A DNA stretch of 64,000 nucleotides from positions 5,340,928 through 5,404,927 of the forward strand of contig OY969474.1 in NCBI GenBank assembly GCA_963700145.1, written 5' to 3'. Source of the stretch: an uncultured Acidobacteriota bacterium (GTDB lineage: Bacteria > Acidobacteriota > Thermoanaerobaculia > Multivoradales > UBA5704). Made by a program: the position numbers and the translations under genes. The notes beneath the pieces are model-generated. The model was not told the DNA's origin, searched no databases, and saw only the letters and a program-made list of their open reading frames with translations. Shown here in pieces: positions 1 to 64,000 of this stretch. Position 1 is the first letter of the stretch. Every line of letters begins with the position of its first letter.

Positions 1-904
1 CCGCAAGCAAGAGCTCCCCGAATGACGGGCAAACTGCTTCCCCTTGCGAAAGCCTTATCAACGGCCGTTCGTTGGATATGCTTCGCTCGGTGGGATACTC
101 GATGTGTGGGCCCTCTCCGCGACCAACCGAAAATCTCTGCCAAAAAATCTCAGCCGTGCTCGGGAATGCTTCCCTCAGGTCATCAAGAGAAACCTTGCCT
201 GCCGAGCTTATCTCCTTCAGTAAAGTCCTGAGCTTTGCGGAGTAGGCGGGCCGTGTCGCAGCGGCTCGGACCTCTTGCAATCCCCATCGCTGCTGTGCCG
301 CTTCAGCGAGCAGGATGGCTCGGGCCTCGCTTTCTGCTTTGACGGCATGGGTCGCATCGTCGAGGGCTTGCTGAAGTCGTTGGCCAATCCACTGGCAGAT
401 CGCTAAGGCAGAAGAACCACTGACACCGAGCTGGTCAGCTACAGCCGCATCGAATGGAACGACGTACTTCCTGATTCGTGCAACGATCTGGTCATCAGAT
501 GCAAGGAAACCAGTGCCAACGAAATGCAGGAACGCCGGCATGGCGACAGCTCGCGCCTGCCACCATTTGTCGTTGAGGTTCGCCTGCTCCTCAGGCGACG
601 GGTAGTAGAGTAGCTCGTAGGCTGAAAACGCCGTATTAAGAAGCTCTTTAGCCCGCTCCAAGTCACCTGCGCAAAAGTCTTTGGCAACGCGGGGCTCTGG
701 GGTTTCTAGTAGCAGTCCGAGCAGAAATGACCACTGCTTTGCCGGTGAGTGAAGGGTCTGAGATTCCTCAGCTTGGTTTGCGCGCTTTAGTTCGTGGACA
801 AAACATGCGCCAGCTATAGCTTCGGTGGAGACTGACGAGACCAACAGCCGAAGCTCCTCAACAGCCTTCTTGATCGTCTCGATAGAGAGTTCGCGCGGAG
901 TCAT
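1..904 (-). CDS. hypothetical protein, partial (3' end runs off the window start); absent from the supplied ORF track
   Basis: Hand translation of the minus strand from ATG 904..902 (MTPRELSIETIKKAVEELRLLVSS...) stays open to position 2. The same frame is open upstream to the vapC stop at 1016-1018, so an upstream GTG/TTG start is possible. GC is visibly lower than the backbone. No family recognised. Confidence 0.5.
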   Translation of the reverse strand, partial: MTPRELSIETIKKAVEELRLLVSSVSTEAIAGACFVHELKRANQAEESQTLHSPAKQWSFLLGLLLETPEPRVAKDFCAGDLERAKELLNTAFSAYELLYYPSPEEQANLNDKWWQARAVAMPAFLHFVGTGFLASDDQIVARIRKYVVPFDAAVADQLGVSGSSALAICQWIGQRLQQALDDATHAVKAESEARAILLAEAAQQRWGLQEVRAAATRPAYSAKLRTLLKEISSAGKVSLDDLREAFPSTAEIFWQRFSVGRGEGPHIEYPTERSISNERPLIRLSQGEAVCPSFGELLLA

Positions 905-1015
905 GTATGGCTCGGTGCTACGGATCGATGTGCGCCAGTGGGACACCGTGTGCTCCGTCCTGCACTCCAGATGCGCCCGCAACTTCGCGTAGTCGAATTT
1001 CGCCTCGGTAGTGAG

Positions 1016-1435
1016 CTACGGCTCCGTCGGATCGATGAGACGCAGCCCTTCGAAATGACCGCGGAAGAAGCCCCGGTCGCGGCTTAGGAGAGCCTCCGCT
1101 TGCAGCTGAGCGTGGGCGCCGATGAGGAAGTCTGCTACCAACCGATCCCGTTCACGCTGGCGGCGGATTGCAAGGCAGTACTGCCGCCAGTGCTCGCCCG
1201 CTAGTGCGGCGGCCTCCTGCCGCAGGGGTTCGTAGACCACGCCCAGCGTGGCAAGCGCCTCGGCGAACGCAGTCTCTTCCGGGAAGTGGGCCCGCACCTC
1301 GCCCCAGACGACGTCGCAAGCTATGAGAGCGCCTGCGTCGTAGGCGCGGCGAAGAGCTTCTCGCGACGCCAGTCCAAAGTCGGGGTCGCCCGCCAAGACA
1401 TCCAGGAGCACCGACGAATCGACCGCGGTCCTCAC
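1016..1435 (-). CDS. vapC: PIN-domain toxin VapC
   Basis: The tail of ORF 1016..1510 contains a PIN N-terminus (VDSSVLLDVLAG). A GTG at 1435 makes a GTGA 4-nt overlap with the stop of the upstream AbrB-type antitoxin, which is typical vapBC architecture. Confidence 0.8.
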   Translation of the reverse strand: MRTAVDSSVLLDVLAGDPDFGLASREALRRAYDAGALIACDVVWGEVRAHFPEETAFAEALATLGVVYEPLRQEAAALAGEHWRQYCLAIRRQRERDRLVADFLIGAHAQLQAEALLSRDRGFFRGHFEGLRLIDPTEP

Positions 1436-1668
1436 TTTTTCCTCGGCCGAGGCCCTCGCATCTCGTCGAGGATCTGGTCGACTGGGCGTGGGAGGCGGAG
1501 CGTCGCCCACACTCTGTCGACCGGGTGGTCGCCGGAGATCCCCTTGCGGAGCAGGACGCCCTCTTCCTTCAGCTCGAACTCGACCGGCGTCCCCGGAACC
1601 AGCCCCAGTTGCTCCCGGACCTCGACGGGCACCGTAACCTGACCCTTGGAGGAAATGGTGCTTCTCAT
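1432..1668 (-). CDS. vapB: AbrB/MazE/SpoVT-family antitoxin VapB
   Basis: 78 aa. The N-terminus MRSTISSKGQVTVPVEVREQLGL is the SpoVT/AbrB swapped-hairpin signature. It lies immediately upstream of and overlapping the PIN gene. Confidence 0.8.
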   Translation of the reverse strand: MRSTISSKGQVTVPVEVREQLGLVPGTPVEFELKEEGVLLRKGISGDHPVDRVWATLRLPRPVDQILDEMRGPRPRKK

Positions 1669-1716
1669 GGGTAAAGCGTACGGCGCTTTACCTCGGAGGT
1701 CAATCCGCCTATCCTG

Positions 1717-2715
1717 ATGTCAGGGGAGGTCCGAGTGATGAGCGCGGTCGTCAATTGCGTCGCCTATGCTGAGGGCCAGCGGGACAAGAGCGTCGACATC
1801 GAGGAGATCAGCGAGGTCCTCCAGCAGCCCGATCGCTTCGTCTGGGTCGGGCTCCACGAGCCGAGCGAGGAGCTGCTCCGCCAGGTCCAGAAGGAGTTCG
1901 GCCTCCACGACCTCGCGATCGAGGACGCTCACAGCGCCCATCAGCGGCCCAAGATCGAGATGTACGGCGACTCGCTCTTCATCGTGCTTCGCACCGCGCA
2001 AGTCCAGAGCGAAGGACGAGGGATCGAGTTCGGCGAAACGCACTTCTTCATGGGCTCGCGGTACCTCGTATCCATCCGCCACGGCTCGTCGTTGTCCTAT
2101 ACCGAGGTTCGCGCGCGATGCGAAGCCAAGCCGGCACTGCTCCGTAACGGACCGGCGTTCGCGCTCTACGCGCTGATGGATTCCATCGTCGACCAATACT
2201 TCCTGATCGTCGATGCGCTCGAGCAGCAGCTGCAAGCGCTCGAAGAGAAGATCTTCAGCGAGTCGTTTAGTCGCGAGACCACGGCGGACATCTACAACCT
2301 CAAACGCGAGCTGCTCGAAGTCAAGCGCTCCGTCTCGCCGCTCATCGACATCTGCAATCGTTTGATGCGCTTCGATCTCGAGCTGATCCCCGAGGGCACC
2401 CGGCCGTACTTCCGGGACGTCTACGACCACGCCGTCCGGATCAACGAGATGGTGGACATCCTGCGCGAGCTGCTGACGACGGCGCTGGAAGCGAATTTCT
2501 CGCTCATCTCCATCTCGCAGAACGAGGTGACGAAGAGGTTCGCCGGATGGGCCGCGATCATCGCGGTGCCGACCATGATCGCCGGCATTTACGGGATGAA
2601 CTTCCGGAGCATGCCGGAGTTGAGCTGGCAGTACGGCTACCCGGTGGTCCTCTCCTTGACCATCGGGTCGTGCGTCCTCCTGTACGCGCACTTCAAGCGC
2701 TCGGGCTGGCTCTGA
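1717..2715 (+). CDS. corA: magnesium/cobalt transporter CorA
   Basis: 332 aa with the YGMNF signature (IAGIYGMNFRSMPEL) followed by a final TM helix and a typical CorA cytoplasmic N-domain. An alternative ATG start lies at 1738. Confidence 0.9.
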   Translation: MSGEVRVMSAVVNCVAYAEGQRDKSVDIEEISEVLQQPDRFVWVGLHEPSEELLRQVQKEFGLHDLAIEDAHSAHQRPKIEMYGDSLFIVLRTAQVQSEGRGIEFGETHFFMGSRYLVSIRHGSSLSYTEVRARCEAKPALLRNGPAFALYALMDSIVDQYFLIVDALEQQLQALEEKIFSESFSRETTADIYNLKRELLEVKRSVSPLIDICNRLMRFDLELIPEGTRPYFRDVYDHAVRINEMVDILRELLTTALEANFSLISISQNEVTKRFAGWAAIIAVPTMIAGIYGMNFRSMPELSWQYGYPVVLSLTIGSCVLLYAHFKRSGWL

Positions 2716-2786
2716 CCTTCCGGGCTGACCAGCGGCGCCTCGGCCTCGTGGGCTGTACTACGATGTGGCATAGAGGGTATGGGGCG

Positions 2787-3005
2787 ATGCGGGAGAGCAT
2801 CTCGATCAGCCTGCCTGACGGCGTCAAGACCGAGCTCGATCGCTTCATCGAGCGGCGTGGGATCACGCGCAGCGAAGCGGTGCGCGAGGCAGTCACGGAC
2901 TACCTGTTCATGCAGAGACTGCGCGACCTGCGGGGGCAATTGATGCCCAGCGCGGCAGCTCAGGGAGTCTGCACCGACGAGGACGTCTTCCGCCTCGTCT
3001 CGTGA
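2787..3005 (+). CDS. ribbon-helix-helix (CopG-family) antitoxin
   Basis: Internal ATG of ORF 2547..3005 preceded by a GAGGG. MRESISISLPDGVKTELDRFIERRGITRSEAVREAV is an RHH signature. The stop overlaps a GTG that opens a PIN-like stump. Confidence 0.7.
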   Translation: MRESISISLPDGVKTELDRFIERRGITRSEAVREAVTDYLFMQRLRDLRGQLMPSAAAQGVCTDEDVFRLVS

Positions 3006-3109
3006 GGCTCGTCCTCGACACCACGTCCCTGATCGCGGCGTTTTGGCGACTCGAAGCCGTCGTCGAGCATGGCGCCGAGAGCAACCCCGAGAGCGCACAG
3101 CCCGAATGA
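3002..3109 (+). pseudogene. truncated PIN (VapC-like) toxin stump, 35 codons
   Basis: GTG 3002 makes a GTGA overlap with the RHH stop. Translation VRLVLDTTSLIAAFWRLEAVVEHGAESNPESAQPE* has only the first PIN strand and Asp (LVLDT). Its TGA overlaps the DUF72 ATG as ATGA. Confidence 0.5.
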
Positions 3110-3846
3110 AGGAGACCGCCATGGACCTCTGGGCCGGCACCAGCGGCTTCGCCTACGACGAGTGGAAGGGCGGGTTCTATCCGGAGGACCTGCCGGCGGC
3201 GGCGCGGCTGGGGTTCTACGCCGAGCGCCTGCCGGCGGTCGAGATCAACAACACCTTTTACCGGCTGCCGAAGGCGAGCGTCCTCCAGGGGTGGGCGGAG
3301 CAGGTGCCGGCGCGGTTCCGGTTCGCGCTCAAGGCGTCGCAGAAGATCACCCACTTCCGCCGGCTGGCCGGGGCCGAGGACGAGACCTCCTACCTCTTCC
3401 GCACCGTCGGCGTCCTCGGCGCGCGCCTGGGCCCGGTGCTCTTCGGCCTGCCGCCCAACCTGAAGTTGGACCTGCCGCGCCTGGAGGCCTTCCTCGACTT
3501 CCTGGCCCGCGAGGCCGTCTCGGCGCCGGTCGCCTTCGAGTTCCGCAACCCGACCTGGCACGACGAGTCCGTCTACGAAGCGCTCCGCGCCCGCGGCTGC
3601 GCCCTCTGCCAAGCCGACACCGACGAGGAGCCGCTCGCCGCGCTCGTGCCGACCGCGCCCTTCGGCTACCTCCGCCTGCGTCGCGCCGAGTACGGCGAGG
3701 AGGACCTCGCGCGCTGGGCCGCGACGCTCCACGCGCAGCCCTGGCGGGAGGTCTACGTCTTCTTCAAGCACGAGGACGCCACCGGCCCGCTCACCGCCCG
3801 GCGCTTCGGCGAGCTGTTCGCGGCGGCAGCGCCGGCCGGGGCTTAG
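3106..3846 (+). CDS. DUF72 (YecE-like) family protein
   Basis: LWAGTSGFAYDEWKGGFYPEDLP...FYAERLPAVEINNTFYRLP is the DUF72 signature. The ATG at 3106 is preferred over the ORF-track start at 3043; a further ATG lies at 3121. Confidence 0.85.
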   Translation: MKETAMDLWAGTSGFAYDEWKGGFYPEDLPAAARLGFYAERLPAVEINNTFYRLPKASVLQGWAEQVPARFRFALKASQKITHFRRLAGAEDETSYLFRTVGVLGARLGPVLFGLPPNLKLDLPRLEAFLDFLAREAVSAPVAFEFRNPTWHDESVYEALRARGCALCQADTDEEPLAALVPTAPFGYLRLRRAEYGEEDLARWAATLHAQPWREVYVFFKHEDATGPLTARRFGELFAAAAPAGA

Positions 3847-3874
3847 CCCGCAAGCTATACTCGGCGCAGCCGTT

Positions 3875-5230
3875 ATGCGCCGCTTCGCGCCCTCCGCGCC
3901 CCACCGCCGACCGCGGCCGATCCGGCTCGCCGCGGCCCTGCTGCTGGCGGCCGGCGGCGCGCTCCTCGCCGCCCCGCCGGAGGGGCCGCGCCCCGCGACG
4001 GGCGCCCGCCCGGAGGTGCTCCACCTCCGCGTCCGCTCGATCATCCACCCGATCGCCGCCGAGTACGTGCGCGACGGGCTGGCGGAGGCCGACGCTGCCG
4101 GCGCCGCGGCGGTGGTCCTGGAGCTCGACACGCCCGGCGGCCTCCTCACCTCGACGCGCGAGATCTTCACCGCCATGCTCGGGGCCAAGACGCCGGTCGT
4201 CGTCTGGGTGGGTCCGAGCGGCGCGCAGGCCGCGTCGGCCGGCTTCTTCATCCTGATGGCGGCCGACGTCGCCGCCATGGCCCCCGGCACCAACACCGGC
4301 GCCGCCCATCCGGTCGGGGGCCAGGGCGAGGACATCCCCGGCGTCCTCGGCGCCAAGGCGGAGCAGGACGCGGCGGCCACCATCCGCTCGCTCGCCGCCC
4401 GCCACGGCCGCAATCCCAAGCTGGCCGAGGAGGCCGTGGTCAAGAGCCGCTCCTTTACCGCCCGCGAGGCGCTGGAAGCGAAGCTCGTCGAGTTCGTGGC
4501 GCCGAGCCTGCCGCGTCTCCTCGCCGCGGTGGACGGCCGCGAAGTGGTGCGCGGCGAGCGCCGCGTCCGCCTCGCCACCGCCGGCGCCCCCGTGCGCGCC
4601 CTCGAGATGTCGACCTTCGAGCGGGTCCTGTCGGCGATCGCCCACCCCAACATCGCCTACCTGCTGCTGACCTTCGGCGCGCTCGGGCTCTACTTCGAGC
4701 TGATGCACCCGGGGGCGGTGCTGCCGGGGGTGGTCGGCGGGATCGCCCTCCTCCTCGCCTTCTTCGCCCTCTCGGTCCTGCCGGTCGACTACGCCGGGCT
4801 CGGCCTCCTGCTCCTCGCCCTGATCCTCTTCATCGCCGAGATCAAGGTGACGAGCTACGGCCTGCTGACGGTGGCCGGGCTGATCTCGCTGGTCCTGGGG
4901 TCGCTGATGCTCTTCGACAGCCCGGAGCCGGCGCTGCGGGTGAGCCGGCAGGTGATCGCGGCGCTCGCCGTCACCGCGGCGCTGGTCGTGGGGTTCCTGA
5001 CGGCGATGGTGCTGCGCGTCCACCGCATGCGAGTGCGGACGGGGGCCGAAGGATTGGTGCACGAGCAAGGCACGGCGCGCTCGCCGCTGGCGCCGCGCGG
5101 CAAGGTCTTCGTGCACGGCGAGATCTGGGAGGCGGTGGCCGAGGAGCCGGTGGCGGCGGGGGAGCCGGTCGAGGTGCTGGGAATCGAAGGGCTGACGCTC
5201 AAGGTGCGCCGCGCGCCCGCGGCCGCCTAG
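3875..5230 (+). CDS. NfeD-family membrane-bound ClpP-class serine protease
   Basis: 451 aa: signal/TM, a ClpP-like domain (LELDTPGGLL...AASAGFFILMAADVAAMAPGT), multiple TM helices and a C-terminal OB-like NfeD domain. It sits directly upstream of an SPFH/stomatin gene, the classic pairing. Confidence 0.85.
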   Translation: MRRFAPSAPHRRPRPIRLAAALLLAAGGALLAAPPEGPRPATGARPEVLHLRVRSIIHPIAAEYVRDGLAEADAAGAAAVVLELDTPGGLLTSTREIFTAMLGAKTPVVVWVGPSGAQAASAGFFILMAADVAAMAPGTNTGAAHPVGGQGEDIPGVLGAKAEQDAAATIRSLAARHGRNPKLAEEAVVKSRSFTAREALEAKLVEFVAPSLPRLLAAVDGREVVRGERRVRLATAGAPVRALEMSTFERVLSAIAHPNIAYLLLTFGALGLYFELMHPGAVLPGVVGGIALLLAFFALSVLPVDYAGLGLLLLALILFIAEIKVTSYGLLTVAGLISLVLGSLMLFDSPEPALRVSRQVIAALAVTAALVVGFLTAMVLRVHRMRVRTGAEGLVHEQGTARSPLAPRGKVFVHGEIWEAVAEEPVAAGEPVEVLGIEGLTLKVRRAPAAA

Positions 5231-5245
5231 GAGCGAGGAGAGATC

Positions 5246-6007
5246 ATGGACCTGCTGCCGATCGCGGTCGTCGTTTTCATCGTCTTGGTCCTGCTGCTCA
5301 AGTGGATCAACGTCCTCAACGAGTACGAGCGGGCGGTGACCTTCTGGCTGGGCCGTCTCGCCGACCGGCCGAAGGGGCCGGGGCTGGTGCTCATCTTCTG
5401 GCCGTTCGAGAAGATGATCCGCATCCCGCTGCGCACGGTGGTGCTCGACGTGCCGTCGCAGGACATCATCACCCGCGACAACGTGTCGGTGAAGGTCAAC
5501 GCGGTGGTCTACTTCCGCGTCGTCGATCCGGCGAGGGCGGTGGTCGAGGTCGAGAACTACCTCTACGCCACGAGCCAGCTCGCCCAGACGACGCTGCGCT
5601 CGGTCCTCGGCCAGGCCGAGCTCGACGAGCTGCTCTCCGAGCGCGAGAAGCTCAACGATCGCCTGCAGGAGATCATCGACCACCAGACCGACCCCTGGGG
5701 GATCAAGGTGTCGATGGTCGAGCTCAAGCACGTCGACCTGCCGCAGGAGATGCAGCGGGCGATGGCGCGGCAGGCTGAGGCCGAGCGGGAGAAGCGCGGC
5801 AAGATCATCCACGCCCAGGGGGAGCTCGAGGCCTCGAAGGCGCTGGCTGAGGCGGCGGTCATCATCGCCGCCAACCCCGTCACCCTCCAGCTGCGCTACC
5901 TCCAGACGCTGACCGAGGTCGCCACCGAGAAGAACTCGACGATCATTTTCCCGCTGCCCATCGACCTGATCCGGGCCTTCCTCCCCTCGCCCGACGCACG
6001 GACCTGA
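5246..6007 (+). CDS. SPFH/band-7 (stomatin-like) protein
   Basis: 253 aa with an N-terminal TM and an SPFH core ([30 protein letters not shown]...[17 protein letters not shown]). Operon partner of NfeD. Confidence 0.9.
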
Positions 6008-6020
6008 ACCGGAGCGCGAC

Positions 6021-6701
6021 GTGACCGAGCCGCACCACGAGCCGAGCTACTACGAGATCGCCCTCACGAACCGGCAGGTGGTGGTCGCCTTCGCGATCCT
6101 CCTGGTCTGCCTGCTCGCCGCCTTCCTCTCCGGCGTCTGGGTCGGGCGGGAGGGCGTGGGGTCCGGCGACGAGGAGCCGCAGGTCGCGGCGCGGACCGCG
6201 CCGCAGCCGGGAGCGGCGCTCGACGAGTTCGAGTTCTTCGAGGAGGGGGAGGAGGGAAGCGCGCCGGCCGCCCCGCCGCAGACCGAGGTGGGCGCGCCGC
6301 AGCCGCAGGGCCCGACGACGCTGCGCGAGGACCTCGAGGAGCCGGCTCCGGACGACGAGCCCGGTGCCGGCGAGCCCGCGGACGAGGGTGAGGCGGAGGG
6401 CGAGGAGGAGCCGGCCGCCCCCGCACCGGAGCCTCGTCCACAGCCGCCGGCCGAGCCGGCGCGCGCCCCCGCCGGCACCGCCGTCATCCAGGTCTTCTCC
6501 TCGGCCGAGCAGAGCCAGGCCAGCGACATCCGCGACCGCCTCACCGCCGCCGGCTACAAGGCCTACCTCTCGCCGGTCGACGTCGGCGGCCGCACCATGT
6601 ACCGCGTGCGCATCGGCCCCTTCACCTCCCGCGCCAAGGCGCAGGAGGTCGCCGAGCGGGTGCGGAAGTCCCACCGCCTGGATACGTGGGTCACCGAGTA
6701 G
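6021..6701 (+). CDS. SPOR domain-containing membrane protein
   Basis: GTG start, one TM, an acidic/Pro-rich linker, and a C-terminal SPOR signature (VIQVFSSAEQSQASDIRDRL...YRVRIGPFTSRAKAQEV). Confidence 0.8.
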   Translation: MTEPHHEPSYYEIALTNRQVVVAFAILLVCLLAAFLSGVWVGREGVGSGDEEPQVAARTAPQPGAALDEFEFFEEGEEGSAPAAPPQTEVGAPQPQGPTTLREDLEEPAPDDEPGAGEPADEGEAEGEEEPAAPAPEPRPQPPAEPARAPAGTAVIQVFSSAEQSQASDIRDRLTAAGYKAYLSPVDVGGRTMYRVRIGPFTSRAKAQEVAERVRKSHRLDTWVTE

Positions 6702-8212
6702 GGGCCCTCCTCGTCGCCGCCCTGGGCGGCGCGGTCTGGGGGCTGTGCTTCGGGCGCGAGACGCTGCCGCTCGCCTCGTGGGCGGCGCTGGCGCCGCTGG
6801 TGCTGCTCCTCGGGCACCGCCGCGCGCCGCTCCTCGGCTGGCTGCACGGCACCGTCTTCTGGGCGGTCTCGATCTCCTGGATCGCGCCGACCCTCGAGAC
6901 CTACGGCGGCCTGCCGCGGCCGCTGGCGATTGTCTTGACCGCCGCGCTCTGCCTCTTCCTCGGGCTCTACCACCTCGTCTTCGCCTGGCTCGGGCGGTCG
7001 TTCTGGCGGCGCGGCGGCGCGCTGCCGCTCGTCGCGCTGCCAGCGCTCTGGGTGACGCTGGAGTGGCTCCGCACCTACGCCGTCTCGGGCTTCCCCTGGA
7101 ACCTAGCCGGCTACGCCTGGATCGACGTCCCCGGCGTCCTGCCGCTCGCCGCCTGGGTCGGCGTCTTCGGCATCTCCTACCTCCTGGTGCTGGCGAACAC
7201 CGGCATCGCGGCCGCGGTGGCGCGCCGGCGCTGGACCGCCGCGGCGGTCCCCGTCCTCCTGCCGCTCCTGCTGCTGCCCGTCGCCGGCCGCTGGAGTCGG
7301 AGCTGGAGTGCCGACGCCGCCGATGCCTCCCCCTTCGCCGCTGCCGGCGAGACCGGGCGGCCCTTCCGCCTCCTGCAGCCGAACATCGCGAACCTCGTCG
7401 CCTTCGAGCGCGCCGCGGTCGAGCGGAACTACCGCAAGGTGCTCGCCCTCTCCTCCGCCGCCTGCGACCCTGGGAGCCTCCTCGTCTGGCCGGAGAGCGC
7501 CGCCTGGCCGTTCAGCTACGCGCGCGACCCGCTCCTCGCCCGCGACCTCGCGGCGCTGGCGCGGCGCGGTTGCACGGTCCTCTTCAACTCGGTCCACGAG
7601 GAGGGGGAGAGCTACTACAACTCGGCCTTCCTGGTCGCCGAGGGGCGGCCCGTGGTGCGCTACGACAAGCGGCACCTCGTCCCGTTCGGCGAGTACGTGC
7701 CGCTGCAAGGGGTCTTTACTTTCATGGACTCGCTGGCGCGCAACGCCGGCGACTTCCGCGCCGCCGAGCGGCTGGTCCTCCTGCCCTGGGAGGACGAGCT
7801 GCTCGGGGTGGCGATCTGCTTCGAGGTGATCTTCCCGGCCGAGGTGGCCGAGCTGGCGCGCGCCGGGGCGACGATCCTCGTCACCGTCACCAACGACGCC
7901 TGGTACGGCGACACCTTCGCCCCCTGGCAGCACTTCCGGATGGCCCGCTTCCGCGCCGCCGAGACCCGCCGCCCGCTGCTGCGCGCCGCGATCACCGGCG
8001 TCTCGGCCGTCATCGCCCCCGACGGCTCGGTCCGCGCCCAGCTCGGCGTCTTCGAGGAGGGCGTCATCCGCGGCACCGTCGCCGGCCGCCGCGGCGTCAC
8101 GCCGTTCGCCCGCCGGCCCTGGCTCGTGCCGGCGGCGTCCACGCTGCTCGCCGCCCTCGCGATCGTCTGGGCACGCCGCTCCCCAGCGCGGCCGCGCGCG
8201 CCGAAGTCCTAG
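6686..8212 (+). CDS. lnt: apolipoprotein N-acyltransferase
   Basis: 508 aa with multiple N-terminal TM helices and a CN-hydrolase domain (LLVWPESA, GVAICFEVIFP, VTVTNDAWYGDT). Confidence 0.9.
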   Translation: MGHRVGALLVAALGGAVWGLCFGRETLPLASWAALAPLVLLLGHRRAPLLGWLHGTVFWAVSISWIAPTLETYGGLPRPLAIVLTAALCLFLGLYHLVFAWLGRSFWRRGGALPLVALPALWVTLEWLRTYAVSGFPWNLAGYAWIDVPGVLPLAAWVGVFGISYLLVLANTGIAAAVARRRWTAAAVPVLLPLLLLPVAGRWSRSWSADAADASPFAAAGETGRPFRLLQPNIANLVAFERAAVERNYRKVLALSSAACDPGSLLVWPESAAWPFSYARDPLLARDLAALARRGCTVLFNSVHEEGESYYNSAFLVAEGRPVVRYDKRHLVPFGEYVPLQGVFTFMDSLARNAGDFRAAERLVLLPWEDELLGVAICFEVIFPAEVAELARAGATILVTVTNDAWYGDTFAPWQHFRMARFRAAETRRPLLRAAITGVSAVIAPDGSVRAQLGVFEEGVIRGTVAGRRGVTPFARRPWLVPAASTLLAALAIVWARRSPARPRAPKS

Positions 8213-8221
8213 CGGACGGCC

Positions 8222-9109
8222 ATGCTCTGGCTCGGCGAAGAACGCGGCTACCTGTCGGACTGGGTCACGCAGGGCTGGGTGAAGCTCACCGGCCGGCGTG
8301 TCGACCTGTCGCGAGAGGACTGGCTGAGCGGCCCCAGCGGTCCGACGCGCGGGATCGGCGACTCCTTCTTCCAAGAGCTCGCTGCGCGCTCGGGCTGCAA
8401 TGTGCAACCCTCCTCACCGCACGCCGGCCTGCTCGCTTCGACCGCGGAGCTGGCCGGGCCGGACTTCGCGGCCGGGCAGGTCGCGCCGAGCGTGGCGCAC
8501 TTCTACGAGCGCACCGGCGCGTACGAGCTCGACGCATGGTCGCAGTGGTGCGGGGTGTTCCGCCCGTTCGGCCGCCTGCTCGCCGCCCTCTTCAGCCGCC
8601 GGCTGCAGCAGCTCAACGTCCCCCTCTCGCCGCTGGACACGAGCCGCGGCATGACCAGCGAGGTGCTGCGCCTGACGGACCGCGAGACCGGCGCCGTCCG
8701 CTACACCGCGTGGGTGCGGAAGCTGCTCGGGAGCGGCGACCTGCTCTACGCCGGCACCTACGACCCCTGCCGGGTACCCTGCTTCCCGGGCACCTGCCTG
8801 AAAGTGGCGTTCCCGCTGCCGAACGGGCGCGCGCTCGTCATCATGCGTCCCGAATCGGACGCCGACGGCTCGCTGACGCTGGTCTCGGCCGGCAAGCGGT
8901 GGGGCGATCCCGGCTTCTACTTCGTCGTCGAAGACCGCCGCGGGCGTGCGTGGGCCCGCGCCGTGCGCTCGCTGCGCGAGAGCATCCGCGTCTACCCCGC
9001 CGGCGAGGAGGTCCGGGCCGACCACGTCCTGACGTTGTGGGGCGCCACCTTCCTCCGCCTCCACTACCGGCTCCGACCGGTCGCGGCCTCCTCCGAGTCA
9101 CGGCGCTAA
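8222..9109 (+). CDS. hypothetical protein
   Basis: 295-aa ORF with backbone-like composition and balanced amino-acid usage, unlike the overlapping Arg/Pro-rich frames. No family confidently recognised. Confidence 0.55.
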   Translation: MLWLGEERGYLSDWVTQGWVKLTGRRVDLSREDWLSGPSGPTRGIGDSFFQELAARSGCNVQPSSPHAGLLASTAELAGPDFAAGQVAPSVAHFYERTGAYELDAWSQWCGVFRPFGRLLAALFSRRLQQLNVPLSPLDTSRGMTSEVLRLTDRETGAVRYTAWVRKLLGSGDLLYAGTYDPCRVPCFPGTCLKVAFPLPNGRALVIMRPESDADGSLTLVSAGKRWGDPGFYFVVEDRRGRAWARAVRSLRESIRVYPAGEEVRADHVLTLWGATFLRLHYRLRPVAASSESRR

Positions 9110-9146
9110 GATTCATTCGACAGCAGATGAGAGGAGACGAGACAGC

Positions 9147-9398
9147 ATGAAAACCTGGCGAGCGCTCCTGCTATCCGCCGCATGCCTCCTGGTCACCGCC
9201 TGCACGAACCACACGAGCCACACGGACCCCAGGCCCGCCGACTGTCCGCCGCCGCGGCAGTCCGACGAGGTCTGCCCTCAGGTCGTCGTCTGGGCCAAGG
9301 ATCCGCAAACCGGAACCTGCTGCCAGTACGGGACGCCGTGCAACGCGCCGGAAGGCTGGGAGACCTACTACTCGGAGGCCGAATGCCGGGCGGACTAG
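9147..9398 (+). CDS. small Cys-rich lipoprotein
   Basis: 83 aa. Signal peptide with lipobox (LLVTAC), then 8 further Cys in the mature part. Confidence 0.55.
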   Translation: MKTWRALLLSAACLLVTACTNHTSHTDPRPADCPPPRQSDEVCPQVVVWAKDPQTGTCCQYGTPCNAPEGWETYYSEAECRAD

Positions 9399-9409
9399 AA
9401 TCCCCGCCC

Positions 9410-10532
9410 ATGATCGCCTCCGACGTCCAGCAGCGCATCGACCGGCTCGCCGAGCAGCTCGGGGGGCTCCGGGGGTACCTTTGAGGACGCCCGGCTGGAG
9501 GAGCAGCTCGCCGAGATCGACCGGCAGATGGAGCAGCCGGGCTTCTGGGACGCTCCGGCGCGGAGCGCGCCTCTGTTGCAGCGCCGGCGTGCTCTCGCCC
9601 GCCGCTTCGACACTCTGAAGCGCCTGCGCGCCGACGCCTCGGAGCTCGAGGCCTGGGGCGAGCTCCTCGCCGAAGGGGAGACCGACCCCGAAGCCGCCCG
9701 CTTCCTCGACCGCCTCGAAGAGGACCTCCACAAGCTCGAGCTGCAGCTCAAGCTCTCCGGCGAGGACGACGACAAGAACGCCATCCTGGTCATCCACCCC
9801 GGCGCCGGCGGCACCGAGTCGCAGGACTGGGCCGAGATGCTCTTGCGCATGTACCTGCGCTGGGGGGAGCAGAACGGCTACGACGTGGAGCTGCTCGACC
9901 GCCTCGACGGCGAGGAGGCGGGGATCAAGAGCGCCACGGTGGCGCTCCGCGGCCAGTACGCCTACGGCTACCTCCAGGGCGAGACCGGCGTCCACCGCCT
10001 GGTGCGGATCAGCCCCTACGACTTCCAGGGGCGCCGCCACACCTCGTTCGCCTCGGTCTACGTCGTGCCCGAAGTGGACGACGACGTGGACATCCAGATC
10101 GAGGACAAAGACCTGCGCATCGACACCTATCGCTCCTCCGGCGCCGGCGGCCAGCACGTCAACAAGACCGAGTCGGCGGTGCGCATCACCCACATGCCCA
10201 GCGGCCTCGTGGTCAACTGCCAGAACGAGCGCAGCCAGATCAAGAACCGCGCGACGGCGATGAAGGTGCTGCGCGCCCGCCTCTACGACCTCGAGATGAA
10301 GAAGCGCAAGGCCGAGCAGGCCGAGCGCGAGGGGAAGAAGAAAGACATCGCCTGGGGGAGCCAGATCCGCAGCTACGTGCTCCACCCCTACCGGCTGGTC
10401 AAGGACCACCGCACCGGCGCCGAGATGGGGGACGCCGACCGGGTGCTCGACGGCGACCTGGACCTCTTCGTCGAGGCGTTCCTGAAGGGTCAGATGGCCG
10501 AGCCCGGAGCGCGGGACGAGCTGCCGGCGTAG
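9410..10532 (+). CDS. prfB: peptide chain release factor 2, requires programmed +1 frameshift (9410..9481 joined to 9483..10532)
   Basis: Frame 0 gives MIASDVQQRIDRLAEQLGGLRGYL then TGA at 9482. Frame +1 continues EDARLEEQLAEIDRQMEQPGFWD into ORF 9528..10532, which carries the SPF-type and GGQ (SSGAGGQHVNKT) signatures. 9483 and 9528 are in the same frame. Confidence 0.9.
9470..9485 (+). promoter_or_regulatory. RF2 autoregulatory +1 frameshift site (SD-like CGGGGG, CTT TGA G)
   Basis: Sequence cgg ggg tac ctt tga g. It matches the canonical AGGGGG-N3-CTT-TGA-C logic known from E. coli prfB. Confidence 0.85.
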
Positions 10533-10555
10533 CCGCCGCCACTGCCGAGCGGCCC

Positions 10556-12169
10556 GTGCCCGCCTCCGACCTCCGCCTCGACGTCGTCTCCCCGCTGCCG
10601 CCCGTCCGCTCGGGGATCGCCGACTACACGCTCGACCTGCTGCCCGAGCTGGCGGCGCGGGCCGACGTGCGGCTGGTGCGCCTGCCCGGCCAGCCGGTGG
10701 CGCCGGAGGTCGAGGCACGCTGGCGCCCGGTGCCGGCCGAGGAGGCCGGCGCCGACGGCCGCCTCCCCCTCTACCAGATGGGCAACAACCACCACCACGC
10801 GGCCGTGCTGGCGCTGGCGCTCCAGCGGCCCGGCGTGCTGACCCTCCACGACCTCGTCCTCCACCACCTCCTCCTCGACCAGACGCTCGGCCGCGGCGAG
10901 TACGAGCCCTACGAAGAGCGGCTGACGGCCGACCACGGCTGGATCGGCCGCGCGACGGCGCGCGGCAAGCGCTGGGGGGCCTATGGCGAGGCGCCGACCT
11001 TCGCCCTGCCGGCGCAGCGCGCGCTCCTGCGGCGGCAGCGCGGCGTCCTGGTGCACAGCGCCTGGGCGGCGGCGGTGGTGCGCGAGGACGATCCGGAGCT
11101 GCGGGTGCGGCAGGTGCCGATGGGGATCCCGCTGCCGCCGCGGGCCGACCGCGCGGCCGGATTGGCGGTGCGCCGCCGCTTCGGGGTGCCCGACGACGCG
11201 CCCGTCGCCGGCTCCTTCGGCTTCCAGACCCCGATCAAGCGGACGGAGGCGGCGATCGCGGCGCTCGCCGCGCCGGGGCTCGAGCGGCTCCACCTGCTGG
11301 TCGTCGGCGAGATGGCCTGGCAGGTGGACCTGACGGGCGCGGCGCGCGCGGCGGGCGTCGCCGACCGGGTGCACGTCACCGGCTTCGTCGAGTACGCGGA
11401 GTTCGAGGCGGCGATCGCCGCGACTGACCTCTGCCTGAACCTGCGCTACCCGACGGCGGGGGAGACCTCGGCGTCGCTGCTGCGGGTGCTCGCCGCCGGG
11501 AGGCCGGCCGTGGTCTCGGACTACGCGCAGTTCGTGGACCTGCCGAACGACGTGGCGGTGCACGTGCCGCTCGGCGACGGCGAGACCGAGGCGCTGGCGG
11601 CGCGCCTGCGCGAGCTGCTCGCGGACCCGGCGCGGCTGGCGGCGATGGGGGAGGCGGCGCGCGAGCACGTGCGGCGCGAGCACGACCCGGCGCGGGCCGC
11701 CGAGGCGGTCGTCGAGGCCTGCCGCGCGTTTCGCGCGCTGCCGCCGCTCGCCGAGCGGCCGGCCGCGCCGCCGCCGCCGAGCAGCCTGACCTGGCACGCG
11801 CTGCCGGGGCGGCTGGAGGTCGAGGGTGCCGAGGGCCCGTGGGCGCCTGGAGAGCGGCGGCGCCTGCGCCTGCGTTTGGCCAACACCGGCTTCGCCCGCT
11901 GGCTGGCGGGCACCAGCGGGCCGGGCGGGGTGGCGGTCGTCGTGCGGCTCTACGTCGAAGGGCCGGAAGGGCGGCGCGACCTCCTCGGCGACCGCCGCTG
12001 GCTGCCGCTACCGCGCGACCTCGCGCCGGGCGAGGAAACGGTCCTCGAGACCGAGGTGCGGCGGCCGCCGGGCCCGGCCGAGCTCTGGGTCGAGCCGCAC
12101 GTCTTCCAGAGCCTCGACGGCCGCGGCTTCTCCGAGCTCGGCGGCCCCTGGTGGGCGCGGGAGATCTAG
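10556..12169 (+). CDS. glycosyltransferase family 4/GT-B with C-terminal extra domain
   Basis: 537 aa. GT1/GT4-type layout (N-terminal RSGIADYT, C-terminal half FVEYAEFEAAIAATDLCLNLRYPTAGETSASLLRVLAAGRPAVVSD) plus roughly 150 extra C-terminal residues. Confidence 0.75.
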   Translation: MPASDLRLDVVSPLPPVRSGIADYTLDLLPELAARADVRLVRLPGQPVAPEVEARWRPVPAEEAGADGRLPLYQMGNNHHHAAVLALALQRPGVLTLHDLVLHHLLLDQTLGRGEYEPYEERLTADHGWIGRATARGKRWGAYGEAPTFALPAQRALLRRQRGVLVHSAWAAAVVREDDPELRVRQVPMGIPLPPRADRAAGLAVRRRFGVPDDAPVAGSFGFQTPIKRTEAAIAALAAPGLERLHLLVVGEMAWQVDLTGAARAAGVADRVHVTGFVEYAEFEAAIAATDLCLNLRYPTAGETSASLLRVLAAGRPAVVSDYAQFVDLPNDVAVHVPLGDGETEALAARLRELLADPARLAAMGEAAREHVRREHDPARAAEAVVEACRAFRALPPLAERPAAPPPPSSLTWHALPGRLEVEGAEGPWAPGERRRLRLRLANTGFARWLAGTSGPGGVAVVVRLYVEGPEGRRDLLGDRRWLPLPRDLAPGEETVLETEVRRPPGPAELWVEPHVFQSLDGRGFSELGGPWWAREI

Positions 12170-12184
12170 GGGACACTCAGCGAT

Positions 12185-12274
12185 GTCATCCTGAGCGAAG
12201 CGAAGGATCTGGGCGGGGGCAGGCCGACATCACGCCACCCTGCCCCCAGATCCCTCGCTCACGCTCGGGATGAC
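12185..12274. repeat. REP/MITE-like long imperfect palindrome (GTCATCCTGAGCGAAGCGAAGGATCTGGG... family)
   Basis: Left arm 12185-12223 (gtcatcctgagcgaagcgaaggatctgggcgggggcagg) pairs with right arm 12238-12274 (ccctgcccccagatccctcgctcacgctcgggatgac). A half copy recurs at 37271-37306. Confidence 0.75.
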
Positions 12275-14081
12275 AAGTCACAGAGAGGTGCCACCACTGC
12301 TACGCAATGCGAGTTGGCTCGTCCTCGCGCTCCTACTGGTCGCCCTCCTCGCCGGCGTCGTCACCTTCGACCGCGCCGGCCGCCCCGGCCTGGTGGGCGA
12401 CGAGGCGACCTACGCGATGCAGGCGGCGAGCCTCGCCTTCGACCTCGACCTCCGCTACGGCCGCGCGGACTACGACCGCTTCGTCGCGCAGTGGGGCGGG
12501 CCGCCGGACGGGCTCATCCTGCAGAGCCGCGACGGCGGCGCCCGCATCACCTACGGCAAGCCGCCGCTCTACGCGCTCTTCGCGGCGCCCTTCGCGCGTG
12601 TCGCGCCGGTGCGCGGGCCGCTCCTCGCCAACGCGATCCTCCTGGCGCTCGCCGCGGCGCTCGCGGCGCGGGTGCTCTCCCGCCACGTCGGCCCCGCGGC
12701 GCCGCTCTGGGTGGCCTGCTTCCTCTACGCCTCGGTCGCCTTCGGGTACGTCTTCTGGGTCCACGCCGACCTCTTCCTGCTGGCTTGCGTCGCCGCCGGC
12801 TTCGCGCTGGTCTACGAGGGGGAGCGGCCGCGGAGCGGGCCGCTGCCGGAGATCTACGACGGCGAGGAGCTGGCGCCGCGCTGGCGGTTCGCCCTGCGCT
12901 GGGCGGCGGCCGGCGCGCTCCTCGCCGCGCCCGCCGCCTACCGGCCGTTCTATCTCGCGCTCCTCGTGCCGGCGCTCCTCGCCGCGCTCTCACACCCCGC
13001 CGGGCGCGGCCGCGGGCGGCAGGCGGCCGCGGCGCTCCTCGCCGGCGCCCTCCTCCTCCTCGCCGCCACCTCGGCGGCGCAGTGGCTCGCCGGCGGCTCC
13101 TGGAGCGGCTACGGTGGCGAGCGGCAGGGCTTCTACCCGCGCACGGGGTACCCCGAGGTGGACTTCCCGGCCAGCGAGTGGCCCGAGTCGGTCCGGCGCT
13201 GGGGCAATACGTCCTGGCTCCAGGAGGGGGCGCTCGAGCCGCGGTTCGACGCCCGCCTGACCGCCTGGAACGCGCTCTACTTCCTGGCTGGCGAGAACGT
13301 CGGCGTGCTGCCCTATTTCCTGCCGCTCGTCTTGGGCTTCCTCGCCTACCGCGGCGAGCGCGGGCGCTGGGTGATCGTGCCGGCGGTGGCGCTCGCCGCG
13401 CTCGGCCTCTTCCTGGTTCGGCCGTTCAACTTCTACGGCGGCGGCGGGGCGCTGGCCAACCGCTACTTCCTGCCGCTCTACCCGGCCCTCTGGTTCCTCG
13501 CCGCGCGGCCGCGCCGCGCCGCGTGGGTCGTGGCGATCGCGGCGCTGGCGGCGCCTTTCCTCTGGCCGCTCTGGACTCACCCGCGCGCCTTCCCGGTGGG
13601 GGAGGACGGCCGCTACGCCTCCGTCTCGGAGATCGCCCGCCGCCTGCTGCCCTACGAGACGACGCAGAGCCACATCCCCGGCGGGCGCGACGTGACCCAC
13701 CACGGGCTGTGGGTCAAGTCGCTGACGCCGGCGGTGGGGCCGGTGGGGCAGGGGCGGTCGCTGCGCCTCGCCGCCGATGGCCCGGGCGAGCTCCTGGTCG
13801 GCAGCCCCGAGCCGCTCGGGGCCGTCGTCCTCCGCTTCGGCGCCGGGGCGCCGTCGCGGATCGAGATCGACGGCGGCACGGTCGGCGGCCGGATGTTCGG
13901 CGCCGACGGCTCGATCGCCTTCGAGGTCAAGCTCGACCGGCCACGCGCCGTCCACCCGATGTGGTGGACCTGGGACGATGTCCATCTCTACTGGCTGCGC
14001 TTGTCCTTGCCCCCCGGCGCCGCCCCCGTGCGGCTCGAGATCACGCCGGGCCCCGATCTGGTACAAAAGGCGGCGCGATGA
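12270..14081 (+). CDS. polytopic membrane protein, possible GT-C (ArnT/PMT-like) glycosyltransferase
   Basis: 603 aa with many TM helices. A first-loop GDEATYAMQA resembles the DExxY loop of GT-C enzymes. It follows a GT-B gene. The family call is tentative. Confidence 0.55.
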   Translation: MTSHREVPPLLRNASWLVLALLLVALLAGVVTFDRAGRPGLVGDEATYAMQAASLAFDLDLRYGRADYDRFVAQWGGPPDGLILQSRDGGARITYGKPPLYALFAAPFARVAPVRGPLLANAILLALAAALAARVLSRHVGPAAPLWVACFLYASVAFGYVFWVHADLFLLACVAAGFALVYEGERPRSGPLPEIYDGEELAPRWRFALRWAAAGALLAAPAAYRPFYLALLVPALLAALSHPAGRGRGRQAAAALLAGALLLLAATSAAQWLAGGSWSGYGGERQGFYPRTGYPEVDFPASEWPESVRRWGNTSWLQEGALEPRFDARLTAWNALYFLAGENVGVLPYFLPLVLGFLAYRGERGRWVIVPAVALAALGLFLVRPFNFYGGGGALANRYFLPLYPALWFLAARPRRAAWVVAIAALAAPFLWPLWTHPRAFPVGEDGRYASVSEIARRLLPYETTQSHIPGGRDVTHHGLWVKSLTPAVGPVGQGRSLRLAADGPGELLVGSPEPLGAVVLRFGAGAPSRIEIDGGTVGGRMFGADGSIAFEVKLDRPRAVHPMWWTWDDVHLYWLRLSLPPGAAPVRLEITPGPDLVQKAAR

Positions 14082-14689
14082 GCGAGACGCAGCAGGCGGA
14101 GGCGCCCCCCCGGAGCTGGCTGCTGGCGGTGCGCGAGCGGCTCGCCTCGCCGCCGCCGCGGCGGCTGCCGCCCGGCGAGCAGCGGCGGGCCTCGGTCCTG
14201 GTGCCGCTCTTCGTCCAGTCGGGAGAGCTGTGGACGGTCCTCACCAAGCGCACCGACACCCTCCCCACCCACCGCAGCCAGATCGCCTTCCCTGGCGGCG
14301 CGCTCGACCTCGGCGAGGACCCGTGGGCGGCGGCGTTGCGCGAGGCCGAGGAGGAGGTGGGGATCGAGCCCGGCAAGGTGCTGCGCCTGGGGCAGCTCGA
14401 CGAGGTGGAGACGCCGATGGGCTTCCGCGTCGTCCCCTGCGTCGGCGCCGTGCCCTACCCCTACGAGGCGCGCCCCAACGAGGCCGAGATCGCCGAGGTC
14501 TTCAGCCTGCCGCTCACCGCCTTCGCCAATCCGCGGATGGTGGAGGACCGGACGGTGAAGATCGACGGCGTGCCGCGCCAGCTCCGCATCTACCACGTCG
14601 GCAACCGCCAGGTCTGGGGCCTGACGGCGCGGGTGCTGCAGAACCTGCTGGCGCGGCTGGGACTCGACGTGCCGGGCGAGGCCGGCTGA
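14078..14689 (+). CDS. Nudix hydrolase, CoA pyrophosphatase-like
   Basis: The ATG at 14078 overlaps the upstream stop (ATGA). Nudix box GGALDLGEDPWAAALREAEEEVGI; upstream LFVQSGELWTVLTKRTDTLPTHRSQIAFPGG is typical of the NudL/CoA-pyrophosphatase subgroup. Confidence 0.8.
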   Translation: MSETQQAEAPPRSWLLAVRERLASPPPRRLPPGEQRRASVLVPLFVQSGELWTVLTKRTDTLPTHRSQIAFPGGALDLGEDPWAAALREAEEEVGIEPGKVLRLGQLDEVETPMGFRVVPCVGAVPYPYEARPNEAEIAEVFSLPLTAFANPRMVEDRTVKIDGVPRQLRIYHVGNRQVWGLTARVLQNLLARLGLDVPGEAG

Positions 14690-14692
14690 GGC

Positions 14693-15589
14693 GTGCTCCG
14701 CGGCGCCCGCCTCCTCGTTCTCGTCGCGCTCCTCCCGCTCCTCGCCTGTGCTTCCGCGGCGCCCGCGCCGGCGGCGCTGGAGCGCCGGCTCGACGAGCTT
14801 CTCGCCGGCGCCGGCGGCACCGTGGCCGTCGCCTATTACGACCTGGGGACGGGCGCCACCGTCCTGCGCGACGAGCGCCTCTCGTTGCACGCCGCCAGCA
14901 CGATGAAGGTGCCGGTGATGCTCGCCCTCTTCCGCGAGGTGGATCGCGGCACCCTCCGCCGCGACCAGCCGGTCTTGATGAAGAACGAGTTCACGAGCAT
15001 CGCCGACGGCTCGCCCTTCGCCCTCGACCCGGCCGAGGACGGCGACCCCGACCTGTACCAGGCGCTGGGGGAGACGCGGCCCCTCGAGGAGCTGATGCGG
15101 CGGATGATCGTCCGCAGCTCGAACTTGGCCACCAACCTGCTCATCGAGCTGGCCCGCCCGGAGCGGGTGATGGAGCTGATGCGCACGCTCGGAGCGCGCG
15201 ACATCCGCGTCCTGCGCGGCGTCGAGGACGAGAAAGCCTACGAAGCCGGCCTCAACAACACGACGACCGCCTACGACCTGATGCTGGTGCTGCGCGCCAT
15301 CGCCGAGCGGTGGGCGGTGACTCCGGCGGCGAGCGAGGCGATGCTCGCGATCCTCGCCGCCCAGGAGTTCAAGGAGAAGATCCCGGCCGGCCTCCCCGCC
15401 GGCGTCGCGGTCGCCAACAAGACCGGCGACATCACCGGCATCCATCACGACGCGGCGATCGTGCTGCCGGCCGGCGAGCCGCCCTACGTCCTCGTCGTCC
15501 TCACCAAGGGCTTCGCCGACGAGGCGACGGCCAACGCGCTGATCGCCGCGGTCTCGCGCGCCGTCTGGGAGGCGCGGCGAGTAGAATGA
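14693..15589 (+). CDS. class A beta-lactamase-related serine hydrolase
   Basis: Signal peptide plus the three class-A motifs in order: STMK (SxxK), SSN (SxN), KTGD (KTG). Confidence 0.8.
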   Translation: MLRGARLLVLVALLPLLACASAAPAPAALERRLDELLAGAGGTVAVAYYDLGTGATVLRDERLSLHAASTMKVPVMLALFREVDRGTLRRDQPVLMKNEFTSIADGSPFALDPAEDGDPDLYQALGETRPLEELMRRMIVRSSNLATNLLIELARPERVMELMRTLGARDIRVLRGVEDEKAYEAGLNNTTTAYDLMLVLRAIAERWAVTPAASEAMLAILAAQEFKEKIPAGLPAGVAVANKTGDITGIHHDAAIVLPAGEPPYVLVVLTKGFADEATANALIAAVSRAVWEARRVE

Positions 15590-15643
15590 GTGCCTCGGCG
15601 ACCGCCGACATCTTCCATCCGACCTTTCCATGGAGAGCCCCTC

Positions 15644-16345
15644 ATGTCCCAGCCTCTGACTCCGTCCACACCGCCGCCGCCGCCGCCCGTCCAGCCGCAG
15701 AAGCGCAGCCCGCTGTTCTGGGTGGCGATCGGCTGCGGCGTGATTGTCCTCCTCGGCCTCCTCGCCATGGGCACCTGCGGCTGGTTCGTCAAGAAACAGG
15801 TGGCCAAGTTCGAGAGCAACCCGGCCATCGCCGCCGCCGAGCTGGCGGTGCGGGCCAACCCCGACATGGAGGTCGTCGAGTCCGACCCCGAGAAGGGCAC
15901 GATCACCGTCCGCAACAAGAAGACCGGCGAGGTCGTGACCTGGGACGCGGCGAAGATCGAGAGCGGCCAGTGGACGGTCGAGACCGACGAGGGCACCGCG
16001 ACCTTCGGCGGCGGCCCCGGCGGGCCGGCGAACCTGCCGTCCTGGGTGCCGACCTATCCCAATGGCAGCGTGCAGGGGACCTTCGACTCGACCTCCTCCG
16101 AGGGGCGCTCGGCGGCCTTCACGGTCACCACCTCGGACCCGGTCGCGGCGGTGCTGGAGTTCTACGAAAGCCAGCTCAAAGGCGCGGGCCTGGAGGTGCA
16201 GAAGACCACCTACGAGGCGGCCGGCGCGGGGCCGGGCGGCACCGTCAGCGGCACCAGCGCGGACAACAAGCGGACCGTCGGCGTCATGGTCTCGACCGGC
16301 GACGGCCAGACCTCGGCGATCGTCAGCTTCACCGAGAAGCCCTGA
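15644..16345 (+). CDS. hypothetical membrane-anchored protein
   Basis: The ATG at 15644, preceded by GGAGAG, is preferred over the track start at 15590. Pro-rich N-terminus, one TM (LFWVAIGCGVIVLLGLLAMGTCGWF), then a soluble domain. Confidence 0.6.
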   Translation: MSQPLTPSTPPPPPPVQPQKRSPLFWVAIGCGVIVLLGLLAMGTCGWFVKKQVAKFESNPAIAAAELAVRANPDMEVVESDPEKGTITVRNKKTGEVVTWDAAKIESGQWTVETDEGTATFGGGPGGPANLPSWVPTYPNGSVQGTFDSTSSEGRSAAFTVTTSDPVAAVLEFYESQLKGAGLEVQKTTYEAAGAGPGGTVSGTSADNKRTVGVMVSTGDGQTSAIVSFTEKP

Positions 16346-16392
16346 GTGAGATAGAGGTAGCATTCGCCCCGGAGCCGTAGAGGAGGAGCGCC

Positions 16393-17475
16393 ATGGCCAC
16401 GGCCGTCGCGAGCAGCAGCACCTTCGACCGCATCGTCGAGTCTCTCGGCGACGAGGCGGACAACCTGCTGTCGTTCACCTGCAAGGGCATCCCGAAGGAG
16501 CAGCTCGTCCTCCCCGGGCCGGACCACACCGATCACGCCTGGGGGCCCTCCGACCGCAAGCCCGCGGTGCTGGTCAACCTCCAGCGCCTCCACGACCACG
16601 GCCGCCTGGGCGGCACCGGCTACCTCTCGATCCTGCCCGTGGACCAGGGGGTCGAGCACTCCGGCGCCGCCTCCTTCGCACCCAACCCGATCTACTTCGA
16701 CCCCGAGAACATCGTCCAGCTCGCTCTCGAGGGCGGCTGCAACGCGGTGGCCTCGACGGTCGGCGTGCTCGGGGCGCTGTCGCGCAAGTACGCCCACCGC
16801 ATCCCCTTCATCGCCAAGATCAACCACAACGAGCTGCTGACCCTGCCGAGCAAGTTCGAGCAGATCCTCTTCGGCGGCGTCGAGCAGGCGTGGGGGATGG
16901 GGGCGGCGGCGGTGGGCGCCACCATCTACTTCGGCAGCGACGACGCCGGGCGCGAGATCGTCGAGATCGCCGAGGCCTTCCAGCACGCCCACGAGCTGGG
17001 GATGGCGACGATCCTCTGGGCCTACCTGCGCAACAGCGGCTTCAAGAAGGAAGGGGTGGACTACCACGAGGCCGCCGACCTGACCGCGCAGGCCAACCAC
17101 CTGGCGGTGACGATCCAGGCCGACATCGTCAAGCAAAAGCAGGCCACCCGCAACGGCGGCTATCCGGCGCTCGGCTTCGGCAAGACCCACCCGCGGGTCT
17201 ACAGCGAGCTGGTGGCCGACCATCCGGTCGACTGGGCGCGCTGGCAGGTCGCCAACTGCTACATGGGCCGCGCCGGCCTGATCAACTCGGGCGGCGAGTC
17301 GAAGGGCAAGGGGGACACGGCGCAGGCGGTGCGCACCGCCGTCATCAACAAGCGCGGCGCCGGCACCGGCCTGATCTCCGGCCGCAAGGCCTTCCAGCGC
17401 CCGATGAAGGACGGCGTGGACCTCCTCCACGCGATCCAGGACGTCTATCTCTGTGACGAGGTGACGATCGCGTAG
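16393..17475 (+). CDS. fbaB: class I fructose-bisphosphate aldolase (FbaB/DhnA type)
   Basis: 360 aa. [39 protein letters not shown] and [15 protein letters not shown] closely parallel E. coli FbaB as recalled from memory. Confidence 0.9.
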
Positions 17476-17482
17476 GAAGAAC

Positions 17483-17550
17483 GCCCGGCACGTAGGCCGG
17501 GCGCTACGCCGCCGTTCGTAGCGGCGGGCCTACGTGCCCGCCGTTTTTTC
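17483..17550. terminator. stacked hairpins between convergent fbaB and patatin genes; the last is an intrinsic terminator for fbaB
   Basis: Three hairpins: GCCCGGC-acgtag-GCCGGGC (17483-17502), GCTACG..CGTAGC (17503-17522), and GGCGGGC-ctacgt-GCCCGCC (17523-17542). The last is followed by GTTTTTTC. Confidence 0.55.
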
Positions 17551-18726
17551 TTCGCCTCCCAACAGCTTCCGGATCTCGGGCAGCCGCGCCTCGGCGTCCC
17601 GCTCGCCGATCTCCATCAGCTTCGTCAGGTAGTCGGGCTGGAAGGAGAGGTAGGAGAGGAAGTCGCCGCTCTTCGTCTCGCGGGTCCCCAGGCTGCGCGT
17701 CAGGTAGCGGAAGGCCCTGGGCAGCTGCGGCTCGAACTCGCGCGCCAGGGCTCCGATGTCCACGCTCGGGCGGAGCACCAGGAGCTCGAGCGGCTTGAGC
17801 CCATCCCACTCCTCGGGCGGCAAGCGGCGGAGCAGAGAGTTGAGCCGCTCCATCTGCGCCGAGTCGTAGTCCAGCATGTCGAGGAAGATCGAGTTGAGGA
17901 GGTGGTTGAGGATCTGCGCCGGCGGCGGATAGCCGCGCACTTTCCGCCGCTCGGCCTCCTCCTTGGTCGGCTGGTAGCGCGGCGACACCGCCAGGATGCG
18001 CCGCGCCCCGAGGTGGAGGGCGGGGGCGAGCGGCGTGTGCAGGCGGATGCCGCCGTCGCCGTACCAGGACTCGCCGAGGCGGACGGCGGGGAAGAAGATC
18101 GGCAGGGCCGCGGAGGCCATGACGTGCTCGACGCCGATCCGCGCCGGCAGGCTCACTCGCCGCGGCCGCTCCCAGGCGGCGAGGTCGCCGCCGCCCTGCG
18201 TCCAGGTGATCGTCTGGCCGGTCGAGTAGTTGAGGGTGGTGAGGGCCAGCGCCTGCAGGACGCCCCGCTCCAGGTTGCGCGCGATACCGATGATCTCGCC
18301 GTCCACGGTGGCGACCGCGCGCTGGATCGTGGCGCGCAGCGGCTGGCTGTCGACGAGGCCGCGCACCTCCGGGGCGCGCGGGTCGCCGCCGGAGACCAGG
18401 TGGGCGCCCCAGCGCGCCAGGTTGCGGGCGAGCCAGGGGACGTCGACGCGGAAGATGTCCTCGACCTGCAGCTCGCCCCAGAGCGCGGAGAGGGCGGGCG
18501 CCGACTCGCCGAGCGCCCCGGCGTGGGCGGCGAGGTAGGTGGCGTTGATGGCGCCGGCCGAGACGCCGGCGATGATCGGGAAGCGCAGCTCGGGGAAGGC
18601 GGCGCCGAGGCAGCGCAGCATTCCCACCTGGTAGGCGGCGCGCGCGCCACCGCCGGTGAGGACGATGGCGAGGTCGCTCGGCTCGGGCGCGGGGGTGTCT
18701 TGGGCGGCGCTCACTCTGCGTGGCAT
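17530..18726 (-). CDS. patatin-like phospholipase
   Basis: 398 aa with the oxyanion GGGARAAYQVG (GGGxR/K) and the nucleophile elbow GVSAGA (GxSxG). Confidence 0.85.
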   Translation of the reverse strand: MPRRVSAAQDTPAPEPSDLAIVLTGGGARAAYQVGMLRCLGAAFPELRFPIIAGVSAGAINATYLAAHAGALGESAPALSALWGELQVEDIFRVDVPWLARNLARWGAHLVSGGDPRAPEVRGLVDSQPLRATIQRAVATVDGEIIGIARNLERGVLQALALTTLNYSTGQTITWTQGGGDLAAWERPRRVSLPARIGVEHVMASAALPIFFPAVRLGESWYGDGGIRLHTPLAPALHLGARRILAVSPRYQPTKEEAERRKVRGYPPPAQILNHLLNSIFLDMLDYDSAQMERLNSLLRRLPPEEWDGLKPLELLVLRPSVDIGALAREFEPQLPRAFRYLTRSLGTRETKSGDFLSYLSFQPDYLTKLMEIGERDAEARLPEIRKLLGGEEKTAGT

Positions 18727-18761
18727 TATCGCCGCGCTTCGCTCGACAGGGAGACCGGCCC

Positions 18762-19358
18762 ATGAAGATCCTGCTGACGGCGGTGGCGATCCTGGTGCTG
18801 CTCGCCGCGCTCGCGCTCGGCGTCATCTACAGCGGCGCCTACGACGTGGCCGCCACCTCGCCGGACGAGGGCCTCGTGGGGTGGGCGCTCGAGACGGCTC
18901 AGGAGCGGTCGGTCGAGCGGCGGGCGAAGGCGGTCAAGGTGCCGGCGCTCGAGGGCCCCGAGCTGCTGGCCACCGGTCTTATCCACTACCACGAGATGTG
19001 CGTCACCTGCCACGGCGCGCCGGGCGTGCCCGCCTCCGAGATCGGCGCCGGGCTCAACCCGTTCCCGCCGGAGATGGCCGAGGAGCTCGGGCCGGCGGAG
19101 CTCTTCTGGGTGGTCAAGAACGGCATCAAGATGACCGGCATGCCCGCCTTCGGCCCGACCCACAGTGACGAGGAGCTGTGGGCGATCGTCGCCTTCGTCG
19201 AGACGCTGCCGGAGATGTCCGGCGAAGACTACGCCGCGGCGGTGCGCGAGGCCGGGCTAGGCGGCATGGCCGGAGAGGCCGCGGAGCCCACCGGCGCCGC
19301 CGGCGAGGAGCACTCCCACGCCCCCGGCACGAAGCCGCACTCTCACGACGGCCGGTAG
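18762..19358 (+). CDS. c-type cytochrome (single CxxCH) with His-rich C-terminal tail
   Basis: ATG at 18762 after GGGAGA; signal/TM MKILLTAVAILVLLAAL; CVTCHG haem motif; KNGIKMTGMPAF (Met ligand region); tail GEEHSHAPGTKPHSHDGR. Confidence 0.8.
   Translation: MKILLTAVAILVLLAALALGVIYSGAYDVAATSPDEGLVGWALETAQERSVERRAKAVKVPALEGPELLATGLIHYHEMCVTCHGAPGVPASEIGAGLNPFPPEMAEELGPAELFWVVKNGIKMTGMPAFGPTHSDEELWAIVAFVETLPEMSGEDYAAAVREAGLGGMAGEAAEPTGAAGEEHSHAPGTKPHSHDGR
19260..19358 (+). repeat. copy A of att-like repeat (native 3' end of the cytochrome c gene)
   Basis: ggcggcatggccggagaggccgcggagcccaccggcgccgccggcgaggagcactcccac... recurs with a few mismatches at 20889-20996 and, from ggcgccggcgaggagca onward, at 25187-25255. 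Confidence 0.75.
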
Positions 19359-20851
19359 CGCCTCGGAGCGCCCAGTCAGTAAAACCGAGACAGAAGCCGG
19401 TAGGGGGCACAGTGTCGAAGATTCTGAGTTTGTTGATGGGTTCATGCGTTGTTGCCGCGGCGGTCTTTCAGACCGCGTGTACAACTTCCGGCGGCGGCCC
19501 CGGCACCGTGACGTTGCCCGTCGATCCGACCTGCACCATCCTCGCTGTCAGTTCGCTCAAGAACAACACCATCGACACGGTGATGGAATCCAGGCGTTCC
19601 CTCACCAATTCTTCCGCGATCGGGGGCTTCACGCCATTCAGAAGTCTTAGCGGGCCGCGCAGCAATCCACCCGTCGCCGGTAACGTAAACGTCGATGTGT
19701 ATGGCATCAGCGAGGCGTGGTTCCGCCGTCCCAGCAACGCGACGGTGGTGCTCGCGCAGGCGCACGGCGCGCCGCGCCAGGGCGCGACGGATTCGCTCGC
19801 GAGCGCCTGGAGCATACGCGCACAGGATGCCGCGGGTAGCTGGAGTCCGGTGTTCGCCGGGGGCTCGGCCAACCGGGGCGACGAGATCGACGATTCCGCG
19901 GCCGGTGCCCTCACCGTGCCACAGCTCATGACCGTCGGAACGGCCAATCTGCAGATGTTCGCATGCGCCGGCTGGCGTACCCAGGACAACACGGGTCGCA
20001 GCACCTGGCTCATCGAGATAATCCCGCCCAATACCGCCGCAGGCTTGGGCGGGAGCGCCGCGCCGGTACAGGACGTGCTCTACGGCGACGATCGATTCGT
20101 GCCGAACGCGACAGGTGGCCCGCTGATCGGCCCGGCCAATCCACCTTCACCGCGTGTGAGCGGGCCGGGCGACCAGGCGCGCAATGGCCATGCGCAATGC
20201 GCCATGACGCAGCTGAACGACGATCTCACGACGCGCGAGCTGCACATGATGGTCGTGGATCGCGGACGCCTCTATCACAGCATGGCAAGTGGTTTCGGTC
20301 CTGCGCACGATGACAACGGTCTCGTCATCTCTAATCGGTTCAGCTCGATTTCGGGATGGGCGGATGTCAGCACCGCGCTCGGCGTCAACTTCGGCAACAT
20401 CGAAAGCGCCACGCTCGTTGCATCGCGCCCTACCGCCATCAGCATCATCTTCGAGGCAGAAAACGGCGGTCGCCATCGCCTCTGGCACACCGTCAGACTG
20501 TCGACGGGCGGCGGTTCGTGGCGGCCGGCGGATGACGTGACGACTGCCTCGGGCGCATCGCTCAACGGCCTCGTCGAGTCGTGGAACGTCGCGGCCGGGA
20601 TCTGTCCGTCTTTCGACAATTCGCCAAACGCGCCCGACGAGCTCGTCTACATCACCTGGAACAACTCCGGCACGTTTGTCGGACGCGTTGTGTCGACGCC
20701 GCGCACCTGGGCGCCCGGCATCACGGGCCTTTACTCCCCCCTTACCTCCATCCCCGGCATCCTCGTCTTTCCGAATAACCCCAATCGCCAGAACGTCGCC
20801 CAGAGCGTGCGGCTCTTCACCAGGCCCTTCCAGTGATGTCTCGCTGCGGCC
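19359..20851. mobile_element. insertion 1 (decayed island) carrying one cargo ORF, bracketed by repeat copies A and B
   Basis: Lower-GC segment between ...cactctcacgacg|gccggtag and cacgatccgtaacgcagcccagggcgccgcgcc (20852-20884). The latter sequence is otherwise found only at the cytochrome-c/MBL junction (25251-25283). No recombinase gene is present. Confidence 0.45.
19412..20836 (+). CDS. hypothetical secreted protein (about 474 aa)
   Basis: GTG at 19412 after AGGGGG; N-terminal signal (SKILSLLMGSCVVAAAVFQTAC). No recognised family. Internal recurrence of an L(Y/W)H..R...G.W-type segment (RLYHSMASGF..., RLWHTVRLSTGGGSW). Confidence 0.6.
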   Translation: MSKILSLLMGSCVVAAAVFQTACTTSGGGPGTVTLPVDPTCTILAVSSLKNNTIDTVMESRRSLTNSSAIGGFTPFRSLSGPRSNPPVAGNVNVDVYGISEAWFRRPSNATVVLAQAHGAPRQGATDSLASAWSIRAQDAAGSWSPVFAGGSANRGDEIDDSAAGALTVPQLMTVGTANLQMFACAGWRTQDNTGRSTWLIEIIPPNTAAGLGGSAAPVQDVLYGDDRFVPNATGGPLIGPANPPSPRVSGPGDQARNGHAQCAMTQLNDDLTTRELHMMVVDRGRLYHSMASGFGPAHDDNGLVISNRFSSISGWADVSTALGVNFGNIESATLVASRPTAISIIFEAENGGRHRLWHTVRLSTGGGSWRPADDVTTASGASLNGLVESWNVAAGICPSFDNSPNAPDELVYITWNNSGTFVGRVVSTPRTWAPGITGLYSPLTSIPGILVFPNNPNRQNVAQSVRLFTRPFQ

Positions 20852-20996
20852 CACGATCCGTAACGCAGCCCAGGGCGCCGCGCCGCTCGGCGGAATGGCA
20901 GGCGAGGCGGCCGAGCCCACCGGCGCCGCCGGCGAGGAGCACTCCCACTCCCACGCGGACCCGCCGGGCGCCGCGCCGCACCGACACGACGGCTGA
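20852..20996 (+). repeat. copy B of att-like repeat (native downstream sequence plus a second diverged cytochrome-c 3' end)
   Basis: 20852-20884 equals 25251-25283. 20889-20996 encodes GGMAGEAAEPTGAAGEEHSHSHADPPGAAPHRHDG*, a second allele of the cytochrome c tail. Confidence 0.75.
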
Positions 20997-21015
20997 TCCT
21001 TTCCGAGCGAAGAGA

Positions 21016-21336
21016 TCAGGCAGTAAGCCGCAAGACCTGGCCTGGCACGAGGGTGTCGATCAGCGGCCGCAGTTTGGCCAACACGGGCTGCACGTCCGCG
21101 TAATCGTTGGACTTTGCCAGGAGCACGACGACAGCAAGCTGCAAGTCCGCGATGCGCTGCTGATGAGGCAGGTGCCGGTCCGTGGTGACGAGCACGTCGA
21201 AGTGGGGCTCCGCGAGGCGGAGCAGCTCCCCGTTCTTCTTCCCCGCCCAGCGGATCTCCGCGACGGTTCGAACGTCATGACCGGGAAGCTCCTCCTTGAG
21301 ACGCCGCGGGAGCGACTCGTCAAGGAGTACGCGCAT
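21016..21336 (-). CDS. DUF5615 (Mut7-C/PIN-like) toxin
   Basis: 106 aa. MRVLLDESLPRRLKEELPGHDVRTVAE...VLVTTDRHL is the DUF5615 signature. It overlaps the stop of a DUF433 gene. Confidence 0.8.
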   Translation of the reverse strand: MRVLLDESLPRRLKEELPGHDVRTVAEIRWAGKKNGELLRLAEPHFDVLVTTDRHLPHQQRIADLQLAVVVLLAKSNDYADVQPVLAKLRPLIDTLVPGQVLRLTA

Positions 21337-21553
21337 TGGCGAGGACCGCCGCGCCGGCTTCTTCGAGGGCTGCCACAGCCTGCTCGCGAGTGACCGAGGG
21401 GAAGTCGTCCAGAAACTCCGCCAACGGATGTCCTGCCTCGAGATAGTCGAGTAGTGCCTGGAAGGGCACGCGAGTGCCGATGAAGACCGGCGTCCCGCTC
21501 ATGATTTCGGGGTCGCTGTGAACGACGGAGCTCGGCTTCCTGAGGGAGTTCAT
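21320..21553 (-). CDS. DUF433 antitoxin
   Basis: The internal ATG (MNSLRKPSS...) is preferred. SDPEIMSGTPVFIGTRVPFQALLDYLEAGHPLAEFLDDFPSVTREQAVAALE is the DUF433 signature. Confidence 0.8.
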   Translation of the reverse strand: MNSLRKPSSVVHSDPEIMSGTPVFIGTRVPFQALLDYLEAGHPLAEFLDDFPSVTREQAVAALEEAGAAVLANARTP

Positions 21554-21635
21554 CGCCGCTGATTCTACGCCCCATCGGCGGCAGGGCGAGTCGGGCACCA
21601 CCTCCAACCCGCACGCCGAACCGGGCGGCGAAGCA

Positions 21636-21797
21636 ACGAGCCGCCACCTCTCCTGGTCTCAACTCATCCGCAAGGTCTACGAGATCGACCCGCTGCTGTG
21701 CACCTTCTGCGGCGCCGCGATGCGCATCGTCGCCTTCATCGTCGAGCTTTCCTCGCTCCGTCGCATCCTCCAACACCTCGACGTCCGCTGCCAGCAG
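21636..21797 (+). pseudogene. C-terminal fragment of an IS91-family (Y2/HUH) transposase
   Basis: Hand translation gives ...SRHLSWSQLIRKVYEIDPLLCTFCGAAMRIVAFIVELSSLRRILQHL. This matches the characteristic IS91 C-terminal Zn-ribbon tail (W..L.rvf.iD.l.Cp.CgG.MriiAfi.....i.rIL.HL). No upstream catalytic part is present. Confidence 0.45.
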
Positions 21798-21908
21798 CCC
21801 GAGCCTCTCGCTCCCTCGCCTCCCGCCGGGGTCGGGCTCGTCTACGCTCCCGCCTGGTCGGGGCCCGGCCCGCCGAGGCGACAGGCCGGCCAAGCCAGGG
21901 GTGTGCGC

Positions 21909-22745
21909 TCAGCGCCTTCCCATCGGGTACGATCGTGACAGTGACACGGAGAGGCGGCTCTCCGCCAGCGCAAGCATGGCGCGAGCGCCGGAAGCCGGCG
22001 TCCCCCCGGGAGAGCATGACACCGCGGGAGGCGGGGTGCAGCTCTCCGCCACCAGGGTCACCTCGCCCGCGAAGGTCAGAGGTGAGAAGACCCGGCACTT
22101 GGTGCGCACCGGGGCTTCTCTGGCGACGGCGACGACCTGGCGCGTGGACTCCTCCCGGTCAGCGTTCTCCAGGCGGAAGAGACGCGCGAGCAGGGAGGGC
22201 TCCGGCGGCCTCTGGGGGCTCTTCACGACGAACTCGAAGCCTCTGGCGAAGTAGTCCTTCGCGTCCTCCAGACGGAGCTTCAGGATCTGCCGGACTTCCC
22301 CCTCTCCCCGCTCGAGTATGAGCACGTAGTGCTGGTCGGCCAGTCTGTCCCCCGCGCCCGCGGAAAGCCAGCGGTCGGTGAAGACCACGTTCCTCTTGTC
22401 GGACACGATTCGAATCCCGCCGTTGTACTCGATGGCCTGGAAAAGGCCGGTCCGGTAGATCAGGCATCCGTCGCGGGCCGTGTACCGAAGGGGGCCCAGC
22501 AGGTCCGCCCGGCGGCCGCGGAAGATCCGCAGGCGCAAGGCTTTCGCGCCCCCCGCATTCTTCAGATCCGTGGGGTTCAGATTCACCTTGAACAGGTCGC
22601 CGAGCCCGTACTCCTGGTACTGCGCGTCCAGGAACTTGATCGGCGGAATCGTGATGGCGGGCTCGGACTGCGCATACGCCAACCCTGCCGGGACGGCCCA
22701 GGCCAGCAGAGCCCAGGCCTTGATGAACGTGCGGCGGAACGTCAT
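21909..22745 (-). CDS. hypothetical secreted protein
   Basis: ATG at 22745 preceded by AGGAGA; signal peptide MTFRRTFIKAWALLAWAVPAGLAYAQ. The N-terminal extension in the track ORF (to 23243) is Arg/Pro-rich junk. The 3' end is uncertain. Confidence 0.55.
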   Translation of the reverse strand: MTFRRTFIKAWALLAWAVPAGLAYAQSEPAITIPPIKFLDAQYQEYGLGDLFKVNLNPTDLKNAGGAKALRLRIFRGRRADLLGPLRYTARDGCLIYRTGLFQAIEYNGGIRIVSDKRNVVFTDRWLSAGAGDRLADQHYVLILERGEGEVRQILKLRLEDAKDYFARGFEFVVKSPQRPPEPSLLARLFRLENADREESTRQVVAVAREAPVRTKCRVFSPLTFAGEVTLVAESCTPPPAVSCSPGGTPASGARAMLALAESRLSVSLSRSYPMGRR

Positions 22746-22783
22746 GACCGTCTCCTTTCGTCGGGCTGATGCCCCTCCCTGTT

Positions 22784-23845
22784 CTATGGAAACGAGCTGC
22801 TCGCGTCGGATTCCGGGGCGGCTTCGAGTCTCTTGTTGATGAAGAATGTGACCACGTCTTTCTCGCTCTCGATGCGCATCAGGCCGACGTCCTTCGCCGG
22901 GATGACCCAGATGTGGAGCTCGTTTTTCTCGAACACGACGAGCGCATCCGAAGACCTTTGGAGGAGGTAGCCGTGGACGGATTCCTCCTGCGGCTTGTGG
23001 CTCAGCACCACCTCGCCGACCCAGGTCGACCGCATCGACTTGCCATAGGAGTAGGGGAGCAGCAGGAGGTCGAGGGTCGCGAGCAGGACGAGGGCGCTCG
23101 CTCCGCGGCGCGCTGCCGCGCCTTGGCCTCGCTGCCGCTGGACGCGGCCGTACGCCCAGCTCGCGAGGGCCACCGTGAGGAAGAGGTTCAGGGCGAAGCG
23201 GTCCTTGAGCCGCTGCCGGTACGCATTCCGCGGGAGCGGGCACCGGATCAAGAGCTTTTGCAGGCTCTCCCGATAGTTCTCATCCGCGCGGGAGCAGACC
23301 TCGTCCAGCCAGGCTTGCTTCGCCAGCATGCCGAGCACGACCCGCCGACGAAGGTCGTCCGGAGGCTGCAGGCCATGGATGAGCATCCCGTGGAGGCTCA
23401 TGACGGGGAGGTCAAGCAGCCCGATCTCCAGCAGGAGCAAAGCCGGGAGGAGCCAGGGGAGCAGGGGCTTGGGGATCCGGGGCGAGAGCCGACTGCGCAG
23501 CTTGGACCCAATGCGGCGCCCGGGGCCGGTCAGCGCCAGCGCCGCCAGGACGATTACGGTCCCCGTGATCACGAGGTGGTCCGCCACGGCCGTGAAGCTG
23601 ATGAGCAGCAGGTCGACGAAGAACCGGCCCGCCTCAACGGACAGATGGAGGATCTCTCCCGACGTCCCCGCGTCGTAGCCGAGGCGAGCCTGGTAAGCGG
23701 TATCGACGAGAAAGCCGGTGGCGAGGAAGAGGCCCGAGATGCCGATGGAAGTGAGCAGCCACTTCAGAGCTGTGAGTAGCCGCAGCGGCACGACCTGAGC
23801 CTCGCCTGCCTTCCGGGCCTCACCTTCCTGTCGATCGACCTGCAT
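22784..23845 (-). CDS. hypothetical polytopic membrane protein
   Basis: 353 aa with several TM segments and a C-terminal soluble part. It is 38 bp upstream of the secreted-protein gene on the same strand, so probably an operon. No family recognised. Confidence 0.6.
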   Translation of the reverse strand: MQVDRQEGEARKAGEAQVVPLRLLTALKWLLTSIGISGLFLATGFLVDTAYQARLGYDAGTSGEILHLSVEAGRFFVDLLLISFTAVADHLVITGTVIVLAALALTGPGRRIGSKLRSRLSPRIPKPLLPWLLPALLLLEIGLLDLPVMSLHGMLIHGLQPPDDLRRRVVLGMLAKQAWLDEVCSRADENYRESLQKLLIRCPLPRNAYRQRLKDRFALNLFLTVALASWAYGRVQRQRGQGAAARRGASALVLLATLDLLLLPYSYGKSMRSTWVGEVVLSHKPQEESVHGYLLQRSSDALVVFEKNELHIWVIPAKDVGLMRIESEKDVVTFFINKRLEAAPESDASSSFP

Positions 23846-24862
23846 GCCGTCTCTCTCCTGGGAGGCCAGCGCAGTCGTGCTCTTTTCTGGATTGCAGAAA
23901 GTATAGCAGAGCTCAGGGCTGCTGCGGCTGCTTGAGTACCAACGGGCGTGAGGTGCCCCGGGAAAGTGCCTCGCGCCAGGCTAAGCCTGGGAAGGGAGGA
24001 AGGATGAAGTAAGAACCAGAAACCGTTCGTCGTGGACCCAGTAGGTCCGAATCCTAGCCGGCAAGGGTTGGCCACCCACGGAGAGCGCAGAGCGGTGCCG
24101 GGCGCCTCGTTGAAGGGAAGGCTTAAGGAGTGCCAGGAAGCGGTGCCAGGTGCCTGGAGAAAAGAAGAAGGGCGTCGGGGCCTACGAGCGCCTTCGTAGT
24201 CGATCTAGAAAGGTGAACGGACGACCGAAACCTCGATTGGGTCTTGCCAGCGTTCGAACTGCGTCGTTGACGACCCGCCACCGCCACCTCCCAGGCCCTT
24301 CATCAAGGTCTCCGGAAACACCTTGACCGTGGTCACCGCGACTTTCGAGTAGAAAGCAGTCAGTTGTTGGAGGGCTGACTATTGACTGTCACCCGCCGAC
24401 GAAGGGTAAGGCGGGCGGAAAACTTCCTGCGGGGAAAGGAGCAGCGCGGTCTCCGGCTCACAGCTTCTCGGCGGCTGAGCGGAACCCCAGGACGAACCAG
24501 GCATAGACGTCGTAAAGCGTCCGCCACATGATGTAGCTCGCCGCCAGAAACCATAGAAGACGGAAAATCTTCGGCGTTCTTGCAAATCCGTGCCAGGCTT
24601 GAGTTTGCGGGCGGGGTTTTGGCTCATTTCGGGTTCTAGAAGAGTTCTGTGACTCTGACCGCCCCGAGAGCGTTGGGCAACCTGAAGAAGCAGCGGCGTA
24701 CCCGCAGTGCGGTTCGGCAGGAAGACCGGCACTTCGTGAAGTGCCTGGGCAAGGACGAGCGATGAGAAAAGGAGGAGCGTCGGGGAGATGACGACATACT
24801 CCAGCGGAGGATCTACCTCATGAGAGGCCTCTCCGACCACCGAACGTCTTCCATTCAGCACG

Positions 24863-25012
24863 GTCGATGCCTCATCGACCTTGGTCGACGGGCCGTTTAC
24901 TTAAGTCGATCCTACATCGACTCGAGTCGATGAGCCGTTTACCTAAGTCGATCCTAAATCAACCGAGGTCAATGCGCCATGCACCCTCGAGTTGATGCCT
25001 CATCGATCGACC
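24863..25012. repeat. iteron-like array: seven GTCGAT-initiated units phased at 21 bp
   Basis: Unit starts at 24863, 24884, 24905, 24926, 24947 and 24968 (all exactly 21 bp apart) and at 24991. Palindromic units GTCGATnnnnCATCGAC alternate with GTCGAYGRGCCGTTTACYTAA units. Confidence 0.7.
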
Positions 25013-25186
25013 GCGGCTCAAGTGAATTCAATCAGCGTGCTCCAGTAGAGCTTGATGAGGTCCACACCCAGCTCCGCCTGTCGTTTGCCTTCGGCCCGCA
25101 TGTCCGCACGGTGGCGGTGTACGGTGTAGGACATCGCTTGCACGGCGACGGTGTACCCGATGCGACCGAGATGAATCGTCCGAGCC

Positions 25187-25283
25187 GGAGATCGGCGCCG
25201 GCGAGGAGCATACCCACACCCACCCCGAGGGGATGCCGCAGCACTCTCACGACGATCCGTAACGCAGCCCAGGGCGCCGCGCC
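25187..25283 (+). repeat. copy C of att-like repeat (third cytochrome-c tail allele plus native downstream sequence)
   Basis: Encodes ...EIGAGEEHTHTHPEGMPQHSHDDP* followed by taacgcagcccagggcgccgcgcc. It lies directly upstream of the MBL gene start. Confidence 0.7.
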
Positions 25284-25305
25284 CCATCGGATAGACTCCC
25301 CGCCC

Positions 25306-26178
25306 ATGCGGCTGGGCGATCTGGAGCTGACCGTGGTGGGGGACGGGGAGTTCGGGCTGGACGGCGGGGCGATGTTCGGGGTGGTGCCGAAGACGCTCTG
25401 GGAGAGGGTCAAGCCGCCGGACGCCAGGAACCGCATCCGCATGGCCACCAACTGTCTGCTGGTGGAGCGCGGGAGCGACCTGCTGCTCGTCGACAGCGGG
25501 ATCGGCGACAAGCACGACGCCAGGTTCCGCGCCAACTACGCGATGGACGAGACGGCCGAGCGGCTGCCGGACGCGATCTGGCGCGCCGGCCACGCGCCCG
25601 AGGACGTCACCCACGTCCTCCTCTCGCACCTCCACTTCGACCACTGCGGCTGGAACACCCGCTACGACGGCGGGACCCTCGTCCCCACCTTCCCGCGCGC
25701 CCGTTACTGGCTGGAGCGCGGCGAGGTGGAGCACGCGCGCGCGCCCAACGAGCGGGACCGCGCGAGCTACGACCCGCGCAACTGGGAGCCGCTGTTCGAA
25801 GCCGGCGTCGTCGAGCTCTTCGACGGCGAGGCCGAGCCGATGCCCGGCGTGCGCGCCGTCAAAGCGCCGGGACACAACGCCGACATGTGTATCGTGCTTT
25901 TGGACGGAGGAAGCAACGAGCGCGGCGTCTACTGGGCCGACCTCGTCCCCACCGCCGCCCACGTCCCGTATCCATGGATCATGGGCTACGACCTCTACCC
26001 CCTGACCACCCTGGAGACCAAGAAGCGGTGGCTGCCGCGCGCCGCCGCCGAGGGGTGGCTCTGCGTCTTCGAGCACGACGCCGAGACGCCGCTCGCGCGC
26101 CTGGTCGAGGAGAAGCCCGGGCGTTTCGCCGCGGCGGCCGTCGAGGAGATGGAATGCCTGACCAAGACTTCGACCTGA
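25306..26178 (+). CDS. MBL-fold metallo-hydrolase
   Basis: The ATG at 25306 (MRLGDLELTVVGDG) is preferred because the track N-terminal extension reads through repeats. HLHFDHCGW (HxHxDH) motif. Confidence 0.85.
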   Translation: MRLGDLELTVVGDGEFGLDGGAMFGVVPKTLWERVKPPDARNRIRMATNCLLVERGSDLLLVDSGIGDKHDARFRANYAMDETAERLPDAIWRAGHAPEDVTHVLLSHLHFDHCGWNTRYDGGTLVPTFPRARYWLERGEVEHARAPNERDRASYDPRNWEPLFEAGVVELFDGEAEPMPGVRAVKAPGHNADMCIVLLDGGSNERGVYWADLVPTAAHVPYPWIMGYDLYPLTTLETKKRWLPRAAAEGWLCVFEHDAETPLARLVEEKPGRFAAAAVEEMECLTKTST

Positions 26179-27548
26179 TCATCCTCGGCAGCGGCCCCGG
26201 GGGGTACGTCGCCGGCATCCGCGCCGGCCAGCTCGGCCTGAAGACCGCGCTGGTCGAGAAGGACCCGAAGCTGGGCGGCACCTGCACGCTGCGCGGCTGC
26301 ATCCCGACCAAGGCCCTCCTCCACACCGCGGCCGTGCTCGACGAGATCCGCGACGCCGGCGTCCACGGCATCCAGGTCCCCGCGCCGCAGCTCGACGTCG
26401 CCAAGGCGCAGGCGCGGAAGCGCTCGATCGTGGACAAGAACTCGAAGGGGATCGAGTTCCTGCTCAAGAAAAACAAGGTCACGGGCCTGCACGGCCGCGG
26501 CCGCCTCACCGGCCCCAACCAGGTCGAAGTGGACGGCCCGCAGGGAAAGAAGACCTACTCGGCGAAGAACATCCTCATCGCCACCGGCTCGGTGCCGCGC
26601 GACATCCCGATCGCCCCGGCAGACGGCCAGCGCATTTTGAACTCCGACCACGTTCTGGAGCTCGAGCGGGTGCCGCAGAGCCTGGCGGTCCTGGGCGCCG
26701 GCGCCGTCGGCACCGAGTTCGCCTCGATCTACGCCTCCTTCGGCGCCAAGGTGACGCTCGTCGAGATGCTGCCACGCATCCTGCCGATCGAGGACGAAGA
26801 GGTCTCGGCGGAGCTCGAGAAGGCGCTCAGGAAGCGCGGCATCGACGTCCTGACCGGGACGAAGCTCACCGCGGTGGAGCAGACCGAGGGCGGCGTCCGC
26901 CTCAGCCTGGAAGGCGGCAAGAAGCCGACCGTCGAGGCCGAGCTGCTGCTCGTCGCCATCGGCCGCCGGCCGGTGACCGAGGACCTCGGGCTCGAAGCCC
27001 TCGGCATCCAGCTCGACCGCGGCTACGTCCAAGTCAATGGGACCATGCAGACGGCGGCGCCGCACATCTATGCCATCGGCGACGTCGTCCCCACCCCGTG
27101 GCTCGCCCACGTCGCCTCGTCCGAGGGGATCCTGGCGGTCGAGCACATGGCCGGCCAGCCGGTGAAGCCCCTCAACTACGACCGCGTCCCCTCCTGCACC
27201 TACTGCGACCCGGAGGTGGGGAGCGTCGGCTTGACCGAGGCCAAGGCGCGCGAGCGCGGCTACGCGGTGCAGACCGGCAAGTTCCCCTTCTCGGCGCTCG
27301 GCAAGGCGCGCATCCTGGGGCGCAGCGAGGGGTTCGTGAAGGTGGTCCGCGAGACCAAGTACGACGAGCTGCTGGGGGTGCACATCGTCGGCGCCCACGC
27401 CACGGACCTGATCGCCGAGGCCTGCGTGGCGCTGCAGATGGAAGCCACCAACGAGGAGCTGTTCCGCACCATGCACGCCCACCCGACCCTCGCCGAGGGG
27501 GTGGCCGAGGCGGCCCACGCCGCCACCGGCCACGCGATCCACATCTAG
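26154..27548 (+). CDS. lpdA: dihydrolipoyl dehydrogenase (E3)
   Basis: MPDQDFDLIILGSGPGGYVAG (FAD GxGxxG), redox-active GGTCTLRGCIPTK, C-terminal HAHPTLAE signature. Confidence 0.9.
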   Translation: MPDQDFDLIILGSGPGGYVAGIRAGQLGLKTALVEKDPKLGGTCTLRGCIPTKALLHTAAVLDEIRDAGVHGIQVPAPQLDVAKAQARKRSIVDKNSKGIEFLLKKNKVTGLHGRGRLTGPNQVEVDGPQGKKTYSAKNILIATGSVPRDIPIAPADGQRILNSDHVLELERVPQSLAVLGAGAVGTEFASIYASFGAKVTLVEMLPRILPIEDEEVSAELEKALRKRGIDVLTGTKLTAVEQTEGGVRLSLEGGKKPTVEAELLLVAIGRRPVTEDLGLEALGIQLDRGYVQVNGTMQTAAPHIYAIGDVVPTPWLAHVASSEGILAVEHMAGQPVKPLNYDRVPSCTYCDPEVGSVGLTEAKARERGYAVQTGKFPFSALGKARILGRSEGFVKVVRETKYDELLGVHIVGAHATDLIAEACVALQMEATNEELFRTMHAHPTLAEGVAEAAHAATGHAIHI

Positions 27549-27563
27549 GCGGCCGCCGGCGCG

Positions 27564-28643
27564 ATGGCCAAGACGAGCCGGGGGCTCGGGCCCCTCCATC
27601 CGCAGGCGGCGCCGGCCGCCGCCGACCGGCTGGCCCGCACCTCGCTCGCGCGCGAGCAGCAGCTCGAGCTCTACCGCTACCTCCAGCTCACCCGCATGAC
27701 CGAGGCGCGCCTCGGCAACCTCTACCGCCAGGGGAAGGTGGTCGGCGGGCTCTATTCGAGCCGCGGCCAGGAGGCGGTCTCGGTGGGGAGCGCCTACGCG
27801 CTGGCGCCGCAGGACGTGATCGGCCCGATCATTCGCAACCTGGGCGCGATGCTGGTCCGCGGCGTCCAGCCGCGCGAGGTGATGATGCAGTACATGGCGC
27901 GCGCCGACAGCCCGACCGGCGGCAAGGACGCCAACACCCACTTCGGCGACCTCTCGCGCGGTCTGGTGGCGCCGATCTCGATGCTCGGCGCGCTGATCCC
28001 GGTGATGGCCGGGGTCGCCCTCGCCGGGCGCATGCTCGGCAAAGACCTCGTCGCCATGACCTGGATCGGCGACGGCGGCACCTCGACGGGCGACTTCCAC
28101 GAGGGGTTGAACCTGGCCGCGGTGCTCAACGTGCCGTTCGTCCTCATCGCCGAGAACAACGGCTACGCCTACTCGACCCCGACCGAGCGGCAGATGCGGA
28201 TCAAGAACATCGCCGTGCGCGCCGCCGGCTACGGCATCCCCGGCGAGGTGGTGGACGGCAACGACGTGCTGGCGGTCTACGAGGTGACCAAGCGCGCCGT
28301 GGACCGCGCCCGCGCCGGCGGCGGTCCCACTCTCGTCGAGGCCAAGACCTTCCGCATGAAGGGGCACGCCGAGCACGACGACGCCGGCTACGTGCCGCCG
28401 GAGCTCTTCGAGCAGTGGCGGCTGCGCGACCCGATCGACCGCTTCCACCGCCACCTGCTGGCCGAAGGCCTGGCGAGCGAGGAGGAGCTGGCGGCGGTCG
28501 CGGCGGAGATCGACAAGGTCCTCGACGCCGAGGTGGACCGCGCCCTCGCTTCCCCCTTTCCGCCGCCCGAGCGGGCGCTCGAAGGGGTCTACGAAGAGGG
28601 GCCGCCGGCCGAGGCCGAAGCCGGCGGCGTGGGAGCGCCCTGA
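27564..28643 (+). CDS. 2-oxoacid dehydrogenase E1 component, alpha subunit (TPP-dependent)
   Basis: 359 aa with the TPP-binding region GDGGTSTGDFHEGLNLAAVLNVPFVLIAENNGYA. Substrate (pyruvate or branched-chain) was not resolved. Confidence 0.85.
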   Translation: MAKTSRGLGPLHPQAAPAAADRLARTSLAREQQLELYRYLQLTRMTEARLGNLYRQGKVVGGLYSSRGQEAVSVGSAYALAPQDVIGPIIRNLGAMLVRGVQPREVMMQYMARADSPTGGKDANTHFGDLSRGLVAPISMLGALIPVMAGVALAGRMLGKDLVAMTWIGDGGTSTGDFHEGLNLAAVLNVPFVLIAENNGYAYSTPTERQMRIKNIAVRAAGYGIPGEVVDGNDVLAVYEVTKRAVDRARAGGGPTLVEAKTFRMKGHAEHDDAGYVPPELFEQWRLRDPIDRFHRHLLAEGLASEEELAAVAAEIDKVLDAEVDRALASPFPPPERALEGVYEEGPPAEAEAGGVGAP

Positions 28644-28648
28644 CGCCG

Positions 28649-29626
28649 ATGGCCGAGACGGTCACCTACCTCGAGGCGATCCGCCAGGGGCTGTGGGAGG
28701 AGATGGAGGCCGACCCGCGGGTCTTCATGCTCGGCCAGGACATCGGCACCTACGGCGGCGCCTTCCGCGTCACCGCCGGCTTCCTCGATCGCTTCGGTCC
28801 CGAGCGGGTAATCGACACGCCGATCAGCGAGTCGGCGATGGTGGGAGCGGCGATCGGCGCCGGCATGATGGGCCTGCGGCCGGTCGTCGAGATGCAGTTC
28901 ATCGACTTCATCGCCTGCGCCTTCAACCAGATCGTCAACTTCGCCGCCACCTGCCGCTACCGCTGGGGGCAGGCGGTGCCGATCGTCATCCGCGGCCCTT
29001 CCGGCGGCAACGTCCGCGGCTCGGCTTTCCACAGTCAGAACCCGGAGGGGTACTTCCAGCGCGCGCCGGGGCTCAAGATCGTGGCCCCGGCCACCGTCGC
29101 CGACGCCAAGGGGCTCATCAAGGCGGCGATCCGCGACCCCAACCCGATCCTCTTCTTCGAGCACAAGTACCTCTACCGGCGGATCAAGGAGGAGCTGCCG
29201 GCGGGGGACGGCGTGGTGCCGATCGGCCAAGCGCGCCTGGCGCGCGCCGGCCGCGACCTCACGGTCGTCACCTGGGGTGCTATGGTCCACGTCGCGCTCG
29301 AAGCGGCCGGGCGCCTCGAGGCGGAAGGCATCGAGCTCGAGGTCCTCGACCTGCGCACCCTCAAGCCGCTGGACGAGGAGGCCTTCCTCGCCTCGGCGCG
29401 CAAGACCAACCGGGTCCTGGTGTTGACCGAAGAGCCGCTCACCGGCTCGGTCGGGGGGGAGGTGGCGGCGCGCATCGCCGAGAAGGCGTTCGACTGGCTC
29501 GACGCGCCGGTCGCCCGCCTCGGCGGTCCCGACACCCCGGTGCCCTACAGCCCGACGCTCGAGGACGCCTGGCTACCCAACGTCGACAAGCTCGTGGCCC
29601 GGGTGCGCGAGCTCTTGAGCCATTGA
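28649..29626 (+). CDS. 2-oxoacid dehydrogenase E1 component, beta subunit
   Basis: MAETVTYLEAIRQGLWEEMEADPRVFMLGQDIG...VIDTPISE is a typical transketolase-like E1-beta N-terminus. Confidence 0.9.
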   Translation: MAETVTYLEAIRQGLWEEMEADPRVFMLGQDIGTYGGAFRVTAGFLDRFGPERVIDTPISESAMVGAAIGAGMMGLRPVVEMQFIDFIACAFNQIVNFAATCRYRWGQAVPIVIRGPSGGNVRGSAFHSQNPEGYFQRAPGLKIVAPATVADAKGLIKAAIRDPNPILFFEHKYLYRRIKEELPAGDGVVPIGQARLARAGRDLTVVTWGAMVHVALEAAGRLEAEGIELEVLDLRTLKPLDEEAFLASARKTNRVLVLTEEPLTGSVGGEVAARIAEKAFDWLDAPVARLGGPDTPVPYSPTLEDAWLPNVDKLVARVRELLSH

Positions 29627-29643
29627 CCGCGAGGGATTGAACG

Positions 29644-31077
29644 ATGCCGACCGAAGTCGTGATGCCGCAGATGGGCGAGTCGATCGCCGAGGGGACGATC
29701 ACCAAGTGGCTGGTCAAGGTGGGGGACAAGGTGGAGCGCGACCAGCCGCTGTTCGAGATCTCGACCGACAAGGTGGACGCCGAGATCCCCAGCCCGGCGG
29801 CCGGGGTGCTCCTCGAGATCCGCAACAAGGAAGGGGAGACGGTCCCGGTCAACCAGGTCGTGGCGCTGATCGGGGCAGAGGGCGAGGCCGGGAAGGCCGC
29901 CGAGCCGGCCGCCGCGGCGCCGAAGGAGGAGGCCGCGCCGAAGGAAGAGGCGCCGGCTGCGGCGGCCGAGGCGGCGCCCACGCCGGCCTCGCCGGAGCCC
30001 GCGCCCGCACCCGCGGCGGACGGCGAGGAGAAGCCCGAGGCCGCCGAGCCGCCCGCCGCCGAGGCGGAGGCGAAGCCGGGGTCGGAAGAGGAGCGGCTGC
30101 GGAAGTTCTCGAGCCCGCTGGTGCGCAGCATCGCGGCCAAGGAAGGGGTCGACATCGGACAGGTCGAGGGGACCGGCGCCCAGGGGCGGGTCACCAAGCA
30201 GGACATCCTGAGCTTCATCGATCAGCGGCAGAAGCCCGCCGCGGCGGCGCCGCCAGCGGCTGCCGCGCCCGCCGGGCCGCGTCCGGCGCCGGTCCCGGCG
30301 CCCGCGCCGGCCGCACGGCCCGCCGGCACGTTCCACGTCCCCGCCTACGCCGAAGGCGAGAACGTCGAGATCGAGCCGATGAGCAAGATCCGGCAGATCA
30401 CCGCCGCGCACATGACCTACTCGAAGGCCACCTCGGCGCACGTCACCACGGTCTTCCACATGGACATGTCGCGCGTCGCCCGCGCCCGCGCCCGCGCCAA
30501 GGACGGCTTCCTCAAGAAGGAGGGGACGAAGCTCACCTACATGCCCTTCATCTTCAAGGCGGTGGTCAACGGCCTGAAGGCGCACAAGAAGCTCAACGCC
30601 GCGATCGACGGCACCAACGTCGTCTACAAGAAGGACATCAACCTCGGCATCGCGGTGGACCTCGGGCACGGCCTCATCGTGCCGGTCATCAAGCACGCCG
30701 ACCAGCTCTCTCTCGTCGGGCTCGCCAAGACCGCCAACGACCTCGCCGAGCGGGCGCGGTCGAAGAAGCTCAAGCCGGAAGAAGCGCAGGGCGGGACCTT
30801 CACCATCACCAACCCGGGCGTCTTCGGCAGTCTCTTCGGCACCCCGATCATCAACCAGCCGCAGGTGGCGATCCTGGGGATCGGCGTGGTCGAGAAGCGC
30901 CCGGTGGTGATCCAGGACGCCGACGGCAACGACGCGATCGCCATCAAGACGATGTCCTACTTCGGCATCTCCTACGACCACCGCCTGGTGGACGGCGCCG
31001 ACGCCGACCGTTTCATGATCGAGGTCAAGCGCACCCTCGAAGAGGACACCTGGACGGAGCTGGAGCCGTACAGCTAG
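29644..31077 (+). CDS. dihydrolipoamide acyltransferase (E2)
   Basis: Lipoyl domain (FEISTDKVDAEIPSP), Ala/Pro linker, subunit-binding domain (SSPLVRSIAAKEGVDIGQVEGTG) and catalytic DHRLVDG. Confidence 0.9.
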   Translation: MPTEVVMPQMGESIAEGTITKWLVKVGDKVERDQPLFEISTDKVDAEIPSPAAGVLLEIRNKEGETVPVNQVVALIGAEGEAGKAAEPAAAAPKEEAAPKEEAPAAAAEAAPTPASPEPAPAPAADGEEKPEAAEPPAAEAEAKPGSEEERLRKFSSPLVRSIAAKEGVDIGQVEGTGAQGRVTKQDILSFIDQRQKPAAAAPPAAAAPAGPRPAPVPAPAPAARPAGTFHVPAYAEGENVEIEPMSKIRQITAAHMTYSKATSAHVTTVFHMDMSRVARARARAKDGFLKKEGTKLTYMPFIFKAVVNGLKAHKKLNAAIDGTNVVYKKDINLGIAVDLGHGLIVPVIKHADQLSLVGLAKTANDLAERARSKKLKPEEAQGGTFTITNPGVFGSLFGTPIINQPQVAILGIGVVEKRPVVIQDADGNDAIAIKTMSYFGISYDHRLVDGADADRFMIEVKRTLEEDTWTELEPYS

Positions 31078-31081
31078 ACAG

Positions 31082-33100
31082 TCAGGGCGGCGCAGCCGCC
31101 GCGGCGAGCTCCGCGAGCGCTTCCCGCAGCCGCGCCGGGTCGCGCGCGGCCTCCGCGCCGTGGCGCCAGGTGCGCTCGGCCTCGGCCCGGTCGCCCGCCG
31201 CCAGCAGCGCCCGACCGAGCTCGAGGTAGGCGTCGGTTGCCGCGGGCTCGATCGCCAGCGCCCGCTGCAGCCGCGCGGCGGCCTCCCGCGGCCGTCCGCG
31301 CCGGCTCTCCACCCTCCCCAGGTCCACCCACGCCGCCACCAGCACCGGGCGGACGGCGACCGCCCGCTCGAGCGGCGGCACGGCCTCCTCGATCCGTCCG
31401 GCGACGAGCAGCAGGTGGCCGAGGTTGGCGAGCGCCTCCGGCCGGTCGGGGTCGCGCGCCAGCAGCCGGCGCAGCGTGCCGATCGCCTCCTCCCGCCGCC
31501 CCTGTCCGGCCTGTGCGACGGCCAGCCACTCCTCGGCGAGCGCGTGCCCGGGGTCGAGCGCGAGGACGCTGGCCAGCGTCCGCTCCGCCGCCGCGAAGGA
31601 GCGGTGCGCGAGCTGCCCGCGCGCCAGGTCGAGCGCCGGCTCGACCGCCGCCGGCTGGAAGCGCGGCAGCGCCTTCTCGAGGTGCTCGACCGCGGCGCGC
31701 GTGGTGCTGACGCGGAGGAGGGCGGCGGCGCGGTAGATCTCCCCGAGCGGCTGGGCCGGAGCCACGGCGGGGTCGAGCCAGCGGAGGTCGACCAGCGACG
31801 GCTCGCGCTCGGCGCGCGGTGCCAGGAGCTCGGGGCCGCCGGGGCGGCGGGCGATCTTGTGGTCGGTCATGACGACGTGCACCACGTCCTGGGTGCGCCG
31901 CTTGGGCATGTGGCAGGAGACGCAGTCGGCGGTCGCGGCCTGCATAGCGGCCTCTCCGGCCCCGCCGCCGCCGTGCGCCAAGCCGGTGCAGGCCTCGGCG
32001 CCGTGGCAGGTGAGGCAGGCGGCGCGGAAGTGCGCCGCCCGCTCCGGCTCCGCCACCTTGCGGTGCGGGTCGTGGCAGGTGAGGCAGCTCAGCCTCGTCC
32101 CGCTGGCCTGGAAGCACTTGCTCTGGCGCAGCCGGTAGGGGTGGTGGTTGATCTCGAAGCGCTCCTCGGGCCGCTGGTCCTCTTCCTCGACTTCGAGCTC
32201 CAGGCGGTGCGCGGCGAGCGGCTCCCCAGGGCGAAAGGCGTAGTCGCCGCGCCCGAAGCGGAGCACGCCCGGGACCACGACCGAGGGCTGCATGTGGCAC
32301 TGGAAGCAGACGTCGTCGCGCCGCTCCGGCGGCAGGCGCCCCGGGTTGACGACCGCGGCGCGCACCGCGTCCGCCTCGGCGCCGGCAAAGGCGCGGCGGA
32401 CGTGCTCGGCGCCCGGCCCGTGGCAGCGCTGGCAGCCGATCCCCTCCGGCAGCTCGCTCGGGAAGACCTGCGGCGCCGCGTGGGCGTCGCTCCCGGCCGG
32501 GACGTCGGGGTAGGCGTTGTGGCAGACCATGCACTCCCGCCGCACCCGCCGGAGGACCCCTTCGTGGTCCGGGCGGTCGAAGCCGGGGGCCATGCCCCAG
32601 CTCTTGGCCTGCGTGTACCAGGCGAGCGGGAGCTGGTAGAGCTCGCCGCCGGGGGTGCGATAGAGGTAGGTGCGGGCGTGGTTGCCCGAGCCGAGCACCC
32701 AGTCCACCTCCTGCTCGAAGACGTTGATCGGCTGGCCGTCGGCGGCGACCTGGTCGCGGCGAAAGAGGAGCCGGTCGCCGCTCCGCCGCAGCGCGAAGCG
32801 CTGGCGCGAGGCGGCGTGGACGAAGGGCGGCGCCGTGAAGTCCTCGACGTCGGTTTGCGGGCGCGGGCGGTAGAACGACCGCGCCATCCCGACCTCCTGG
32901 AAGGAGCGTGCGAGGTCGCGGTGGCAGTTGGCGCAGACGCGGTCCTCGAGGTAACCCGGCGCGGCGCCGGCGGTGACCCGGTAGCCCAGCTCGGCGAGGG
33001 GATCGGGGGGCGGAGGGTCGGCCGCGGCGGCTGTCCACGCGAGCGCGGCCGCCGCCAGCCCGGACGCGAGGAGCAAGGCTCCGCGGTGGGAGATCGCCAT
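31082..33100 (-). CDS. multihaem c-type cytochrome (7 CxxCH) fused to C-terminal TPR repeats
   Basis: Signal peptide, then CANCH, CMVCH, CQRCH, CFQCH, CLTCH, CLTCH and CVSCH. The C-terminal third is TPR-like (AxxxLxxALxxxP repeats). Confidence 0.8.
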   Translation of the reverse strand: MAISHRGALLLASGLAAAALAWTAAAADPPPPDPLAELGYRVTAGAAPGYLEDRVCANCHRDLARSFQEVGMARSFYRPRPQTDVEDFTAPPFVHAASRQRFALRRSGDRLLFRRDQVAADGQPINVFEQEVDWVLGSGNHARTYLYRTPGGELYQLPLAWYTQAKSWGMAPGFDRPDHEGVLRRVRRECMVCHNAYPDVPAGSDAHAAPQVFPSELPEGIGCQRCHGPGAEHVRRAFAGAEADAVRAAVVNPGRLPPERRDDVCFQCHMQPSVVVPGVLRFGRGDYAFRPGEPLAAHRLELEVEEEDQRPEERFEINHHPYRLRQSKCFQASGTRLSCLTCHDPHRKVAEPERAAHFRAACLTCHGAEACTGLAHGGGGAGEAAMQAATADCVSCHMPKRRTQDVVHVVMTDHKIARRPGGPELLAPRAEREPSLVDLRWLDPAVAPAQPLGEIYRAAALLRVSTTRAAVEHLEKALPRFQPAAVEPALDLARGQLAHRSFAAAERTLASVLALDPGHALAEEWLAVAQAGQGRREEAIGTLRRLLARDPDRPEALANLGHLLLVAGRIEEAVPPLERAVAVRPVLVAAWVDLGRVESRRGRPREAAARLQRALAIEPAATDAYLELGRALLAAGDRAEAERTWRHGAEAARDPARLREALAELAAAAAPP

Positions 33101-33114
33101 CTAGAATCCGCCCG

Positions 33115-33792
33115 ATGATAGCCCCGGCCGCGAGCTCGCCGCGCGTCACCCGCTGGGCCTTCCTCGGGCGGGTTCCCTACGCCGAGGCCGTGGCGCTCCA
33201 GCTCGCGGCGCGCGAGGGGGTCAAGCGCGGCACCGGCGACGAGCGGCTCCTCCTCCTCGAGCACCCGCACGTCTACACGCTCGGCCGCAACGCCAGCGCC
33301 GCGGACGTCCTCGGCGGCGAGGAGTGGCTGCGCGCCCGCGGCATCGAGGTGGCGGAGTGCGACCGGGGCGGCCAGGTCACCTACCACGGGCCCGGCCAGC
33401 TCGTCGGCTACCCGGTGATCGACCTCAACCCCGATCGCCGCGACATCCGCCGCTACGTGCGCGACCTGCAGGAGGTGCTGGTGCGGACGCTGGCCGACTC
33501 CGGCGTCGCCGCCGAGGCGCGGAGCGAGCAGTCGGCCATCGGGGTGTGGGTGGGGAAGGAGAAGATCGCTTCGATCGGCGTCCACCTGTCGCGCTGGGTG
33601 ACGACCCACGGCTTCGCGCTCAACGTGGCGACCGACCTCTCCTACTTCGCCGGCATCGTCCCCTGCGGCCTCTCCGGCGTCGGCATCACCTCGGTCGAGC
33701 GGCTGACCGGCCGGCGCGAGGAGGTCGCCGCCGTCGCCGCCCGCTGCGCGCGTCACTTCGGAGAGGTCTTCGGGCGGACGATGCTGCCGTGA
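33115..33792 (+). CDS. lipB: lipoyl(octanoyl) transferase
   Basis: LLLLEHPHVYTLGRNA, RGGQVTYHGPGQLVGYPV and KIASIGV motifs. Confidence 0.9.
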   Translation: MIAPAASSPRVTRWAFLGRVPYAEAVALQLAAREGVKRGTGDERLLLLEHPHVYTLGRNASAADVLGGEEWLRARGIEVAECDRGGQVTYHGPGQLVGYPVIDLNPDRRDIRRYVRDLQEVLVRTLADSGVAAEARSEQSAIGVWVGKEKIASIGVHLSRWVTTHGFALNVATDLSYFAGIVPCGLSGVGITSVERLTGRREEVAAVAARCARHFGEVFGRTMLP

Positions 33793-34772
33793 AGCCGCCG
33801 CAGCAGATCGCCATCGGACTGAACGCGGTGATCGTGGCGGTCACCGCCGAGGTGCCGCGCATCCTGACCGTGCGCGCGCCGGGACCGGCGCCCGCTCTCG
33901 ACGCTCTCCCCTTCGGCCCGCTGGAGCCGGCCACCGACCGCACTCTCGACCGCGCCCTGCGCCGCTGGGTGCGCGAGCAGACCGGCGTCGGGCTCGGCTA
34001 CGTCGAGCAGCTCTACACCTTCGGCGACCGCGAGCGCGACCCGCGCGAAGCGCGCGGCGGAGCGCGTCTCGTCTCGGTCGCCTACCTGGCCCTGGTGCAG
34101 GAGCGCGCCGCCTCGGCCGCCGGCGCCGAGTGGCGCGGGTGGTACGAGTTCTTTCCCTGGGAGGACTGGCGCACCGGCCGGCCGCCGGTGCTGAGCGAGG
34201 CGATCGAGCCGGCTCTGGAGCGCTGGATCGCGGGCGCGCCGGACGCCGCCGCGCGGCGCGACCGCCGGGAGCGGGCCGACATCGCCTTCGGCCTGCGCGG
34301 CGTCGGCTGGGACGGCGACCGCGTGCTGGAGCGCTACGAGCTGCTCTACGAGGCCGGCCTGGTCGAGGAGGCCTGGCGCGATCGGGCGGAACGGGAGGGA
34401 CGGGCCGCCGGCCGCGACCAGGCTGCGGCCACGCTGCTGCCGAGCCGCTCGATGGTGCTCGACCACCGGCGCATCCTGGCCACCGCCCTGGGCCGCCTGC
34501 GCGGCAAGCTCAAGTACCGCCCGGTGGTCTTCGAGCTGCTGCCCCCGAGCTTCACGCTGCTCCAGCTCCAGCGGGTGGTCGAGGCCCTGGCCGGCATCCG
34601 CCTGCACAAGCAGAACTTCCGCCGGCTGGTGGAGACCGCCGGGCTGGTCGAGGGGACCGGCCGGCAGGAAACGGAGACCGGCGGCCGGCCGGCCGAGCTG
34701 TTCAGCTTCCGGCGCGAGGTGCTGCGCGAGCGGCCGGCACCCGGCATTTTCGCCGCGCCGCGGAGGTTGTAG
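33789..34772 (+). CDS. NrtR-like (Nudix-related) transcriptional regulator with C-terminal winged helix
   Basis: The GTG at 33789 overlaps the lipB stop. Nudix-like N-domain (EQLYTFGDRERDPR...VSVAYLALV) and C-terminal FTLLQLQRVVEALAGIRLHKQNFRRLV...GRPAELFSF. It lies immediately upstream of nadABC. Confidence 0.7.
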   Translation: MKPPQQIAIGLNAVIVAVTAEVPRILTVRAPGPAPALDALPFGPLEPATDRTLDRALRRWVREQTGVGLGYVEQLYTFGDRERDPREARGGARLVSVAYLALVQERAASAAGAEWRGWYEFFPWEDWRTGRPPVLSEAIEPALERWIAGAPDAAARRDRRERADIAFGLRGVGWDGDRVLERYELLYEAGLVEEAWRDRAEREGRAAGRDQAAATLLPSRSMVLDHRRILATALGRLRGKLKYRPVVFELLPPSFTLLQLQRVVEALAGIRLHKQNFRRLVETAGLVEGTGRQETETGGRPAELFSFRREVLRERPAPGIFAAPRRL

Positions 34773-34864
34773 AGGTCGGATGAGGCCGAGTTGCGGAGCC
34801 CGGTTATGGGCTCCGCTACCGGCAGGGTCGCCGGCCGGAACCGGCGATTGATCTGGAAGGCCGG

Positions 34865-34894
34865 TTGACAGCGGCAAATGCTCATCCGTAGCAT
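34865..34894 (+). promoter_or_regulatory. candidate sigma70-type promoter of nadABC (TTGACA-18-TAGCAT)
   Basis: TTGACA at 34865-34870 and TAGCAT at 34889-34894, about 83 bp upstream of the nadA ATG. Confidence 0.45.
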
Positions 34895-34895
34895 A
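34877..34895 (-). promoter_or_regulatory. candidate operator O1 (TATGCTACGGATGAGCATT on the minus strand), overlapping the -10
   Basis: Near-identical to O2 at 34938-34956 (TATGCTCAGAGTGAGCATT) but inverted. Both are imperfect palindromes TATGCTnnGnnTGAGCATT. Confidence 0.55.
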
Positions 34896-34937
34896 AGCGT
34901 CCAGGCCGGCTTGGCCGGCCTTTCTTCATCCCCTTGT

Positions 34938-34956
34938 TATGCTCAGAGTGAGCATT
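34938..34956 (+). promoter_or_regulatory. candidate operator O2 in the nadA leader
   Basis: TATGCTCA-GAG-TGAGCATT, with 7 of 8 positions palindromic, 21 bp upstream of the nadA ATG. Confidence 0.55.
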
Positions 34957-34976
34957 ATCGGGCGAGAGGAGACGAG

Positions 34977-36023
34977 ATGACCTCGACGGAGATCCGCACG
35001 GCGCTGCCGGTGCTCGACTACACGCCGGAGGTCGCGCGCGCCACCGCGCCGACCTACGAGCGGGTCCGCTCGGTCATCCCGGCGATCGAGTGGCCGGTCC
35101 ACGCCCCGTACGTCGCCGCCATCCAGGAGTGGAAGAAGCGGCGCAACGCGGTCGTCCTGGCGCACAACTACCAGACCCCCGAGATCTTCCACGGCGTCGC
35201 CGACGTCACCGGCGACTCGCTCGCCCTGGCGCAGCAGGGGGCCAAGACCGACGCCGACGTGATCGTGCTGGCCGGCGTCCACTTCATGGCCGAGACGGCG
35301 AAGATCCTGTCGCCGGAGAAGACCGTCCTGATCCCTGACCTCGAGGCCGGCTGCTCGCTCGCCGCCTCGATCACCGGCGCCGACGTGCGGCTGCTCAAGG
35401 AGCGCTACCCGGGCGTGCCGGTCGTCACCTACGTCAACACCTCGGCGGAGGTCAAGGCCGAATCGGACATCTGCTGCACCTCGGCCAACGCCGTGGGGGT
35501 CGTCGAGTCGCTCGGCGTGCCGCGGGTCATCTTCCTCCCCGACGAGTTCCTCGGCCGCTGGGTCGCCACCCAGACCGACGTCGAGATCATCCTCTGGCGC
35601 GGCCACTGCGAGGTGCACGAGCGCTTCACCGCCGCGGAGCTGCGCGCCTACCGCGAGCGCTTCGGCGCCGAGGGGATCGAGATCCTCGCCCACCCCGAGT
35701 GCCCGCCCGACGTCCTCGCCGAGGCCGACTTCGTGGGCTCGACCGCGGGCATGATCCGCCACGTCGGCGCCACCCGTCCCAAGCGGGTGGTGATGGTCAC
35801 CGAGTGCTCGATGAGCGACAACGTCGCGGTCGAGTACCCGGACGTCGAGTTCGTGCGCCCGTGCAACCTCTGCCCGCACATGAAGCGGATCACCCTGCCC
35901 AAGATCCTCTGGTCGCTGCAGAACCTCGAGCACCGGGTGGAGGTCGAGCCGGAGATCGCGGCGCGGGCGCGGCGGGCGGTCGAGCGGATGCTCGCCGTCG
36001 GGCGGCGGGAGGGGAGCAAGTGA
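34977..36023 (+). CDS. nadA: quinolinate synthase
   Basis: The ATG at 34977 after GAGAGGAGA is preferred to the track start at 34878. NadA motifs [28 protein letters not shown] and CxxC..C cluster residues. Confidence 0.9.
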
Positions 36024-37666
36024 GCCGCGGCGGCGGCATCGACGCGGTCGCGGCCGCCGAGGTCGTCGTCGTCGGCACGGGCGTCGCCGGCTTGACGGCC
36101 GCGCTCGGCTGCGCGCCGCGGCGGGTGACCCTCCTGACCAAGACCCGGCTGGGCGCCGGCGGCGCCAGCCCCTGGGCGCAGGGCGGGGTCGCCGCGGCGG
36201 TGGGGGAGGACGACTCGCCGGCCCTCCACGCCGCCGATACCCTCGCCGCCGGCGCCGGGCTCAGCGTGCCCGAGATCGTCGAGCTCCTCGTCCGCGAGGG
36301 ACCGGGGCGGGTGCGTGCCCTCCTCGCCCTGGGCGCCCGCTTCGACCGCGACGCCGACGGCGACCTCTCCCTCGGCCGTGAGGCCGCGCACAGCCGCCGC
36401 CGCATCCTCCACGCCCGCGACGCCACCGGCGCCGAGATGGTGCGGGCGCTGGTCGAGGCGGTGCGGCGCGCCCCGCACGTGCAGGTGCTGGAGGAGACCT
36501 TCGCGCTCGATCTTGTGGTCGAGGGCGGTCGGGTCGTCGGCCTCCTCGCGCTCGACCCGGACGGCCGCCGCGTCCTCCACCAGGCGAGCGCCGTGGTCCT
36601 CGCCACCGGCGGGCTCGGCCGGCTCTACCTCCACACCACGAACCCTCCCGAGGCGACCGGCGACGGCCTGGCGATGGCGGCGCGCGCCGGCGCCCGGCTG
36701 GTAGACCTGGAGTTCGTGCAGTTCCACCCTACTGCCCTGGCCGCCGGCGGCGACCCGCTGCCGCTGCTGACCGAAGCGCTGCGCGGGGAGGGGGCGGTGC
36801 TGGTGGACGGCCGCGGCCGCCGCTTCATGCCGGACGAGCACCCGCAGGCCGAGCTGGCGCCGCGCGACGTCGTGGCGCGCGCCATCTGGAAGCGGCAGGT
36901 GGCCGGCGAGCCGGTTTTCCTCGACGCTCGCGCCGCCTTGGGCGACCGCTTCCCCGAGCGCTTCCCGACCGTCTTCGCTCTCTGCCAGGAGCATGGCCTC
37001 GACCCGCGGCGCGAGCCGATGCCGGTGACGCCGGCGGCGCATTACCACATGGGCGGGGTGGCGGTGGACGAGCGCGGCCGCGGCTCGCTCGCCGGCCTCT
37101 GGGCCTGCGGCGAGGTGGCGGCGACCGGCGTGCACGGCGCCAACCGCCTGGCAAGCAACTCCCTGCTCGAGGCGCTCGTCTTCGGCGCCCGCGTCGCCGA
37201 GGACCTGCGCGCGCAGCGCCCGGCGCTCAAGCCGATCCTGCGCGGAGCGCTTCCACGATCTTCCCAACCCGTCATCCTGAGCGCAGCGAAGGATCTGGGT
37301 GGGGGAGACGGCGCGGCACGCAGCGGCGATCCAACTCTGGTCGCCGCCGTCCGCCGCCTGATGTGGCAGTGCGTCGGCCTGGTACGCGACGCGCGCGGGC
37401 TGCGGAGTGCTCTCGCCGAGCTGGCGCGGCTGCGCGCCGAGCACCCGCAAGCAGGCGGCGAGGCGCGCAATCTCCTCGCGCTGGCGCGTCTCGTCGCGGC
37501 AGCCGCCCTCACCCGATGCGAGAGCCGCGGCGGCCACTTCCGGGCGGATTACCCGGCCCCCGACCCGGCTTGGGAGCGGCGCCTCTTTCTCACCGCCGCC
37601 CCCGACGGTGACGCGCACTTCGAGGCCTCGCCCGCTCCGGCGTCCGCCGCCGCAGGGGCGCGGTGA
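36020..37666 (+). CDS. nadB: L-aspartate oxidase
   Basis: The GTG at 36020 overlaps the nadA stop. [18 protein letters not shown] fold, [33 protein letters not shown]. Confidence 0.9.
37271..37306. repeat. half copy of the REP-like element, in frame inside nadB
   Basis: gtcatcctgagcgcagcgaaggatctgggtggggga matches the left arm of the 12185 element at almost every position and is translated as [13 protein letters not shown] within NadB. Confidence 0.7.
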
Positions 37667-38505
37667 CCCCCCTCTACCCCCTGCTGTACGAGCCTGTCGT
37701 CCGGCGCGCGCTCGAGGAGGACCTCGGCCGCGCCGGCGACCTGACGAGCGATGCCGTCCTGCCGGCCGACCTCCGCGCCGAGGCGCGGGTGGTGGCGCGG
37801 GCGGCGGGACGCATCGCCGGCCTGGAGCCGGCGCTCGCCGCCTTCCGCCTGCTCGACCCCGGCTGCGCCATCGAGATCGACCTCCCCGACGGCGGCGACG
37901 CCGTCGCCGGCGAGATCCTGGCTATCGTGCGCGGACCCGCCCGCGCCCTCCTGGCGGCCGAGCGCACGGCGCTCAACCTCCTCGGCCGCCTCTCCGGCAT
38001 CGCCACCGCCACCCGCGAGCTGGTGGCGGCGGTCCGGCCGTACGCCGCGCGCGTCGTCTGCACCCGCAAGACCACCCCCGGGCTGCGCGCCCTCGAGAAG
38101 TACGCGGTGCGCTGCGGCGGCGGCGGCAACCACCGCTTTGGCCTCGACGACGGCGTGCTGATCAAGGACAACCACCGCGCCCTGGCCGGCGGGCTCCGCC
38201 CCGCGGTCGAGCGGGCGCGCGCCGCCGTCGGTCACATGGTGAAGATCGAGGTCGAGGTGGACACTCTGGAACAGTTGGACGAGGCGCTGGCGCTCGGGGT
38301 GGACGCCGTGCTGCTCGACAACATGGACCTGCCGACGCTCGCCGAGGCCGTGGGCCGCTGCCGCGGCCGCGCCCTCACCGAAGCCTCCGGCGGCATCACC
38401 CTAGCCACCGCCCCCGCCATCGCCGCCACCGGCGTCGACCTCCTCTCCGTCGGCTGGCTCACCCACAGTGCCCCGACCTTGGACGTGGCGCTGGACGTCG
38501 GCTAA
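37663..38505 (+). CDS. nadC: nicotinate-nucleotide pyrophosphorylase (carboxylating)
   Basis: 280 aa. The GTG overlaps the nadB stop. Motifs [34 protein letters not shown]. Confidence 0.9.
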
Positions 38506-38568
38506 ACACTGGTTAGGCGTCACCGCTGTTGCCCCCGCAACGCCCAAGAAGAAGTCTCTAGTCCGCGG

Positions 38569-39396
38569 ATGGCGTTCGAAATGGATTGGGAAGCAGTGGA
38601 CCGCATGATCGACGACTTCCGCGACCTGATGCCGCCCGAGCCAAGCGCTCTTGGGCTCTTCATAGAACGTCATGATTGGAGGCCGGTGTGGAACCTCGCC
38701 CGGGAGATTCAAGAAGCCTTTCGGACCGTTCGTTATCCAACGACGGAGCTACGCCAAGCTTCCTGGAATCGCTTCTTCGAACTTAGGAGTGAAGCATCGC
38801 AGCGGGCCGACCGGGAACGAGAGTGGGTGAATATCCACTCTGAGAAGCACCGGGACGACATACTCTTCGAGTGCCGTGGCCTAGAGTACTCAAGACTTAC
38901 CGACATGATCTTTTTTTTTGACCCCACCACGGTGGAAGAAATGAAGGAGGCTGGCCGCAGGCTGGGTCATGCCATGAGCATGCTCAAAGAGCACAAGCAC
39001 AAGATGCTTCGCGAGCACAAACAGGAGTGCTTTGACCGCTTCCAGGAAATCAAAGAATCACACGAGATCTTCTGGGAGGACTACCGCAAGACTCGGGATC
39101 TGCGCAGACAGGAGTATCTCGAAAGACGCCAGGCGACTATCGCCAAGATCGAGGCTAATCTTGAGAAGAACGAAGACCAGCTCGAAAAGGCTCGAGCCGC
39201 GCCCGCTCATGCCGAGGAGCGTATTGCACAGCTTCGCGAGAAGATTGACTCCACGAACAGTGAGAAGTGGCGAGACATATGGTCCGGCTGGCTCGAGGAG
39301 GCCGAGCGCAAGGCCGAGGACATCGAGGAGCATATCGAGCGAATCCGCGGTTGGATTGATGAAGGTCAGCGCAAGCTCTTCGATCTTAACCAGTAG
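38569..39396 (+). CDS. hypothetical coiled-coil protein
   Basis: 275 aa, Glu/Arg/Lys-rich helical C-terminal half, low GC. It contains a T9 run at 38911-38919 (codons IFFF). No family recognised. Confidence 0.6.
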   Translation: MAFEMDWEAVDRMIDDFRDLMPPEPSALGLFIERHDWRPVWNLAREIQEAFRTVRYPTTELRQASWNRFFELRSEASQRADREREWVNIHSEKHRDDILFECRGLEYSRLTDMIFFFDPTTVEEMKEAGRRLGHAMSMLKEHKHKMLREHKQECFDRFQEIKESHEIFWEDYRKTRDLRRQEYLERRQATIAKIEANLEKNEDQLEKARAAPAHAEERIAQLREKIDSTNSEKWRDIWSGWLEEAERKAEDIEEHIERIRGWIDEGQRKLFDLNQ

Positions 39397-39496
39397 CCGC
39401 TTTGGCCGACCGCCTAACCCGGCGCTTGCAGCGAACAGCCGGCTTCGCCGTCGCTGAAGCGCTAACCGTTAGCTCGGCCTGAGCACCGAGAGTGGT

Positions 39497-40341
39497 ATGC
39501 GAGACATCGGACTTCTCGATCTCCTGCAGCTCGCCGGTTTCTCCGCAACTACGCGGACCAAGTTGGTGCGCCACCAAGACGCGCACTATGACGCGCAAGA
39601 CCTGCTGCGGCGGGGATGGCTCGAAACCTACCAGGCCTTTCAGTCACGGCCAGTCTTCGACAGGACCGATTTCATTGTCTCGTTCATCGGGATGCGTGGC
39701 AACCGTGCTCGCTTCATCGGAATCTATCGCGTCCTTGCTCGGCGGCCTTCGCAAGACGGCTCCATCCGGCGGAGTGCCCTTACCTTGAGTGGCGCAACGT
39801 CGGCTACTTCTACGATCTGCAACGGCACACCGGCTTCGACCACCTTGAGAACCGGGTCATCATCGACTGGAAAGCTGCCCGCGCGTGGCATCAACGGGTC
39901 CAGAACAGGCCTGTTGTTGAGATCTTGCCGGCCGGCTACCTTCTCGAGCCCTTTGACGACTACCTCCAGTTTAACGTCACACATTCTGAGCTGCGATACC
40001 TAGTGGAGCACCAGGAGGCGCATAAAGAGTGGCGCGCACGTCTTTCGGCCGTCGCAGGCGTCTATCTGATCCTCGCGACAACCACGGGTGACCAGTACGT
40101 CGGTTCCGCCTACGGCGCCCAGGGCATCTGGGGCCGTTGGTCCGCCTACGCTCGCGACGGCCACGCCGGTAACGCCCTGCTGCGCGCATTGGTGTCCAAG
40201 AACCCTGCGTATCCAGCTGGGTTCTCCTACTCGGTCCTTCAGATCTTGCCGACCAGCTTCGCGCGGCCAGAGGTCCTTCAAAACGAGCGGCTGTTCAAGC
40301 AGAAGCTTGGCAGCCGTGCTACCGGCCTCAATGCAAACTAA
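39497..40341 (+). pseudogene. GIY-YIG nuclease family gene with an apparent single frameshift near 39745-39785
   Basis: ORF 39497..40003 is plausible only up to about RRPSQDG. ORF 39616..40341 is plausible only from about PYLEWRNVGYFYDL onward. The C-terminal part has GVYLILATTTGDQYVGSAYG...GRWSAY...GN...NERLFKQKLG (GIY-YIG, Arg, Glu). Confidence 0.65.
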
Positions 40342-40454
40342 CGCGGCTTACCGCTGAAGAGCGCTCCCCCAGAGGAACGAAAAGGGAGGATCCGCGTGTC
40401 GAGAAAAAAAGGCGATCACGTCGCCGGGGACCCGGACAGTGAGCGCGCCAACTC

Positions 40455-40770
40455 TCTGACGCGCTGTGGACTGGCTCATCGGGATCCCAATTGCTGGTAG
40501 CAACTCTGCGGGCGACTTGCCGCCTAAGAGTTTGCGTCGCCGCTCGAACCAGCCGCGGATGCCGTTGTCGTTGTAGGTGCTGGCGAGCCCGCTTACGACC
40601 GTCAGGAGGCAGTGCGCGCGGGTGGCACGGGGTCGGGAATCAGGCGACTGCCAGACTGATAACGACGGACACTTGCTGCTGAGACTCCCAGAAGCCGCGC
40701 GAACTGCTCGGTGCCTAGGAGCCCCCGAGAGCGAGGATCTCTCCAGTGGGCGCTACTGACGCCTCGATTG
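40455..40770 (-). pseudogene. decayed Xre-HTH/DUF2384 (ParS/MbcA-type) antitoxin
   Basis: The minus strand gives LLGTEQFARLLGVSAASVRRYQSGSRLIPDPV, then after a 1-nt frame change RAHCLLTVVSGLASTYNDNGIRGWFERRRKLLGGKSPAELL (DUF2384-like W...LGG.sP..LL). No start codon and no RES/toxin partner were found. Confidence 0.4.
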
Positions 40771-40786
40771 CCACTCTGAGGCGATT

Positions 40787-42004
40787 CTACGGCCCCCAGT
40801 TGCAGAGGTCGTCGGCGGCGATCGCCGGGTAGCCGGCGCTGTAGCGGCCTTCGGCGGTGAAGATCGGGCCCACCCAGGCCTGGGCGTGGGTCTCGTCGGC
40901 GTGCCAGAGGTCGAGGAGGAGCCAGCCGAATTCGTCGTCGACCGGCAGCTCCAGGGAGCCCACCGTCACCGCCTGAGTGGCGATCGGGAAGGCGGCGGCA
41001 CCGGCGAGCTCGGTGGGGTTCTCCTGCTCGTCGAAGGCCACCACCTGCTGCGCGCCGAGCGGCAGCCAGACGGGGGTGGAGCCGCAGGGGAGCGGGCGGG
41101 GGGAGCTGTCGCGGGTGTCGCGCCAGACGATCAGGCGCGTGCCGCCGTCGAAGTCCCCGCCGTGGACGAAGCGGCTGTAGTAAAGGCTGGGCAGCGGCAC
41201 CCGCGCGTCGCGGGCGTCGAAGCCGACGTAGCGGCCGTAGAAGGTGTAGGTGCCGGCGACCAGCAGGTCGGCGTCGGCCACCAGGTGCACCGCCGCGCTG
41301 CCCTGGGAGCTGTTGCCCGCCGGGTCGACGAAGACGTAGTCCCCCCAGAGCACGTTGTCGTTGGTCGCGACGCCGGTCCCCCCGGCCGCGAAGTAGAGCG
41401 GGTCGGCCGGTGTGTTGCGCTGGCTCCCGACGCCGACCGCGCTGCAGCGCCGCACGGCGTCAATGGTGACGTACCCGGTGGCGAAGCGGGTGTCGGCGCG
41501 CGGCTCGCTCAAGCACTGCGTAGGGAAGCTCTGCGGGATCGGCCGCCCGGTGTGGGCGGCGGTGAGCAGGGCGACGTCGGCGGCGGAGGGGGGAACGACC
41601 CCGGCCACGGTGCCGCCGCAGTTGTCGAAGCCGGGACCCGGCTCCGAGAGCTCTCCTTGCGGGCTCGCCTGCGGCCCGGTGCGCGGCACCTGGCCGCGCA
41701 GCAGGTCGCGGACGTTGAGCGTCTGCACGTCGTAGCCGGTCAGGTAGACGTCGAAAGCGAGCGTCGGGACCCCCCAGTCCGTCCACAGCACCACCCGCGC
41801 CAGCGCCGGCTTCGCGCCGCCGTTGTTGACCGAGAAGAGGGTGGTCTTGCCGCGCGGGTCCTCGAGATCCACCTCGAAGAAGGGGATGAGGAGGCTGGCC
41901 GCGGGCTGGTCGTCGACCCGACAGTTGCCCGCGAGGGCGCCGCCTGCCGCCGGCATGGCCAGCAGCACGGCGCCGAGCCCTCCCAGGACAATGAGCTTGC
42001 GCAT
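40787..42004 (-). CDS. hypothetical secreted protein
   Basis: 405 aa with a signal peptide (MRKLIVLGGLGAVLLAMPAAGGALA) and backbone GC. No family recognised. Confidence 0.65.
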   Translation of the reverse strand: MRKLIVLGGLGAVLLAMPAAGGALAGNCRVDDQPAASLLIPFFEVDLEDPRGKTTLFSVNNGGAKPALARVVLWTDWGVPTLAFDVYLTGYDVQTLNVRDLLRGQVPRTGPQASPQGELSEPGPGFDNCGGTVAGVVPPSAADVALLTAAHTGRPIPQSFPTQCLSEPRADTRFATGYVTIDAVRRCSAVGVGSQRNTPADPLYFAAGGTGVATNDNVLWGDYVFVDPAGNSSQGSAAVHLVADADLLVAGTYTFYGRYVGFDARDARVPLPSLYYSRFVHGGDFDGGTRLIVWRDTRDSSPRPLPCGSTPVWLPLGAQQVVAFDEQENPTELAGAAAFPIATQAVTVGSLELPVDDEFGWLLLDLWHADETHAQAWVGPIFTAEGRYSAGYPAIAADDLCNWGP

Positions 42005-42064
42005 CGATTCTCCTCGCGGCCGCGCCGGCCGGGTCCCCGGCGGGGTCCGCTAGACTACCCTTCG

Positions 42065-42994
42065 ATGAGCGAGGGTTTGATCCAGATCGGGGTGGAGCGC
42101 TCGCCGCGCCCCGAGTGGCTACGCATCCGGCTGACGACCCCGGCTTCCTACCACCGGGTGCGCGACCTCGTCGAGCGTCTGCACCTGCATACCGTCTGCC
42201 AGGAGGCCCGTTGCCCCAACATTTACGAGTGCTGGGGGGAGCACGGGACGGCCACGTTCATGATCCTGGGGGACGTCTGCACCCGCCGTTGCGGCTTCTG
42301 CGCCGTCACCTCGGGGCGCCCTCGGCCGGGGGTGGACGCCGAGGAGCCGGCGCACGTCGCCGAGGCGGTGGCGGCGATGGGGCTGCGGCACGCCGTCGTC
42401 ACCTCGGTCGACCGCGACGACCTCCTCGACGGCGGCGCCGGCCATTTCGCGGCGGTGATCCAGGCCATCCACCGGCACAACCCGGGGACAGCCGTCGAGG
42501 TGCTGACCCCCGACTTCCGCGGCGTCCCGGACGCCCTCGACGTGGTGCTGCGGGCCCGGCCCGAGGTCTTCTCGCACAACACCGAGACCGTGCCGCGCCT
42601 CTACCGCGCCGCCCGTCCCGGCAGCCGCTACGACCGCACGATCGGCCTGCTCGCCGCGGCGGCGAGCCGGCGCGACGCCGGGGAGTACCGCGGCGTGGTC
42701 AAGACCGGGATGATGCTCGGGCTCGGCGAGGCGCCGGAGGAGGTGCGGACGACGCTGTGCGACCTGCACGGCGCGGGCGTCGAGGTGCTGACCCTCGGCC
42801 AGTACCTCCAGCCCACGCCGCGCCACCTGCCGGTCGCCCGCTGGGTCCACCCCGACGAGTTCGCCGCCTACCGCGAGGAGGCGCTCGCCCTCGGCTTCCG
42901 CCACTGCACGGCGGGGCCGCTGGTGCGCAGCAGCTACCACGCGCACGAGCACGTGCCGCCGGCAGCGGTACCCCTCGCTGCCGGCGCCGCCTGA
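42065..42994 (+). CDS. lipA: lipoyl synthase
   Basis: The ATG at 42065 lies within track ORF 40886..42994. CQEARCPNIYEC and radical-SAM CTRRCGFC clusters. Confidence 0.9.
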   Translation: MSEGLIQIGVERSPRPEWLRIRLTTPASYHRVRDLVERLHLHTVCQEARCPNIYECWGEHGTATFMILGDVCTRRCGFCAVTSGRPRPGVDAEEPAHVAEAVAAMGLRHAVVTSVDRDDLLDGGAGHFAAVIQAIHRHNPGTAVEVLTPDFRGVPDALDVVLRARPEVFSHNTETVPRLYRAARPGSRYDRTIGLLAAAASRRDAGEYRGVVKTGMMLGLGEAPEEVRTTLCDLHGAGVEVLTLGQYLQPTPRHLPVARWVHPDEFAAYREEALALGFRHCTAGPLVRSSYHAHEHVPPAAVPLAAGAA

Positions 42995-43002
42995 CCCGCC
43001 GC

Positions 43003-43872
43003 TCAGGCCGCCGGCTTCACCGCGCGCACGAAGGCGCTCATCACCTTCCCGTCCACCTCCGCCAGCACCGCCTCGTCGATGGCATCCTCCGGCAGCACGG
43101 CGCGGGCGTCGGCGGCACCGAAGACGCGCGTCGGCTCGACCTCGATGTCCGTGAAGCCCGCGTCGCCGAGGAAGCGCCGGTAGTCGGCCTCGGTGAGCGC
43201 CCCGGCAACGCAGCCGGTCCAGGCCTCGACGCTCCGGCGCACCCGCTCAGGCAGCTCGGCCGCGAGCACGATGTCCGAGACCGCGAAGCGGCCGCCGGGA
43301 CGGAGCACGCGGAAGGCCTCGGCCAGGGCGCGCGGCTTGTCCGGCGAGAGGTTGACGACGCAGTTCGAGATCACCACGTCCACCGCCTCGTCCGGCAGCG
43401 GCACGCTCTCCAGCTCGCCCTTGAGGAACTCGGCATTGGAGACGCCGGCGCGGCGCTGGTTCTCGCGCGCCAGCTCCAGCATGTCGTCGGTCATGTCCAG
43501 CCCGTAGGCGCGGCCGGCCGGCCCGACGCGGCGGGCGGAGAGGAGGACGTCGAGCCCGCCACCGGAGCCGAGGTCGAGGACCACCTCGCCGGGGCGGAGG
43601 TCGGCGAGGAGCGTCGGGTTGCCGCAGCCGAGAGAGGCGCGGACGGCGTCGGGCGGCAGCCCCTCGGTCTCGGCGGCGGAGTAGAGGTCGGCGGTGATCG
43701 GGTCGGCGGCGGCGGCGTCGCCGCAGCCGCAGCCGCAGCCCGGGGCGGCGCCGCTCCGCGCGGCGCGCGCGGCGGCGCCGTAGCGCTCGCGGACGACGTC
43801 CTTGATGGCGCGATCGCCGGTGGTGGGGGAGGGAGTGGTGACGCTTGCTACGGTGGGGGTGCAGCAGCTCAT
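43003..43872 (-). CDS. arsM: arsenite S-adenosylmethionine methyltransferase
   Basis: 289 aa. Motifs [16 protein letters not shown] (SAM motif I), [14 protein letters not shown], and Cys-rich N-terminus. Confidence 0.85.
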
Positions 43873-43909
43873 GGTTCGGTTCTCCTTTCAGTTATCCTGA
43901 TGTGTTGTC

Positions 43910-43919
43910 AGTTGCAACT
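43910..43919. promoter_or_regulatory. AGTTGCAACT palindrome upstream of arsM
   Basis: A perfect 10-bp palindrome 38 bp upstream of the arsM start. The same core recurs upstream of the MarR gene. Confidence 0.5.
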
Positions 43920-43935
43920 ATCGGCTCAAAAAAAC

Positions 43936-44436
43936 TCACCCGATGCGGCAGCAGGTCCCGGCGCCGGTCTCGACCCGGCCGGCGGCCGCCCGCGCCAACC
44001 CGGCGATCAGCCGGGTCATCGCCTGCCGCACCTCGGGCGTGAAATCGGCGAGGAGGCGGCGCTCCTCCTCCAGGATGTCCCCTTCGATCCGCGTGTGGAG
44101 CGCCCGCCCTGCGGCGGTGGGCTCGAGCTGGAGCGCGCGTCCGTCCTGCGGGTGCGGGCGCCGCGCCACGTAGCCCTTGCGCTCGAGCGCGTCCACCACC
44201 CGGCTCGCCGTGCTCTTGTCGAGGAAGAGGTGGGCGGCGAGCTCGTTGAGCGTCAGCGCGCCGCGGCGCACCAGCGCCTCCAGGGCGTAGCACTGGGTCA
44301 CCGAGACGTCGTAGCAGCAGATGCGGTCGCGGTCGCGGAACTGGTAGACGCGGATCAGGTCGGAGAGGGCGTCGTAGAGCCCCCGCGTGTCGCGGTCGAG
44401 CGTGGCGTCCAGGGCGGGGGCGGTGCGCGTCGTCAT
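43936..44436 (-). CDS. MarR-family transcriptional regulator with two vicinal Cys pairs
   Basis: The ATG at 44436 lies within track ORF 43936..44736. wHTH LTLNELAAHLFLDKSTASRVVDALERKGYVARRPHPQDGRA. CC at RICCYD and at the C-terminal TCCRIG. Confidence 0.8.
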   Translation of the reverse strand: MTTRTAPALDATLDRDTRGLYDALSDLIRVYQFRDRDRICCYDVSVTQCYALEALVRRGALTLNELAAHLFLDKSTASRVVDALERKGYVARRPHPQDGRALQLEPTAAGRALHTRIEGDILEEERRLLADFTPEVRQAMTRLIAGLARAAAGRVETGAGTCCRIG

Positions 44437-44452
44437 GCCGGGGACCCTAACA

Positions 44453-44475
44453 CAACTAGTTGGCAGTTGCAACTG
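44453..44475. promoter_or_regulatory. tandem palindromes CAACTAGTTG and CAGTTGCAACTG in the marR / lipoprotein divergent region
   Basis: Both are perfect palindromes built from CAACT/AGTTG half-sites. They lie 17-39 bp upstream of the MarR start. Confidence 0.5.
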
Positions 44476-44490
44476 GAGTAGAGTCCCGGC

Positions 44491-44946
44491 GTGCGCCGTG
44501 CCTCCCCCGCCCTCGTTTTCCCGCTCCTCCTCGCCGGCTGCGCCGCCTGGGGCGCGCGCGGCTCGGCGGTGCGCGAGCTGGAGCTCCGCGAGCCGGCGGT
44601 CGCCTGGCAGGCGGGGAGCCTGGTGCGCGGCGACCTCGACGGCGACGGCGCGGGCGACTACGCGCTGACCGGGCGGAAGGGCGAGCTGTTCGTGGTCGGC
44701 ATCCTCCAGGGGCCGCCGGCGAAGGCGGGGAAGCACTGGACGCTGGAGTTCCCGATCGGCGGCGACGACCAGGACGCCCTCTGCTCACCGGCCGCCCGCC
44801 TGCGGCTGGAGGAGCTGGAGGGGGTGCCGCCGGAGGCGACCCCGCCTGCCGGCAACCGCGGCCTCGCGCTCCACGACGAGCGCTGCGACGCCTTCCACAT
44901 CTACTGGGACCCGGCGAAGCAGAGCTTCGACTACTGGCGGCTGTAG
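44491..44946 (+). CDS. hypothetical lipoprotein
   Basis: 151 aa with lipobox LLLAGC and a GDLDGDGAGDY (FG-GAP-like) segment. Confidence 0.6.
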   Translation: MRRASPALVFPLLLAGCAAWGARGSAVRELELREPAVAWQAGSLVRGDLDGDGAGDYALTGRKGELFVVGILQGPPAKAGKHWTLEFPIGGDDQDALCSPAARLRLEELEGVPPEATPPAGNRGLALHDERCDAFHIYWDPAKQSFDYWRL

Positions 44947-44948
44947 CC

Positions 44949-45374
44949 CTACGGCTCGCCCGGCGGTGGTGCCCGGCGCGCCCGCTTCAGCTCGGCGCGG
45001 CGGCGCTTGTCCGCAGCGCGCCGGCGCTTGGCGGCGGCGGAGGGGCGGGTGGGCCTCCGCGGCGCCTCCTCGGCGAGGGCGGCGCGCAGCAGCGCCGCGA
45101 ACCGCGCCACCGCCTCCTCGCGGTTCGCCCCCTGGGTGCGGTGCTTCTGCGCCACGACCCGCAGCACCCCGTCCTTGGCGATCCGGCTCGCCAGCCGCTC
45201 GCGCAGCCGCTCCTTCTGCGCCGCGTCGAGGCTCGGCGAGCCCGCGAGGTCGAAGAGCAGGGTGACGCGGCTCTCGACCTTGTTGACGTTCTGCCCGCCG
45301 GGCCCGGAGCTGCGCGAGGTGGCGAAGCGGACCTCCGCTTCGGGGATCGCCAGCTCGGGGGTGACCTCGATCAC
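44949..45374 (-). CDS. arfB: alternative ribosome-rescue factor ArfB (YaeJ-type peptidyl-tRNA hydrolase)
   Basis: 141 aa with the GGQ motif (SSGPGGQNVNKVESRV) and a basic C-terminal tail. Confidence 0.85.
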   Translation of the reverse strand: MIEVTPELAIPEAEVRFATSRSSGPGGQNVNKVESRVTLLFDLAGSPSLDAAQKERLRERLASRIAKDGVLRVVAQKHRTQGANREEAVARFAALLRAALAEEAPRRPTRPSAAAKRRRAADKRRRAELKRARRAPPPGEP

Positions 45375-45448
45375 CGCGTCAAGCTAACACGCGCTCCGCA
45401 CGCCGCTGCTAGGATCGCCGGCGCTCCACCCGCGGTTCTGGAGGGCTC

Positions 45449-46159
45449 ATGCCGGACTCGCCGCAGGACGATCGCGTCCGCCCGCGCGGGCGCGAGATGT
45501 CGCGCCTGGAGGCGCTCTCCGACGCCATCTTCGGCTTCAGCGCCACCCTTCTCGTGGTCTCGCTGGAGGCGCCGCGCACCTTCGTCGAGCTGCGGGCGAT
45601 CCTCGCCGGCTTCGCCCCCTTCGCCCTCAGCTTCGCCATGCTCCTCTTCATCTGGCTCGCCCACAACGCCTTCTTCCGCCGCTACGGGCTGCAGGACGGC
45701 GTCACCGTGGCCATCAACTCGGTGCTCCTCTTCGTCGTCCTCTTCTACGTCTATCCGCTGCGCTTCCTGGCCACCGCGTTCACGCAGTACCTCCTCGGCG
45801 GCGAGCTCGCGGTGCGCCCGGCCCTCGGCTCGTTCGACGCCCTCGCCTCGCTCTTCGCCGTCTACGGCGTCGGCTTCGTCGCCCTCTTCGCCTGCTTCGT
45901 GGCGTTCTACGTCAACGCCGCCACACGGGCGGATGCCTTCGGCCTGACGCCGCTCGAGCGCTACGACGCGGCGACCGCGGCGCGGCACTACCTGCTGTTC
46001 GTGCTAGTGGGCGCCCTCTCGGCGATCCTCGCGTGGGGCGGCATCGGGATCGGGATCGGCCTGCCCGGCTGGGCCTACTTCCTGCTCGGCCCGCTCTGCT
46101 TCTGGAACGGCTGGAGCCGCGGCCGCCGGCGCGCCGCGCTTCTGCCCGCCGCCGCCTGA
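45449..46159 (+). CDS. TMEM175/DUF1211 family potassium channel-like protein
   Basis: RLEALSDAIFGFSATLLVVSL signature (RxxxFSD) and six predicted TM segments. Confidence 0.7.
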   Translation: MPDSPQDDRVRPRGREMSRLEALSDAIFGFSATLLVVSLEAPRTFVELRAILAGFAPFALSFAMLLFIWLAHNAFFRRYGLQDGVTVAINSVLLFVVLFYVYPLRFLATAFTQYLLGGELAVRPALGSFDALASLFAVYGVGFVALFACFVAFYVNAATRADAFGLTPLERYDAATAARHYLLFVLVGALSAILAWGGIGIGIGLPGWAYFLLGPLCFWNGWSRGRRRAALLPAAA

Positions 46160-46284
46160 CTCCTTCCCGCCGCGCCTGAGGCTTTCTCCCCGCGCCGCAC
46201 AGGGGGTTTCCCTCATGGCCTCGCCGCCCGCCACACGGCAGCATCGCAAGCGGTGGAGCCGGACCGAACGGCAAGGAGGGGACC

Positions 46285-48177
46285 ATGCGGCGGATGACGC
46301 GTTGGACGGCTGGGACGACGGCGATGGCGGTGCTGGGGCTGCTGGCGGGGGCGCTGCCCGCGCCGGCGGTCGACCTCGGCGCCTGGCAGCTGAAGGTGGA
46401 CGCGGCGGTGCTTGACGCGGCGGCGCTCGGGCAGACCGATTTCCTGATCTACATGGCGCAGCAGGCCGACCTCTCGGGTGCCACGGCGCTCCGCGGCAAG
46501 GCCGCGAAGGGGGCGTACGTCTACGCGCAGAAGACAGCGCTGGCGCGCGACAGCCAGGCGCCGCTCCTGGCGACGCTCGACGCCCTCGGCGCCTGGCATC
46601 GCTCGTTCTGGATCGTCAACCTGGTGCACGCCAGGGGCGGCCTCGCGGCGCTCCAGGCGGCCGCCTCCCGCGCCGACGTGGCGCACGTCTACGAGAACTC
46701 CGCCGGCATCCTCGACCCGCCGGTCGGCGCGCAGTCGGCCGGCGGCGGCGCCGCCGAGGCGCTCGCCGCCGCGCAGTGGAACCTCGACATCACCAACGCC
46801 GACGAGGTCTGGGCGCTGGGCGTCCTCGGCGACGGGGCGGTCGTCGCCGGCGCCGACACCGGCGTGGAGTGGCAGCACCCGGCGCTGCTCGCCCGGTACC
46901 GCGGCTGGGACGGCGCCACCGCCGACCACGACTACAACTGGCACGACGCGATCCACACCCCCAACACCGAGTGCCCCGGCTCCTCGCCCGAGCCGTGCGA
47001 CGACGACGCCCTCTTGGGCGGCGGCCACGGCACCCACACCGTGGGCACGATGGTCGGCGACGACGGAGGCGCCAACCGCATCGGCATGGCGCCGGGCGCG
47101 CAGTGGATGGCTTGCCGCAACATGCACTACGGGGTCGGCGTCGTCACGACGTACCTCGAGTGCATGCAGTGGTTCCTGGCGCCCACCGACGTCGCCGGCA
47201 ACGCCCCCGACCCGGCCAAGTCGCCGCACGTCATCAACAACTCCTGGGGCTGCGTCGAGGTCTGCCCGCCGACGGTGCTCAAGGAAGGGACCGAGGCGAT
47301 CCGTGCCGCCGGCATCGTCTACGTCGCCTCCGCCGGCAACGACGGCGACCTGTGCAGCACGATCGCCTTCGCGCCGGCCATCTACACGGCGTCGCTGACG
47401 GTCGGCGCCACCGACGACCTCGACAACATCGCCGGCTTCAGCAGCCGCGGCCCGGTGCTGACGCTCGACCCGCTCAACCCAAACCGCAAGCCGGACGTCT
47501 CGGCGCCCGGCGTCGGCGTCCGCTCGGCGCAGAAGGGGGGCGTCTACGGCAGCCTCAGCGGCACCAGCATGGCCGGGCCTCACGGCGCTGGGCTCGTCGC
47601 GCTCCTGATCTCGGCCAACCCGGACCTCGCCGGCGACGTCGACGCGATCGAGGACATCGTCGAGCGCACCGCCCTGCCGCGCACCACCGCCGAAGGATGC
47701 GGCGGCGACGGTCCGGCGCAGGTGCCGAACAACGTCTACGGCTACGGCCGCATCGACGCCCTGGCGGCGGTCGAGGAGGCGATCCGCCTGCGCCGCGTCT
47801 GCGCCGAGGTGGACGACGCCGGCGGCGCGGTCGAGTACCACGGCGGCTGGCAGCAGGTGAGCGACGCCGACGCGTCGGCCGGCGGTTACCACCGTCGCAA
47901 GGGCGGCGGCATCACGACGTCGGCGCGGCTCGTCTTCGACGGCGACGAAGTGACCTACCACTACGCCGTCTCGACCGCCGGCGGCAGCGCCGACGTCTAC
48001 CTCGACGGCATCCTCCGCCAGACCGTCTCGTACGCGGGGAGCGCGCCGCCCGCCGACCCGGCGTTCGCCGCGGTGACCCTCTCCGGGCTCGCCGACGGCG
48101 TCCACGAGCTGCGCGTCAGGCCGCGCGGCGGCACCGTCACCGTCGACGGCTTCACGGTCTGCGGGCCGGGGAGCTAG
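46285..48177 (+). CDS. S8 (subtilisin-like) serine peptidase with C-terminal extra domain
   Basis: Signal peptide and catalytic triad contexts VVAGADTG (D), GGHGTHTVGT (H), GTSMAGPH (S). Confidence 0.85.
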   Translation: MRRMTRWTAGTTAMAVLGLLAGALPAPAVDLGAWQLKVDAAVLDAAALGQTDFLIYMAQQADLSGATALRGKAAKGAYVYAQKTALARDSQAPLLATLDALGAWHRSFWIVNLVHARGGLAALQAAASRADVAHVYENSAGILDPPVGAQSAGGGAAEALAAAQWNLDITNADEVWALGVLGDGAVVAGADTGVEWQHPALLARYRGWDGATADHDYNWHDAIHTPNTECPGSSPEPCDDDALLGGGHGTHTVGTMVGDDGGANRIGMAPGAQWMACRNMHYGVGVVTTYLECMQWFLAPTDVAGNAPDPAKSPHVINNSWGCVEVCPPTVLKEGTEAIRAAGIVYVASAGNDGDLCSTIAFAPAIYTASLTVGATDDLDNIAGFSSRGPVLTLDPLNPNRKPDVSAPGVGVRSAQKGGVYGSLSGTSMAGPHGAGLVALLISANPDLAGDVDAIEDIVERTALPRTTAEGCGGDGPAQVPNNVYGYGRIDALAAVEEAIRLRRVCAEVDDAGGAVEYHGGWQQVSDADASAGGYHRRKGGGITTSARLVFDGDEVTYHYAVSTAGGSADVYLDGILRQTVSYAGSAPPADPAFAAVTLSGLADGVHELRVRPRGGTVTVDGFTVCGPGS

Positions 48178-48953
48178 GCGGCCGCGGCGCCCGGCGCGGC
48201 CACGTCGAACTGCGCCACCACCGGTGCGTGGTCGCTGGTGCCGACCTCGGCGAGCACGCGGCAGGCGGTGGCGCTGGCGGCGAGCGGCGCGCTCGCCAGC
48301 ACGTAGTCGATGCGCCAGCCGATGTTGCGCTGGCGCATGTTGCGCCACGGCGCCCACCAGGTGAAGAGGCGGTCGTTCTCGGGGTCGAGCGCGCGGCCGA
48401 GGTCGACCAGGTCGCGGCCGATGAGGGCTTCCAAGAGCGCCCGCTCGTCGGGGCGCTGGCCGATGATCCCGGGCTTGAGCTCCTTGGGGTGCACGTCCCG
48501 GTCGGTGCGAGCGACGTTGAGGTCGCCGCAGAGGATCAGCCGCTTGCCGGCGCTCTGCAGCGCCCCCGCCCAGCGCTCGAGCGCGATCAGGAACTCCAGC
48601 TTGGCGGCGAAGTCCTTCCCGCCGTTCGGCACGTAGACCGAGGCGAGCACCAGGTCGCCGGCCTCGGCGGTGACGATGCGCGTCTCGCGGTCGAACTCCG
48701 GGTGCGCGAAGCGCGGTTCCTCGGGGAAGATGTCGCGGCGGAGGTTCAGGCTGACGCCGGAGTAGGGCCCGGCGCCGTGCCAGTAGCACCAGTAGCCGTC
48801 GAGGTTGCAGATCGTCGCGTCGAGCTGCGCCGGCGCCGCCTTGATCTCCTGCAGGCAAACCACGTCCGGCCGGTCCCGCCCCACCCACTCCAGGAACTGC
48901 GCCGCCCGCGCCCGGATGCCGTTGACGTTCCAGGTGGCGACGGTGAGGGGCAC
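48174..48953 (-). CDS. xth: exodeoxyribonuclease III
   Basis: 259 aa. Motifs VATWNVNGIRAR, VVCLQEIK, GDLNVA, SDHAPV. Confidence 0.9.
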   Translation of the reverse strand: MPLTVATWNVNGIRARAAQFLEWVGRDRPDVVCLQEIKAAPAQLDATICNLDGYWCYWHGAGPYSGVSLNLRRDIFPEEPRFAHPEFDRETRIVTAEAGDLVLASVYVPNGGKDFAAKLEFLIALERWAGALQSAGKRLILCGDLNVARTDRDVHPKELKPGIIGQRPDERALLEALIGRDLVDLGRALDPENDRLFTWWAPWRNMRQRNIGWRIDYVLASAPLAASATACRVLAEVGTSDHAPVVAQFDVAAPGAAAA

Positions 48954-48969
48954 GGGGCGATTCTAGCCC

Positions 48970-50130
48970 TCACTCCCGCGGCACCACCTCCAGCTCGATC
49001 TCTTCGTTGACGTCCGGCCAGAAGGCGATCTCGCCGCGCACGGTGAGGAGCCAGCGCACGCGGCCGTCCGGCCGCTCGGCGCTCGGTTGCGCGTCGGCCG
49101 GGACTCCCAGCAGGCGCGAGCCGTGGGGGATGAGCGTGCGCTCCTCGGTCTCGATGACGACCACGGTGGCGAAGGTCCGCGCCTTCATGGAGGCCGAGCC
49201 GCCTTCCTCCTGCACCGTCTCCTCCCGCCCTTCGAGCGCGATGCGCAGCTTGCGGATGCGCCCCGGGAGGCCGGTGAAGCGCCACTCCAGGTGGACCGAG
49301 TCGCCGGGCGCCAGGACGCTGCGCGAGAGGGTGAGCCGCGGCCGCGGGTTGAAGAGGGCCAGGAGCTGGTAGGGGACCGCGATCAGCAGCAGGAGGCCGA
49401 TCAGCACGAACGGCACGAGGAAGAGCACCAGGCACCCCTCGACGCCCCCGCCCGTCCGCCAGCCCTCGACAACCTGCCAGACGAAGACCGAGACGATGCC
49501 GTTCCAGAAGAGGGCGACGAGGAGCGTGCCGGCGAGCTTGCCCAGCGGCGTCGCGCGCGGCCGCAGGGTCACCGGCCCGGCGCTCGTCGCGCGCTCGAGC
49601 CGGCGCGCGGCGGGCGCCGCCGCGGCCCCGCCGCCGCGCGCCGTCCGAAAAGCGAGCACGATGACACCCGCGCCGGCGCCGGCGAAGAGGAGCGGCACGA
49701 GCGACACCAGCCAGCCGGCTCGCCAGGCGCGGCTGTAGACCGCTTCGGTCGGGTCGTCGGGGTCGACCCAGCAGACGCTGCGCGTCCCCGGCGGGTTGCG
49801 GTCGACGATTCGCTGCTTGCCGGAGCGGCCGCTGGTCGAGCCGCCGAGGAAGTCGTAGCGCTGGGAGCGGTAGGTGCGCCCGTCCACCGCGTACTCGAAG
49901 AGGACCGCGATGCGGTAGGTGTCGCCGTCCTCGCCGCTCACCGTCTCGACCCGGCTCTCGAGCACCGTGCACGGCACCTCGCGCCAGCCGCGCGCCTCCA
50001 GCGCGCGCTTGGCCGGCAGCAGGAAGAAGGGGACGAGGAGCCCCAGCCCGGCGAGGACGAAGAGGGCGCCGAACGCGGCGAGGCAGCCGGCGCCGGACGG
50101 CTTCGGCGCCGGCGGCTGCTCGCCGCTCAC
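48970..50130 (-). CDS. DUF3592-like membrane protein
   Basis: Only the C-terminal 386 codons of the 2064-aa track ORF look real. The GTG at 50130 makes a GTGA overlap with the TauE stop. TM-flanked beta-rich domains ([39 protein letters not shown]). Confidence 0.6.
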
Positions 50131-50912
50131 CGCGCCTGCTGCCAGAAGAGCAGCGCCGTCATCAGCAGGCCGATCGCCACCACCGCCGCGCGCGCCCGCT
50201 CCTGGCCGATACGCCGGGCGAAACGCGCGCCGCCGTAGCCGCCGGCGACCGCGCCGGCGATCATCACCAGCGCCGCCGGCCAGTACACGGCGCCGCGGGC
50301 GATGAAGTAGACCGCCGCCGTCAGGTTGATCGCCAGGCCGAAGAAGTTCTTGAGGCCGTTCATGGCGTGGATGTTGGAGAGGCCGAGGAAGCCGAGGATG
50401 GCGAGCATCAGGATCCCGGCGCCGGCGCCGAAGTAGCCGCCGTAGACCGCCACTCCGAGCTGGGCCACCGCGGCGAGCAGCCAGTTGCCCGCCGAGGGGA
50501 CGGGCGCGATGGTTTCTTCCGCCACGCTCGCCTTGACAGCGCGCTTCCGCACCACCCCCTGCACCATGAACAGCACGGTGGCGAAGAGGATGAGCGCCGG
50601 CGCCAGCTGCGCGAAGGTCCGCTCCGGCGTGCGCAGCAGGAGGACCGCCCCCAGCGTGCCGCCGACGAGGCTGGGCAGGAAGAGCGTCTTCAGCCAGTGG
50701 CGGTGCGTCGCCACCTCGCGCCGGTACCCCGCCATGCTCGCGATCGTGCCGGGCAGGAGCGCCACGGTGGACGTCGCGTTGGCGACGATCGCCGGCACGC
50801 CGGCCAGCAGCAGGGTGGGGTAGGTGACGATGGTGCCGCCGCCGGCCATGGCGTTCATCACGCCGGCCGCGGCGGACGCGGCGAGGAGGGCCAGGGCCTG
50901 GCTGGGGGTCAT
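50127..50912 (-). CDS. TauE/SafE family sulfite/anion exporter
   Basis: 261 aa, polytopic, with N-terminal [21 protein letters not shown], typical of the family. Confidence 0.8.
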
Positions 50913-50985
50913 GGAGCGCGCGGATTATGGCACGCGGCGCTGTGGTACCCTGCGCCCAAATCAGCACCATGGAAGGAGGCGCTTC

Positions 50986-53610
<2,625 letters not shown>

Positions 53611-53646
53611 GGCGACCACCGCCCTGAGACGGCGGCAGGAGGCGGC

Positions 53647-55184
<1,538 letters not shown>

Positions 55185-55188
<4 letters not shown>

Positions 55189-55631
55189 AGGGCAAAGCCA
55201 TCAAGATCCTGCTCGCCGAGGACGACCCCGACGACCGCCTCCTGCTGCAGGAAGCCCTCCAGGAGGGGCGTCTGGCCAACGAGCTGACCTGCGTCGAGGA
55301 CGGCGAGGAGCTGCTCGACTACCTCCACCAGCGCGGCAAGTGGGCCGGCGGGGCGCCGCGCCCGGGCCTCATCCTCCTCGACCTCAACATGCCGAAGCTC
55401 GACGGCCGCGAGGCGCTGCGCGCGATCAAGGCCGACCCGTCGCTGCGCCAGATCCCGGTCGTCGTGCTCACCACCTCGAAGGCCGAGGAGGACGTCCTGC
55501 GCAGCTACGACCTGGGCGCCAACTCCTTCATCACCAAGCCGGTGACCTTCCAGTCGATGGTCGACCTGATGCGCGTCCTCGGGCGCTACTGGCTGGAGAT
55601 CGTCGAGCTGCCGGCGGCGGACGCCGAATGA
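55185..55631 (+). CDS. stand-alone response regulator receiver
   Basis: 148 aa. [32 protein letters not shown] motifs. 4-nt overlaps on both sides. Confidence 0.85.
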
Positions 55632-57688
55632 ACGAAGCGCCCATCTCGGTGCTGCTGATCGACGACGACGAGGACGACTTCGTCCTGACGCGCGAGCTGC
55701 TCGCCGAGATCGGCAGCGCCCGCTTCGAGCTCGCCTGGGCGCCGCGCTACGAGGCGGGCCTGCAGGCGCTGCGCGACGGCGCGCACGACGTCTACCTGCT
55801 CGACTACCACCTGGGCGAGCGCAACGGCCTGGAGCTCCTGCGCGAGGCGGCGGCCTGCGGCTGCCGGGCGCCGATCATCATGCTCACCGGCCTGGGAGAC
55901 CGCGAGGTGGACCTCGAGGCGATGCGCCTGGGCGCCGCCGACTACCTGTTCAAGAAAGGGCTCGACGCGCCGCTCCTGGAGCGCGCCATCCGCTACTGCC
56001 TGGAGCGGGCGCGGACGCTGGAAGCGCTGCGCGAGAGCGAGGAGCGCTACTCGCTCGCCGCCTCGGGCGCCAACGACGGCCTCTGGGACTGGAACCTGCG
56101 CACCCACCGCATCTACTTCTCGCCGCGCTGGCGGCAGATGCTGGGGCTCGCCGAGTCGGAGGTGGCCGGGCTGCCCGACGACTGGTTCCGCCGCGTCCAT
56201 CCCGAGGACCTGCCGCGCCTGCGCCACGACCTCGCCGCTCATCTCGCCGGCGCCACCCCGCACTTCGAGAACGAGCACCGCCTGATGCACCGCGACGGCG
56301 ACTTCCGCTGGGTGCTGACGCGGGGCCTGGCGGTGCGCGGCGAGGACGGTGTCGCCTACCGCCTGTCCGGCTCGCAGACCGACACGACCGGCCGCAAGGT
56401 GCACGACGCGCTGACCGGGCTGCCCAACCGCGTGCTCTTCCTCGACCGCCTGGCCTCCGCTCTCTCCCGCGCCGGCCGCAACCGCCGCGGCGCTCTCCTC
56501 GCCGTCCTGGCGCTCGACCTCGACCGCTTCAAGCTGGTCAACGACAGCCTCGGGCACGGCCTGGGCGACCAGCTCCTGGCCGAGGTGGCGACCCGGCTCG
56601 CCGGCTGCCTGCGCCCCGAGGACACGGTGGCTCGCCTCGGCGGCGACGAGTTCGCCATCCTCCTCGAAGAGGTGCGAGACCCGCGCGAGGCGACGCGCGT
56701 CGCCGACCGCATCCACGCGGCGCTCGCTGCCCCCTGCCGGCTGGGCGGCCGCGAGCTCTTCACCTCGGCGAGCGTCGGCATCGCCCTGGCCGCCGGCGGC
56801 GTGCGGCCGGAGGCGCTGCTGACCGATGCCGACACGGCGATGAACCGTGCCAAGCGCTCGGGGCCGGCGCGCACCGAGGTCTTCGACGCGGCGATGCGCG
56901 CCCAGGCCCTGGACCGGCTGCAGCTCGAGTCCGACCTGCGGCTGGGGATCGAGCGCGGCGAGTTCCACCTGGAGTACCAGCCGATCGTCGCGCCGCACGG
57001 CGGCGAGGTGCTGGCCTTCGAGGCGCTGGCGCGCTGGCAGCGCCCCGGCCACGGCGTCGCCCTGCCGGAGGACTTCATCCCGGTGGCCGAGGAGACCGGG
57101 CTGATCGGCCCGCTCGGCGAGCACCTGCTGCGCCTGACCTGCGTCCAGATGAAGAGCTGGCTGGAGCAGCTCCCCGAAGACTCGCCGCTCGTCGTCTCGG
57201 TCAACCTCTCGGGCCGCCAGCTCACCGGCGACGACTTCCCCGAGCGGGTGGCGGCGGTGCTGGCGGAGACCGGCCTGCCGCCCGAGCGGCTCAAGATGGA
57301 GCTCACCGAGTCGGCGCTGGTCGAAAGCCCCGAGCGCTCGGCGGCGCTCCTGACCCGCCTCCGCGACCTCGGCGTCGGCCTCTGGCTCGACGACTTCGGC
57401 ACCGGCCACTCGTCCCTCTCCTACCTCCACCAGTTCCCCTTCGAGGCGCTCAAGATCGACGGCTCGTTCGTCGCCCGCCTGGAAGAGCCGGGCGGCCGCG
57501 CCGAGATCACCCGCACCATCGTCCTCCTCGCCCACAGCCTCGGGCTGACGACGATCGCCGAGGGCGTCGAGACCGCCGGCCAGTGCGCCCGCCTCCGCGA
57601 CCTCGGCTGCGACCGCCTGCAAGGCTTCCTGTTCGCCCCCGCCCTCCCGGCCGACACCGCCTGGGACCGGGTGGCGCCTCCCGGCTGA
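55628..57688 (+). CDS. response regulator with PAS, GGDEF and EAL domains (c-di-GMP turnover)
   Basis: The ATG at 55628 lies within track ORF 55340..57688. REC (VLLIDDDEDD...YLLDYHL); PAS (DGLWDWNL); GGDEF (RLGGDEFAIL); EAL (EALARW...ELTES...DDFGTG). Confidence 0.85.
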   Translation: MNEAPISVLLIDDDEDDFVLTRELLAEIGSARFELAWAPRYEAGLQALRDGAHDVYLLDYHLGERNGLELLREAAACGCRAPIIMLTGLGDREVDLEAMRLGAADYLFKKGLDAPLLERAIRYCLERARTLEALRESEERYSLAASGANDGLWDWNLRTHRIYFSPRWRQMLGLAESEVAGLPDDWFRRVHPEDLPRLRHDLAAHLAGATPHFENEHRLMHRDGDFRWVLTRGLAVRGEDGVAYRLSGSQTDTTGRKVHDALTGLPNRVLFLDRLASALSRAGRNRRGALLAVLALDLDRFKLVNDSLGHGLGDQLLAEVATRLAGCLRPEDTVARLGGDEFAILLEEVRDPREATRVADRIHAALAAPCRLGGRELFTSASVGIALAAGGVRPEALLTDADTAMNRAKRSGPARTEVFDAAMRAQALDRLQLESDLRLGIERGEFHLEYQPIVAPHGGEVLAFEALARWQRPGHGVALPEDFIPVAEETGLIGPLGEHLLRLTCVQMKSWLEQLPEDSPLVVSVNLSGRQLTGDDFPERVAAVLAETGLPPERLKMELTESALVESPERSAALLTRLRDLGVGLWLDDFGTGHSSLSYLHQFPFEALKIDGSFVARLEEPGGRAEITRTIVLLAHSLGLTTIAEGVETAGQCARLRDLGCDRLQGFLFAPALPADTAWDRVAPPG

Positions 57689-57700
57689 CCCGGAAAAGAC

Positions 57701-58414
57701 AACTTCGGACCGGGGAACGCTCCCCGGGGCGCCGGGAGGATTGTTTTCGGACCAGTTCGTACTACTTTCGGACAGAGAAGCACCAAGATCGGACCAAAAC
57801 AGCCGGTGCGTTGGGAGGGAAGCCGAGTTTACGGGGTCCGAAACTCGCCGGCGCCCGGCGGCAGAGCTATTTTCGGACCGAAAAGTACGATTTCAGGACC
57901 ACAGGGACGCCTGACACGGGTCAGAAGCCCCAAAATCGGACCGGCGACACGTCCCCAGCGCTCGGTACGAACGGTTCAGAGACCGAAGTGGAACAGAATC
58001 GGACCAAAGAGTTAGATTTCAGGACCGAGGAACGTTCCCGAAGGGCCGCTGACACCTCCGCACCAGCAGACGACAGCTCCTCAGGGTGCCAGATGGAAGA
58101 AAATCGGACCAAACCGTAAGATTTCAGGACCAAAACAGCCGCCCAAGGCCGCCGAGCGGTCCGATTTCGGACCAAACCACTAGGGGAGGCCCGCGGGGAG
58201 TGTTCCTTTCGGACCGGGGAAGAATATTTTCGGACCGCGGAGGCATCTTTTCGGACCGCGCAGCCTTCCCGAGGCCGCGGGGAGACATCCCGACGGGTGG
58301 GGGAGCGTAGCCTTCGGACAGCGGAAGGATCTTTTCGGACCGCGGAGCGTTCCCTTCGGACCGCGGAACCTTTCCGAGGCTGCAGGGAGGCTTCCTGACG
58401 GGTGGGGGAGCGGC
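57701..58414 (+). repeat. about 34-unit tandem array of diverged 21-bp repeats with conserved core TTTCGGACC (variants ATCGGACC, TTCAGGACC)
   Basis: GGAC cores start at 57707, 57749, 57770, 57791, 57875, 57896, 57938, 58001, 58022, 58106, 58127, 58169, 58211, 58232, 58253, 58316, 58337 and 58358. Every spacing is 21, 42, 63 or 84 bp. A 105-bp (5-unit) higher-order duplication links 58205-58309 to 58310-58414. Two inverted cores lie at 57835-57843 and 58158-58164. Confidence 0.85.
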
Positions 58415-58516
58415 CACTGCTAGCCCCGACGAGAGCCGCGAGCTGGCGCTCCTGGTCTCCGCGTCTGACACCTTCGCGCCAAGCGCTTGGCTGCCACGGC
58501 GGCGATCCGCAGCTCA
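58400..58516 (-). pseudogene. eroded RelE/ParE-type toxin N-terminus
   Basis: Directly after the antitoxin stop (ATATGA). One frame gives YELRIAAVAAKRLAR and another gives ...QERQLAALVGAS, which together resemble the start of ParE/RelE toxins. The reading is broken by frameshifts and runs into the repeat array. Confidence 0.3.
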
Positions 58517-58744
58517 TATCCGGCCATGACGCCGCAGGTCCTTGACGACCTGGTCGAAGCTCAGCAGCCGCTCTCCACGTCTCTGCTCGAAGGCCTCGAG
58601 ATCTGCCGCGTTTTCCCCAAGGGCCAGCCCAACAGCTTCGTTGACCAGCTCCGAGACGGAACAACCTGTCGTCGCCGCCTTGAGCCGCAGAGCACGATGG
58701 ATCTCGGGATCGAGGTAGACGGTTGCACGCTTCGTGGTTTTCAT
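58514..58744 (-). CDS. ribbon-helix-helix antitoxin (RelB/ParD-like)
   Basis: 76 aa. KRATVYLDPEIHRALRLKAATTGCSVSELVNEAV (RHH) plus a C-terminal toxin-binding-type tail. Confidence 0.7.
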   Translation of the reverse strand: MKTTKRATVYLDPEIHRALRLKAATTGCSVSELVNEAVGLALGENAADLEAFEQRRGERLLSFDQVVKDLRRHGRI

Positions 58745-59259
58745 AGGAGCCCAGGCTAGTGCCCCGGCGCTAGGACGTCAAAGACGACAGTCCGTTTGCG
58801 CGGCGCGCTCGCGGGCCCTCCGGGGCCGCCCTCCTTCAGAGGCAGGGGACGCCATGAAAGGACCACCGCAGGCGTAAGGCAGCCAGAGCCCGCGGCGCCC
58901 ACCCCAGCGCTGTGTAGCTTAGGCCGAGCGCCATCCAGGAGTTTTCCTGCGCGAGCTGCCCCGGCCGAAGCCTCGCGCGCAACGCGTTGGGGATCGCGGC
59001 GCTACCCGCTCTCGAGGCCCGCTTCGCCCGACCCCGCAGGCGACTCCATTCATCTGGCACCTAGCCACTGGGCCAAAGATCGATTAGCGTCACTCTCATC
59101 GCCGAGCGCTGATGGCTTGAGCAGCTGAGCAGCTGCCGCTCGGGCCGGCCCTGCGCGCGGGAAACGCAATGAAGGACCCGCTCCGCATTTCACAACGAGC
59201 GACAGACGGCCAAGCCGTATAACAGTGGTCATACTGAGGAGACATGTAAGGACACGCCC

Positions 59260-60315
59260 ATGAAGAAGCCTAGGCGACCAGAGTACACCCCGTTGGACTT
59301 CGCTCAATGGAAGGCGGCGAACTCTCTTTCTCTCTCTCCCAAGTTCCAGCGGCGGGGAGTCTGGAAATCGGCGGCCCGCTCCTTTTTTGTGGACAGCTTA
59401 CTGCGAGGTATGCCAGTTCCTCCAATCTACTTGCGCGAGATGCAGTCTCCGCAGCGCGATCGCGTAATTCGCGAAGTGATAGATGGCCAGCAGCGGATCG
59501 CTGCTGTCCTCGACTTTATGGACGGCAAGTACCGCCTCTCTAGGAGTCTCAAGGGGCCGTGGGCTGGCAAAGCCTTTGGCGGATTGACGCCGGAGGAGCA
59601 GGACAACGTGACGAACTACGCCTTCTCTGTCGAGATGTTTCATGGGATCTCTGATCTTGAGGTCCTCGAGATGTTCTCTCGACTGAATACATATAGTGTG
59701 GCGCTAAACAAGCAAGAACTCCGTCACGGGAGGTTTTTTGGTCGATTCAAGCAGTCTGTCTACTCCCTTGCTTACGAGCATTTGGAATTCTGGCGGCGCC
59801 ACCGAATATTCACAGAGCAGAATATCGCGCGCATGCTCGAAGCTGAATTTGTTAGCGAGGTTCTGATTGCTTTTCTCGATGGAATGCAAGACAAGAAGAA
59901 GTCCATTGAGTCGTTCTATGACAAGTTTGACGACGAGTTTGCTGAGCAGTCGCGTCTGGAGAAGCATTTCCGTGAAGCCGTAGACGAAATAACGGAGTCG
60001 CTTGGCGACGCCCTTGTGGATACCATCTTTCGTCGGCCTCCCATCTTGTATTCGCTCGTTTGCGTTCTCCAACACCGCCGACACGGCTTACCGGGCGTGT
60101 CTGTCGCAACCACGAAAAGGCCTCTCTCTCAAGACGAACGCTTGTCCCTACGAGAGGCCGTTGAGTCTCTCTCGGCGAGGGTTGATTCCGCTCGCGCGGG
60201 TGAAGTCGTCCCGAATCAATACGTCGCCTTCGTCAAGGCCTGCCTACAGCAGACAGACAATATTAGGCCGCGCGAGACTAGGTTCAAGGTTCTCTATCGC
60301 ACAGCATTCCGGTAG
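59260..60315 (+). CDS. DUF262 (ParB-like/GmrSD N-terminal) domain protein, no DUF1524/HNH domain
   Basis: 351 aa. FQRRGVWKSAARSFFVDSLLRGMPVPPIYL and VIDGQQRIAAVLDF (DGQQR motif). The C-terminal half is helical with no His-Me/HNH signature visible. Low GC. Confidence 0.85.
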   Translation: MKKPRRPEYTPLDFAQWKAANSLSLSPKFQRRGVWKSAARSFFVDSLLRGMPVPPIYLREMQSPQRDRVIREVIDGQQRIAAVLDFMDGKYRLSRSLKGPWAGKAFGGLTPEEQDNVTNYAFSVEMFHGISDLEVLEMFSRLNTYSVALNKQELRHGRFFGRFKQSVYSLAYEHLEFWRRHRIFTEQNIARMLEAEFVSEVLIAFLDGMQDKKKSIESFYDKFDDEFAEQSRLEKHFREAVDEITESLGDALVDTIFRRPPILYSLVCVLQHRRHGLPGVSVATTKRPLSQDERLSLREAVESLSARVDSARAGEVVPNQYVAFVKACLQQTDNIRPRETRFKVLYRTAFR

Positions 60316-60318
60316 ACC

Positions 60319-60963
60319 ATGCCGAGGCAGATGCCCCGCCTCGAGGCGGAGTTTCATCGCCATGCGGCAGAAGCTATGAAGCTTGCCGAAATTGGTGAGC
60401 TCTCACGAGCTGAGGCAATCGCTGGCTCCCAGACGCGCAAGAATTTCCATCACAGTCGCGTGGAGTTACTGTATGAGCTAGCATTTTTGCGGGTTTTCGT
60501 GGCGTGGGAAGCGTTTCTTGAGCAGACCTTCATCCGATATCTCTGCGGCTATAGATCAAGGAGAGGCGTGGCTGTCCTTTTGGCTGGAGCATCGTTCTCG
60601 CCGACGCTTGCACACGCCACAGCCGTTGTTCTGGCGGGAAGAGACTACGTATTGTGGCATGACCCGTTAAAGGTGATTGGAAGATCGCAGCGGTCGTTCA
60701 CTGCCTGTCCTATCGAAACGGTCCTTCTCTCAAACACTGCCCGTCTTCAGGCATGTGCCGCTGTACGCCACCGCATCGCACACTCACAGAGCGACGCTCG
60801 GCGGAAGTTCGACAACGCGACCATGGCCATAGCAGGGAAGCGCTACAGAGGTGCCCGAGCGGGCGCGTTTCTTCGCGACTGGGACATAGGGGTGACGCCT
60901 CATGCCCGATGGCTTGAGCAATTGGGGCGTGAGTTGCAGAGTCTTGCATCTCAGATAGCATGA
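60319..60963 (+). CDS. HEPN-like protein (Rx4H: RHRIAH), MAE_28990/MAE_18760-like by resemblance
   Basis: 214 aa. The ATG is 3 nt after the DUF262 stop. Helical N-part LLYELAFLRVFVAWEAFLEQTF and C-terminal AAVRHRIAHSQSD (Rx4-6H). The family assignment comes from memory of the motif pattern, not from a search. Confidence 0.5.
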   Translation: MPRQMPRLEAEFHRHAAEAMKLAEIGELSRAEAIAGSQTRKNFHHSRVELLYELAFLRVFVAWEAFLEQTFIRYLCGYRSRRGVAVLLAGASFSPTLAHATAVVLAGRDYVLWHDPLKVIGRSQRSFTACPIETVLLSNTARLQACAAVRHRIAHSQSDARRKFDNATMAIAGKRYRGARAGAFLRDWDIGVTPHARWLEQLGRELQSLASQIA

Positions 60964-60984
60964 ACAAGTTAAGCAAAAAGGCAT

Positions 60985-61016
60985 AACCCGCCCGCCATAG
61001 CGAAGGCGGACGGGTT
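60985..61016 (-). terminator. hairpin terminator downstream of the 61063..61779 gene and at the island edge
   Basis: AACCCGCCCGCC-atagcgaa-GGCGGACGGGTT with one mismatch. On the minus strand it is followed by atgccTTTTTgctt. Confidence 0.45.
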
Positions 61017-61062
61017 AGCCGGTCGGGGTGATGCAGTCGTCAGTCTCTCGTCGTCGTCGGCC

Positions 61063-61779
61063 TTACTGGATGATCAGGGTGTAGTTGACACCCGTCTCCG
61101 ACTGGTCGGGGTTGATCATCCGGAAGCTGAGGGTGTGCTCGCCCTGGCTCAGCGGCTTCAGGAGCAGGAAGTAGCCGTCCGCCACCGCCGGGGAGCGGTC
61201 GCCCGGGTCGAGCCCGAGATCGGTCAGGAAGGACGGATCCGGGACTTCCAGGGTGTAGCCCTCGGGCTGGCTCTGGGCCCGGTAGGCGAGGAGGTCTCCG
61301 ATGGGCTCGCCGTCGAGGGTGGCCTCGAAGGAGACGCCCGGCGCCACGGGCACGTCGTTGTTGACGTCGCAGCGCACCTGCTCCGCGATCGTCGCCATCT
61401 GCGAGCAGGGGTCGCCCGCCGAGGGGAACTCCGGCGCGAAGCTGACGAAGACGCCGCCCAGCGAGAGGAAGATCGCCTTGCCGGCCGGGATCTCGCACGT
61501 CCGGTCGGCGACGCCGCCGAAGGTGCTGGCCAGGAACCACACGCTGCCGTGCTGGTTCAGGTCGCAGAACCTGCCGTCGGGATCGAGCGCCGGGTTGGTC
61601 GCGAACGGCTCGGCGACCAGCCAGTTGGTCCATTCGCTGGCCAGCTCGTTGTACGACTTGCCGGCGAACTTCTGACCCGGCTCGACGACCTTGTTGCTGG
61701 CAGCGGCCGAAGCCGCCGCCGCCACCAGGAGCACCATCACCACCACTGCACTCTGCCGAAGCTTGCTGTTCAGTTTCAT
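61063..61779 (-). CDS. hypothetical secreted protein
   Basis: 238 aa with a signal peptide (VVVMVLLVAAAASAAAS) and backbone GC. No family recognised. Confidence 0.65.
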   Translation of the reverse strand: MKLNSKLRQSAVVVMVLLVAAAASAAASNKVVEPGQKFAGKSYNELASEWTNWLVAEPFATNPALDPDGRFCDLNQHGSVWFLASTFGGVADRTCEIPAGKAIFLSLGGVFVSFAPEFPSAGDPCSQMATIAEQVRCDVNNDVPVAPGVSFEATLDGEPIGDLLAYRAQSQPEGYTLEVPDPSFLTDLGLDPGDRSPAVADGYFLLLKPLSQGEHTLSFRMINPDQSETGVNYTLIIQ

Positions 61780-61836
61780 GTCCTTCTCCTTTTGAGTTTT
61801 ATGTGTGAAGCGTTTTTGGTTGACGAAACGTCGTGT

Positions 61837-63060
61837 TTACTGCGTGCCGCCGCGCACCGCCCGCACGCGGGAAGTGCCGGACTTGAACGTCGTGGCCACA
61901 CTGCCGTAGTTGTCCACGTACCAGGCCGCGAACGTGGCGCTGGCCCGCGTCGTCGACGTCCAGTAGGTGGACTGGAAGGTGCAGCTGCCGGTCAACACGG
62001 TGGCGCCGGGAACGCAGTTGTTCTGGAACGCCGGCGATACCGCCCACTGGTTCTGGAAGTCCGCGACGCTCAGGAGCTCCCGCGCGTTGGGCACGCGCCA
62101 GTCGCTATAGCCCCCGAAGCCTTCCTGGTTGACGTCCTCCAGCCAGTCCCAAACCGTCTCCTCGTAGCCGTTGCCGGACCACCAGTAGATGTTGTCCTTG
62201 TCGTGCCGGCCGCCGTTGTCGCCCTTCTTCTCCCAGACCAGGCCGGTGTTGTCGTCGGTGATCGTGCCGTTGCCGTTGTCGGTGAAGCTCAGGGGCGCAC
62301 CCGCCCGCAGCGTGCCGTCGTCCGGTACGGCGACCGCGCCGGGGATGCCGTCGTTCTTGTTCGCGGTGTAGGCCGTGAGCTGGCCGGTGGCCGGGAAGCC
62401 CGAATCGCCGCCCCGCACCGCCCGCACGCGCAGGCCGGCGGTCTTGTCGTACGGGTAGAGGACGCCCTCGTAGAAGCTCACGCCCCACGCCATGCCGGTG
62501 CTGCGGGCCCAGGTCGTCGACGACGTGTAGCTGGTCACGGCGGTGCAGCTCCCGGTCAGCACGGTGGCGCCCGCCACGCAGTTGCTGTTGAACGCCGACG
62601 CCGTCATCGGCGCGCCGTTCTGGAAGTTGACGAGGGTCTGGAGCTCCTTGGCGTTCGGCACGCGCCAGTCGTCGTAGCTCGCGAAGCCGGTGCCGCCTTC
62701 CGCGTTGACGTCGTCCAGCCAGTCCCAGATGGTTTCCTGGGTGCCGGTGCCGGACCAGGCGTAGTAGTTGTCCTTGTCGTGCAGCCCGCCGTTGTCGCCC
62801 TTCTTCTCCCACATCAGGCCGGTGGTGTCGTCGGTGATCGTGCCGTCGCCGTTGTCGGTGTAGCTCAGGCTCGCGCCCGCCTGGAGCGTGCCGTCGTCCG
62901 GCACCGCGACCGCGGCCGGGATGTTGTCGTTCTTGTTCGCGGTGTACGCCGTGGTCTGCCCGGTGGCCGGGAGATCCATCGCCCCGGCGGAGGCCGCGCA
63001 GCCCAGGGCCAGGGCCGCCAGGACGAGCAGTGATAGGAACTGATGCCGCCTACGATCCAT
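61837..63060 (-). CDS. secreted protein with two DUF1566 (Lcl C-terminal-like) domains
   Basis: 407 aa. Duplicated TGL(M/V)WEKKGDNGG.HDKDN.Y.WS...W.WL.DVN...G...Y.DWRVPNA.EL modules. Confidence 0.8.
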   Translation of the reverse strand: MDRRRHQFLSLLVLAALALGCAASAGAMDLPATGQTTAYTANKNDNIPAAVAVPDDGTLQAGASLSYTDNGDGTITDDTTGLMWEKKGDNGGLHDKDNYYAWSGTGTQETIWDWLDDVNAEGGTGFASYDDWRVPNAKELQTLVNFQNGAPMTASAFNSNCVAGATVLTGSCTAVTSYTSSTTWARSTGMAWGVSFYEGVLYPYDKTAGLRVRAVRGGDSGFPATGQLTAYTANKNDGIPGAVAVPDDGTLRAGAPLSFTDNGNGTITDDNTGLVWEKKGDNGGRHDKDNIYWWSGNGYEETVWDWLEDVNQEGFGGYSDWRVPNARELLSVADFQNQWAVSPAFQNNCVPGATVLTGSCTFQSTYWTSTTRASATFAAWYVDNYGSVATTFKSGTSRVRAVRGGTQ

Positions 63061-63154
63061 CTTCGTTCTCCTCTCGAATGCGCGCCCGAACAGGGCGGCG
63101 TTTCCGGGGAAATCGAAATCCGCGGCGGAAAGGCGACAGGCGGGTGGAAACGAT

Positions 63155-64000
63155 TTACCGCAGCGAGCGGTACGGAGCGGCCTTCTCGGGCCGGCCCCAG
63201 GCCTCGTAGAGCGCGACGAGGCGGGCGAGATTGTCGCGGGCCTCGCGGGTCTCGAGGCCCTCGGGGTCGGGCGTCACCTGGAGGAGCGCGTGGGCACCGA
63301 GCAGGTGGGGCTCGGCGTCGGCGAAGCGGGAGAGGCGCGTGTAGGCGTCCCCGAGGAGGCTCCGGGTCGCACCGAGCCGCCAGTCGCCGGCGGGCAGGCT
63401 CTCCTGCTGGACGCCGAGCGCGTGGCGGAGCAGCGGCACCGCCTCGGCGGGGCGGCCCTGGTCCAGGTAGATGCGCGCCAGGCCCACCTCCTGGCGGGCG
63501 ACCAAGGGGTGGTCGGGGCCCAGGGCCGGCCGGGAGATCCCGAGGGCCTCTTCGTTCATCGCCGCCGCCTCGGCGAGCTTGCCGCGCAGCCGCAGGACGT
63601 TGGCGAGGTTGGCGAGGCGCTGCGCGTTGTTGGGATGGTCCCGTCCCAGGCTGGCCTGGCTGATGCCGAGCGCCTCGCGGAACATCCCTTCGGCGGCGGC
63701 GTGGTCGCCGCGCTCGTTGACGGTCAGGGCCAGGTTGGCGAGCGCCGTGGCGGTGTCGGGGTGCCGCGGTCCGCTCGACTTGCGCGTCACCGCCAGGGTC
63801 TCGCGGAGCATGGTCTCGGCGCCGGCCCGGTCCCCCTTCTGTCGCAGGAGCAGACCCAGGTCGCTCATGCTGGTCGCCGTGTCGTGGTCGGCCGGTCCGA
63901 GCACCTTGCGGCGGATCGCCAGGGCGGCGCGGCAGTGCGCCTCGGCCTCGTCCAGGCGCCCCAGGTCGAGGAGCGCCCGCCCCAGCTCGCTGTGCGTCAC
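63155..64000 (-). CDS. tetratricopeptide-repeat protein, partial (N-terminus beyond window end)
   Basis: Regular TPR units (A...L.NLA.V....G....A......AL.I....LGP.HP.TA). The frame is open to the window edge, so the GTG start in the track is an edge artefact. Confidence 0.75.
   Translation of the reverse strand: MTHSELGRALLDLGRLDEAEAHCRAALAIRRKVLGPADHDTATSMSDLGLLLRQKGDRAGAETMLRETLAVTRKSSGPRHPDTATALANLALTVNERGDHAAAEGMFREALGISQASLGRDHPNNAQRLANLANVLRLRGKLAEAAAMNEEALGISRPALGPDHPLVARQEVGLARIYLDQGRPAEAVPLLRHALGVQQESLPAGDWRLGATRSLLGDAYTRLSRFADAEPHLLGAHALLQVTPDPEGLETREARDNLARLVALYEAWGRPEKAAPYRSLR

Follow-up and report, generated by a model that had tools for sequence, protein, structure and literature searches.

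A 714-bp array of 21-bp repeats with conserved cores at the end of a GGDEF-EAL operon in a clade of Thermoanaerobaculia

Layout of the locus and of the repeat array

The window, as we call the whole stretch of DNA analysed here, comprises 64,000 nucleotides (64 kb) from an uncultured Acidobacteriota bacterium. A tandem array of 21-bp units lies directly behind a response-regulator-PAS-GGDEF-EAL gene (Table 1), which closes a TonB-receptor/CHASE8 kinase/response-regulator operon. The stop codon of this c-di-GMP gene occupies positions 57686–57688 and the array begins 12–13 bp downstream, in agreement with the 13 bp reported in a first-pass annotation. The neighbours of the array in the window are the GGDEF-EAL gene, a ribbon-helix-helix (RHH) gene, a DUF262 gene, a gene for a 214-aa protein without a family and an Lcl_C gene; the DUF262 protein matches PADLOC NsnA.

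Table 1 Features in and around the array, in window coordinates
Feature	Position	Strand	Basis
Response-regulator-PAS-GGDEF-EAL gene	55628..57688	+	Pfam, homologues, synteny
Array of 34 tandem 21-bp units	57701..58414	+	Register print-out, per-phase composition; also in five other strains
G+C-rich hairpin followed by TTGTTTT, terminator-like, in unit 2	57722..57749	+	Hairpin 57723–57736 plus tail
First conserved 42-bp core pair: type-1 WWWTCGGACC, type-2 GATTTCAGGACC 21 bp later	57869..57900	+	Register, six-strain alignment
Fortuitous 198-aa ORF with xSAVRKx heptads	57921..58517	-	Gene call in public assembly; no homologue
Four successive 105-bp (five-unit) blocks	57995, 58100, 58205, 58310 (to 58414)	+	TRF, register, lag-105 autocorrelation
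Perfect inverted core pair GGTCCGATTTCGGACC	58158..58173	.	Sequence, alignment, stem inspection (helix 3)
99-bp spacer from array to RHH gene (earlier ‘eroded toxin’)	58415..58513	.	Strain alignment
76-aa ribbon-helix-helix antitoxin-like gene	58514..58744	-	Pfam, NCBIfam

Set in a 21-bp register from 57701, the 714 bp make up exactly 34 diverged units, as first described, and 18 of the 34 contain an intact core. The array consensus is approximately yTTTCGGACCGrGGAGnnnT; over all 34 units it reads as pyrimidine/T-rich phases 0–5, GGACC and a purine run, GRRRAR, at phases 11–16. Because this consensus exceeds the core in length, the ‘degenerate’ units are homologous units without their former core. 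The 18 GGAC cores that had been assigned to a single phase are indeed all in phase (0 mod 21), and the sole off-phase GGAC within the array is at 57905. Of the hexamer TCGGAC, the array contains 15 copies and the 63 kb outside it 14. Pairs of it at the array period (TCGGAC-N15-TCGGAC) give 6 matches versus 0.04 expected, the three-core version at 21-bp spacing gives 3 versus 0.00 expected, and TTCGGACC gives 12 matches in the window versus 2.9 expected, 10 of them inside the array. Outside the array, the motif stays at chance level both in the 64-kb window and in about 50 kb of related loci.

A core is conserved as had been claimed, but the invariant part is shorter than the TTTCGGACC proposed at first pass, namely (T/A)C-R-GACC. 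Core variants in the window are TCGGACC, CAGGACC and TCGGACA; those in other strains are CGAGACC, TCAGACC, CGGGACC and AGAGACC. The working motif is a 3–5 nt A- or T-tract followed by (T/A)C-R-GACC, present in about 18 copies. The 5' flank of the core is about 73–83% W, versus 38% for the array, and may be either an A-tract or a T-tract, depending on the unit, beside the same core. AA/TT periodicity is maximal at 10.5 bp. The array has a G+C content of 0.60–0.65 versus 0.72–0.78 in the upstream gene, and its plus strand is purine- and A-rich, with an AT skew of up to +0.42. GGACC is a GGWCC site and eight cores contain CGGACCG, which we regard as incidental.

TRF reports 21-bp arrays at the right end only (58207–58260 and 58311–58369), since the older units are too diverged for it. 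The five-unit duplication noted at first pass corresponds to a TRF period of 105 bp with 2.0 copies and 83% identity at 58208–58412, and represents the last two of the four 105-bp blocks (those at 58205 and 58310). Further type-1/type-2 core pairs of 42 bp start at 57995 and 58100, and the three pairs are the invariant blocks of the six-strain alignment. Two cores are inverted, as had been noticed, at 57835 and 58158, and all others are on the plus strand. The second inverted core forms the palindrome GGTCCGATTTCGGACC, which is kept in all five strains that reach it, with one C>T change that still permits a G-U pair on the plus strand. The terminator-like hairpin of unit 2 is restricted to the clade A strains defined below.

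Conservation and turnover of the array among strains

Homologues of the upstream protein are named as Thermoanaerobaculia, phylum Acidobacteriota. The 90% cluster of this GGDEF-EAL protein has nine members, and the locus is readable in five strains besides the window: L122 (an ENA farmland scaffold), L126 (a Logan contig), L169 (GCA_035536455.1), L170 (a 1.43-Mb JGI contig) and L171 (a 0.66-Mb ENA contig). The array follows the EAL gene directly in all five and aligns unit for unit with the window (alignment A3). The six array-bearing strains are one species-level Thermoanaerobaculia clade. Neither an array nor stray cores were found in L123, L124, L127 and L128, whose EAL proteins are 75–77% identical. 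In the empty site of L127, a peptidase S9 gene starts 12 bp after the EAL gene on the same strand, and in L169 the array sits between the EAL gene and that same peptidase gene, again on one strand. The array was therefore born inside or at the end of the operon, in one species-level lineage.

On the right-hand side, similarity of the window to L122 and L169 stops exactly at 58414. The RHH gene opens a strain-specific insertion and does not belong to the array. It accompanies the array together with the DUF262 island in only two of the six strains (the window and L126) and is absent beside the array in L169, L170 and L171 (missing from four of the six strains overall). The 99-bp spacer shares no more than its first ~20 bp with L170 and is missing from L126, where a 113-bp deletion brings the RHH stop right up against the array; the notion that the array runs into an eroded toxin gene is not substantiated by these alignments. 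The right-hand neighbour in L170 is an nSTAND-WD40 gene with a TIR/SIR2 gene, an IS21 element is inserted within the array of L171, and the right side of L169 holds a remnant resembling an ECF sigma factor gene, followed by the peptidase S9 gene. The region to the right is an integration hotspot with different defence cargo in almost every strain (RHH plus DUF262, nSTAND plus TIR/SIR2, IS21). With homology ending at the last base of the array and the neighbour varying by strain, the connection to a DUF262/HEPN island drawn earlier loses its footing.

Searches beyond this clade gave no relative among the matches listed. blastn matched the array neither in PLSDB (72,556 plasmids) nor in phage records, and pattern matches in viral contigs were rejected as collagen-like and other coding repeats only. 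Three TCGGAC copies at 21-bp spacing form a loose pattern, and the matches listed for it in the genome collection are unrelated 21-bp/7-bp coding repeats. Three Thermoanaerobaculia MAG loci (L065, L071 and L079) with non-coding-looking 21-bp arrays of CTCGGAC were also set aside as relatives: only the searched hexamer and the period are common. The single metagenome match to the 42-bp signature TCGGACC-N10-GATTTCAGGACC is a chance match in a coding region, and no similar array is present among the genome and metagenome matches listed. A literature search for the motif found primers and unrelated sequences only. Because the matches listed in the genome, metagenome, plasmid, phage and viral searches include no relative, the element may be scarcer than its presence in a single species-level clade implies, or may just have escaped sampling. 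The earlier remark that no described element carries this motif agrees with the empty Rfam, plasmid, phage and literature motif searches.

The alignment of the six strains (15 pairs; core defined as phases 5–10 of the 18 core units) reveals two distinct rates of change within the array. Core positions diverge by 0–7% in every strain pair, versus 10–43% at other array positions, where left-half comparisons between clades give 40–43%. Third codon positions in the last 1.8 kb of the EAL gene diverge by 7–11% in a star-like manner (GC3 = 0.967). Within the window, spacer identity among core units is 0.31–0.41 versus 0.27 for random sequence. The contrast between cores and spacers indicates that the cores are under constraint and, judged from the aligned sequences, speaks for selection acting on the DNA or on the RNA, as the first-pass annotation had proposed. 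In the left half, the strains fall into two clades, the window, L126 and L170 (clade A) versus L122, L169 and L171 (clade B), and 7–9 left-half core positions are kept in both of these deeply split clades. In clade B, a 32-bp deletion takes out the EAL stop codon, so that the ORF reads on and stops inside unit 3. The left-half tree disagrees with the tree of the flanking gene; together with the fast spacer rate, this points to relaxed G+C constraint plus recombination. Unit-to-unit conversion is apparent in L122, where the spacer GGACCGGGGAAGAAG at window position 58001 matches the spacer of window unit 58205.

Comparison of array length between strains, a check suggested at first pass, uncovered two exact 21-bp indels (L122), right-end truncations or deletions (L126 and L170) and eight 1-bp indels (four in L126, two in L170, one each in L169 and L171). 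The array turns over by whole units. The 1-bp indels lie mostly in homopolymer runs and mostly in or beside core-less units, and, with a single exception in the six strains, adjacent cores are exactly 21 bp apart. Since four strains carry 1-bp indels, perfect phase is a property of the window and L122 and not of the element. Of the strict phasing originally described, the observation thus stands for these two strains and not for the other four, and the idea that helical phase is itself selected is weakened; the phasing may only be a legacy of tandem duplication. The best explanation of the array's history is that it has been kept in the lineage since a 21-bp, and later a 105-bp, duplication downstream of the GGDEF-EAL gene.

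Coding potential, RNA structure and competing explanations

The array is non-coding. All six frames are interrupted (2–5 stops per frame in the window, 1–6 in L122), the window differs from L122 by 136 substitutions, with 44/48/44 at the three codon positions, and per-phase conservation lacks a 3-nt pattern, the best-kept position (phase 7) being a would-be third position. The ATG of the minus-strand 198-aa ORF overlaps the RHH stop codon as ATGA. Among 5.8 billion proteins, this ORF has no homologue but itself, and it has no Pfam match; a composite query of the other five frames retrieved nothing but an ORF predicted at this locus in a second strain. The first 103 nt of the 198-aa ORF do not recur in L122, L169 or L126. 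We rejected this ORF as a toxin on the grounds of stops, missing codon periodicity, missing homologues and an unconserved 5' end.

Folding of the array as RNA gives little signal. Rfam has no match at the gathering threshold and chance-level matches only at E ≤ 10. Whole-array folding z-scores are -1.0 (plus strand) and -2.2 (minus strand), and windows around the 18 cores fold at -3.23 kcal/mol versus -3.21 ± 0.43 kcal/mol for shuffles. All 18 window cores contain GGA, which is unpaired in the local minimum-energy fold of 6 of the 18 windows; its predicted unpaired probability is 0.46 versus 0.37 overall. RNAalifold returns an unfavourable covariation term (+6.07) and compensatory changes in 2 of 103 pairs, and seven hand-drawn local stems contain no two-sided (compensatory) change. 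The one-sided changes in candidate stems all lead to G-U, which pairs on the plus strand only. A register that pairs the pyrimidine arm with the purine arm around the core gives 105 of 204 pairs, versus 52–86 in other plus-strand registers. A model with one hairpin per unit and GGA in the loop was discarded, as its energies equal those of shuffles and covariation is missing. We found no sigma-70-like promoter at the array and no terminator-like site at its downstream end, terminator-like hairpins occurring at chance level, and csrA was not found in the locus DNA examined.

Several explanations can be set against these data with little prospect. That the array encodes a heptad-repeat protein, either through the 198-aa ORF coupled to the RHH gene or through a plus-strand frame, is suggested by a unit of seven codons, by a minus-strand xSAVRKx frame with only three stops in 820 bp, by the ATGA overlap and by the gene caller's prediction. 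This reading is highly improbable and effectively already refuted, given stops in every frame of both the window and L122, substitutions without codon periodicity, a conservation peak at what would be a third position, 1-bp indels in four strains, an ORF whose 5' end is unconserved and whose RHH partner is missing from four strains, and the lack of a homologue or Pfam match. An assembly artefact, in the form of a collapsed or expanded repeat, is scarcely credible: six independent assemblies, among them contigs of 1.43 Mb, 0.66 Mb and 5.46 Mb, contain arrays that align along their length and have substitutions of their own, and L121 is 100% identical over 58310–59296, although short-read contigs do break in the array (L121 ends exactly at 58310 and an ERR12035939 contig inside it). 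Known ToxI, CptI and TenpI repeats measure 34–45 nt, far more than the 21-nt unit. A ToxI-like antitoxin RNA from a type III toxin-antitoxin system, or a different processed repeat RNA belonging to the adjacent defence island, is accordingly very unlikely, even though tandem direct repeats lie beside toxin-antitoxin and defence genes in the window and the DUF262 protein has its NsnA match; on neither strand is the array followed by an endoribonuclease toxin gene, and the array is anchored to the EAL gene while its defence neighbours differ per strain or are absent (L169).

Two further readings carry more weight. In one, the plus-strand tail of the c-di-GMP operon would be an RNA platform, on which about 18 single-stranded (U/A)C-R-GACC sites bind or titrate a putative RNA-binding protein, as in CsrB/RsmZ or CrcZ, or affect mRNA stability or polarity. 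The repeats of CsrB are CAGGAUG, of which the GGA-containing array cores are reminiscent. We consider this possible but doubtful. The array starts at the end of the upstream ORF, in clade B inside it, leaving no room for a promoter, and in L169 it separates two same-strand genes whose distance in the empty site of L127 is 12 bp. The sense strand, which is the purine- and A-rich one, carries all cores except two, and most cores have GGA within a 7-nt conserved motif; the core GGA has a predicted unpaired probability above the overall value. Tolerance of 1-bp indels and of core loss in about half of the units, and one-sided stem changes that all go to G-U, would also fit. Weighing on the other side are the absence of an Rfam family, of a promoter-like site, of a terminator-like site at the downstream end, and of any hairpin excess or covariation. 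The interchange of A- and T-tract flanks at the same core would be odd for a single-strand reader, and the mRNA of a low-abundance signalling operon would make a poor sponge. CsrA requires GGA, and a GGA-to-AGA change should abolish its binding; orthologous cores nevertheless have AGA for GGA (CGAGACC, TCAGACC and AGAGACC). The CsrA-type sponge that had been offered as a second possibility is weakened specifically by these swaps, by GGA hairpins no commoner than in shuffles and by the lack of conserved structure. That some Acidobacteria encode CsrA favours the RNA reading; that they may control it through FliW instead of sRNA sponges, as PMC4682653 suggests, counts against it. The other reading, which we rate as rather unlikely, is a function-less, lineage-specific minisatellite at a permissive intergenic site, shaped by slippage, unequal crossing-over and unit conversion, possibly with a core-recognising enzyme. 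Confinement to one species-level clade and absence from relatives at ~75% identity would be expected of a minisatellite, as would the satellite anatomy, with a homogeneous young end (58205–58414) and degenerate older units, the whole-unit turnover (two 21-bp indels and the 105-bp duplication), the converted spacer of L122, the conflict between left-half and flanking-gene trees, and interruption or truncation at no obvious cost (the IS21 insertion in L171, the deletions at the right end in L126 and L170). What speaks against it is the pattern of conservation: same-position cores are 0–7% divergent while the bases between reach 40–43%, neutral decay or whole-unit conversion should not spare only 6–7 bases per unit, and left-half core positions persist in both deeply split clades.

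Candidate protein-binding sites on duplex DNA

We tentatively regard the array as most likely a series of phased binding sites on duplex DNA for one putative sequence-specific protein. From the sequence comparisons we infer that the constraint would reflect protein binding, that the ligand would see DNA and not RNA, and that binding would be cooperative. Such a ligand would be encoded elsewhere and would recognise the ~18 short motifs on the duplex, binding head to tail along one face of the helix and producing a protein coat over the 0.7-kb tract; the inverted pair would offer a dimer-type site. Candidate roles for such a coated tract are that of a titration sink and that of a transcriptional roadblock or boundary separating the operon from the hypervariable region on the right. 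Consistent with DNA binding are the exact two-turn (21 bp) spacing of adjacent cores, length changes that include exact 21-bp indels, the 10.5-bp AA/TT periodicity, the conserved perfect inverted pair and the missing RNA-structure signal. The interchangeable A- and T-tract flanks also fit, as they are equivalent for minor-groove shape and not for a single-strand reader. Against DNA binding, no candidate binding protein is encoded near the array; a core of 6–7 bp every 21 bp is a short DNA-binding site; the eight 1-bp indels in four strains mean that phase is not strictly kept; and the array must be transcribed at least in part, given the clade B stop codon inside unit 3 and the same-strand gene that comes next in L169, which would suit an RNA-level role equally well. 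Pfam identifies no DNA-binding output domain in the operon regulators. The RHH protein is unsupported as the ligand, because the array motif was not found in the promoter region of its own gene and the gene is missing from four strains. Compared by eye with the array, the consensus sequences of DnaA boxes, IHF sites, ARG boxes, ECF promoters and RsrII/AvaII sites gave no convincing match.

Among known systems, iteron and centromere arrays and CsrB-type sponges resemble the array most in how they work, and it lacks defining features of each. Like the iterons of F, P1 incA, R6K and pPS10, or datA-type titration loci, it consists of ~20-bp direct repeats every two helical turns, each with a conserved and a freer part, in a tract less G+C-rich than its surroundings, and it contains an inverted copy of part of the repeat, as in Rep operators. 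Its 34 units of 21 bp conform to the repeat size and spacing of iterons (17–22 bp direct repeats about two turns apart), but exceed the usual number of 3–13. In contrast to iterons, the array has no rep gene, DnaA boxes or visible unwinding element, with no initiator (Rep) gene adjacent to it in the window or the other strains examined. It is also chromosomal, anchored to a housekeeping operon in six strains and without a match among the 72,556 plasmids. With RHH-bound centromeres (parC of R1 and pB171, the 20-bp repeats of pSK41, the omega heptads) it shares short direct repeats of fixed period and, in the window and L126, an adjoining RHH gene. In those centromeres, however, the repeats are contiguous, whereas the array cores have 14 free bases between them. 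No ParA, ParM or TubZ gene occurs among the flanking ORFs of the window and the five other strains, the RHH gene is lacking in four of six, and its promoter region is devoid of the motif. The centromere- or iteron-like reading of the first-pass annotation is thus disfavoured by the missing par and rep genes nearby and by an RHH gene that adjoins in only two of six strains.

The resemblance to CsrB, RsmZ and CrcZ lies in many 6–7 nt motifs, mostly with GGA, in A/U-rich surroundings on one transcribed strand, at a spacing within the bridging range of a CsrA dimer. Unlike these RNAs, the array has no Rfam match, no promoter or terminator of its own was found, its motifs are not preferentially predicted in hairpin loops, AGA replaces GGA in orthologues, and its 700 nt are strictly periodic and form the tail of an operon mRNA rather than a separate sRNA gene. 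MIRUs and REP/BIME clusters are likewise tandem arrays between operon genes or at 3' ends, varying in copy number by whole units. MIRUs, however, measure 46–101 bp and carry small ORFs in frame, compared with a 21-bp unit here, and REPs are palindromes scattered over hundreds of loci, whereas the array unit is not palindromic and its motif does not exceed chance elsewhere in the 64-kb window. CRISPR arrays have repeats of 23–47 bp, unlike the 21-bp period, with unique spacers of about equal length and as a rule cas genes; the 10–14 bp ‘spacers’ are orthologous between strains, and there are no cas genes near the array. Taken as a whole, the earlier observation is confirmed and its interpretation partly supported.

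To our knowledge, bacterial chromosomes rarely carry long arrays in which a motif of 6–7 bases is constant and the bases between decay. Iterons, centromeres and CsrB-type sponges each define regulatory machinery centred on a single protein. The motif, the organism (an uncultured soil member of the Thermoanaerobaculia) and the setting, at the end of a c-di-GMP operon and the edge of a hypervariable defence hotspot, match no known example of these, and the ligand would therefore be a new DNA-organising protein or a new RNA-binding regulator from a poorly known phylum. For now, the value of the finding is limited by the confinement of the element to one species-level clade. More speculatively, and with a low probability in our estimate, the array could be a host-maintained chromosomal ‘coated tract’, in which a putative protein polymerised on ~18 phased sites forms a boundary or roadblock between the operon and the integration hotspot; a variant of this idea would make it the first CsrB-like multi-site sponge in Acidobacteria, on the tail of a c-di-GMP operon. 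The coated tract, if true, would represent a new kind of bacterial insulator or landing-pad element.

Turnover site right of the array

Downstream of the response-regulator-PAS-GGDEF-EAL gene (EAL gene), the site that adjoins the array on its right is a turnover hotspot. At least four different kinds of content occupy it among six closely related strains (table), and more distant relatives carry PIN/PhdYeFM or DUF4258/HTH-M78 modules there; in L127, a relative lacking the array, the site is empty. The DUF262 (GmrSD_N) protein encoded in the window matches NsnA in PADLOC (E 1e-33). Four base pairs downstream of its gene, a 214-aa protein is encoded that the first-pass annotation had labelled 'HEPN'; this label is unconfirmed, since the protein has no match in Pfam, NCBIfam or PADLOC.

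Features at the array locus and other repeats (plain coordinates, window; L numbers, other loci)
Feature	Location	Remark
Hotspot: RHH+DUF262/NsnA-like	58415-61000	
Hotspot: nSTAND-WD40+TIR/SIR2	L170 10660-16182	
Hotspot: IS21	L171 10476-12917	
Hotspot: ECF-sigma-like remnant	L169 10759-11184	
Modules in more distant relatives	L123 12099-12808; L124 11470-14011	
DUF262 (GmrSD_N) region	59260-60963	
EAL gene	55628-57688	
EAL 3'-end deletion region	L122 3585-3646; L169 10042-10103; L171 10039-10100	window equivalent 57666-57697
Spurious ORF, 198/247 aa	57921-58517	(-)
Spurious ORF, 309 aa	L126 618-1547	also antisense through RHH gene
21-bp CTCGGAC array	L065 1153-1425	near RHH antitoxin
21-bp CTCGGAC array	L079 4763-5056	near MNT/HEPN pair
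21-bp CTCGGAC array	L071 2240-2686	near AAA ATPase + IS110
42-bp repeat	24863-24967	2.5 units, 83% matches

Repeats elsewhere

Intergenic-looking 21-bp tandem arrays with CTCGGAC occur in three other Thermoanaerobaculia MAGs; this single class accounts for three of the 120 matches listed in a genome scan for TCGGAC three times at 21-bp spacing. The window itself holds a 42-bp repeat, its period, like that of the array, a multiple of 21. Located within a low-GC intergenic region (23846-24978) and ending 12 bp upstream of the ATG of an ORF at 24979, it abounds in GTCGA/TCGAC motifs and has the appearance of an operator or an iteron-like repeat.

Reading frames and contig breaks at the array

Gene callers place spurious ORFs across the array, and its repeat boundaries are break points of short-read contigs; the end of one such contig, L121, falls exactly on 58310. 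The EAL gene of three strains has lost its stop codon to a 32-bp deletion, and its reading frame continues to a TAG in array unit 3. The resulting protein has 699-700 aa versus 686, with the first array units encoding the additional 13-14 residues. G+C makes up 96.7% of third codon positions in the EAL gene, so that its synonymous divergence between strains (7-11%) is a serious underestimate of the genome's neutral rate.

Follow-up and report, generated by a model that had tools for sequence, protein, structure and literature searches.

A horizontally acquired gene pair encoding a DUF262 protein and a small helical R-x4-H protein: a candidate anti-phage cassette of the PD-T4-2 type

DUF262 enzymes that have been characterised, such as GmrSD, BrxU, and SspE, carry their nuclease in a DUF1524 domain, and the DUF262 domain provides the NTPase/sensor. 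The role of the DGQQR motif of DUF262 is known through the literature on these enzymes. A DUF262 protein can also be encoded together with a separate HEPN protein. PD-T4-2, described as a two-gene “DUF262, HEPN” system, originates from Escherichia coli ECOR65 (QOYX01000002, 338334-339873); its anti-T4 activity was established in K-12, with a deletion in the native strain ECOR65 (Vassallo et al., 2022). By HHpred, its second protein, PD-T4-2B, was related to HEPN_RiboL-PSP (97.8%) and to HEPN_MAE_28990 (96.9%) (Vassallo et al., 2022). The first protein, PD-T4-2A, has the accession RCO39066.1, and PD-T4-2B carries no annotation. A survey of HEPN proteins tabulated operons that join ParB to a HEPN protein of the RiboL-PSP or MAE_28990 family, classed ParB-like domains as DNases, and proposed dyads made up of an NTPase antitoxin and a HEPN toxin (Anantharaman et al., 2013). 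The pairing of a DUF262 sensor with a HEPN-like protein is therefore already known from PD-T4-2, and the view of a sequence-only reading of the present locus, that such a pairing is uncharacterised and distinct, has to be abandoned.

The gene pair described here lies in a stretch of 64,000 nucleotides (the window) from the genome of an uncultured Acidobacteriota bacterium (Table 1). As the sequence-only reading had reported, two open reading frames of low GC content are found 3 nt apart, and the peptides that it quoted, FQRRGVW, DGQQR, and RHRIAH, are all present in their translations. The GC content of the pair is 0.51-0.57 (about 55%) vs. ~0.71-0.72 for the remaining window and 71% for the genome. 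The very short spacer suggests translational coupling. Gene 2 has another possible start at M5 (60331), preceded by GAGG; M5-P6 is nearly invariant and many homologues begin at that position. On the 3′ side, the operon probably ends at a hairpin that sits between gene 2 and a convergent gene (61063-61779, minus strand) and has its T-run on the minus strand side. Upstream of gene 1, a scan for sigma-70-like promoters found none, a result that is uninformative for a high-GC, non-enteric genome. The search for att-like flanking repeats returned one weak 16-nt inverted pair (57712-57727 / 61188-61203, 88%), treated as a chance occurrence. The flanks had been described as a repeat array and toxin-antitoxin debris. 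The array, a 21-nt-phased TCGGACC repeat, is indeed present at 57705-58362, ~900 nt upstream of the pair. The debris is an antitoxin-like RHH ORF of 76 aa (58514-58744, minus strand), slightly below the Pfam threshold and with no toxin partner. No classical defence gene was found among the immediate neighbours of the pair in the window.

Table 1. Positions of the two genes, their conserved motifs, and adjoining elements in the window
Feature	Coordinates	Strand	Description
Gene 1	59260..60315	+	351-aa NsnA-like DUF262 protein (GmrSD_N, ParB/Srx-fold); C-terminal region helical
FQRRGVW (F29-W35)	59344..59364	+	Motif of the ParB/Srx-type nucleotide-binding domain; from translation
DGQQR (D75-R79)	59482..59496	+	DUF262 NTP-binding/hydrolysis motif; from translation, VIDGQQRI at residues 73-80
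Spacer	60316..60318	+	3 nt, from gene 1 stop TAG to gene 2 ATG
Gene 2	60319..60963	+	All-helical, 214 aa, from a family that has no name; probable divergent HEPN-type RNase effector
WEAFLE (W63-E68)	60505..60522	+	Lies in the long second helix, where the family has its second conserved patch; from translation
R150-H-R-I-A-H155	60766..60783	+	Candidate HEPN R-x4-H catalytic motif; from translation
Hairpin	60984..61017		13-bp stem, GC-rich; terminator scan and sequence

Gene 1 matches the Pfam family GmrSD_N (PF03235) over residues 25-160 with 70.1 bits (3.7e-19, cut-off 33.2), and PF03235 is found in all 120 gene 1 homologues listed. Beyond the DUF262/NsnA-like region, Pfam and PADLOC revealed no DUF1524/HNH or other nuclease domain, in agreement with the initial description of a DUF262 protein bearing DGQQR and devoid of a nuclease half. 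In the AF2 model (pLDDT 84.6), the C-terminal half is all-helical. With this model, the top Foldseek match is BrxU (probability 0.99), followed by ParB/Noc/KorB and sulfiredoxin, so that the modelled fold can be described as ParB/Srx-like. F29, Q30, R31, R32, V34, and W35 are invariant throughout the deep gene 1 family, DGQQR does not vary among 36 close or among 33 deep homologues, and both FQRR-VW and DGQQR are kept down to 28% identity. Four more invariant residues, R141, N143, E153, and R191, lie outside the NTP pocket. The best PADLOC match is NsnA (1.1e-33, 115 bits, residues 20-250). PD-T4-2_A gives a weaker match (3.8e-22, 76.8 bits) split into two partial stretches, a pattern also given by unrelated DUF262 proteins. 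By analogy with the characterised enzymes, gene 1 is predicted to act as an NTPase/DNA sensor.

Three known systems related to such a protein were rejected because required components are missing. With GmrSD, BrxU, and SspE, gene 1 has in common a ParB/Srx-fold DUF262 domain carrying DGQQR. However, it has no C-terminal DUF1524 His-Me finger domain and no adjacent GmrD, and the putative effector of the pair, probably an RNase, is encoded separately, whereas these enzymes use a DUF1524 nuclease domain. In Menshen (NsnABC), the ParB-DUF262 plus DNA-binding architecture found in the NsnA-like gene 1 is that proposed for the sensor, but the locus has neither the NsnB ATPase nor the NsnC inPIN-nuclease and continues with the 214-aa gene 2 and then the convergent gene. 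Finally, neither protein matched a DzbA or DzbB model of Dazbog (PADLOC, E <= 1).

In reference genomes, a gene 1 homologue is located directly upstream of a gene 2 homologue at 72 of 74 informative loci, distributed over more than 10 phyla. This pairing is far beyond chance and bears out the synteny expected from the first locus. The intergenic gaps at the other loci typically range from -4 to +17 nt and are mostly 0-17 nt, and the two genes co-diverge (Spearman 0.84, n = 64). Phyla harboring the gene 2 family include Acidobacteriota, Gemmatimonadota, Planctomycetota, Proteobacteria, and Actinomycetota. At all 48 loci compared (48/48), the GC content of the pair falls below that of the host flanks, and a mobile or defence setting is recognisable at other loci. 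Its neighbours include Tn3, IS1595, resolvases, and PemK at one locus and type I R-M, IS200, and a serine recombinase at another; the pair is also found within an ICE with TrwC and TraG, next to a NERD protein, and on a conjugative plasmid with Fic/VbhA. No match to gene 2 was obtained by tblastn against 72,556 plasmids; by profile search, the partner protein of Glutamicibacter pRE117-1 is a true member of the gene 2 family. In several copies on chromosomes, decay has affected gene 1 and gene 2 alike and has left no orphan gene 1. DUF262 proteins of the gene 1 type also pair with other partners, for example a protein kinase. Altogether, the pair is a real two-gene cassette that has been horizontally acquired.

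The genomic setting also bears on the idea that the pair has no part in conflict at all, gene 1 being a ParB-like DNA-binding protein with a partition or regulatory function and gene 2 its helper, both at the service of an integrated element and perhaps linked to the TCGGACC array. The likeness of the gene 1 fold to ParB, Noc, and KorB and the phased array upstream would fit this scheme. However, the array is absent beside the pair at ~80 other loci, and a functional tie between the two was rejected because no such array accompanies the pair elsewhere. Moreover, there is no ParA partner within the window, the best matches of gene 1 are the defence proteins BrxU, NsnA, and PD-T4-2_A, and the sporadic, low-GC, cross-phylum spread is typical of defence cargo. 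Such a role is very improbable.

Gene 2 as a single sequence has no match in Pfam, PADLOC, NCBIfam, or PDB sequences. For its family, 182 homologues were counted, and the representatives at 50% identity number 1,042; no current Pfam, NCBIfam, or PADLOC model recognises this family. Two clades were considered, the clade of gene 2 itself (A2, 72 representatives) and a distant clade (A3, 40 members); searches of PDB sequences with the profiles of both gave no match. The protein is helical and has a conserved Arg and His, as had been read from its sequence. Indeed, the AF2 model (pLDDT 94.6) contains 11 helices, and R150 and H155 are invariant across the 72 representatives. In the distant clade, the motif is R-N-x3-H, with R, N, and H invariant, at the position aligned to R150-H155, and hhalign shows that the two clades are homologous (E = 1e-39) with their R-x4-H motifs aligned. 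R150-H151 fits the HEPN R-x4-6-H rule, according to which a polar residue (N/H/D) follows the Arg. In the second conserved patch, W63 is invariant and E64 and E68 are nearly invariant in A2, and all members of the distant clade keep W-E-x-F-L-E.

Assignment of gene 2 to the HEPN superfamily, as put forward in the sequence-only reading, was correct for the R-x4-H motif but overstated for the fold. Foldseek with the gene 2 model gave no significant structural match in the PDB (E >= 0.5), where only generic helical bundles were returned, and nothing beyond such bundles in BFVD. The best HEPN structure, the HepT toxin 7ae9_C (E = 0.87, probability 0.41, TM 0.31/0.41), is not significant. In Pfam, HEPN_RiboL-PSP is the only recurrent signal, found in 40 of 112 family members (21/72 in A2 and 19/40 in the distant clade; best 3e-4), in the form of partial matches that are all under the gathering score (~12-14 bits vs. 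28.4) and placed on the R150-H155 helix. The bona fide HEPN partners of DUF262 proteins bear PF18735 + PF18737. When the gene 2 family was compared with this bona fide family by hhalign, E was about 0.01-0.02 and the probability 2-4%, with a score of 21-24 vs. 12.7 +/- 2.4 for 40 column shuffles and the motifs in register. HMM scores between the two families are 2-10 bits, yet above shuffled controls; when scored with the A3 profile, bona fide HEPN sequences exceed the 99th percentile of shuffles in 81% of cases, and those of an unrelated helical control in 0%. Most of the similarity is confined to one helix. PDB sequences contain no relative of the bona fide PF18735/PF18737 family either. Hence, the MAE_28990-type likeness suggested at the outset pointed in the right direction, with HEPN_RiboL-PSP as the only recurrent weak signal and PF18735 + PF18737 in the DUF262 partners. 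Gene 2 is probably a divergent HEPN-type RNase effector, at a remote level of similarity to known HEPN proteins.

Since the HEPN assignment is statistically weak, the roles might be distributed the other way round. Gene 1 would then be the effector, either a ParB-like DNA nickase/nuclease or an NTP-depleting enzyme, and gene 2 a non-catalytic adaptor, specificity, or regulatory subunit, with an Arg and a His that serve in ligand or nucleic acid binding and not in RNA cleavage. The classification of ParB-like domains as DNases in the 2013 survey, the invariant residues of gene 1 outside its NTP pocket, and the existence of similar DUF262 proteins with partners of another kind, such as a protein kinase, would be consistent with this distribution. 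In contrast, the division of labour in the characterised enzymes assigns the nuclease to DUF1524 rather than to DUF262, the R-[N/H]-x3-H motif is invariant in two deeply diverged clades and matches the HEPN catalytic signature, and the equivalent partners that can be annotated are HEPN nucleases. We thus consider an effector role of gene 1 quite unlikely.

Comparison with PD-T4-2 shows a common design, a DUF262 (PF03235) protein without DUF1524 followed by a small R-x4-H protein, with gene order and sizes in agreement, and PD-T4-2B maps to the Pfam neighbourhood that gives gene 2 its only recurrent weak signal. However, PD-T4-2B, with HHpred matches that stop at about residue 163, is shorter than gene 2 (214 aa), and the hosts differ, with environmental phyla for the pair and Enterobacteria for PD-T4-2. 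The PADLOC PD-T4-2_B model matches neither gene 2 (E <= 1) nor any of 72 family members (E <= 10); gene 2 is set apart from PD-T4-2B at the level of this model and of the published description, not sequence to sequence. The same model found no match in Cronobacter, Enterobacter, and E. coli/Salmonella plasmid loci and three prophage contigs. Operons combining DUF262 with MAE_28990/RiboL-PSP proteins (Salmonella/E. coli IncF plasmids, L099) have a layout nearly identical to that of the pair. On a Salmonella IncF plasmid, a DUF262 protein of 353 aa is followed, after 3 nt, by an annotated MAE_28990-family HEPN protein of 211 aa. In the IncF HEPN protein, R-N-x3-H is located at ~74% of the length, and the gene 2 motif at ~70%. 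In contrast, the IncF-type HEPN family is named by Pfam and PGAP and the gene 2 family by neither, and the sequence similarity between the two is at the limit of detection (hhalign E = 0.01-0.02). Gene 2 could be more than a diverged PD-T4-2B and belong to a distinct effector family, either a deep HEPN branch or a convergent R/H helical fold, whose coupling to an NsnA-like DUF262 switch would be obligate; we regard this as a tentative proposal, more doubtful than probable.

Our preferred explanation, which we hold to be fairly likely, is that the pair, transferred horizontally as a self-contained unit, defends against phages (or mobile elements) as a cassette of the PD-T4-2 type and combines a DUF262 sensor with a HEPN-type RNase. 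A defence phenotype would be expected by analogy with PD-T4-2 and GmrSD/BrxU/SspE. No published mechanism of PD-T4-2 was found in the literature searched; the roles of sensor and effector are therefore given here by analogy. In this model, gene 1 would bind an NTP via its FQRR/DGQQR pocket and would act as a sensor or switch recognising invading, possibly modified, DNA, with the helical region binding DNA. Gene 2 would be co-translated with gene 1 and probably form a complex with it. Once the sensor fires, Arg150 and His155 of gene 2, most likely as a dimer, would cleave RNA (tRNA or mRNA), and RNA cleavage would lead to translation arrest and aborted infection. For these steps we infer the fold of gene 2 (HEPN), its RNase activity, its complex with gene 1, and the trigger.

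The same two components could also constitute a toxin-antitoxin-like addiction module, in which gene 2 is a constitutively toxic HEPN RNase and gene 1 its protein antitoxin, mainly stabilising mobile elements, rather than sensing phage DNA, in the manner of MNT-HEPN and of the proposed ParA/Soj-MAE_18760 dyads; such a function is compatible with defence. The tight operon with its probable translational coupling, the copies on plasmids, ICEs, and transposons near the toxin-antitoxin genes PemK and Fic/VbhA, and the NTPase-antitoxin/HEPN-toxin dyads proposed in 2013 all accord with it. However, gene 1 is large (351 aa) and has an invariant catalytic-type NTP pocket, better suited to a regulated switch than to a passive neutraliser; the nearest experimentally tested analogue, PD-T4-2, came from a phage-defence selection; and the chromosomal copies decayed in both genes have left no orphan antitoxin. 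An addiction module is therefore unlikely.

As a PD-T4-2-type cassette, the pair represents no new principle of immunity. It shows that the DUF262-plus-HEPN design is much wider spread than current models capture, and with a model for the gene 2 family and its thousand or so clusters, environmental genomes would be better annotated for defence. Clear mutational targets emerge from the deep alignment for gene 1 (FQRR and DGQQR) and for gene 2 (W63/E64 and R150/H155); they could show how a ParB-type NTPase switch governs a separate RNase. If gene 2 does define a distinct effector family, its trigger or target would be other than that of PD-T4-2, and the pair would be a widespread soil and sediment defence system missed by current defence finders.

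The pair consists of two tandem genes meeting at the junction TAG-acc-ATG (table), and the positions given for both ORFs in the sequence-only reading are exact. The peptides quoted there (FQRRGVW, DGQQR, and RHRIAH) are all present in the translations, and the low GC was borne out (0.51-0.57 over the pair vs. ~0.71-0.72 elsewhere in the window). This observation is confirmed, and its interpretation as a split defense module is partly supported.

Coordinates of the pair and of the features surrounding it
Feature	Position	Strand	Size	Remark
TCGGACC repeat array	57705-58362			upstream of the pair
RHH antitoxin-like ORF	58514-58744	-	76 aa	upstream of the pair
Gene 1 (DUF262 protein)	59260-60315	+	351 aa	
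Gene 2 (small helical protein)	60319-60963	+	214 aa	
GC-rich hairpin	60984-61017		13 bp	between gene 2 and the convergent gene 61063-61779
ORF with two similar halves	61837-63060	-	407 aa	

In other genomes, gene 1 and gene 2 behave as one unit. A scan for gene-2 relatives, with one genome per species, gave 75 loci, in Gemmatimonadota, Acidobacteriota, Alpha- and Gammaproteobacteria, Planctomycetota, Actinomycetota, Nitrospirota, Verrucomicrobiota, Chloroflexota, Bacteroidota, Clostridia, and others. The synteny on which the idea of a module depended is kept: of the 74 loci with sufficient sequence before the gene-2 relative, 72 have a gene-1 homologue immediately ahead of it in the same orientation. 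Sizes are stable (~350 aa and 206-220 aa, with gaps mostly of 0-17 nt), the two genes co-diverge (Spearman 0.84, n = 64), and the GC of the module is below that of the distal flanks in 48/48 loci (mean difference 0.10). Neighbors vary from locus to locus and are mobile or defense-related where sampled: a NERD protein; Tn3, IS1595, resolvases, and PemK; a complete type I R-M system, together with an IS200-family transposase and a serine recombinase; an ICE with TrwC, TraG, and ParA; and Fic/VbhA, next to the copy on the Glutamicibacter arilaitensis conjugative plasmid pRE117-1, where the 206-aa partner is a clear gene-2 family member (122.6 bits).

Truncated or interrupted copies occur among loci L025, L029, L031, L033, L044, L051, L074, and L076, consistent with the frequent decay of accessory defense genes. 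At L044, the best gene-1 match is 3.4 kb upstream of gene 2; at L025, a search over 6 kb gave no gene-1 homologue. One ORF, the metagenomic protein P0134 (427 aa), joins the C-terminal portion of a gene-1 homologue to a complete gene-2 homologue. A natural fusion could explain it, as could a frameshift or an assembly error; a real fusion would hint at physical joint action of both proteins.

The surroundings of the pair have their own features. The array, a stretch of lower GC that is apparently non-coding, crowds 15 of the 23 TCGGACC sites of the window into 660 bp. On the + strand, the distances between its 13 copies are all exact multiples of 21 nt (two helical turns), and the copies sit inside longer degenerate 21/105-nt units, a pattern resembling an iteron- or centromere-like phased site for protein binding. 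A non-conflict, ParB-like function of the pair is disfavored, because the array is not tied to the module: it is absent beside the DUF262/HEPN module in ~80 other loci. The RHH ORF matches Pfam Antitox_RHH narrowly below threshold (25.3 bits, cut-off 27.2), with NikA-like, FitA-like, and RHH_3 matches too; no toxin partner is recognizable beside it, the DNA downstream being the repeat array. The 407-aa ORF shows by eye, in translation, two similar ~190-aa halves (...ATGQ[T/L]TAYTANKND...DDGTL[Q/R]AGA...TITD[D]xTGL[M/V]WEKKGDNGG...DWRVPNA[K/R]EL...), a tandem duplication inside what is probably a secreted protein.

Gene 1 is a ParB/Srx-fold DUF262 protein without the DUF1524 nuclease half and with the architecture of NsnA, the Menshen sensor, as follows from Pfam, PADLOC, model matches, and motif conservation. 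Residues 25-160 match GmrSD_N/DUF262 (70.1 bits, cut-off 33.2) and no further Pfam domain was found, in agreement with the sequence-only reading. In PADLOC-DB, the top model is NsnA (1.1e-33, residues 20-250); PD-T4-2_A matches only partially (3.8e-22), as it does many other DUF262 proteins. The AlphaFold model (pLDDT 84.6) best matches BrxU (probability 0.99), then ParB/Noc/KorB CTPases and sulfiredoxin. Neither F29-Q-R-R-x-V-W35 nor D75-G-Q-Q-R79 varies among close homologues or among more distant ones with as little as 28% identity.

Gene 2 has no sequence match in Pfam, PADLOC, NCBIfam, or PDB. A word-indexed search gave 182 homologues, all unnamed, and the family has 1,042 representatives at 50% identity (E <= 1e-3). 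Only W63, W113, R150, H155, and L185 are invariant among 72 diverse representatives. A distant clade from reference genomes, with R-N-x-x-x-H and W-E-x-F-L-E invariant, is unambiguously homologous to the window clade (hhalign probability 100%, E = 1e-39, R and H aligned). The textbook HEPN motif is R-[N/H]-x3-H.

Among Pfam families, HEPN_RiboL-PSP (PF18735) alone recurs (21/72 and 19/40 members, best E ~3e-4), with sporadic matches to the HEPN families Swt1, Cthe2314, pEK499_p136, Abi_2, and MAE_28990; all are well under the gathering score. In individual proteins, the PF18735 matches cover the helix that carries the motif (residues ~136-165 vs. profile positions 140-170 of 191); a longer match extends over residues 61-161 (vs. 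positions 41-165). Compared by hhalign with a reference alignment of bona fide PF18735+PF18737 proteins that are DUF262 partners on enterobacterial plasmids, the family aligns with motifs in register and scores of 21.1 and 23.7, at probabilities of 2-4%; 40 column shuffles gave 12.7 +/- 2.4 (maximum 21.3) and an unrelated family 17.7 and 19.3. With the distant-clade profile (A3), 81% of bona fide HEPN sequences exceed the 99th percentile of composition-matched shuffles, vs. 0% for an unrelated helical control. Foldseek found no significant neighbor of the gene 2 model in PDB and BFVD, the HepT HEPN toxin ranking fourth (E = 0.87); the bona fide PF18735/PF18737 family itself has no PDB sequence relative, and this structural negative is therefore weak. 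For the HEPN-like gene 2 of the first reading, the all-helical AlphaFold model (pLDDT 94.6, pTM 0.90), the invariant R150 and H155, the recurrent PF18735 matches, and the comparisons with shuffled controls speak in favor, and the Foldseek, Pfam, and hhalign significance levels against. We consider gene 2 quite probably a HEPN-type RNase.

On the model of BrxU and SspE, the DUF262 NTP pocket of gene 1 would serve as a switch tied to the recognition of DNA. On sensing invading DNA, gene 1 would free or activate a dimer of the co-translated gene 2, and RNA cleavage at the R150/H155 site of this dimer would halt infection. Rival readings make the pair a toxin-antitoxin-like addiction module, or the DUF262 protein a DNA-targeting effector with a non-catalytic partner.

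The sequence-only reading took the pairing to be uncharacterized, which does not hold. PD-T4-2 of ECOR65 is a validated two-gene system, 'DUF262, HEPN', whose deletion from the native strain brings back T4 plaquing; HHpred gave DUF262 (99.7%) for PD-T4-2A, and HEPN_RiboL-PSP (97.8%) and HEPN_MAE_28990 (96.9%) for PD-T4-2B (Vassallo et al., 2022). An 'operon with ParB' was tabulated for the RiboL-PSP and MAE_28990 HEPN families (Anantharaman et al., 2013). In reviews, PD-T4-2, Menshen, and Dazbog appear as DUF262 systems that lack DUF1524; no mechanistic study of PD-T4-2 was found in the literature searched. For the window module, GmrSD, BrxU, and SspE were rejected (no DUF1524 domain), as were Menshen (NsnB and NsnC absent) and Dazbog (no Dzb model matched by either protein). 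Its architecture is that of PD-T4-2, but the PD-T4-2_B model is unmatched by gene 2 and by the 72 family members scanned. It would work like PD-T4-2, with the second component a candidate member of that system, judged from the PADLOC model and the published HHpred description. What is new is confined to the effector, a large family without a model inside a known system design.

Many conjugative IncF plasmids (L100 and some 500 others of Escherichia/Shigella/Salmonella) carry a 374-aa DUF262 gene adjoining pemIK, apparently without a HEPN partner; in L100, this gene is followed by Tn3. Other NsnA-like DUF262 proteins (~350-430 aa) pair with a protein kinase on Asticcacaulis pASTEX02 (L079), with a 180-aa protein carrying SRHAFAH on an E. 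coli IncF plasmid (L098), with an annotated MAE_28990-family HEPN on a Salmonella IncF plasmid (L099) of window-like layout (353 aa, 3 nt, 211 aa), and with 215-228-aa R-N-x3-H proteins, only weakly related to gene 2, on IMG/VR prophage contigs (L083-L085). These pairings suggest one DUF262 sensor scaffold with exchangeable effectors.
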